Shown: in pieces, positions 1 to 32,000 of the stretch
Layout of the letters: each line of letters starts with the position of its first letter
How positions within the stretch are numbered: position 1 is the first letter of the stretch
NCBI RefSeq assembly: GCF_022701215.1
Contig: NZ_CP089976.1
Span: 1,440,001 to 1,472,000 of the forward strand
From: Moraxella nasovis
Lineage (GTDB): Bacteria; Pseudomonadota; Gammaproteobacteria; Pseudomonadales; Moraxellaceae
DNA length: 32,000 nt
Reading direction: 5' to 3'
Position numbers and translations under genes: made by a program
The notes under the pieces: generated by a model
Told to the model about the DNA's origin: nothing
Databases searched by the model: none
Seen by the model: only the letters and a program-made list of their open reading frames with translations

Positions 1-1756
1 GTCGCCAGCAGTGCGGATAGCTGTGAGTGATTTTGGTGTGATTGAGTAGGTGTCCGCTCTGTGCCAGCGTTTCAATGATTTTTGGCTGTGCCTTATAAAT
101 ATGCTCACCGACAAAGACTTTCGCCTCGTCCAGATACACGCCATTACCACCAACGGGATTTTCGGTCGGTAGATTGTTGGCACGCCCCACGTTATAATCG
201 TCCACACCGTGTGCAGGGGCGGTATGCACAAGCCCTGTACCGCTGTCGGCGGTAACGTGGTCGCCTGTGATGATTGGTACTTGACGTTCGTTAATAAGTG
301 GGTGCTGGGCTTTTAGGGTGCTTAAATCGCTCCCCTTAACAGTCGCCAAAATTTCTACATTTTGCAAACCGATATTTTTGGCAAAATCATCCACCAAGTC
401 ATGAGCCACGATAAAACTTGCCGTTTGAGCGATTGGCATAGGATTATCAATCGTATAATGCCACTTTTTGCCATGTTCATTTTCTACGTCTTTTTGATAC
501 ACGCCACCGATGTTTTGTACGGCTTTTTTGGAGCGTTCGTTACCTTGATGAATTTGAAAACGCACCGTGTTGCGGTGTTTAAAGGCGTAATTAAGCAGGG
601 CTTGTTTGATTTCGCCATTTGCCCCTGTTCCCCAAAATGCAGGCGTGATAAAGGTAAAGCCAATGCCAACGGTGCTTGTGGCAGGATTGTCATCATAAAA
701 ACGGGTCGTGCCGACAATCTCGCCTGTGGCTTTATGGATAATGGCAAAAGCTTTTTCTTTCACCGCTTTATCAAAAAACGGCTCAAACACTTCTGGCAAA
801 TGGCGTTTTTCTGGCATTAGCTCCCAAATGGTAGGGTCTTTGGCTTTGTTAAATAACGCTTCTTTGTCGGCTTTGCTTAGGGTTTTTAATAAAAAGTTGT
901 CGCTTTCAAGTTCGCTTGGCATGGCAAATGGGGCGACTTTTTCGCCTTTGATAACCGCATAATCAAAGTCGGCATGGGCGGTAATTGCTTGGTTGGCAGG
1001 CAGTGTCCAAGGGGTCGTTGTCCAAATCACCGCTTGCACGTTGCCATCAATATCTTTTAGGGCGGGCAAAGCATCTTTATTGACAATGTCAAAGCCCACA
1101 TAAATGGCGTCAGAGGCTTTATCTTGGTATTCTACTTCCGCTTCGGCAAGAGCAGAGCCACAGTCTAAGCACCAGTTGACAGGCTTTAGCCCACGCACGA
1201 TATGACCGTTGTCATAAATTTTGCCTAAGGCTCGCACGATGTTCGCTTCTTGGGAAAAATTCATGGTAAGATACGGATTATCCCAATCGCTAAGCACCCC
1301 CAAGCGTTTAAAATCAGCCATTTGCAGTTCAACTTGGCTTTTTGCGTAGTCACGGCATAGGCGGCGAAATTCGGTCGCATCAACTTTTTGACCGACTTTA
1401 CCTACTTTTTGTTCAACCTTTTGTTCAATCGGCAGTCCGTGACAGTCCCATCCTGGTACAAATACAGCATCAAATCCAGATAGGTTCTTAGATTTAGTGA
1501 TGATGTCTTTTAGTACCTTATTAACGGCATGACCTAAATGAATCTGACCGTTGGCATACGGCGGGCCGTCGTGTAGGATATATTTTGGCAGGCCTTTTTT
1601 GGCGGTGCGTACTTTGTCATAAAGACGGTCTTTTTCCCAAGCGTCAAGCCATTTTGGTTCACGTTTGGCAAGGTCAGCTCGCATGGGAAAAGGCGTGTCG
1701 GCAAGGTTTAAGGTGGCTTTATAATCTGTTTGTGGGGTGTTTTTTTGGTCGGTCAT
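1..1756 (-). CDS. ileS: Isoleucyl-tRNA synthetase, N-terminal ~585 codons; the 3' end runs off the left edge of the window
   Basis: Absent from the supplied ORF track because it is open at the window edge. Manual minus-strand translation from the ATG (complement of 1754-1756) gives [37 protein letters not shown]...[25 protein letters not shown] (HIGH motif), [23 protein letters not shown] and [16 protein letters not shown] (CP1 editing motifs), ending ...HSYPHCWR. No stop was seen in the stretch hand-translated codon by codon (about 1030 to 240); the remainder was read by eye, and the ORF track lists no separate minus-strand ORF elsewhere in the region. Confidence 0.95.
422..937 (-). other. 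In-frame GNAT (Acetyltransf_3 / RimL-RimJ-like) N-acetyltransferase domain inserted in the IleRS CP1 editing domain (residues ~274-445 of the ORF)
   Basis: Between ...[12 protein letters not shown] and [33 protein letters not shown], which are nearly adjacent in E. coli IleRS ([30 protein letters not shown]), lie 172 extra residues: [172 protein letters not shown]. The pattern DPxIWExxP...VFExFF...TGEIxGxxRFY...IGxTFxxxxFWGxGxNxExKxxLLxYAF...VxFxxxxxNxRSxKAxxxIG matches stand-alone RimL-like GNATs, including the acetyl-CoA loop (WGTGANG). Confidence 0.7.
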
Positions 1757-1942
1757 GGCGATGTCATCAGTAAATTGGCTAAATTATTATTAAAACTGTC
1801 AATTATAGCCTAAAACGCTGTTTTGATAAAGGTTTGTTGGTTAAAAATAAGATTTATATCGGGTTTGGTAAATTTATTTAAAGAGTTTATTTAAAGAGTT
1901 ATAGTGTTGCTGGCTTAACCAATCGTGATGTAGGTTTGGTCT

Positions 1943-3218
1943 TTATAGGGGCAACGACTGACTTGGGTTTGGCTCATAAATTTTTTGATAAATGACTTGA
2001 TAGTAGCCATCTAGTTTTTTATCGTCAATTGTGTAGATGTTTTTGATGGCTTGATGATACAGTATCGTGAATGTCAATATCACCAAAACACCACTGATTG
2101 CTCCATAAAAGGCAGTCAAGTAGCCCCCATCAATGACCCATGTGGTCAATAGCACGCCCAATGGCACAAATACGATACACACCGCCAAAAAGATGAATTC
2201 AAAACTTTGGCGAATGTCTTTGGGGGTGGCGGTTGAGCGAATGTGCGTGCTGTTGATATTAAACATCACAACGCCCATGCCAATCATCATCAAAGCCAAC
2301 AAAAACACCATAAAATGCTCACTTGTGCCAAGCCACACCCCAAAAGCCACAAAAAAGACACTGGCAGATGTGGTGCGATGATTGCCAATTTTTTGATTTA
2401 ATATTTTTATCAAAAACACACTGCCAATAATCATGCCAAGACCAAACGCCCCTTCGCCAATGCCAATATAAAAGGCGGATAATTTGAAGGTGTGGGCGAT
2501 TTGATAGGGAATGACATACGCTATCAGCGGGGTGATGATGAAGTTGGCAAGAGCGGATATGGCGACCATCAGCCGTTCAATGGGGTTGAAAAGTAGTATG
2601 CTTAGGGTGTTCGTGTTCGTATGCGATTGCGAATGCACTTGTGCTGTCTTTGGGTGTGATAAGTTGATGTGATAAAACAATAAAAAACTGACCGCAGACA
2701 GCCCAAGGCAGAGACTTAAAATGGTCAAGGTATCAAAATAATAAATCAAAAATCCAGAGATGATGGGTGATAAGATGGTGTTGATAGAATTGACAAAGCC
2801 ACGCATTTTAAATCCGCCACTTTTGTTGTCATCTTGGTACAGCTCGTTCACAAGGCTTGTGCCGATGGGAGTTAAAATGATAGAAAAAAATAGACGTGAT
2901 GATAAAAATGATACCAAAAATCAGATGGTTATCATGGCGAAATAATACTGCCAATCCTAGGCTTGATAAACCACAAAAAACCAATAAGAGCTTTTTGTGG
3001 TTGAGATGACGTTTGCTTGATAAATAAGAAAACAACAACAAAAACACCACTTGACACGCCCAAGAAATGCTAATAAACACCCCCAAAGGCTGTGATAGAT
3101 GTAGCGTATTGATCATCAGCCACGCAAATACAATGCCAATGGTTTTGATGGTAGTATTAAGGAGCGTCTCGGAGAGTTGATATAAATAAAAGTCTTTATT
3201 CGTTGAAAGATAAGACAC
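1943..3218 (-). pseudogene. MFS transporter (EntS/MFS_3-like, ~420 aa if joined) split by a frameshift into ORFs 2829-3218 and 1943-2917
   Basis: Both ORFs are strongly hydrophobic multi-TM sequences and are consecutive. The upstream frame ends ...IIFIITSIFFYHFNSHRHKPCERAVPR*, while the overlapping frame reads ...SSRLFFSIILTPIGTSLVNELYQDD.... Removing one T from the minus-strand T7 run (A7 at 2884-2890) joins them as ...ITSIFSIILTPIGTSLVNEL.... The 'start' of the downstream ORF is only an in-frame TTG. Confidence 0.7.
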
Positions 3219-3245
3219 AAGATTTGCCTTTGATGATGACTGATG

Positions 3246-3319
3246 GATTAAGGTGTTGTTAAGATTAAGGTGTTGTTCAAATAAAATTAACTAAGATGAT
3301 AAATAAATTAACTAAGATG
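3246..3319. repeat. Two pairs of short direct repeats in the divergent promoter region between the MFS gene and the NCS2 permease gene
   Basis: gattaaggtgttgtt occurs at 3246-3260 and again at 3263-3277 (period 17). aaattaactaagatg occurs at 3284-3298 and again at 3305-3319 (period 21). All copies are exact. Confidence 0.8.
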
Positions 3320-3664
3320 GCGATGGCTGCCATCAAGCCAATCAGTGTGCTTAGTATTTTATTTATCGTATCGTGAGAGATTTTTTGTGTCAAGGATATT
3401 TGGGCTAAAAATTGGATTGATGAATTGATTATGGGATTGATGATGGTAGGAATGATAAAATGTGCGATTGCTTGTGTCTTTATCGCCATCAAAGCCATCA
3501 TAAGGCAATGAAAGGCAATGGGCGATAAAGGGTAATGAAAGCCATAAAATCAAAAAGCGAGCAGGACACGAAAAGTTGGTCAAATCTATTCATAATTTTG
3601 CCAATAAAAGCTATAATACAAAACAATCAAAAATATCCCAATAGACGAATAAGCAGGTGTTAAA

Positions 3665-4957
3665 ATGAGTTGGTTTGCAACATGGCGACCTTATGCAGGC
3701 GATTTAAACAAAGAACCTGTGGCGACAAATGAATATCTGCCCATAGGACAAAGTGTCATGCTTGGCATTCAGCACGTGCTTGCGATGTTTGGGGCGACCG
3801 TGCTAGCACCTTTATTGATGGGATTTGATGCCAACCTTGCCATCATGATGAGCGGTATTTGTACGATTTTATTTTTTGTGATGACAGGTGGGCGAGTACC
3901 AAGCTATCTTGGCTCGTCCTTTGCTTTTATTGGCGTGGTGGCAGCAGCGACAGCACACGCCACAGGTTCTGGGGCAAATCCAAATTTGGCGGTGGCATTG
4001 GGCGGTATTATTGCTTGCGGTGTGCTGTATGCCTTGATTGGTCTTGTGGTGATGGCGACAGGCACTCGCTGGGTTGAGAATCTGATGCCACCTGTGGTAA
4101 CGGGGGCGGTGGTGATGATTATCGGTCTAAATCTTGCCCCTGTTACGGTCTCAACTGTCGCAGGCAAGCCTTTTGAATTGACCATGACGCTGATTACCGT
4201 ACTTTGTATGAGTGTGATTGCGGTGTTTGCTCGTGGCTTTGTCCAACGCTTGCTGTTATTGCTTGGTTTGGTGTTAGCTTACGTGATTTATGCCATTGTG
4301 GCGAATGTATTTGGCTTGGGCACGCCCATTGATTTTGGTGTCATTGGGCAGGCGGCGTGGTTTGGTGTGCCAAGTTTTTCATCGCCTGTATTTGATGTTA
4401 ATGCCATGCTCATCATCGCCCCTGTGGCATTCATCTTGGTGGCAGAGAACTTGGGGCATATCAAGGCGGTTGGGGCGATGACAGGTGAAAACCTAAGCCC
4501 TTATTTGGGTAGGGCATTTGTGGCAGATGGCGTAGCAACTGCCCTATCAGCAGGCGTGGGTGGTACAGGCATGACGACTTATGGCGAAAATATCGGCGTG
4601 ATGGCGGTAACTCGTGTGTACTCTACCATTGTTTTTGTGATTGCAGGCGTGTTTGCGGTATTTTTGGGCTTATCCCCAAAATTTGGTGCCATCATTCAGA
4701 CCATTCCAAGTCCTGTATTAACAGGTGCTTCCATCGTGGTATTTGGTCTGATTGCCATTGCTGGGGCAAAAATTTGGATTGATAATCAAGTCAATTTTTC
4801 CAATAACAAAAATCTGATGGTGGCTGCCATCACCATCATTTTGGGTACGGGTGATTTTGGTTTGATGATTGGTGAGTTTAATCTGGGCGGTATTGGCACA
4901 GCGACATTTGCAGCGATTTTGTTAAATTGGTTTTTAAGCTTAAGACAAGCGTCTTAA
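3665..4957 (+). CDS. NCS2-family nucleobase (uracil/pyrimidine) permease, RutG-like
   Basis: The 430-aa polytopic protein resembles E. coli RutG along its length as recalled from memory: LGIQHVLAMFGATVLAPLLMGFD, GGRVPSYLGSSFAFIGVV, RWVENLMPPVVTGAVVMIIGLNLAP, ILVAENLGHIKAV, TTYGENIGVMAVTRVYST. No other rut genes are adjacent. Confidence 0.9.
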   Translation: MSWFATWRPYAGDLNKEPVATNEYLPIGQSVMLGIQHVLAMFGATVLAPLLMGFDANLAIMMSGICTILFFVMTGGRVPSYLGSSFAFIGVVAAATAHATGSGANPNLAVALGGIIACGVLYALIGLVVMATGTRWVENLMPPVVTGAVVMIIGLNLAPVTVSTVAGKPFELTMTLITVLCMSVIAVFARGFVQRLLLLLGLVLAYVIYAIVANVFGLGTPIDFGVIGQAAWFGVPSFSSPVFDVNAMLIIAPVAFILVAENLGHIKAVGAMTGENLSPYLGRAFVADGVATALSAGVGGTGMTTYGENIGVMAVTRVYSTIVFVIAGVFAVFLGLSPKFGAIIQTIPSPVLTGASIVVFGLIAIAGAKIWIDNQVNFSNNKNLMVAAITIILGTGDFGLMIGEFNLGGIGTATFAAILLNWFLSLRQAS

Positions 4958-5000
4958 AGTTTGTGTCATTGGGCGAGTTTTTAGGTGTTTTAGAATAATA

Positions 5001-5753
5001 ATGACAAAAATCTTAATCATCGGTGCAGGTAAATTGGGCTTGCCATTAGCCAAAATGCTAAAGACAGCTTATGATGTTACCATTGTCAGCCGTAGCCAAA
5101 AGCCTATTGATGGTGTACGCCAAGTTATCAAGGATGTCGCCACTTTGACGACAGAAGATTTTAAAGAAAGTTTTGATGTGGTTTATGTGATTTTAAGCCC
5201 AAGCGAACGCACCATCTTAGGCTATCTACAAACTTATGTAAAAACAGCTCATCCAATCAGCGAATCAGTTTACTCCCCAAACACTCATCTGATTTATGTC
5301 TCATCAACAGGTGTATATGGTCAAAACCAAGGTGAGATAGTGGATATTCACACCAACCCAAATCCTGCCACGCCTAAGGATCGCTGTCTATACGCTGCTG
5401 AGCTATCCTATCAAGCATTTTGGCAACATCAACTGACAATCGTTCGCCCAAGTGGATTGATTGCAGGTGAAATTAGTAGCAGTAAGTACTTGGTGGAGCA
5501 GGCTCTTAAGGCAGCAAGTCCAATGGAGCGTCATTGGCTAAATATGGTCAAAAGACAGACGGTGATTGTAAATTTGGCAAAGATGGCACAACTTGCGGTA
5601 TCAAAACGTATCTTTGAGCAGTATATTTTAAATGAAAGCTGTCAGCTGCGGCATGAGATTTATAATAAAATCCGCCAAGACTATGGCTTATCTGCCATCA
5701 CGCCAAGTGATGCACCAGTTAGCGGTAAGCGACTTGTCGGCAACTTCGTTTAA
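5001..5753 (+). CDS. NAD(P)-binding Rossmann-fold protein (YeeZ-like / atypical SDR-epimerase family)
   Basis: N-terminal dinucleotide-binding motif KILIIGAGKLGLPLAKML, followed by LIYVSSTGVYG and LTIVRPSGLI, which are typical of NAD-dependent epimerase-like proteins. Function unknown. Confidence 0.55.
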   Translation: MTKILIIGAGKLGLPLAKMLKTAYDVTIVSRSQKPIDGVRQVIKDVATLTTEDFKESFDVVYVILSPSERTILGYLQTYVKTAHPISESVYSPNTHLIYVSSTGVYGQNQGEIVDIHTNPNPATPKDRCLYAAELSYQAFWQHQLTIVRPSGLIAGEISSSKYLVEQALKAASPMERHWLNMVKRQTVIVNLAKMAQLAVSKRIFEQYILNESCQLRHEIYNKIRQDYGLSAITPSDAPVSGKRLVGNFV

Positions 5754-5814
5754 GCTTAGAGCTACGCATATGAATAGCTATGCCAGAGCATGTCATAAGT
5801 AAACAAAGCTACAC

Positions 5815-6350
5815 ATGAGAAGTCTGCCAACGCTTTAAGGGATAAAATCAAGCTTATTGAAAATTATTTTGGCGGTGCTTATCAAGGCAAACGTGGTCTC
5901 GTGGTGTTGGCGGTAAAACGGCTGTATTTGGCTTATTAAGACATGATGGTTTAAAGCGTGATGGTAAGCTTATGCGATGGTGATAAAAGACACAAAGGTA
6001 ATACGCTAATGCCCATCATTACAAGTTTAAGTAAACTTAATCGTGGTGTTTATACAGATAGCCATAAGAGCTATAATGCTTTAGATGCAAGTGTTTTAAG
6101 CATTTTAGAGCAAATCATTCAAAGAGTTTATCGATAAACAAAACAGAGCCAATCACATCTAGCACCCGAAGCTTTTGATCGTAAGCTTAAGCGTGCACTA
6201 CGCAAATATAACGGCATTGACAAGAAAAACTTCCATCTATTTATTAAAGACGAAAGTTTTGTTTGAACTAGATTTGCCTATAATTAGCTGCCTATAATCA
6301 GCTTAAAGTATTAAGAAACTGGTGTGGCATTTAAGGACAATCTACTACAG
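5815..6350 (+). mobile_element. Decayed IS1595-family (IS1016/ISXO2-like) transposase remnant: N-terminus missing, at least 4 frame disruptions or stops
   Basis: Fragments in shifting + frames follow the collinear order of the IS1595 DDE transposase core: IENYFGGAYQGKRG; GKTAVFGLLRHDG; GNTLMPIITSLSKLNRGVYTDSHKSYNALDASV; HFRANHSK; LKRALRKYNGIDKKNFHLFIKDESF; LKVLRNWCGI*. No intact ORF of 61 aa or more appears in the track here. Confidence 0.65.
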
Positions 6351-6363
6351 ACCCTAAATAAGC

Positions 6364-6579
6364 CTAAATAACCCAAGTTTTTAGCACAAATTCAATCACA
6401 ATTTTAGCAAGAAAGCCCATAAAACCTGCCCCTAATGCCACAAAAATCCAAAATGTTCCTTGCTTGCCTGCATTGGACTTTTTGGAGATATCCCACATGA
6501 TAAAAAATAAGAATGCGATGAAGATGGGTAATAAAACGTACAGCCCAAGCATGGTGATGGTTTGATCGGAGATGGTCAT
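6364..6579 (-). CDS. Small two-TM membrane protein, DUF2788-like
   Basis: 71 aa with two hydrophobic helices separated by DISKKSNAGKQG. Size and layout resemble DUF2788 proteins of gammaproteobacteria (recalled, not searched). Confidence 0.5.
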   Translation of the reverse strand: MTISDQTITMLGLYVLLPIFIAFLFFIMWDISKKSNAGKQGTFWIFVALGAGFMGFLAKIVIEFVLKTWVI

Positions 6580-6762
6580 GATAATCTCTTTTAAATAAGT
6601 TTATTGGCATTATAACACAACTTACGGTGAGCTATTTTGTGAAATCAGCCAAAAACAGTCTTGATTTTGCTATTTTTATACGAATTTTAACCTAAGATTA
6701 AAAAATTTTGTTAGAATAAAAGTTTTCTTTATTAAAACCAAAAAGCACGAATAAGGCAAGCT

Positions 6763-8598
6763 ATGACAACCCAAACCGATCCGAAAACAAACCAATTAAC
6801 CCAACTTTTTCAAGCCACATTAGACGAGCTAAAAGCTGAAGGTACATTGCCTGCTGATTTTTACCCTCCGATTAATTTGGTCAGACCCAAAGACACAGCC
6901 CATGGGGATTTTGCATGTAATATTGCTTTGATGAGTGCTAAAAAAGCAGGCAAAAACCCTCGTGAACTTGCCGAAAGATTTTTGGTGCGACTAAATGCGT
7001 CTGATTTGGTTGAAAAGTGTGATGTAGCAGGTGCAGGGTTTATTAATGTGTTTTTGAATTTAGATGTTAAATTTGCCGTGCTAGATGAGATTTTTACAAA
7101 AGGCGAGAAGTTTGGCTTGTCTTGTATCCATAGTGGTAAAAAAGTACAAGTTGAATTTGTGTCTGCCAATCCTACTTCAAGCCTACACGTTGGACATGGG
7201 CGTGGGGCAGCGTATGGCATGAGTGTGGCTAACCTTTTAGAAGCCACAGGTTATGATGTGTGCCGTGAGTATTATGTGAATGATGCTGGGCGTCAGATGG
7301 ATATTTTGGCGACCAGTACTTATTTGCGTTACTTGCAGGCGTGCGGTGAAGCCATTACCTTTCCTGTGAATGCGTATCAAGGCGACTATGTCGTTGATTT
7401 TGGCAAAGTTTTGTTTGATAAATATGGCGATAAATACCGCCATGCCATAAGCGATGTAATAAAAGATGTGCCTGCTGATGCGGTTTTTGAGATTCAAGAC
7501 GGCGAAAAAGTGCAAGTATCAGGCGATAAAGAGTTACACATTGATGGGCTAATCGCAAACACGAAAGCCCTACTTGGTGACGCAGGATATGAGATATTTT
7601 TAGAATTTGCGTTAAACCATATCTTAGATGATATCAAAGAAGACTTAGCAGAATTTGGGGTAACTTTTGAGTGTTGGTATTCAGAACGAACCTTAAAAGA
7701 TAAGATTAATGATGCACTGGCTGTGCTTGACGCCAATGGGTATTTATACGAAAAAGATGGCAATATTTGGTTTAAATCTACCGCTTTTGGTGACGAGAAA
7801 GACCGTGTGGTTAAGCGTGCTAATGGGCTTTTAACTTACTTTGCTTCTGATATTGCATATCATAAGGATAAGTTTGATCGTGGGTTTGATACGGTGATTA
7901 ATGTGTGGGGTGCTGATCATCATGGCTATATCCCTCGTGTGAAGGCAGCGTTATCGGCAATGGGTATTGATCCTAAGCGATTAGAAGTCATGCTGGTGCA
8001 GTTCGTGGCATTATATCGTGGCGATGAAAAAGTAGCAATGTCTAGTCGCAGTGGGCAGTTTATCACCTTGCGTGAATTGCGTGAAGAAGTGGGTAATGAT
8101 GCGGCGCGTTTTTATTATGTGGCACGCACGCCAAATGTACACATGGATTTTGATTTAGAGCTTGCCAAGTCCCAAAGCCGTGATAATGCGGTGTATTACA
8201 TTCAGTATGCACACGCACGCATTTGCCGAGTGTTTGAAAGACTAGAAAAGTTTGGCGTTACCTTTGATGATCAAATGGCAAAAAATGCTCAGCATTTACT
8301 TGCGCTAGAGAGTGAAAATGAGCTGATTAAGCGTTTGTCTGCCTATTGTGAAACCATCGTTAAAGCTGCCAACGCTCGTGAACCACATATTTTAGCCAAC
8401 TATCTAAAAGACTTGGCAAGTGATTTTCACGCTTGGTATAATGACAATCGAATCTTGCCAAAGGGTCTGTCTGACAATGCAGCGACAGCAGAAGAGATAA
8501 CGCTCATGCAAGCACGTTTAAGACTGTCTTTGGCAGTCAAGCAAGTGCTTGCCAATGGTCTTGGGCTTTTGGGCTTATCAGCACCTGATGCGATGTAA
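6763..8598 (+). CDS. argS: Arginyl-tRNA synthetase
   Basis: 611 aa. Contains SANPTSSLHVGHGRGA (HIGH), YYVNDAGRQMDIL, VWGADHHGY, MSSRSGQF (KMSK-equivalent) and the C-terminal anticodon-binding DALR region. AAGG lies upstream of the ATG. Confidence 0.97.
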   Translation: MTTQTDPKTNQLTQLFQATLDELKAEGTLPADFYPPINLVRPKDTAHGDFACNIALMSAKKAGKNPRELAERFLVRLNASDLVEKCDVAGAGFINVFLNLDVKFAVLDEIFTKGEKFGLSCIHSGKKVQVEFVSANPTSSLHVGHGRGAAYGMSVANLLEATGYDVCREYYVNDAGRQMDILATSTYLRYLQACGEAITFPVNAYQGDYVVDFGKVLFDKYGDKYRHAISDVIKDVPADAVFEIQDGEKVQVSGDKELHIDGLIANTKALLGDAGYEIFLEFALNHILDDIKEDLAEFGVTFECWYSERTLKDKINDALAVLDANGYLYEKDGNIWFKSTAFGDEKDRVVKRANGLLTYFASDIAYHKDKFDRGFDTVINVWGADHHGYIPRVKAALSAMGIDPKRLEVMLVQFVALYRGDEKVAMSSRSGQFITLRELREEVGNDAARFYYVARTPNVHMDFDLELAKSQSRDNAVYYIQYAHARICRVFERLEKFGVTFDDQMAKNAQHLLALESENELIKRLSAYCETIVKAANAREPHILANYLKDLASDFHAWYNDNRILPKGLSDNAATAEEITLMQARLRLSLAVKQVLANGLGLLGLSAPDAM

Positions 8599-8610
8599 GG
8601 AGCGACAATC

Positions 8611-9282
8611 ATGAGCCATAAAAAGCGACCTTCTGCTGTTTATCGAGACATTGAAAATCAGAAAAAAAACGCTGTAACCAGTCTAGTGTGGCTAATATCA
8701 GGCGTATTTGTTATGGCTGGATTGGCGATCTTATTGTATTTATCGCCGATGTTTGGCAATCATCAAAACGCTGATCAAGCTGAGCCAGAGCAGTTAGTTG
8801 AGCCGATAGCAACTCCAGCTCATCCTGAGTCTGAGTATGAATTTTATGATGTACTGCCTAAACAAGATTTTAGCAGCACCCCTGATGAGACGATTGATTT
8901 TGGCGGCACGCAAAACACGGCAGACACAGTAGTCAGTGAGCAAGCAAATGATGAACCTGTGGCGACAGTCTTAGAAGATGATCATGTGACATCTAATGGC
9001 GATCAAGCAAATACAAGCACGTCAGATCAAGATGCTCAGTCTACGTTTATTTTACAAATTCGTAGTTATGATAACGCTGAAGATGCTGATTTACGCCGAA
9101 CCGATGTACTGATGGCAGGCGTGGATGCGGTGGTGGTTCGCCGTATCGATCCTAAGACCCAAAAGCCACTTTATCAAGTGATTTCCTTGCCAATGACCAG
9201 TCGTGAAGAAGTAAGCCGTGCCATGCGATTACTTCAAAGTAACGGCATTGATGCTTTGATGGTGGAACAACGCCATAAGTAG
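8611..9282 (+). CDS. SPOR-domain membrane protein (FtsN/DedD-like septal peptidoglycan binder)
   Basis: N-terminal TM (LVWLISGVFVMAGLAILLYL), an acidic low-complexity linker, and a C-terminal ~75-aa SPOR-like module FILQIRSYDNAEDADLRRTDVLMAGVDAVVVRRID...LYQVISLPMTSREEVSRAMRLLQSNGIDALMV. It starts 12 nt after argS. Confidence 0.8.
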   Translation: MSHKKRPSAVYRDIENQKKNAVTSLVWLISGVFVMAGLAILLYLSPMFGNHQNADQAEPEQLVEPIATPAHPESEYEFYDVLPKQDFSSTPDETIDFGGTQNTADTVVSEQANDEPVATVLEDDHVTSNGDQANTSTSDQDAQSTFILQIRSYDNAEDADLRRTDVLMAGVDAVVVRRIDPKTQKPLYQVISLPMTSREEVSRAMRLLQSNGIDALMVEQRHK

Positions 9283-9295
9283 TGATTATGGTATT

Positions 9296-9330
9296 TATTA
9301 AAAAAGCCTTGGTGAAAATCAAGGCTTTGC
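9296..9330. terminator. Intrinsic terminator hairpin between convergent genes (best U-run on the minus strand, so it serves the yedI-like gene)
   Basis: aagccttg (9304-9311) pairs with caaggctt (9320-9327) around an 8-nt loop. The A6 run at 9300-9305 gives a T-run after the hairpin on the minus strand. Confidence 0.7.
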
Positions 9331-9339
9331 TGTCCATTG

Positions 9340-10257
9340 TTAGATTTTGCTTTTGATTTTTTTGCCACCTAAAATAACTGCCAATACCAATAAACCTGCA
9401 ATAAGTCCGATGGTGCCATTATATAGCATCTCGGCAATGCCACTTAGCATGCCAGAGAGTGCCGATAAGTCTTGTGCTTGATGATGTAAGATGTCGATGC
9501 CATGTACTAAGATGCCACCGCCAACTAAGAACATCGCTAGAGTGCCTGCGATTGACAAAAACTTCATTAACTTGGGTGCAAATGATAAAATCGCTCCTCC
9601 AAGTTTTTGGCTTGTGGTGTCTGGCTTTTGTGTTAAATGCAGACCGATGTCATCTAGCTTAACAATTAGACCAACCAAACCATAAACACCAACCGTCATA
9701 ACGATGGCGATAACCGACAGTGATACAGCTTTAGCGGCAAGTGTTGCAGCTGCCATTGTTCCAAGTGAGATGACGACAATCTCAGCTGATAAAATAAAGT
9801 CTGTACGAATCGCACCTTTAATTTTTTCTTTTTCTAAGGCGATAAGATCGACTTTTTGGGCATTTGCTTCTAGTCGGTCATGGTGCTTTTTTTCGTCATC
9901 GAGATCGTGGGGCAGTAGGTTTGGTGCAAACTGATGTACTACTTTTTCTGCTCCTTCATAGCATAAGAAAAGCCCGCCTATCATCAAAAGCGGTGTGATT
10001 AACCATGCAGCTACAGCACTGATTACAAGAGCGGCAGGTACTAAAATGAGCTTATTTACAAAAGAACCCTTAGCAACCGCCCAGACGACAGCAAGCTCTC
10101 TGTCGGCACGCACGCCAGATACTTGCTGTGCGTTTAAGGCAAGATCGTCGCCAAGCACCCCTGCGGTCTTTTTAGCAGCGACTTTTGTCATGACAGATAC
10201 ATCATCTAAGATGACGCTGATGTCATCAAGTAACATTAATAAATTGCCAGCAGCCAT
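9340..10257 (-). CDS. yedI: DUF808 family inner-membrane protein (YedI-like)
   Basis: 305 aa, near-collinear with E. coli YedI as recalled: LLDDISVILDDVSVMTKVAAKKTAGVLGDDLALNAQQVSGVRADRELAVVWAVAKGS...KIKGAIRTDFILSAEIV...GTLAMFLVGGGILVHG. Confidence 0.88.
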   Translation of the reverse strand: MAAGNLLMLLDDISVILDDVSVMTKVAAKKTAGVLGDDLALNAQQVSGVRADRELAVVWAVAKGSFVNKLILVPAALVISAVAAWLITPLLMIGGLFLCYEGAEKVVHQFAPNLLPHDLDDEKKHHDRLEANAQKVDLIALEKEKIKGAIRTDFILSAEIVVISLGTMAAATLAAKAVSLSVIAIVMTVGVYGLVGLIVKLDDIGLHLTQKPDTTSQKLGGAILSFAPKLMKFLSIAGTLAMFLVGGGILVHGIDILHHQAQDLSALSGMLSGIAEMLYNGTIGLIAGLLVLAVILGGKKIKSKI

Positions 10258-10618
10258 AACTATCCTTTTGTTCGTTGATTGGTCAGTGTGCGACTTTTTG
10301 GGTTATGTGTATTGCAGGCTATTATAAATCAACTTTTTTGTTTTTCGTGAAAAAATTGACTGCTATTAGACTTATCAAAAGAATTATGTAAATTAAATGA
10401 TAAAAATCAATATGTTATATATTTAAAATCATTTATAATGATAAACAAAATATCATTTATCAATTTAAACTAACAATAATCGCTTGTATTTTTGGTGTAA
10501 TCTCTGTATTATTATATTTGCTAATGTATTCATCATTTATTTTGATAAAATACATCAAGCACTATTATTTTTCATCATTTGTCCATTAAATCCATCAAAC
10601 AAGCTTAAGGATTGTATC

Positions 10619-11959
10619 ATGACCATTCAATCAGCCATTGAAAAAGTAAGACAAAACTATGCTCATCAGCCAGAATTTATTCAGGCGGTAGAAGAGGTTG
10701 CATTAACCATCAGCGAGGCTTATGCCAACAATCCTAAATTTGAAGAATTCAAGGTATTTGAACGCCTGTGTGAACCAGATCGCATCATCAGTTTTCGTGT
10801 AAACTGGGAAAATGATAAAGGTGAAGTGCAGGTGAATCGTGGCTGGCGTGTACAGTTTAGCAATGCCATTGGTCCTTATAAGGGCGGTTTACGTTTTCAC
10901 CCAACAGTAACCGAAGGCACGCTAAAATTTTTGGGGTTTGAACAAATTTTCAAAAATGCTTTAACAGGTCTGCCTATGGGTGGTGGTAAAGGTGGTTCAG
11001 ATTTTGACCCTAAAGGTAAATCAGAGGCTGAAATTCGCCGTTTTTGCTATGCGTTCATGCGTGAACTTCATAAAAATATCGGCAAAGACATGGATGTGCC
11101 AGCTGGTGATATCGGTGTAGGTGGCCGTGAAGTGAACTACATGTTTGCGATGTATAAAAACTTAACTCGTGAATTTGAAGGCGTATTAACTGGTAAAGGC
11201 GTCGGTTTTGGTGGTAGTTTAATCCGCACCGAAGCGACAGGTTATGGTCTGGTGTATTTTCTTGACAATATGCTAAAAGTGAACAATGACACGCTCGTTG
11301 GTAAAACTGTTTTGGTATCTGGTGCAGGTAACGTGGCTCAGCACGCTGCCGAAAAAGCCTTACACCTTGGCGGTAAAGTCATCACCTTCTCAGATTCAAG
11401 AGGTACATTGGTGGATAAAGATGGCTTTACTCAACAAAAGATTGACTGGGTAAAAAATCATAAAGCCAACGGTAAAGCACTAGCTGACTATGTGGCAGAG
11501 TTTGGTGGCGAATGGTTGGAAGGTGAGCGTCCTTGGCAATTTGAAGCTCAAGTTGCTTTGCCTTGTGCTACCCAAAATGAAGTCAGTAAAGAAGATGCTG
11601 AGCATCTGGTGAAACTTGGCGTAAAATATGTCGCAGAAGGAGCGAATATGCCACTGACTGCTGAAGCTATCGATGTCGTGCGTGATAATGGTGTGGCGTA
11701 TGCACCTGGTAAGGCGGCTAATGCTGGTGGTGTGGCTGTATCTGGTCTTGAGATGAGCCAAAACTCTGTGCGTGAGTATAAGAGCTTTGCCGAGCTAGAT
11801 GAGAAACTACAAAACATCATGAAAAATATCCATGACAATGCTAAAGAAGCTGCTGAAAAATACGGCACAACCAAAGATGCGGTAGATTACATGACAGGTG
11901 CGAACGTGGCAGGCTTTATCCAAGTGGCAAATGCTTTGGTAGCATACGGCACATTGTGA
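10619..11959 (+). CDS. gdhA: NADP-specific glutamate dehydrogenase
   Basis: The track ORF starts at 10484, but its first 45 codons are an AT-rich hydrophobic artefact. The ATG at 10619 is preceded by AAGG and gives MTIQSAIEKVRQNYAHQPEFIQAVEEV.... Motifs: GPYKGGLRFHP, GLPMGGGKGGSDFDPKGKS, VSGAGNVAQHAAEK, AEGANMP. Confidence 0.95.
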   Translation: MTIQSAIEKVRQNYAHQPEFIQAVEEVALTISEAYANNPKFEEFKVFERLCEPDRIISFRVNWENDKGEVQVNRGWRVQFSNAIGPYKGGLRFHPTVTEGTLKFLGFEQIFKNALTGLPMGGGKGGSDFDPKGKSEAEIRRFCYAFMRELHKNIGKDMDVPAGDIGVGGREVNYMFAMYKNLTREFEGVLTGKGVGFGGSLIRTEATGYGLVYFLDNMLKVNNDTLVGKTVLVSGAGNVAQHAAEKALHLGGKVITFSDSRGTLVDKDGFTQQKIDWVKNHKANGKALADYVAEFGGEWLEGERPWQFEAQVALPCATQNEVSKEDAEHLVKLGVKYVAEGANMPLTAEAIDVVRDNGVAYAPGKAANAGGVAVSGLEMSQNSVREYKSFAELDEKLQNIMKNIHDNAKEAAEKYGTTKDAVDYMTGANVAGFIQVANALVAYGTL

Positions 11960-11975
11960 TAATTATAAGTTTAAC

Positions 11976-12008
11976 AAAAAACGGCATAGATTGCCGTTTT
12001 TTGTTTTT
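11976..12008. terminator. Bidirectional rho-independent terminator between gdhA and the convergent membrane-protein gene
   Basis: aaaaaacggca (11976-11986) pairs with tgccgtttttt (11992-12002) around a 5-nt loop, followed by ttgttttt. The A-run on the left arm provides the U-run for the opposite strand. Confidence 0.85.
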
Positions 12009-12025
12009 AAAGCATCATCATTTGG

Positions 12026-12862
12026 TTAATGGTGAGAGTGATTTGTACCCATATGCTCATGATGGCCTTGGTTGGTATGATGATTGTGTTCATGGCTATG
12101 ATGTCCATGCTCTGATACATCGTCATGAGAGTGGTGCTCGCCATGTCCGTGATGGTGTCCACCATGCAAAGTGTGCATAATAGGCATGGCAAATGCTACA
12201 GCAAGCCCTGATACCAATAAGACTGCACCGCTAAACTGACGCAAGTTAAATCGCTTAACGTGCTGCTGCAACCATCTTATGGTAGTGCTTGCCATTAATA
12301 GAGCAGGCATCGTGCCAAGCCCAAATCCGAGCATGAATAATACGCCATTCATACTGCTGCCCGCTGTAGATAGGCCAACTGCCACGCCTAATGCTCCATA
12401 CACTAAGCCACAAGGTAAAAATCCCCACAAGATTCCTGCAAAGATTGCCTTAACGGGGTTATCAAGAGGCAAAACCTTAGCACGGATAGGCGACATGGCT
12501 TGCCACATTCCCATGCCTAGCTTTTCAACACGGCCTAAAAAAGGCACGCCAAGCATGAGTAGAGCGGCAAATACCAAAGCCCCGCCTAAGATAAATCTTG
12601 GTGCTAGGTTATCACTAAGCAAAGGAGCGAGCAATTCTTTACCAAAGATAGTAGCGATAAGCCCAAGCAGCATATAACTTAAAAGTCTGCCAACATGATA
12701 CATGGCAATCAGCATGCGACGCTTTGTTGGGCTGTAGTTTTGCATTGAGATGCCAAATGCTGTAACGATACCGCCACACATTCCTAAGCAATGCGGTGAG
12801 CCAAAAAATCCCATACTTAAGGCAGCAATAAAAAAAGCGATAAACATGATAAGCTCTCCCAT
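12026..12862 (-). CDS. DsbD_2 / 'TauE-SafE-like' polytopic membrane protein with a histidine-rich C-terminal tail (ccoS-associated)
   Basis: GSPHCLGMCGG near the N-terminus and a second WGFLPCGLVYG motif are typical of PF13386-type proteins found next to cbb3-oxidase maturation genes. 22 of the last 49 residues are His. The ATG at 12847 (Met6) has a better SD (GGGAGAG) than the ATG at 12862. Confidence 0.75.
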   Translation of the reverse strand: MGELIMFIAFFIAALSMGFFGSPHCLGMCGGIVTAFGISMQNYSPTKRRMLIAMYHVGRLLSYMLLGLIATIFGKELLAPLLSDNLAPRFILGGALVFAALLMLGVPFLGRVEKLGMGMWQAMSPIRAKVLPLDNPVKAIFAGILWGFLPCGLVYGALGVAVGLSTAGSSMNGVLFMLGFGLGTMPALLMASTTIRWLQQHVKRFNLRQFSGAVLLVSGLAVAFAMPIMHTLHGGHHHGHGEHHSHDDVSEHGHHSHEHNHHTNQGHHEHMGTNHSHH

Positions 12863-12938
12863 AAAATTTAGACTTCTGGCGGTAGAAAATACGCACTAAG
12901 TCTTATGTAGTAGAATAAGTGGTGATGATTAAAAAGGG

Positions 12939-13118
12939 CTAATTTTGTTTCTGATTGGATAGGGCCTGTCGGCGAGTTTGACGATCGTCTAAGATAATCT
13001 GGTCTGGTGCGTTGTCTAAATCTTCAAATTGGTTTGATTTAACAGCATAAACAATTGCCCAGATAGCAACGACAAAGAGCATTAAACTTAGTGGGATTAG
13101 TAGATAAATGCTTTGCAT
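12939..13118 (-). CDS. ccoS: cbb3-type cytochrome oxidase maturation protein CcoS/FixS (59 aa)
   Basis: Not in the ORF track, apparently because it falls below the track's size cutoff. Manual translation gives MQSIYLLIPLSLMLFVVAIWAIVYAVKSNQFEDLDNAPDQIILDDRQTRRQALSNQKQN*. A single TM followed by SxQFDDLxxxxxxILxDD is the CcoS signature. Confidence 0.8.
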   Translation of the reverse strand: MQSIYLLIPLSLMLFVVAIWAIVYAVKSNQFEDLDNAPDQIILDDRQTRRQALSNQKQN

Positions 13119-13220
13119 AAAATCTCAAAAGCACAAAACGTGCATTAGGGTTTAAGCTATTATACAAAAACTTTAGGCTGTGTGCCATAGTTAAGATGAA
13201 CTCTCAAATAACTAAATATA

Positions 13221-13247
13221 AAAAACCCTGCAAAAAGCAGGGTTTTT
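13221..13247 (-). terminator. Rho-independent terminator downstream of the desaturase gene
   Basis: Perfect 11-bp stem: aaaaaccctgc (13221-13231) pairs with gcagggttttt (13237-13247) around an A5 loop. On the minus strand the hairpin is followed by tttttatattt. Confidence 0.85.
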
Positions 13248-13270
13248 AGGATCTAAAGCGTTATGTAAGC

Positions 13271-14449
13271 TTAAGCGTTACTTGCTTTGCCTTGAAGCTT
13301 AATATTAGCATCTTGGATACGTTTGCTGTGCTCTAAGATTTTACGCTCAATTTGGAGAAACTGATCTTTAAGGCGTTCATCAGCTTCATGCAAGCGATTG
13401 GCAAACTCGGTGCGTTTAAGCTCGATGGCTTTAGCTTTTAGTTGGTGCCATTCTTCTACCGTCTTGGTAAAAGCGTCGTATTCTGCTGCCACGTGGTCTT
13501 TGAGAGCTTGTAAGCGGTCATCGAATGTCATGTCGCCTTTTGCGATGCGTTCGTTGGCACGCTTAAACTGCATGGCAACTTCTGCATGCTTAATGGTGAG
13601 ATTGTCCACACGTTTTAAGTTTTTGGCAAGTCCAACTTTTGATAGGGCGATGATTAGCCATTTGGTTGGGTCATATTGCCACCATTTTACACCATTACGA
13701 TAGTCGTATTGAAAATGGTGGTGATAGTTGTGATAACCCTCACCCCAAGTAAAGAATGCTAAGATTGGGTTATCACGAGCGGTATTGTCATCAGTATAAG
13801 GGCGTGCACCAAACATATGGCATAGCGAGTTGATAAAAAAGGTGAAATGATGTGTCAGCACAAGGCGTAACAAACCTACAATCAAGAATGAGCCAAGCAT
13901 ATCACCTGTTAATAATCCAACGATGCTAAGGGCAATGGCATTGGTTAAGATAACCCAGATGCCATAATATTTATGTTGTAGGCATAAGATTTTGTCTTGT
14001 TTTAGGTCAGGAATGTTCTTATAGTCGTATTGACCGCTTGGGTATTTGTGTAGCATCCAGTCAATATGGCTAAACCAAAAACCACGACGAGATGAGTAGG
14101 GATCTTCGTATTCATCATCCACATGACGGTGATGAGAGCGATGTCCAGAACACCAATCAAAAGCTGAGCTTTGGACTGCTAATGTTGCCCCAAATAACAA
14201 AAAGTACTTTACGGCAGGGTGTGCTTCGTATGACTTATGTGCCAGCAAGCGGTGGTAGCCTGCAGTAATAGACAGACCTGTCCACGCCATAAAAATAGCA
14301 AAAGCTGTCCAGATGCCTGGGTTCACATCATGCGTGTACAGATACCAAGGCACACTCACCAAAGCGATAAGTGGCGTGGATAGTAGCACGATGGCGGGCG
14401 TCCAGTTGATGGGTGGGTTTTGGAAATCTGGGTTTGATTCGGTACTCAT
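13271..14449 (-). CDS. Membrane acyl-CoA/acyl-lipid delta-9 fatty acid desaturase with a ~110-aa C-terminal coiled-coil extension
   Basis: All three histidine boxes are present: HRLLAH, HRSHHRH, HNYHHHF. N-terminal TM pairs are present. The C-terminus (KRVDNL...KLQGKASNA) is charged and helical. Confidence 0.9.
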   Translation of the reverse strand: MSTESNPDFQNPPINWTPAIVLLSTPLIALVSVPWYLYTHDVNPGIWTAFAIFMAWTGLSITAGYHRLLAHKSYEAHPAVKYFLLFGATLAVQSSAFDWCSGHRSHHRHVDDEYEDPYSSRRGFWFSHIDWMLHKYPSGQYDYKNIPDLKQDKILCLQHKYYGIWVILTNAIALSIVGLLTGDMLGSFLIVGLLRLVLTHHFTFFINSLCHMFGARPYTDDNTARDNPILAFFTWGEGYHNYHHHFQYDYRNGVKWWQYDPTKWLIIALSKVGLAKNLKRVDNLTIKHAEVAMQFKRANERIAKGDMTFDDRLQALKDHVAAEYDAFTKTVEEWHQLKAKAIELKRTEFANRLHEADERLKDQFLQIERKILEHSKRIQDANIKLQGKASNA

Positions 14450-14541
14450 TGTCGTTTCCTATGAGTCAAAAAAGAATTAAATGGTTGGCTTATGCACACA
14501 GCTTAGCCAGTTCATCTATTATAGCTTAAAATATATTAAAA

Positions 14542-14557
14542 GTGAACATTTATTCAC
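14542..14557. promoter_or_regulatory. Imperfect inverted repeat GTGAA-N6-TTCAC in the desaturase/TetR intergenic region (candidate operator)
   Basis: gtgaacatttattcac: the arms gtgaa and ttcac are exact reverse complements. It lies ~95 bp upstream of the desaturase start codon. Confidence 0.3.
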
Positions 14558-14659
14558 AATCCAAGAAAAAAATATTTGCCCAAATAAACGATGATTTAAG
14601 CGGTTAGGTTTGTTATAATAACCCCCTTTAATTTTATAAAAAAAAGACTAAAAAATAAG

Positions 14660-14671
14660 CTTGCATGCAAG
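14660..14671. promoter_or_regulatory. Perfect 12-bp palindrome CTTGCATGCAAG with A/T-rich imperfect extensions (candidate TetR operator)
   Basis: cttgca|tgcaag at 14660-14671, flanked by aaaaataag and tttttgg. It lies ~115 bp upstream of the TetR ATG. There is no loop, so it is not a terminator. Confidence 0.3.
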
Positions 14672-14784
14672 TTTTTGGCGGATAAAACAAGGATGATTTA
14701 TGGAGCGTTTGGAGTTAGTGATGGATAGTAATAAACTTAGACAACCAGCACACAAGACTGCCATCATTGATATTAGCATTAGCC

Positions 14785-15405
14785 ATGATAAATAAAAAGC
14801 AGCAGTTTGAGCAGCGTGAGCAAAGCATACTAGCGGCAGCAGAGCAGCTGTTATTAGAATCTGGCGAAGGGAATTTAACGCTAGATAGCTTAGCCTGTCA
14901 TTTAGACTTAGCCAAAGGCACGCTGTATAAGCACTTTGCCAGCAAAGATGAGTTGCTACTGCAAATCATCATCGAGCATGAAAAACGCTTATTTTGCATG
15001 AATAATGTCGATGATGGTGCGGCAGCGGGAATTGTGCGTATGGTGCTGCAGCAGCTGCGTCTGCCTGTGCGTGCGATGATTTTTAATCATATTGAAGAGC
15101 GGCTTGCAAGTGTGTCATCGAGATTGCACACTCAATTTAAAGAACTATACCGCATTCGTCGAAAGCGGATGACTCGTTTGTCTGTTATCGCTCAGCAGTA
15201 TCTTGATGAGCAGCACAGTAGCATGACTGTCAAAGATTATATGTCGAGCATTTGGGCAGTTGGTCAAGGTGGGGCAGGATTGCTAAATTCTAGCTTTTAT
15301 CAGCGATATTTGGGCGATCGAGATGCTTTAGAATATACTTGGGTGGATCAAATTTTATCCTTGCCACGGCTGTATCCTAAGGTGGATGATGATGCACTGG
15401 CTTAA
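14785..15405 (+). CDS. TetR/AcrR-family transcriptional regulator
   Basis: N-terminal HTH: ILAAAEQLLLESGEGNLTLDSLACHLDLAKGTLYKHFASKDELLLQII. The track ORF begins at an in-frame TTG (14767); the first ATG is at 14785. It is divergent from the desaturase gene, and its stop lies 20 nt inside pilM. Confidence 0.85.
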   Translation: MINKKQQFEQREQSILAAAEQLLLESGEGNLTLDSLACHLDLAKGTLYKHFASKDELLLQIIIEHEKRLFCMNNVDDGAAAGIVRMVLQQLRLPVRAMIFNHIEERLASVSSRLHTQFKELYRIRRKRMTRLSVIAQQYLDEQHSSMTVKDYMSSIWAVGQGGAGLLNSSFYQRYLGDRDALEYTWVDQILSLPRLYPKVDDDALA

Positions 15406-16669
15406 GCGATTGTTTGGCGTATCGCACTGTGCGTCTGATGTGATGGCGGTGCATTTTGGCGATGATGCTGTATTTGTTTTACAATTGCAAAAACACCGTA
15501 GTCGCATCCATGTGTCTTATTATGATAGCCAAAGTTATGACAGCCAAAGTTACCCTAAAGCTGGGACTGCCAAAGATGGCAACGACATCGGTATAGATGA
15601 GGCTACCATAGCTTTACAGCAGATTATTAGTCGCTCAAAAATCCCCTTTAGAAAAGCCATTACCTGTATGCCGACTGCCGAAACGCTAAGTCGCACGCTG
15701 TCTATGCACCCTGAACTTACCGATGATGAGATTGATGAGCAAATTTGCATGAATGCCCATCAGCATATCCCTTATCCGCTGTCTGATGTGGCGTATGATT
15801 TTACAGCTACAGGGTCTGATGATGTCGGCATGAAGCAGGTTTTACTTGTGATTTGCCGTGAAGATTCGCTAGGAAGGCAGCTTGATGTGTTGGCACAGGC
15901 TGGCTTAGAGGCTAAAGTGGTAGATGTTTATGACCACGCCTTAGCACGAGGACTAAGCTTGGTTTTATCGCAGTTTTTGGGGCGTGTGGTGGCGTTGGTT
16001 GATATTGGCTGGGATAAAAGCAGATTTTATGTCGCAGACTTGACAGATATCAAAAGTGTAGATGAGTTTGGGGGTTTTGACTACCATCGTGAATATTTTT
16101 GTGGCGAGTATTGGCAGGCTAAGACGACGTTAAAGGCTGATTTTGAAAAATCCCAAGACATATCGCAGGTAGATGACTTTTATACAGATTCAATCCAGCC
16201 AACGATCGCTTGGGGTAGCACGCTATCTGATAAAGATATTAGTCACCATGCGTTGGTAGAGCCGACTAAGCTTCAAGAGCAAGCAGACACATCAGAGCAA
16301 AAATCTTCTTATGTTATTAGTTTTGAGGCCTTGACGGACATGCCAATTAGCCAAACGAATGCAGCGGATGATTGTGATCTTGATGATGCGTATGTCAGTT
16401 ATATGAGCGGACAAATTGCCACAATGCTAGAACACTATCAGATGGCAACAGGTGTTCGTGTGGATGTGGTGATGTTGTCAGGCGGTAAGCGTCAGCTAGA
16501 GCAAATCGCTAAAGATATAAAAAAACAAGAGGGCATACCTTGTTATGTGGCAAATCCCCTAACGGATATGGCGATAGGTCAGCGTGTGGATTTGGCAAGA
16601 ATAACCAAAGATTTGGCGCGTTTATTTGTGCCTTTTGGGCTTGCATTAAGGGCGTTCGATGATTGCTAA
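15386..16669 (+). CDS. pilM: Type IV pilus assembly ATPase-fold protein PilM (unusually long, 427 aa)
   Basis: CMPTAETLSRTLSMHPELTDDEIDEQICMNAHQHIPYPLSDVAYDF, VVDVYDHALARG, LVDIGWD, VVMLSGG and the C-terminal FGLALRAFD match the PilM actin-like fold. It is followed by pilNOPQ. Three consecutive ATGs (15386-15394) follow AAGGTGG. Confidence 0.85.
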   Translation: MMMHWLKRLFGVSHCASDVMAVHFGDDAVFVLQLQKHRSRIHVSYYDSQSYDSQSYPKAGTAKDGNDIGIDEATIALQQIISRSKIPFRKAITCMPTAETLSRTLSMHPELTDDEIDEQICMNAHQHIPYPLSDVAYDFTATGSDDVGMKQVLLVICREDSLGRQLDVLAQAGLEAKVVDVYDHALARGLSLVLSQFLGRVVALVDIGWDKSRFYVADLTDIKSVDEFGGFDYHREYFCGEYWQAKTTLKADFEKSQDISQVDDFYTDSIQPTIAWGSTLSDKDISHHALVEPTKLQEQADTSEQKSSYVISFEALTDMPISQTNAADDCDLDDAYVSYMSGQIATMLEHYQMATGVRVDVVMLSGGKRQLEQIAKDIKKQEGIPCYVANPLTDMAIGQRVDLARITKDLARLFVPFGLALRAFDDC

Positions 16670-17264
16670 AATTAACCTACTGCCTTGGCGTGAAGAGCGA
16701 AAAGAATTTCAAAACAAAGAGTTTAAAAAAATGATGGCGATGGCTGTTATTCTTACTCTTGCTATCGTTGGTGCAGCGTGCCTGTACCTAAAAAGTCAGC
16801 TAGATTACCACCACCGCATAAATGAGAAAATTACTGCCAAAATAACCAAGCTTGATGAAGATATTGCTAAAGTTGCCGTACTACAACAACAAAAAAACGA
16901 CTTATCAGATAAAATGGCTTTAATCAACAGTCTGACTGCTAAGAGATTTTCTTTACTTGTGGTGCTCGATCATCTGACAAAAAACAGACCAACTGGCATA
17001 TTTTTGGGGCAATTATCCCAAGATGATGGCGTGATAAATATCACAGGTTATGCCCAAAATAACGAGCAGGTTGCGATGTTCGCTAAAGCAATAGAAGGCG
17101 ATGTTTTAAGCGATGTCATGATAACGGCACTGGTGGATACGCCACTTCCAGCCGATGTAAGGGCAAAGCACGCAGGCGGTCAGCTGGTGCAGTTTGTGAT
17201 GACAGCAAAGGTTTTTAAGGATATGCCTAAAGGCAAAACGGACAGTGTAGATGCAACACCATAA
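16659..17264 (+). CDS. pilN: Type IV pilus inner-membrane alignment protein PilN
   Basis: The N-terminus IAKINLLPWREERKE is the PilM-binding PilN signature. It has a single TM and then a coiled coil. It overlaps the pilM stop by 11 nt. Confidence 0.9.
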   Translation: MIAKINLLPWREERKEFQNKEFKKMMAMAVILTLAIVGAACLYLKSQLDYHHRINEKITAKITKLDEDIAKVAVLQQQKNDLSDKMALINSLTAKRFSLLVVLDHLTKNRPTGIFLGQLSQDDGVINITGYAQNNEQVAMFAKAIEGDVLSDVMITALVDTPLPADVRAKHAGGQLVQFVMTAKVFKDMPKGKTDSVDATP

Positions 17265-17919
17265 AATAGATGGGTTTGATCGCCGTACACGCCTTGCTAA
17301 AAAATGGCAGGCGTTAAACACCATCACCTTAAATAATATTGGCTCATCACCTTGGCAAATCCGTGCTACGCTACTGCTAATGGTATTTATGGCGGTGTTC
17401 GTATTGGCATGGTTTATGGTGATTCACCCCATGTATCTTGAGATTGAAGCGACACAGCGTCAACAAGAAGTGCTGTTAGATGAGTACGCTCTTAAGTATA
17501 CACAGGCAGCTTCTTTGGGGGGCAAGACAGAGCAGCTTGACAAACTGCGTACTAACTTTTCTGCAGACTTAGCCAAGCTTTCTTATCATGTCAATATGAC
17601 GCAAATCATGGGAAGAATTCATGATGCGGCAAATGCTGCAGGCGTGACGTCTGTAGATGTGGCGATGGCTGAGAGTGTTGATACGCCTTTATATACCGAA
17701 AAACCACTCCAGATAACCATTAAAGGCAGCTATCATCAGCTTACTCGATTTTTAATGACATTATCAGAGACGCCAGAGCTGATTACAGTGCATGATTTTG
17801 ATATGCTAAATGAGGCAGGTCTTGGTGATACACCAACATTGCAATTAACCATGCAAATCAAAACCTACGAGGCTAAAGAAGAGTTGCCTGATGAGACGTC
17901 TCAAAAGGAGGTCTTATGA
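17251..17919 (+). CDS. pilO: Type IV pilus alignment protein PilO
   Basis: TM (LLLMVFMAVFVLAWFMVI), a coiled coil, then the core ...YTEKPLQITIKGSYHQLTRFLMTLSETPELITVHDFDM typical of PilO. It sits between pilN and pilP. Confidence 0.85.
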   Translation: MQHHKIDGFDRRTRLAKKWQALNTITLNNIGSSPWQIRATLLLMVFMAVFVLAWFMVIHPMYLEIEATQRQQEVLLDEYALKYTQAASLGGKTEQLDKLRTNFSADLAKLSYHVNMTQIMGRIHDAANAAGVTSVDVAMAESVDTPLYTEKPLQITIKGSYHQLTRFLMTLSETPELITVHDFDMLNEAGLGDTPTLQLTMQIKTYEAKEELPDETSQKEVL

Positions 17920-18524
17920 AACGGTTGGCATATCAATGTCTGGTGGTGGTCGGGTGTGTTACAGCAGTGCTAGGCTGTGGTGATTTATCAAATAATAACG
18001 ATGAAGATGCCATCGTTGAACAAAAGCTTGCGTCAGTGTCATTATTATCAGTTCAGCAAGATGAAAAGATAATTTTACCCATTCAAGCAAAGCGTTCATT
18101 TAATTTGCCAAACGATTTATTTGCCGCCCCGTTCTTAGTGCGTACTAAGAGTAGTGCTAAGACTGATACCAAGCTTGATACTCAAGCTGATAAGCCACCA
18201 TCAACGCCCGCATCTGAGCATAAGATAAGCACGCCATATCAACCAACCAAGCCAAGCCATCAGGCCACATCTGTGTTATCGCAACATCCATTACAGTCCT
18301 ATGATTTACATGAACTGCATTATCAAGGGTATCTTCAAAAAGACGGTCAGATGATTGCATTGGTGGTGTTGCCTAATGGGCGAGCATATGCTGTAACGGT
18401 TGGGCAATATCTTGGCGTGCAACGAGCTAAAATTACTGCCATCACACAAAAACAGATGGTGCTGCTATCAGCAAATGATGAAGCCATCGTTTTGCCTTTT
18501 GAGGTGAATAGTTTGGGGAGATAA
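17916..18524 (+). CDS. pilP: Type IV pilus lipoprotein PilP
   Basis: Lipobox AVLGC, a Thr/Pro/Lys-rich linker, and a C-terminal beta domain LQSYDLHELHYQGYLQKDGQMIALVVLPNGRAYAVTVGQYLG. It overlaps pilO by 4 nt (ATGA). Confidence 0.8.
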   Translation: MKRLAYQCLVVVGCVTAVLGCGDLSNNNDEDAIVEQKLASVSLLSVQQDEKIILPIQAKRSFNLPNDLFAAPFLVRTKSSAKTDTKLDTQADKPPSTPASEHKISTPYQPTKPSHQATSVLSQHPLQSYDLHELHYQGYLQKDGQMIALVVLPNGRAYAVTVGQYLGVQRAKITAITQKQMVLLSANDEAIVLPFEVNSLGR

Positions 18525-19900
18525 TGACAAAGTTAATCAATGCAATGCCGACTTGGCAAAAAATAAAGCACAAACTTGGCGTATTCATGCTGGTACTTCC
18601 TTTGTCTGCTTTAGCTGCCGAGACGAACCACGATACCCAATATCATGGCGATCGTATTTCTGTGGATTTTTATGATATGCCAGTACAAGCGGTGATTAAT
18701 GCCCTAGCGACAGTAGGCAAAACCAACATCATCGTTAGCGATAAAGTGGCAGGCAACATCACCTTAAAGCTTAATCATGTACCATGGGATCAAGCCTTAA
18801 GTATCGTGCTTGATAGCAAGAATTTGATTAAGACCACCAATAATGGCGTACTAGCAGTCATGACAGCCGATGAGCTTGCCGATATCAATGCTCAAAAATC
18901 AAAAAGCCAATCTGCCTACGAAGAGACGCTACCACTACAAACTGAATACATTCGCTTGCATTATGCAGATATTAAAGACGTGCAAAAAATCATCTTAGGC
19001 GAAAGCTCACAGAAGGCAGGCACGCAGGCACAAGCAGGGCTATTATCAGCACGTGGCACGCTTGGGGTCGATACGCGTACAAATACGCTTATCATTAAAG
19101 ACACAGCGGATAATCTAGCAGATATCCATGATGTATTGGCATATATTGATGTACCTGTTGATCAGGTGATGATAGAGGCTAGGATTGTCTCAGCGTCTGA
19201 TAAATTTAGCCGAGAGCTTGGGGTGAATTTTGGTATCTTATCTAATCAATCTAATCTGCAAGTTGGTGGCTCTCAGACAACCTTGTGGGATATGCGAACG
19301 ACAGACTATATGAGGCGAGGCGTACATCGCCCTGATAATTTATCGGTTAATCTTGGGGCGATAAATCCAGCTGGTAGAATCGCATTTGGCATTTTAAATA
19401 TGTCTGATGTCGTGCTTGATCTTGAGCTGTCTGCAATGCAAGCAGATAACCGAGGTGAGGTGATATCCACACCAAAGGTGTTGACCGCAGATAAGCAAAC
19501 TGCACGCATCTCATCAGGTATGCAAATTGCCTATCAAGAAGAGACATCTTCAGGAGCAACCAATTCGGTCTTTAAAGAAGCAGCACTTGTCTTAGAGGCG
19601 ACACCAAGCATTACACCTGATGGTAAAATTAATCTAAAATTACTCATTAAAAATGGCACGCCTGTTACCAATCTTGGTAGTATTGCCATACAAGAAGATT
19701 CTATAGAAACACGAGTGCAAGTTGAAGATGGGCAAACTGTCGTGCTTGGCGGTGTGTATCGCCATATGCAAGGAAAAGGCGTTAAAAAAGTTCCTTTTCT
19801 TGGTGATTTGCCACTCGTAGGAGGACTGTTTCGTAATGAAAGCCGTATGGATGATAAAGAGGAGTTGATGATTTTTATTACGCCTAAGCTTGTCAAGTAA
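18524..19900 (+). CDS. pilQ: Type IV pilus/competence secretin PilQ (short, HofQ/ComE-like, 458 aa)
   Basis: Signal peptide, then the N0 domain directly (ISVDFYDMPVQAVINALATVGKTNIIVSDKVAGNITLKLNHVPWDQALSIVL), and a C-terminal secretin core ...VVLGGVYRH...VPFLGDLPLVGGLFRNESRMDDKEELMIFITPKLV. Confidence 0.9.
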   Translation: MTKLINAMPTWQKIKHKLGVFMLVLPLSALAAETNHDTQYHGDRISVDFYDMPVQAVINALATVGKTNIIVSDKVAGNITLKLNHVPWDQALSIVLDSKNLIKTTNNGVLAVMTADELADINAQKSKSQSAYEETLPLQTEYIRLHYADIKDVQKIILGESSQKAGTQAQAGLLSARGTLGVDTRTNTLIIKDTADNLADIHDVLAYIDVPVDQVMIEARIVSASDKFSRELGVNFGILSNQSNLQVGGSQTTLWDMRTTDYMRRGVHRPDNLSVNLGAINPAGRIAFGILNMSDVVLDLELSAMQADNRGEVISTPKVLTADKQTARISSGMQIAYQEETSSGATNSVFKEAALVLEATPSITPDGKINLKLLIKNGTPVTNLGSIAIQEDSIETRVQVEDGQTVVLGGVYRHMQGKGVKKVPFLGDLPLVGGLFRNESRMDDKEELMIFITPKLVK

Positions 19901-20015
19901 ATGAATACTCTAAGAATTGATGAGTATGGCAGAATTTTTTTTGGTAAAATTTGATTGGTAAAATTTACATAAACCTTGTATCATAGGTTATTTTGATTTT
20001 GTAATTGAGCAAAGA

Positions 20016-20630
20016 ATGAATGATGATGTATCGGCGATTATTGAAGAAACGATCGTAGAAAGACCGAGTACGCATTTAGCCAAACATTTACCACCTGTGT
20101 ACTTGGTGGGGCCGATGGGGGCAGGAAAGACCACCATTGGTAAGCTGTTGGCACGCCATCTGGGGCGTGAATTTGTGGACTGTGATTGGTATATCAGTGA
20201 GCAGACAGGGGCTGACATTCCTTGGATTTTTGCTAAAGAAGGCGAGGCAGGCTTTAGGGATAGAGAGACTAAGGCACTACAAGAGCTGACCGAACGCACC
20301 GATGTTGTTATGGCGACAGGTGGCGGTGCTGTTGGGCGTGCCAAGAATCGAGATTTATTAAAAAAAGGCTTGGTTATTTATCTTGATGCCAATGTAGATA
20401 CACAGCTTATGCGTACCAAAAAAGACAAAAACCGCCCGCTATTACAGTCTGAAAATCCCAGAGCAGTCTTAGAAGAGTTGTACCAAAAACGCAGCCCATT
20501 ATATCAAGAGGTTGCTGATATTATTGTGCCAACAGGGCGTGCCTATCCCAAGCAAATGATTAATGAGTTGCTTGATTTTTTACAACAATATGCTGATACG
20601 CACAGCATCTATTTTCACCACAAAAGATAG
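20016..20630 (+). CDS. aroK: Shikimate kinase
   Basis: VYLVGPMGAGKTTIGKLLARHLGREFVDCD (Walker A), TGADIPWIFAKEGEAGFRDRE, ATGGGAV. It has the canonical position after pilQ and before aroB. Confidence 0.93.
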   Translation: MNDDVSAIIEETIVERPSTHLAKHLPPVYLVGPMGAGKTTIGKLLARHLGREFVDCDWYISEQTGADIPWIFAKEGEAGFRDRETKALQELTERTDVVMATGGGAVGRAKNRDLLKKGLVIYLDANVDTQLMRTKKDKNRPLLQSENPRAVLEELYQKRSPLYQEVADIIVPTGRAYPKQMINELLDFLQQYADTHSIYFHHKR

Positions 20631-20634
20631 TACT

Positions 20635-21744
20635 ATGAAACAAACCACGCTAACCGTCCATACCCAAAGCCACGATTATCCGATTTTTATTACCGCAAGT
20701 AAAGCAAATAAAATCGATTTAGTCACTCAGATTGTGCCTTATATTAAGGGCAAGCAAGTGCTTATCGTCACAAATGAAACGATTGCACCGCTTTATTTGT
20801 CAGGCGTTCAGACGGCATTAGAGCAGGCACATTATACTGTGGCGACGTGCATTTTACCTGATGGTGAGGCGTTCAAGAACCAAGACAGTATTAACAGCAT
20901 TTATGATGTGCTAATGCAAGAGCATTTTGCTAGAGATTGCACGCTGATTGCGTTAGGGGGCGGTGTTATCGGCGATATGACAGGGTTTGCAGCAGCAAGC
21001 TTTATGCGTGGTGTGAACTTTATCCAAGTCCCAACAACGCTATTATCTCAAGTAGACTCGTCAGTAGGTGGTAAGACAGGCATTAATCATGCTTTGGGCA
21101 AGAATATGATAGGGGCTTTTTGGCAGCCGATGGCGGTGCTTGCAGATATGGCGACCTTTCAGACATTGCCAAAGCGTGAGTTTGCAGCTGGGCTTGCTGA
21201 GGTGGTGAAGTACGCCTTAATTATGGATGTGTCGTTCTTAGATTGGCTTGAAGAGCATACCGAGCAAATCAATGCTCATGATGGTGATGTTTTGGCCAAG
21301 ATGGTGTATCGATGCTGTGATTATAAGGCAAAGATTGTCGCTTTGGATGAAAGAGAATCTGGAAAGCGAGCCTTGCTAAATTTTGGGCATACTTTTGGAC
21401 ACGCCATTGAAACCCATCAAGGATATGGAGCATGGCTACATGGTGAGGCAGTTGCAGTTGGTATGGTGCAGGCATTAGCGATGTCGCATAAGATGGCACT
21501 CATTAGTCGTGATGAGGTGAGTCGTGTGATTCGATTATTGCAAGCGTTTAATCTACCGATTGTGCCACCAAAGATTGATGTTAATGATGCACTAACGTTA
21601 ATGGGGCATGATAAGAAAGTTCAGCGTGGGCAGATTCGCTTGGTGCTGTTAAGGTCGCTTGGCGATGCGTTTGTTACCGCAGATTTTGAGCCAGAGATGT
21701 TGATGGCGGTGCTAAGTTCGGTAGATGAGTATGTGGGTGCATGA
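20635..21744 (+). CDS. aroB: 3-dehydroquinate synthase
   Basis: The track ORF (20563) overlaps aroK. The ATG at 20635, 5 nt after the aroK stop, gives MKQTTLTVHT.... Motifs: ALGGGVIGDMTGFAAASFMRGVNFIQVPTTLLSQVDSSVGGKTGINH, LNFGHTFGHAIE, WLHGEAVAVGM. Confidence 0.95.
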   Translation: MKQTTLTVHTQSHDYPIFITASKANKIDLVTQIVPYIKGKQVLIVTNETIAPLYLSGVQTALEQAHYTVATCILPDGEAFKNQDSINSIYDVLMQEHFARDCTLIALGGGVIGDMTGFAAASFMRGVNFIQVPTTLLSQVDSSVGGKTGINHALGKNMIGAFWQPMAVLADMATFQTLPKREFAAGLAEVVKYALIMDVSFLDWLEEHTEQINAHDGDVLAKMVYRCCDYKAKIVALDERESGKRALLNFGHTFGHAIETHQGYGAWLHGEAVAVGMVQALAMSHKMALISRDEVSRVIRLLQAFNLPIVPPKIDVNDALTLMGHDKKVQRGQIRLVLLRSLGDAFVTADFEPEMLMAVLSSVDEYVGA

Positions 21745-22661
21745 ATATGACAAATCACTTTAAACAAAGTTCAGTTTATTTTCGTCGCCAAGCTTTTTAT
21801 TGGTTCGTGATGGCGGTGGTGATTTTGGTTGCTTGGCTTATTTTATGGCTAATGAGTGCCACCCCTAGTACTGCCACACCCACTGCCGAAACCCAAGTAA
21901 CGTCCCAAGATTTCACATTGCCAGAACGAATCGATTCACTTGATGAGTTGTCAAAGGATGTAAAGCCGATTGAGCTTTCATCTTTAGTACGAGACCTTAG
22001 AAATTATCCGATTGAATTTAAAGATAAGCGATATTTTGAAAAAATTAAAAACAAATACGTCATCGAAGTTATGAACGTCAGTAAAAACGAAGTTGTTGCA
22101 GATTACTTAAATGGGCGTAAAGATCGTGATGATTTTGTGTATTTTCGCTATTTAGACGAACAAAAGACCCCACGTTACCTGCTGGTTTATGGCAAGTTTG
22201 ATGACAAAAATGCTGCTAAAGCAAAACTTACATCTAATGATTTTAAATTACCAAAGTCAGTAACCTTAAGCGTACAGCCTGTTAGTCGTTATTTGGATAT
22301 TATCGATGACTATCAGCTTGATGATGTGCTTGATTATGCAAAAAGCACAAAGCGTCAAGTTACCCTAAAACAGACCAGACAAGAAATTCCGATTGAAGTG
22401 CCAGAGGATTTGGAGATTCCATCAAATACTGAGCTTGACTTACCGATCACTTCGGTTATAGAAGACGTTGCCACACAAGCCAAACCAAAAGAAGACAAGC
22501 CAAAACCTACAACTTCTCCAGAAAAAACTAAGGATAAGCCTAACGCAGAGGCAGCTAAGCCAGAAAATCCTACTGCCCCAACTGAAGAAAAATCAAAGCC
22601 TGTGATAGAGCCGAATACAAATACACCAAGCGTCCCTGGCTCTCACAGTCGATTTGGGTAA
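21741..22661 (+). CDS. DamX-like membrane-anchored protein with a SPOR-like module and a Pro/Lys/Thr-rich C-terminal tail
   Basis: N-terminal TM (FYWFVMAVVILVAWLILWLM). The central region YVIEVMNVSKNEVVADYLNGRKDRDDFVYFRYLDEQKTPRYLLVYGKFDDKNAAKAKL resembles a SPOR repeat. The position after aroB mirrors aroK-aroB-damX. The assignment is weak. Confidence 0.5.
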   Translation: MNMTNHFKQSSVYFRRQAFYWFVMAVVILVAWLILWLMSATPSTATPTAETQVTSQDFTLPERIDSLDELSKDVKPIELSSLVRDLRNYPIEFKDKRYFEKIKNKYVIEVMNVSKNEVVADYLNGRKDRDDFVYFRYLDEQKTPRYLLVYGKFDDKNAAKAKLTSNDFKLPKSVTLSVQPVSRYLDIIDDYQLDDVLDYAKSTKRQVTLKQTRQEIPIEVPEDLEIPSNTELDLPITSVIEDVATQAKPKEDKPKPTTSPEKTKDKPNAEAAKPENPTAPTEEKSKPVIEPNTNTPSVPGSHSRFG

Positions 22662-22668
22662 ATGACCA

Positions 22669-23295
22669 ATGATAGATAATTTAGACGCCCAGACGGTACT
22701 GGCAAATTTAAAAGCGGGCAATGCTCGTTATATGGCAAATCTAGCCAGCACCAAACCATTAAGTGTGCCACCCCCAACGCTTGTCGCTGAGCAAAAACCC
22801 AGTGCGATTATCCTTGGCTGTTCTGATGCACGTGTGCCTGTTGAGCTGATTTTTGATCAAGGGCTTGGTGAGCTTTTTGTGATTCGTGTTGCAGGTAATG
22901 TGGTTGCACCAAGTCAGATAGGCTCTATTGAGTTTGCTGCTGAGAAGTTTGGCACTCAGCTTGTGGTTGTGCTTGGGCATTCAAATTGCGGAGCGGTGAC
23001 AGCGTGTGTTGAGGCATTAGCCAACCCTGAGCAGTATTATTCACCAAATTTACAATCCATTGTTGATCGTATCCGCCCAAGCGTCTATAACTTGCACGAG
23101 ATTGCCACAGCGTCTGATGGTGAGATGGATATGGGCGAGTTTATTGACCGTGCAGTGCGTGCTAATGTGCGAATGTCAGTTAGTCAGTTGCGACACGGCT
23201 CACGCATTTTAGAAGATATGGTAAATGCAGGCATGCTAACCATTATCGGTGCTGAGTATGATGTGGCAACAGGGCGAGTGGATTTCTTTAGTTAG
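22669..23295 (+). CDS. Beta-class carbonic anhydrase
   Basis: Zinc ligand and catalytic motifs: ILGCSDARVPVE, FVIRVAGN, VLGHSNCGAV. Confidence 0.9.
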   Translation: MIDNLDAQTVLANLKAGNARYMANLASTKPLSVPPPTLVAEQKPSAIILGCSDARVPVELIFDQGLGELFVIRVAGNVVAPSQIGSIEFAAEKFGTQLVVVLGHSNCGAVTACVEALANPEQYYSPNLQSIVDRIRPSVYNLHEIATASDGEMDMGEFIDRAVRANVRMSVSQLRHGSRILEDMVNAGMLTIIGAEYDVATGRVDFFS

Positions 23296-23352
23296 TGTTA
23301 TAAGCTTGTCTGTGTTATACTTACAGCTATCATTCACTAATTTGGAGTATGT

Positions 23353-23886
23353 ATGACACGCATTTCTCAGCCTGACAACGCCCTAACTGCAAAGGGAGTG
23401 TTGGATATTCCTGTTCAAAGCGAAGGCTTTGTATTTAATCACACCATGCTACGCGTTAAAGACCCTGTTAAGTCGCTTGAGTTTTATACAGGTGTGCTTG
23501 GCATGACCTTGCTTCGCCACAGTCAATTTCCTGATGCTAAATTTGATTTATACTTCTTGGCAAGACTCACCGAAGAGGAGCGTCATAACCTACCAAACAC
23601 TAAAGACTTAACTGCCTATGTTTCACGTCAACGCAGTATTCTTGAGCTGACGCATAATTATGGTACAGAAAATGATGATACTGTCAGCTATCATGATGGC
23701 AACAGTGAGCCCCGTGGTTTTGGGCATATTTGTTTTAGCGTGCCAGACTTGGCAAAAGCGGTGGCGTGGTTTGATGAAAATAACGTCGTATTCCAAAAGC
23801 GTCCTGAAGAAGGCAGTATGAAAGACATCGCCTTTATCAAAGATCCTGACGGTTATTGGATTGAAATTATCGAATTAAAGTATTAG
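23353..23886 (+). CDS. gloA: Lactoylglutathione lyase (glyoxalase I), long eukaryote-like type
   Basis: FNHTMLRVKDPVKSLEFYTGVLGM, LELTHNYGTENDDTVSYHDGNSEPRGFGHICFSVPD, KDIAFIKDPDGYWIEII. These are very close to the human GLO1 core motifs as recalled. Confidence 0.93.
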   Translation: MTRISQPDNALTAKGVLDIPVQSEGFVFNHTMLRVKDPVKSLEFYTGVLGMTLLRHSQFPDAKFDLYFLARLTEEERHNLPNTKDLTAYVSRQRSILELTHNYGTENDDTVSYHDGNSEPRGFGHICFSVPDLAKAVAWFDENNVVFQKRPEEGSMKDIAFIKDPDGYWIEIIELKY

Positions 23887-23936
23887 TTGCCATCTTATAC
23901 CATCTTAGTCTAGATTAAGACAGTTATGGCTTAGCA

Positions 23937-23978
23937 AAATACCCCAAGTGGCTTAAATTCGCTTGGGGTATTTTATTT
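23937..23978. terminator. Bidirectional intrinsic terminator between gloA and the convergent YcxB-like gene
   Basis: aaaataccccaag (23937-23948, 12 nt by coordinate) pairs with cttggggtatttt (23962-23974), followed by ttttattt. The A-run on the left arm serves the minus strand. Confidence 0.8.
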
Positions 23979-23987
23979 CAGATTAGA

Positions 23988-24644
23988 TTAAGGCGTAGTT
24001 TGAGTCATAGACTCTAGACCTTTTGGCTTTGTTTGACTAAGGTGTTTTTTGATGGTATCCATTGGAAAGCCTTGAGTATTTAGGCGTTTTGGGATAATTT
24101 GGCTGCCCTTTTGACCTTTTAGCTCAAACATCACAAACAAATAATCTGCCGTCTCATCCCAGCTGGTGACAGCATGCCAAGGGATAACTGCTGACTGTGT
24201 AGCTGCAGTACGCATTTGCATACCACGCATTTGGGATTGGTTTAGGATATGAGCAGGGGTTGGCATACTCATGATGATGCCATGCGACTGCACGCCAAGA
24301 CCGACTTGCTCTAGCTCTTTTGGCATGGTAACACTTGCCGTTTGTTTTTCGTATTCACGTCTCATGTACCATTTTAATCCAAGCGTACGAACGACTAAAT
24401 ATAATGCTGCAAGCACAAGCATTAACCAAAAAATAATCGTTGAATAGCCACTGACGAACACTAGGCCAAAAATCGCTGCGACCACCACCACGCCTAAGAT
24501 TATCCATTCTTTTGTGCGGACAGACTTTAGCCCTGCTTGCTGTGCACCTTTTTCAAACAGTTCTAATTGGGCTGCCTTGAACTCATCTTCGGTTAGGTTT
24601 AGCATGACAGGCTTTAGGGTGTACGGATAGAGTGCTTTTGACAT
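23988..24644 (-). CDS. Hypothetical membrane protein, YcxB-like (two TM helices plus a C-terminal soluble domain)
   Basis: 218 aa with a hairpin of two TM helices (WIILGVVVVAAIFGLVFV / IIFWLMLVLAALYLVV), then a domain ending ...DYLFVMFELKGQKGSQIIPKR, reminiscent of the YcxB/DUF family. No catalytic motif was recognised. Confidence 0.45.
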   Translation of the reverse strand: MSKALYPYTLKPVMLNLTEDEFKAAQLELFEKGAQQAGLKSVRTKEWIILGVVVVAAIFGLVFVSGYSTIIFWLMLVLAALYLVVRTLGLKWYMRREYEKQTASVTMPKELEQVGLGVQSHGIIMSMPTPAHILNQSQMRGMQMRTAATQSAVIPWHAVTSWDETADYLFVMFELKGQKGSQIIPKRLNTQGFPMDTIKKHLSQTKPKGLESMTQTTP

Positions 24645-24805
24645 AATAATCCAAGAAAATAATCAATGTTAGAAAAGTCTCCCTATATTACCGATTTTGG
24701 CACAAAAAATAAACCAAAACTTGCACAAAACGCTCTGCAAATGACATTTTATTCATATTTTATGTAAATTATTTCTGCAAAAACAGCAAAACTTAATATT
24801 CATAG

Positions 24806-24834
24806 CTGAAAAATGTGGCAAAATTTGGTATCAT
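24806..24834 (+). promoter_or_regulatory. Candidate sigma70 promoter of serS with an extended -10
   Basis: CTGAAA (24806-24811), a 17-nt spacer ending in TGg, then TATCAT (24829-24834), ~45 nt upstream of the serS ATG. Pattern match only. Confidence 0.35.
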
Positions 24835-24850
24835 AAACACAAATTTTTAA

Positions 24851-26137
<1,287 letters not shown>

Positions 26138-26165
26138 GCTTAAGTTGTGATGAATTGCAATCTAG

Positions 26166-26825
26166 GTGGCAATGATGAGCAGACTAATTAGTGCAGAACT
26201 CATGCAAGAAGTGCTAGAGTGGAGCTATGATAAAGCTGTCAATGGCGTGGCAAGTATGGGTTCTGCCAAAGAGCTGGGCGATGATTATCTAAAGCAATCA
26301 GGTTCTTTAGAAGACAGAATAAATGCCTTGATACGTTGGCAAAATACGAAAGCGGGCGGTGCAGGATTTTTAAGTGGTATGGGCGGCATGATTACGCTAC
26401 CTGTAGCACTGCCCATGAATATCGTCTCCACACTGTATGTGCAAATTCGCATGGTAGCGGCAATCGCTCACATGGCAGGCTTTGATATTCATCATGACAA
26501 GGTAAAAACGTTGGTTTTTATATGTTTGCTTGGTCAAGGGGTGACTGAATTTATCAAAGACACAAGCGTAACCCTTGCCACAAAAACTGCTCAAAACTAC
26601 ATTGCAAAAAACATCACAACAGAAAGTTTAAAGCAGATTAATAAAGCCGTTGGATTTAGGCTTGTAACTAAAGCAGGCGAGAAAGGCGTGATTAATCTGA
26701 CTAAGATGGTGCCGATTATAGGTGGCGTGGTTAGTGGTGGGCTAGATGTATTTACCACAAATTTAGTGGGTAATACAGCCAGAGATACTTTTTTAGGTAT
26801 GTCGCCAGATTTTATTAATATGTAG
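26166..26825 (+). CDS. EcsC-family protein
   Basis: INALIRWQNTKAGGAGFLSGMGGMITLPVALPMNIVSTLYVQIRMVAAIAHMAGFD matches the conserved EcsC (PF12787-like) core as recalled. The track start is a GTG; ATGs at 26172/26175 are alternatives. Confidence 0.65.
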   Translation: MAMMSRLISAELMQEVLEWSYDKAVNGVASMGSAKELGDDYLKQSGSLEDRINALIRWQNTKAGGAGFLSGMGGMITLPVALPMNIVSTLYVQIRMVAAIAHMAGFDIHHDKVKTLVFICLLGQGVTEFIKDTSVTLATKTAQNYIAKNITTESLKQINKAVGFRLVTKAGEKGVINLTKMVPIIGGVVSGGLDVFTTNLVGNTARDTFLGMSPDFINM

Positions 26826-26969
26826 ATTTAAAGTGTATCTTTGATTGATAAGACTTAAATTAGGTGCAGCCTAGCCAGTTTTTTATACATGCCGTAGGAC
26901 TTGTGAGTGATAGGCTCACGTTTATTGATATTTTTTAACCCAAAATTAAACCCCAAAAAAGGTAGCTTT

Positions 26970-28970
26970 ATGCCAACTCAAATTCAAAATCGTAGAACAG
27001 CCAATGCCATTCGTATCCTAGCTATGGATGCGGTGCAAAAAGCCAACTCAGGACACCCAGGTGCACCAATGGGCATGGCAGACATCGCTGATGTATTGTG
27101 GCGTGAATTTTTAAAGCATAATCCAAAAAATGCCAAATGGGCAAATAGAGACCGTTTTGTCTTATCAAATGGACATGGTTCTATGCTACTTTATTCATTG
27201 TTACATTTGTCAGGCTATGATTTGACGATTGATGACATCAAAAACTTCCGTCAGCTACATGCTAAGACTGCAGGACATCCAGAGTTTGGCTATGCTGATG
27301 GCATTGAGACGACGACAGGTCCTTTGGGACAAGGTATCGCCAATGCGGTGGGTTTTGCCTTGGCAGAAAAGACTTTGGCAGGGCAATTTAACAAGCCTGA
27401 TAATGCTATTATCGATCATTATACTTACTGCTTTTTAGGTGATGGCTGTTTAATGGAGGGTATTAGTCATGAGGCTTGTTCTTTGGCAGGCACGCTAGGG
27501 CTTGGCAAGCTTATCGTTTATTATGACGATAATGGCATCTCGATTGATGGCGAGGTAGAAGGGTGGTTTAGTGATGATACCGCCAAACGCTTTGAGAGCT
27601 ATAACTGGCAAGTGATTAAGGTAGATGGGCATGATCAAAATGCCATTCGCCAAGCCACCAAACAAGCCCAAGCTGAAACTAACAAGCCCACACTTATCAT
27701 CTGTAAAACAGTCATCGGTCTAGGTTCGCCAAACAAACAAGGCAAAGAAGACTGCCACGGTGCTCCGCTTGGCATGGATGAAATCACCTTGGTGCGTGAG
27801 ACGCTTGGTTGGGCAAATAGCGAGCCGTTTGTTATTGATGATGAGATTTATCAAGCATGGGATATGACAGCTAAAGGGCAACGTGCTGAAAGTGAGTGGA
27901 ATGCCAAGTTTGCTGACTATCAGACCAAATACCCAAGTGAAGCAGCAGAATTACAACGTCGTCTAAGCGGCGACTTGCCAAGCGACTTTGAGCAACTAAC
28001 GAGCGACTTTATTAAAGCTTGTAATGATAAGGGTGAAAGTATCGCCAGTCGTAAAGCCAGTCAAAACACCATCGCAAGTCTTTTACCACATTTACCAGAG
28101 GTCCTAGGTGGTAGTGCTGACTTGGCAGGGTCGAATTTAACTCTATGGAATGGAGCTAAAGGCGTACAAGACCATGCAGGCGGTAACTATGTGCATTATG
28201 GTGTGCGTGAATTTGCGATGACAGCGATTGCCAACGGCGTAGCATTGCATGGTGGTTTTATTCCTTATACAGCGACATTTTTGATGTTTATGGAATACGC
28301 CCGTAATGCGGTGAGAATGTCAGCTTTGATGAAGCAGCGTGTGATTAATGTCTATACGCATGATAGTATTGGGCTTGGTGAAGATGGTCCGACACATCAG
28401 CCTGTCGAGCAAGTAGCAAGTCTGCGTTACACGCCAAACCACTTTACATGGCGACCATGTGACACTGTTGAGACGGCGGTGGCATGGAAAATGGCACTAA
28501 AAACTAAAAATGCACCAACATCGCTGATTTTATCTCGTCAAAATCTAGCGTTCCAAGCTCGCACTGATGAGCAAATTGCAGACATCGAAAAAGGTGCTTA
28601 TGTGCTTGCCAAAGAAAAAAGTGAGTTGCAAGCGATTATCATTGCTACAGGTTCTGAAGTAGAGCTTGCGATGACTGCCTATGATGAGCTAAGCCAAGCG
28701 GGCGTGGGCGTGCGTGTGGTATCTATGCCTTGTGCTGAGATTTTTATAAAGCAAGATAAAGACTATATTGAAGGTGTGCTACCGCCAAATGTGCGTGCTC
28801 GTGTCGCCGTTGAAGCGGGGATTGCTGATTATTGGTATAAGTTTATCGGCTTAGACGGTAAAGTGATTGGCATGACAAGCTTCGGTGAATCTGCTCCTGC
28901 CAAAGACTTGTTTAAGCATTTTGGCATCACAAGTGAGGCGGTTATCCAAGCGGTAAATGAGCTGATCTAG
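26970..28970 (+). CDS. tkt: Transketolase
   Basis: The track ORF starts at 26907. The ATG at 26970 gives [40 protein letters not shown].... Motifs: [63 protein letters not shown]. Confidence 0.96.
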
Positions 28971-29201
28971 TGGGGTGTTGGCACTTTTATAGTACGATAC
29001 AAAATGTAAATGTCTTAGTGGTAATAAAACATTTATTGAAAAATGGCTAAGTTTGGTTTTTATCGTCAAAATTTTTTGCTGAATATTTTCACATTATTTG
29101 CAAAATTTACCACTAAAAAAACGTGTGATGGCTCTTGTTTTTCGTCCGTATTTTTAATTAAAAACAGGCAATATCAACACGCCCTAATCACGTAGTATAC
29201 A

Positions 29202-29228
29202 AAACCCACCATCATGTATGGTGGGTTT
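29202..29228. other. Strong isolated hairpin (11-bp perfect stem) in the 409-nt tkt / RND-operon intergenic region; possible distal tkt terminator or a regulatory or REP-like element
   Basis: aaacccaccat (29202-29212) pairs with atggtgggttt (29218-29228) around the loop catgt. It is followed only by gttg on the plus strand; the minus strand gives tttgtatac after the stem. Confidence 0.35.
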
Positions 29229-29382
29229 GTTGCACAATCAGTGCAAGGCATCTATCTTGTGGGTCTATTTCGCTTGGCATCTGCGGTAAGTCTTTTTTTT
29301 GTGGGGTGCTTTACAAAAATCTTACATAACCAAATCAACAATAAGGTTACAATAAAAATATTTTGGCAACAGGTGAGGCTTG

Positions 29383-30555
29383 ATGAAAGGGGTAAAAAAA
29401 CACATCATTTGGGTGGTGGTTGGTGGATTATTACTGCTGATTGGTATTATGATTGGGCGATTAGGAAGTCAGGTAGATGATATCTCTAGCCACACCAAGC
29501 AAGATGACATTAGTGCCAAAAATTCTAATTCTGCGGTGATGACGGTGAATGCCTTACGTCCAGAATATCGGCCACTTGATGAATACGTCAGTGCTAGTGG
29601 CACCATCACAGGGCGTGATGAGGCGACAGTTGGCACGCGTATTAGTGGCGTGGCGGTGGAACAAGTCATGGTCAAAGAGGGTGATTATGTCAAGGCAGGA
29701 CAGACGCTTGCTAAGCTTGATGACCATACTTCTGCCCAAAATATCTTATCTGCCAATGCCAACCTTCAAAAAGCCAAAGCTGCCCTTGCTAAAGCCACAA
29801 GCGATTTAAGCCGTGTTGAGCCTTTAATTCAAATTGATGCCATCAGTCGTGAGCAGTATGACGGCTATCGCACTGCCAAAACCCAAGCACAGCTGGACGT
29901 ACAAGCAGCAACCGCTGAAGTGAATCTTGCCAAAAATGCCCAAAATAATAGCCTAGTTGTCGCTCCCATATCAGGTATTATCAGTGAAAAAGCTGCTGAA
30001 GTTGGTATGGTTGTAACAGGTGCTCCATTATTTACTATTATCAAAGATGGCGTCTTAGAATGGCAAGCCAATGTGCCTGCAGATAAAGCAAATGAGCTGA
30101 CCGCTGGGCAATCTGCCACCTTAGATAGACCTAAGGCAGGGCGTCCCATCACAGGGGTGATCGATCGTATCTCTCCTACGGCGAATGATAATCGTGAACT
30201 TACGGTTCATGTCACCTTACCTAAGGATAACCGTCTGACAGCAGGAATGTTTGTTTCGGGGAAATTTGCGGCATCACAAAAGACATTACTTGCCATTCCT
30301 GCTCGCCTTGTCAGTACCCAAGATGGCTATGATTATGTGTGGGTGCTAGAGCATAAAGCAGATGATTTTTATACCGCTCACAAGACTAGAATTAACATCA
30401 GTAGCCGAAGTGGGATATATGTGGCGACAAACCTAGATGCAAATACGTTACTAATCGCCCAAGGCGGTAATTTCTTGCGAGATGGCGATACAGTGCGTGT
30501 GGTGGGTGTTTTATCCCAGTCAGCTGAGACATCCGCCATAGATGCGGGGCTGTGA
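29383..30555 (+). CDS. RND efflux periplasmic adaptor (membrane fusion protein, HlyD_D23 family)
   Basis: N-terminal TM anchor, GTITGRDEATVGTRISGVAVEQVMVKEGDYVKAGQTLAKLDD (lipoyl/barrel-sandwich), a coiled-coil hairpin, VVAPISGIISEK, and a C-terminal beta barrel. GGTGAGG precedes the ATG at 29383 (the track uses the TTG at 29380). The stop overlaps the pump start (TGATG). Confidence 0.85.
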   Translation: MKGVKKHIIWVVVGGLLLLIGIMIGRLGSQVDDISSHTKQDDISAKNSNSAVMTVNALRPEYRPLDEYVSASGTITGRDEATVGTRISGVAVEQVMVKEGDYVKAGQTLAKLDDHTSAQNILSANANLQKAKAALAKATSDLSRVEPLIQIDAISREQYDGYRTAKTQAQLDVQAATAEVNLAKNAQNNSLVVAPISGIISEKAAEVGMVVTGAPLFTIIKDGVLEWQANVPADKANELTAGQSATLDRPKAGRPITGVIDRISPTANDNRELTVHVTLPKDNRLTAGMFVSGKFAASQKTLLAIPARLVSTQDGYDYVWVLEHKADDFYTAHKTRINISSRSGIYVATNLDANTLLIAQGGNFLRDGDTVRVVGVLSQSAETSAIDAGL

Positions 30556-32000
30556 TGAATTTTTCTGCTTATTCTATTAAAAATCCACTTGTTGCGATTT
30601 TATTATTTACTTTGCTGACGCTTGGCGGCATTCTCGGCTTTAAAAACAGTAAGATTCAGCAATTTCCTGATATTGACTTGCCGGGGGTGATTGTTACCAT
30701 TCCCATGCCAGGAGCTGCACCTGCTCAGCTAGAAAATGACATTGCCAAAAAAGTAGAAAACAGCTTATCAAAAATTGAGGGGATAAAACACGTCCGCACC
30801 ACCTTGCAGACAGGAGCGGTAACCATTCATGGTGAATTTGTCCTTGAAAAAGACGTCCAAGAAGCGGTGGATGACGTGCGTTCAGCGGTCAGTGAAGTGC
30901 GTGGCGACCTGCCTGCCGCTGCCCAAGAACCGATTATCTCCAAAGTATCCACCGCAGGCTTTCCTGTGGTTAGCTATTCTGTATCTTCAAGCCAAATGGA
31001 TAATGCCCAACTGTCTTGGTGGGTGGATGATGCCTTATCTAGACGATTGTCAAATCTTGATGGCGTGGGAAAAATTGCTCGCATTGGCGGTATTGAACGC
31101 CAAATTATCGTCGCTGCTGATGCTGATAAATTAGGCGGTTGGCAAATGCCAATTACCAGCTTATCTCAGCAAGTATACGCCTTATGGCAGGACGCGTCTG
31201 GCGGTGAAGCTAAAGTGGGCGGTCAGACGCAAACCATACGTATTTTAGGGGCGTCTGATAGCATTCATGAACTACAAAACTTACAAATTAGCACACCGCA
31301 TGGCACAGCAAGACTAGCCGATGTCGCTGATGTGTATGACGGTAAGGCGGACGAGACTAGTACGGCACTTTTAGATAATAAGCCTGTTGTCGCCTTTAAC
31401 ATAACTCGCTCTCGTGGTGCTAGCGAGGTGGCGATGGTGGAGCTTATCGATGCTGAGCTTGATAAAATTACCAAACAAAATCCACACATCACCATTGATA
31501 AGATTTACGACCACGCCAAGCCCATCTATGACGATTATAAAGCATCTATGCAGATGCTGATTGAAGGCTGTATCTTGGCAGTGGTGGTTGTATGGTTGTT
31601 TTTGCGTAATTGGCGAGCAACCTTCGTGACGGCGATGGCATTGCCTTTATCCATTATCCCGACATTTTTGGCGATGTATTGGTTTAACTTTAGCCTAAAT
31701 GTCATTTCTCTTCTTGCTTTATCGCTTGTGATTGGGGTGCTTGTTGATGATGCGATTGTGGAAGTAGAAAATATCATTCGCCATCTTAGACTTGGTAAAA
31801 CGCCTTATGAGGCAGCTATGGAAGCGGCAAACGAGATTGGGCTTGCGGTGATTGCCACAACCTTTACGCTGATTGCTGTGTTCTTGCCAACGGCTTTTAT
31901 GAATGGCGTTGTGGGGCAGTTTTTCTCACAGTTTGGCTGGACAGCGGCGATAAGCGTTTTTATCTCATTGCTTGTAGCAAGGCTAATCACGCCAATGATG
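30555..32000 (+). CDS. RND efflux permease (AcrB/AcrD/AcrF superfamily), N-terminal 482 codons; continues beyond the window
   Basis: Not in the track because it is open at the right edge. Translation gives MNFSAYSIKNPLVAILLFTLLTLGGILGF...QQFPDIDLPGVIVTIPMPGAAPAQLE...WLFLRNWRATFVTAMALPLSIIPTFLAMYWFNFSLNVISLLALSLVIGVLVDDAIVEVENIIRH...IGLAVIATTFTLIAVFLPTAFM, the conserved TM1 / porter / TM2-6 layout of RND pumps. Confidence 0.9.
   Translation, partial: MNFSAYSIKNPLVAILLFTLLTLGGILGFKNSKIQQFPDIDLPGVIVTIPMPGAAPAQLENDIAKKVENSLSKIEGIKHVRTTLQTGAVTIHGEFVLEKDVQEAVDDVRSAVSEVRGDLPAAAQEPIISKVSTAGFPVVSYSVSSSQMDNAQLSWWVDDALSRRLSNLDGVGKIARIGGIERQIIVAADADKLGGWQMPITSLSQQVYALWQDASGGEAKVGGQTQTIRILGASDSIHELQNLQISTPHGTARLADVADVYDGKADETSTALLDNKPVVAFNITRSRGASEVAMVELIDAELDKITKQNPHITIDKIYDHAKPIYDDYKASMQMLIEGCILAVVVVWLFLRNWRATFVTAMALPLSIIPTFLAMYWFNFSLNVISLLALSLVIGVLVDDAIVEVENIIRHLRLGKTPYEAAMEAANEIGLAVIATTFTLIAVFLPTAFMNGVVGQFFSQFGWTAAISVFISLLVARLITPMM

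Follow-up and report, generated by a model that had tools for sequence, protein, structure and literature searches.

RimJ and RimL, the founding members of the acetyltransferase family PF13302, are protein N-terminal acetyltransferases. ItaT, AtaT and TacT, and putatively PacT, are GNAT toxins that N-acetylate aminoacyl-tRNA in trans, and EF-Tu does not accept N-acetyl-aminoacyl-tRNA, which peptidyl-tRNA hydrolase clears; ItaT reportedly targets Ile-tRNA(Ile). To our knowledge, whole foreign enzymes have rarely been acquired by bacterial aminoacyl-tRNA synthetases (aaRS). Within PF13302, RimL and MccE were described to acetylate the alpha-amines of aminoacyl-nucleotides, and a catalytic role was reported for the serine of the N-x-x-S motif in such GNATs (PMC8072286). 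The PacT family was reported to arrest translation; its own substrate is unproven according to the authors, who describe the PacT-type acceptor channel as too narrow for proteins (PMC9561280). In tiarin clusters, GNATs are found together with resistant aaRS copies, both conferring immunity to these aaRS-targeting compounds (bioRxiv 10.64898/2025.12.02.691738).

The Moraxella isoleucyl-tRNA synthetase (IleRS) analyzed here carries a GNAT domain within its own chain. A reading made earlier from the sequence only knew of no described GNAT embedded in an aaRS. This did not stand, since the NCBIfam entry NF040702 ('ileS_w_GNAT') is a curated model of this exact architecture with the GNAT at model positions ~275-445, and RefSeq uses the product name 'isoleucine--tRNA ligase, N-acetyltransferase domain-containing' (e.g. 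WP_159771519.1, WP_314233707.1 and WP_313426037.1). NF040702 is a descriptive annotation model of the kind 'exception' without attached function, structure or publication, and our search of the literature on an IleRS-embedded GNAT found no paper describing the architecture. It was by far the best family for the protein encoded in the window (the whole stretch of 32,000 nucleotides that was analyzed), with 1114.9 bits over model positions 1-585 of 1100; the cutoff of 1999 bits refers to the whole protein, of which the window holds 585 of ~1100 residues. At full length, the relatives L002 (2213 bits) and L003 (2244 bits) pass this cutoff and the insert-less P0004 (1855 bits) fails. The insert alone matched model positions 275-442 with 253.5 bits. 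Nevertheless, the lineage of the window is distinct, as its insert shares 64-65% identity with L002 and P0258, the nearest members. Thus, the architecture itself is already known; new are the single origin of the inserts, their scattered hosts, the conflict between insert and host trees, the low GC content and 12 replaced positions.

The gene and its signatures are located in the window as follows.

2..1756, minus strand: N-terminal part of ileS, type-1 IleRS, 585 codons, a continuous open reading frame (Pfam tRNA-synt_1, 4e-64)
1529..1540, minus strand: HIGH signature HLGH, aa 73-76, intact
1004..1024, minus strand: threonine-rich editing motif WTTTPWT, aa 245-251, intact
206..241, minus strand: 12-residue editing-site motif, aa 506-517, followed by VDDY, intact
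1802..1829, minus strand: candidate sigma-70-like promoter TTATCA-16-TATAAT, ~45 nt upstream of the ileS ATG, a consensus match only (10/12 positions)

The gene starts with the ATG at position 1756, and its frame is open up to the left edge of the window, beyond which the gene extends. All 585 codons were translated without stop or frameshift, in agreement with the unbroken minus-strand ileS frame claimed by the sequence-only reading. Its description of an intact HIGH signature with intact editing motifs on both sides of the insert was likewise correct, as HLGH, WTTTPWT and the motif at aa 506-517 were all found. The KMSKS position lies outside the window, and K[LM]SKS was seen in full-length relatives. 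The ileS model TIGR00392 scored 445 bits on the window fragment compared with 176 bits for MupA and 161 bits for MupB. Judged by its signature and editing motifs, the window protein is a type-1 bacterial IleRS and not of the MupA/MupB type.

In the complete genome of M. osloensis the GNAT-bearing ileS is located within the canonical ribF-ileS-lspA-fkpB operon, and the neighbours of GNAT-bearing ileS genes are ribF or an MFS gene upstream and lspA downstream. A separate stand-alone GNAT gene adjoins ribF in M. osloensis; it is unrelated to the insert. The synthetase sequence flanking the insert is under very strong purifying selection (omega 0.02-0.05). Because of the canonical operon in M. osloensis, these flank values and the intact HIGH, KMSKS and editing motifs, the GNAT-bearing IleRS is the cell's housekeeping copy. 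No biosynthetic cluster was found near GNAT-bearing ileS genes. Moreover, an antitoxin-like neighbour (RHH or Xre/HTH) was neither present at the ileS locus nor conserved beside the stand-alone homologues, and PADLOC gave no defence-system match.

The insert and its surroundings comprise the following features.

938..964, minus strand: CP1 beta-strand preceding the insert, DYAVIKGEK, aa 265-273 (strand in the in-context model, and alignment)
419..934, minus strand: 172-aa insert (aa 275-446), a complete GNAT domain with two short linkers in place of a 5-residue CP1 beta-hairpin turn (alignment, AlphaFold2)
506..892, minus strand: match to Pfam PF13302 (Acetyltransf_3), aa 289-417, 59.5-62.6 bits
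611..637, minus strand: acetyl-CoA pyrophosphate-binding loop FWGTGANGE, aa 374-382 (W-G-x-G-A-N kept in all embedded copies)
530..541, minus strand: N-E-R-S motif, aa 406-409 (N406, R408 and S409 invariant)
392..418, minus strand: CP1 beta-strand following the insert, SFIVAHDLV, aa 447-455 (strand at aa 444-451 in the in-context model, and alignment)

The boundaries were taken from an alignment with seven IleRS of Moraxella and Psychrobacter. The extra segment lies between '...DYAVIKGEK' and 'SFIVAHDLV...', where canonical relatives have just 'S[DE]KG[HQ]'. The earlier boundaries of 422-937 are therefore off by one codon at most, and ordinary orthologues from these two genera, which could have carried a segment of equal length, have five residues instead. 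PF13302 matched with 59.5 bits in context and 62.6 bits for the insert alone (cutoff 25.4; E=8e-17), and PF00583 also matched, so that the GNAT assignment holds. The insert can be aligned end to end with stand-alone GNATs of 174-177 aa, which together with the PF13302 match bears out the proposal of a complete RimJ/RimL-type GNAT grafted in frame into CP1, the editing domain of this essential enzyme. Accordingly, AlphaFold2 predicted a complete GNAT fold for the insert alone (pLDDT 92.6, pTM 0.87) with the full topology in the order b1-a1-a2-b2-b3-b4-a3-b5-a4-b6-b7, and a Foldseek search with this model reached a probability of 1.00 to many GNAT crystal structures with TM up to 0.84. In context, AlphaFold modelled the 585-aa fragment poorly (pLDDT 61).

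The CoA-binding loop FWGTGANGE was present as previously read and is conserved across the embedded copies. W375, G376, N380 and K384 do not vary among the five embedded lineages and recur in at least 99% of the stand-alone relatives. S409 is the positional equivalent of the catalytic serine in PA3944 (S148), RimL (S141) and MccE (S553), and the PA3944 alignment covers this region. One detail of the sequence-only reading fell away, namely that the insert starts at an internal methionine. M279 is replaced by V or I in other lineages and is therefore not a vestigial or internal start. No intein signature was found at the junctions, where the residues are variable, and the fold is GNAT rather than Hint. 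A search for direct or inverted repeats at the insert junctions gave no meaningful ones; a 10-nt repeat, ATGCCAA(G/T)CG, near both ends of the insert is absent from other lineages and probably due to chance.

This insertion is found, identically placed, in at least five Moraxella lineages, with the complete genome of M. osloensis among them, and the M. osloensis cluster carrying the IleRS-GNAT has 842 members. This recurrence excludes assembly chimerism. That the insertion is an assembly chimera, or a decaying pseudogene backed by a second canonical ileS, is effectively refuted: the junctions are identical across independent assemblies, among them the complete genome and the 842 cluster members, the frame is intact in the window, in L002-L006 and in P0258, and the operon position is canonical with strongly constrained flanks. 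One related contig, L001 (Logan SRR32022414), fits decay, as its reading frame is split by the loss of 1 nt from an A/T homopolymer located 27 nt past the insert. With its recurrence, its intact motifs and purifying selection on the insert itself, the graft is real, as had been supposed.

Embedded copies were listed by a genome scan, exact look-ups and an exhaustive HMMER search. Word-indexed protein searches with the insert alone or with a 10-sequence insert profile returned only stand-alone GNATs and missed every IleRS-GNAT, even P0005; such searches are therefore poor at retrieving embedded domains. Distances among the inserts (0.48-0.91) are smaller than those from an insert to any stand-alone GNAT (0.99 or more), and the GC3 of the insert is below that of every window of the host gene, a low-GC signature. 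Since the distances between inserts are the smallest and GC3 lies below the host gene, the embedded GNAT inserts share a single origin and point to a foreign source. Nevertheless, GNAT-bearing IleRS occur at at least four separate places in the Moraxella IleRS tree, beside insert-less sisters that are 86-89% identical. The topology of an insert quartet (95% bootstrap; ~170 columns, distance method) conflicts with that of the hosts (100%). From these sequence comparisons, the distribution of the GNAT-bearing form looks accessory. Moraxella plasmids and phages were searched for the insert domain and no carrier was found. No hint at function came from the genes around 67 stand-alone homologues, which are a lactonase and a LOG-like gene in Flavobacterium and vary elsewhere.

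We propose that a whole stand-alone RimJ/RimL-class GNAT gene would have been grafted once, in frame, at the tip of the CP1 beta-hairpin. The donor may have been of low GC content and have belonged to a subfamily of ~175-aa GNATs often found in Flavobacterium and other Bacteroidota. Since then, the graft would have been kept by selection and transferred between, or lost from, Moraxella ileS alleles.

The insert evolves ~5x faster than its flanks, and close relatives live without it. Both observations would fit a non-catalytic passenger GNAT that is tolerated because the hairpin tip is permissive, or that serves only for binding or steric effects; selection would then maintain no more than its foldability and so spare the essential enzyme from disruption. 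Moreover, 12 positions that are near-invariant in the stand-alone relatives are systematically changed in the embedded copies, including the Q/H of the 'WEQHP' motif, which is also in line with a passenger. However, the new residues at these positions are conserved among the embedded copies. Omega of the insert is about 0.13-0.3 (0.13-0.21 in unsaturated pairs), well below 1, which shows purifying selection on the insert. The embedded inserts of the five lineages share only 52-65% identity, and of the 60 family-conserved positions 30 have the same residue in every lineage, including W-G..N..K and N-x-R-S; foldability alone would not hold the surface CoA loop W-G-x-G-A-N..K and N-x-R-S invariant at such divergence. 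We therefore consider a passenger quite unlikely. Judged from the retained motifs, the embedded GNAT is apparently active, and the retained catalytic positions together with the 12 conserved replacements suggest the same chemistry with a remodelled acceptor site. Synthetase residues co-varying with the presence of the insert were searched for and none was found except a junction residue; convergent substitutions in the synthetase of GNAT-bearing lineages were not found either. Apart from the graft, the synthetase is unaltered.

The closest solved relatives of the insert are in the PacT (PA3270) family (E=1e-9 with a single sequence, 3.5e-18 with a profile, ~23-30% identity), which Foldseek also recovered with TM 0.76-0.80. 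ItaT/TacT and MccE/RimL were not the closest solved relatives, and the MccE C-terminal domain (MccE-CTD) and RimL were absent from the PDB sequence and profile matches at E <=0.01. The nearest RimJ/RimL-like PDB entries were weak (3IGR, 3.7e-4; 1NSL, 7.7e-3). Structural neighbours of the insert model include RimJ (3IGR) and a putative ribosomal-protein acetyltransferase (2FCK).

As a tentative explanation, held with clearly less than even confidence, we propose that the insert is a graft in the housekeeping IleRS that acts as an immunity GNAT in cis and is kept by selection. It would be an active acetyl-CoA-dependent N-acetyltransferase, carried on two linkers of ~10 residues, with isoleucine-type ligands engaging IleRS as acceptors through their free amino group. 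N-acetylation would inactivate IleRS inhibitors that mimic the aminoacyl-adenylate or enter as Trojan horses, as MccE-CTD, RimL and TfxH do in trans. This detoxifying role is favoured over aminoacyl-tRNA acetylation. Against it, covalent fusion to the target is not obviously needed, and by sequence the PacT family is closest whereas RimL and MccE are not significant neighbours. Mupirocin has no amine, and we know of no IleRS-directed amino-bearing inhibitor from Moraxella habitats.

Alternatively, the tethered GNAT could N-acetylate aminoacyl-tRNA(Ile) in cis, either as a brake on translation through Ile-tRNA(Ile) or as a second proofreading step on mischarged Val-tRNA(Ile). The aminoacylated CCA end is handled by the very domain in which the insert is located, and Ile-tRNA(Ile) is said to be the target of ItaT. 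The kinship with the translation-arresting PacT family points in the same direction, although the PacT substrate is undemonstrated (PMC9561280) and the identity to PacT low. Besides, if the enzyme constitutively acetylated what it makes, this would be futile or toxic; an antitoxin-like partner is absent; and for a core quality-control device a patchy, transferable distribution would be unusual. Since the hydrolytic editing site is fully intact, a second proofreading route is not obviously needed. Taken together, aminoacyl-tRNA acetylation seems rather unlikely. Its more specific form, in which the GNAT would acetylate aminoacyl-tRNA(Ile) during shuttling of the CCA end from the synthetic to the editing site and back, as a brake responsive to acetyl-CoA (a domesticated activity like that of the toxins ItaT or PacT) or as non-hydrolytic proofreading by which Val-tRNA(Ile) is tagged for peptidyl-tRNA hydrolase, we regard as unlikely.

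The RimJ and RimL activities and the neighbours 3IGR and 2FCK raise the question of a protein substrate. The GNAT, whose catalytic motifs are kept, could acetylate lysines or the N-terminus of IleRS, or a partner such as a ribosomal protein or EF-Tu, and thereby link the activity of IleRS, or translation, to the acetyl-CoA status. This is decidedly unlikely, as no lysine or other synthetase residue co-varies with the GNAT, the PacT-type channel would be too narrow for proteins (PMC9561280), and the patchy distribution speaks against a core regulatory role.

If the GNAT detoxifies antibiotics that mimic Ile-AMP, it would be the first known resistance enzyme located physically within its own drug target and relevant to IleRS-directed drugs. 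If it acetylates aminoacyl-tRNA, translation would be controlled or proofread in a new way, and this would be a new kind of aaRS activity. Moraxella species are naturally transformable, M. osloensis can be cultured and the insert-less sisters serve as natural controls; therefore, the question is directly testable.

Compared with described systems, the insert combines known elements in a different arrangement. The GNAT toxins ItaT, AtaT, TacT and PacT differ from it in that the insert has no antitoxin partner and lies inside an essential enzyme; moreover, PA3270 has an alanine at the catalytic serine position, whereas the insert keeps the serine. The INS subdomain of IleRS2/IleRS-A is similarly nested, present or absent across lineages and apparently repeatedly lost (bioRxiv 10.64898/2026.02.03.703510). 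However, INS is a tRNA-binding element of ~80 aa in the ARD2 anticodon-binding region, neither an enzyme nor in CP1, and the INS survey has no mention of a GNAT or acetyltransferase (bioRxiv 10.64898/2026.02.03.703510). With MccE-CTD and RimL the insert shares the PF13302 family, the N-x-x-S serine position and, if the preferred detoxifying role applies, amine acetylation aimed at aminoacyl-nucleotides that bind aaRS. Those enzymes are separate proteins or fusion partners of a biosynthetic enzyme, whereas the insert lies within the synthetase. TfxH and the other tiarin GNATs resemble it in that GNAT and aaRS form a pair of immunity determinants directed at a Trojan-horse aaRS inhibitor; there, the processed warhead is acetylated by the GNAT. 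In contrast, they are encoded by separate genes in a biosynthetic cluster, with ArgRS as the target in the studied case, whereas here GNAT and synthetase form one polypeptide encoded in a housekeeping operon.

The first 585 residues of the isoleucyl-tRNA synthetase (IleRS) are encoded by window 1..1756 on the minus strand in a single unbroken frame, and the translation contains the following features:

1756, minus strand: ATG start of ileS, the gene extending past the left window edge
aa 73-76: HLGH
aa 245-251: WTTTPWT
aa 506-517: [12 protein letters not shown]

In an alignment with seven Moraxella/Psychrobacter IleRS, an additional stretch of 172 residues (aa 275-446, window 419-934) stands between '...DYAVIKGEK' and 'SFIVAHDLV...', at a site where canonical relatives carry only the five-residue turn 'S[DE]KG[HQ]'. 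The sequence-only reading had placed a complete GNAT domain inside a continuous ileS ORF, and its coordinates proved correct to within one codon. Its 'internal Met' (M279) did not hold up, as this position is V or I in other lineages. No intein or repeat signature was found at the insert junctions. A 10-nt direct repeat on the coding strand, ATGCCAA(G/T)CG, lies near both insert ends (window 430-439 and 913-922) and its copies encode 'MPS...' and 'MPI...'; other lineages do not conserve this repeat, which is probably due to chance.

PF13302 (Acetyltransf_3) matches aa 289-417 with 59.5 bits when scored in context and with 62.6 bits for the segment by itself (cutoff 25.4), PF00583 matches as well, and stand-alone GNATs (174-177 aa) align with the insert from end to end. 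Therefore, the alignment of the insert, the Pfam matches and the end-to-end GNAT alignment confirm the original observation, including the GNAT identity of the segment. An AlphaFold2 model of the insert, with a 75-sequence alignment as input, showed a complete GNAT topology between coil linkers of ~10 residues each (pLDDT 92.6, pTM 0.87). The in-context model was poor overall; the CP1 strands aa 265-273 and 444-451 were still strands on either side of the insert, consistent with an insertion at the tip of a hairpin.

A genome scan with the insert profile revealed further intact, full-length ileS ORFs (1101-1134 aa) with the insertion at precisely this site:

L002: Moraxella sp. MAG S24M_Sa_22
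L003: M. osloensis FLMOS1, complete genome (CP083409.1), ileS at locus 5140-8529, 1129-aa product
L004: Enhydrobacter sp. UBA4755
L005 and L006: two further Moraxella MAGs

Two more lineages are represented by a Logan contig (L001/P0005) and by the 1095-aa cluster representative P0258, the fifth IleRS-GNAT lineage, and the M. osloensis 90% cluster comprises 842 members. An assembly chimera, for which a check had been proposed, is ruled out by the same insertion at an identical site across lineages including a complete genome. All GNAT-bearing proteins retain HIGH, K[LM]SKS and the two editing motifs, and no synthetase columns co-vary with insert presence except junction residue 271. In L001 (Logan SRR32022414), a GNAT-bearing ileS of a second species is called as 466-aa and 147-aa products because one nucleotide is missing from a gaaa/tttt homopolymer at ~2520-2540, 27 nt past the insert; either the reads are in error here or the gene is truly a pseudogene.

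In M. osloensis the GNAT-bearing ileS lies within the canonical ribF-ileS-lspA-fkpB operon, and an MFS transporter gene precedes ileS in L002 and the window. Therefore, by its gene neighbourhood, the GNAT-bearing ileS is the housekeeping orthologue. The surroundings include:

1943-3218, minus strand: MFS transporter gene immediately preceding ileS, split in two overlapping ORFs (2829-3218 and 1943-2917)
6763-8598, plus strand: normal-looking ArgRS, 611 aa, ~5 kb from ileS
15386-16669, plus strand: start of the type IV pilus pilM cluster
L003 3097-3633, minus strand: separate stand-alone GNAT (Acetyltransf_1, 178 aa) just upstream of ribF

With the intact 409-aa L002 orthologue as tblastn query, the MFS gene gave one HSP each in frames -2 and -3, and the break falls between 2884 and 2973, close to an A-rich run. 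Either the gene is a pseudogene with a frameshift, or the split comes from a sequencing error. The ribF-adjacent GNAT of L003 is unrelated to the embedded one (BLASTP E=2.1). Natural competence in Moraxella is known to require type IV pili.

Nei-Gojobori omega was 0.13-0.21 for the insert versus 0.02-0.05 for the flanks in unsaturated M. osloensis-group pairs (dS ~0.12-0.24), and 0.12-0.32 for the insert in deeper pairs. Therefore, the insert is under purifying selection, about 5x more relaxed than the synthetase core. Overall, the domain graft is genuine, conserved and maintained by selection.

This architecture is already catalogued as NCBIfam NF040702.1 'ileS_w_GNAT' (product name 'isoleucine--tRNA ligase, N-acetyltransferase domain-containing'), a model of 1100 positions with its cutoff at 1999 bits, which scored as follows:

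Insert alone: positions 275-442, 253.5 bits
Window fragment (585 residues of the gene): positions 1-585, 1114.9 bits
L002: 2213 bits, passes
L003: 2244 bits, passes
P0004, an insert-less IleRS: 1855 bits, fails

RefSeq WP_159771519.1, WP_314233707.1 and WP_313426037.1 bear its product name. Therefore, the earlier belief that no aaRS-embedded GNAT had been catalogued was wrong, and the window protein is a new, diverged lineage of an NCBI-catalogued, uncharacterised family. Full-text literature searches found no paper on the architecture, and no acetyltransferase is mentioned in a survey from 2026 on the evolution of IleRS domains (bioRxiv 10.64898/2026.02.03.703510). The 1129-aa IleRS of M. osloensis FLMOS1 is labelled 'GNAT family N-acetyltransferase' in GenBank (UAY37542.1) and that of Moraxella sp. 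K02 'hypothetical protein' (BFN00013.1); some annotation pipelines are misled by the embedded domain.

Kimura distances are 0.48-0.91 among embedded inserts and at least 0.99 to any stand-alone GNAT, and this closer mutual relationship points to a single acquisition. The stand-alone relatives are ~175-aa proteins mostly from Flavobacterium, Sphingobacterium and Chitinophagaceae. GC3 of the insert is below that of every same-sized host-gene window:

L002: insert 0.40, host 0.47-0.60
L003: insert 0.38, host 0.45-0.53
L001: insert 0.32, host 0.54
Window: insert 0.42, host 0.46

After removal of the insert, GNAT-bearing IleRS occupy at least 4 separate positions in the synthetase NJ tree, each adjoining insert-less sisters that are 86-89% identical. 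Four-point bootstrapping supported (WIN,L002)|(L001,osloensis) for the insert (95%) and (WIN,L001)|(L002,osloensis) for the host (100%), WIN being the window copy. These scattered positions and conflicting quartets suggest that the cassette was probably exchanged between ileS alleles and/or repeatedly lost. Natural transformation is known from Moraxella species and would fit cassette exchange by recombination. By eye, the N-terminal flank of P0258 mixes L002-like and window-like features, and its ileS may be a recombinant allele.

When 1.84 billion cluster representatives were searched exhaustively with HMMER, P0258 (250 bits) was the only long protein with the domain; a stand-alone GNAT (124 bits) ranked second, and the best 150 matches contained no further synthetases. 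Searches of phages and Moraxella plasmids did not find the domain. The GNAT subfamily of the insert recurs as a fusion partner, as seen from P0265, P0321 and P0370: it forms the C-terminal half of a 328-aa tandem double-GNAT, follows a MurQ/SIS-like domain in a 442-aa protein and precedes a cupin-like region in a 536-aa protein (the latter two domains judged by eye).

We compared the 60 positions conserved at >=90% in 74 stand-alone relatives with five embedded lineages. Half of them (30/60) are identical across these lineages, including the CoA-loop W375-G376..N380..K384 and N-x-R-S, and 18 are mixed. The remaining 12 differ from the stand-alone relatives in a way that the embedded copies in turn conserve (P292T, F298K, H314M, Y319H, Y356D, R372P, Y379A, L386A, V395R, Q410K, K420Y), the twelfth being a column deleted in all of them. 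From this pattern we infer that acetyl-transfer chemistry was kept and the acceptor site remodelled. P0258 has FCHDN where other embedded copies have an otherwise invariant FYDDN.

The housekeeping IleRS is otherwise unaltered, and the GNAT is folded (in the model), selected and intact in its donor-site and catalytic motifs; that it is a non-catalytic passenger appears rather improbable. The embedded GNATs carry a clade-specific acceptor-site signature, and their distribution resembles that of an accessory, transferable element. Primary amines are the acceptors of characterised PF13302 enzymes, those of RimJ and RimL being protein N-termini; a role of the insert in protein acetylation or regulation seems quite doubtful. 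Immunity against Trojan-horse aaRS inhibitors repeatedly pairs a GNAT with a resistant aaRS copy (bioRxiv 10.64898/2025.12.02.691738). On the basis of this amine chemistry and this co-occurrence, we tentatively favour a cis-tethered N-acetyltransferase that would N-acetylate amine-bearing Ile-AMP mimics and thereby neutralise them at their target, IleRS.

Foldseek neighbours of the insert are generic RimJ/RimL-like GNATs (3TCV, 3FBU, PA3944, TTHA1799, PacT/PA3270, 3PZJ). By sequence, the closest solved structures belong to the PacT family (1e-9 with a single sequence, 3.5e-18 with a profile), and PacT was described as a translation-arresting toxin whose substrate, according to its authors, is still to be determined (PMC9561280). 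Acetylation of Ile- or Val-tRNA(Ile) by the insert is a possible but unlikely activity. RimL and MccE, which are PF13302 members like the insert, also acetylate aminoacyl-adenylate analogues (PMC8072286). In the PA3944/RimL/MccE group the serine of the N-x-x-S motif is critical for catalysis (PMC8072286), and this motif has its counterpart in the invariant N406-E-R-S409 of the insert.
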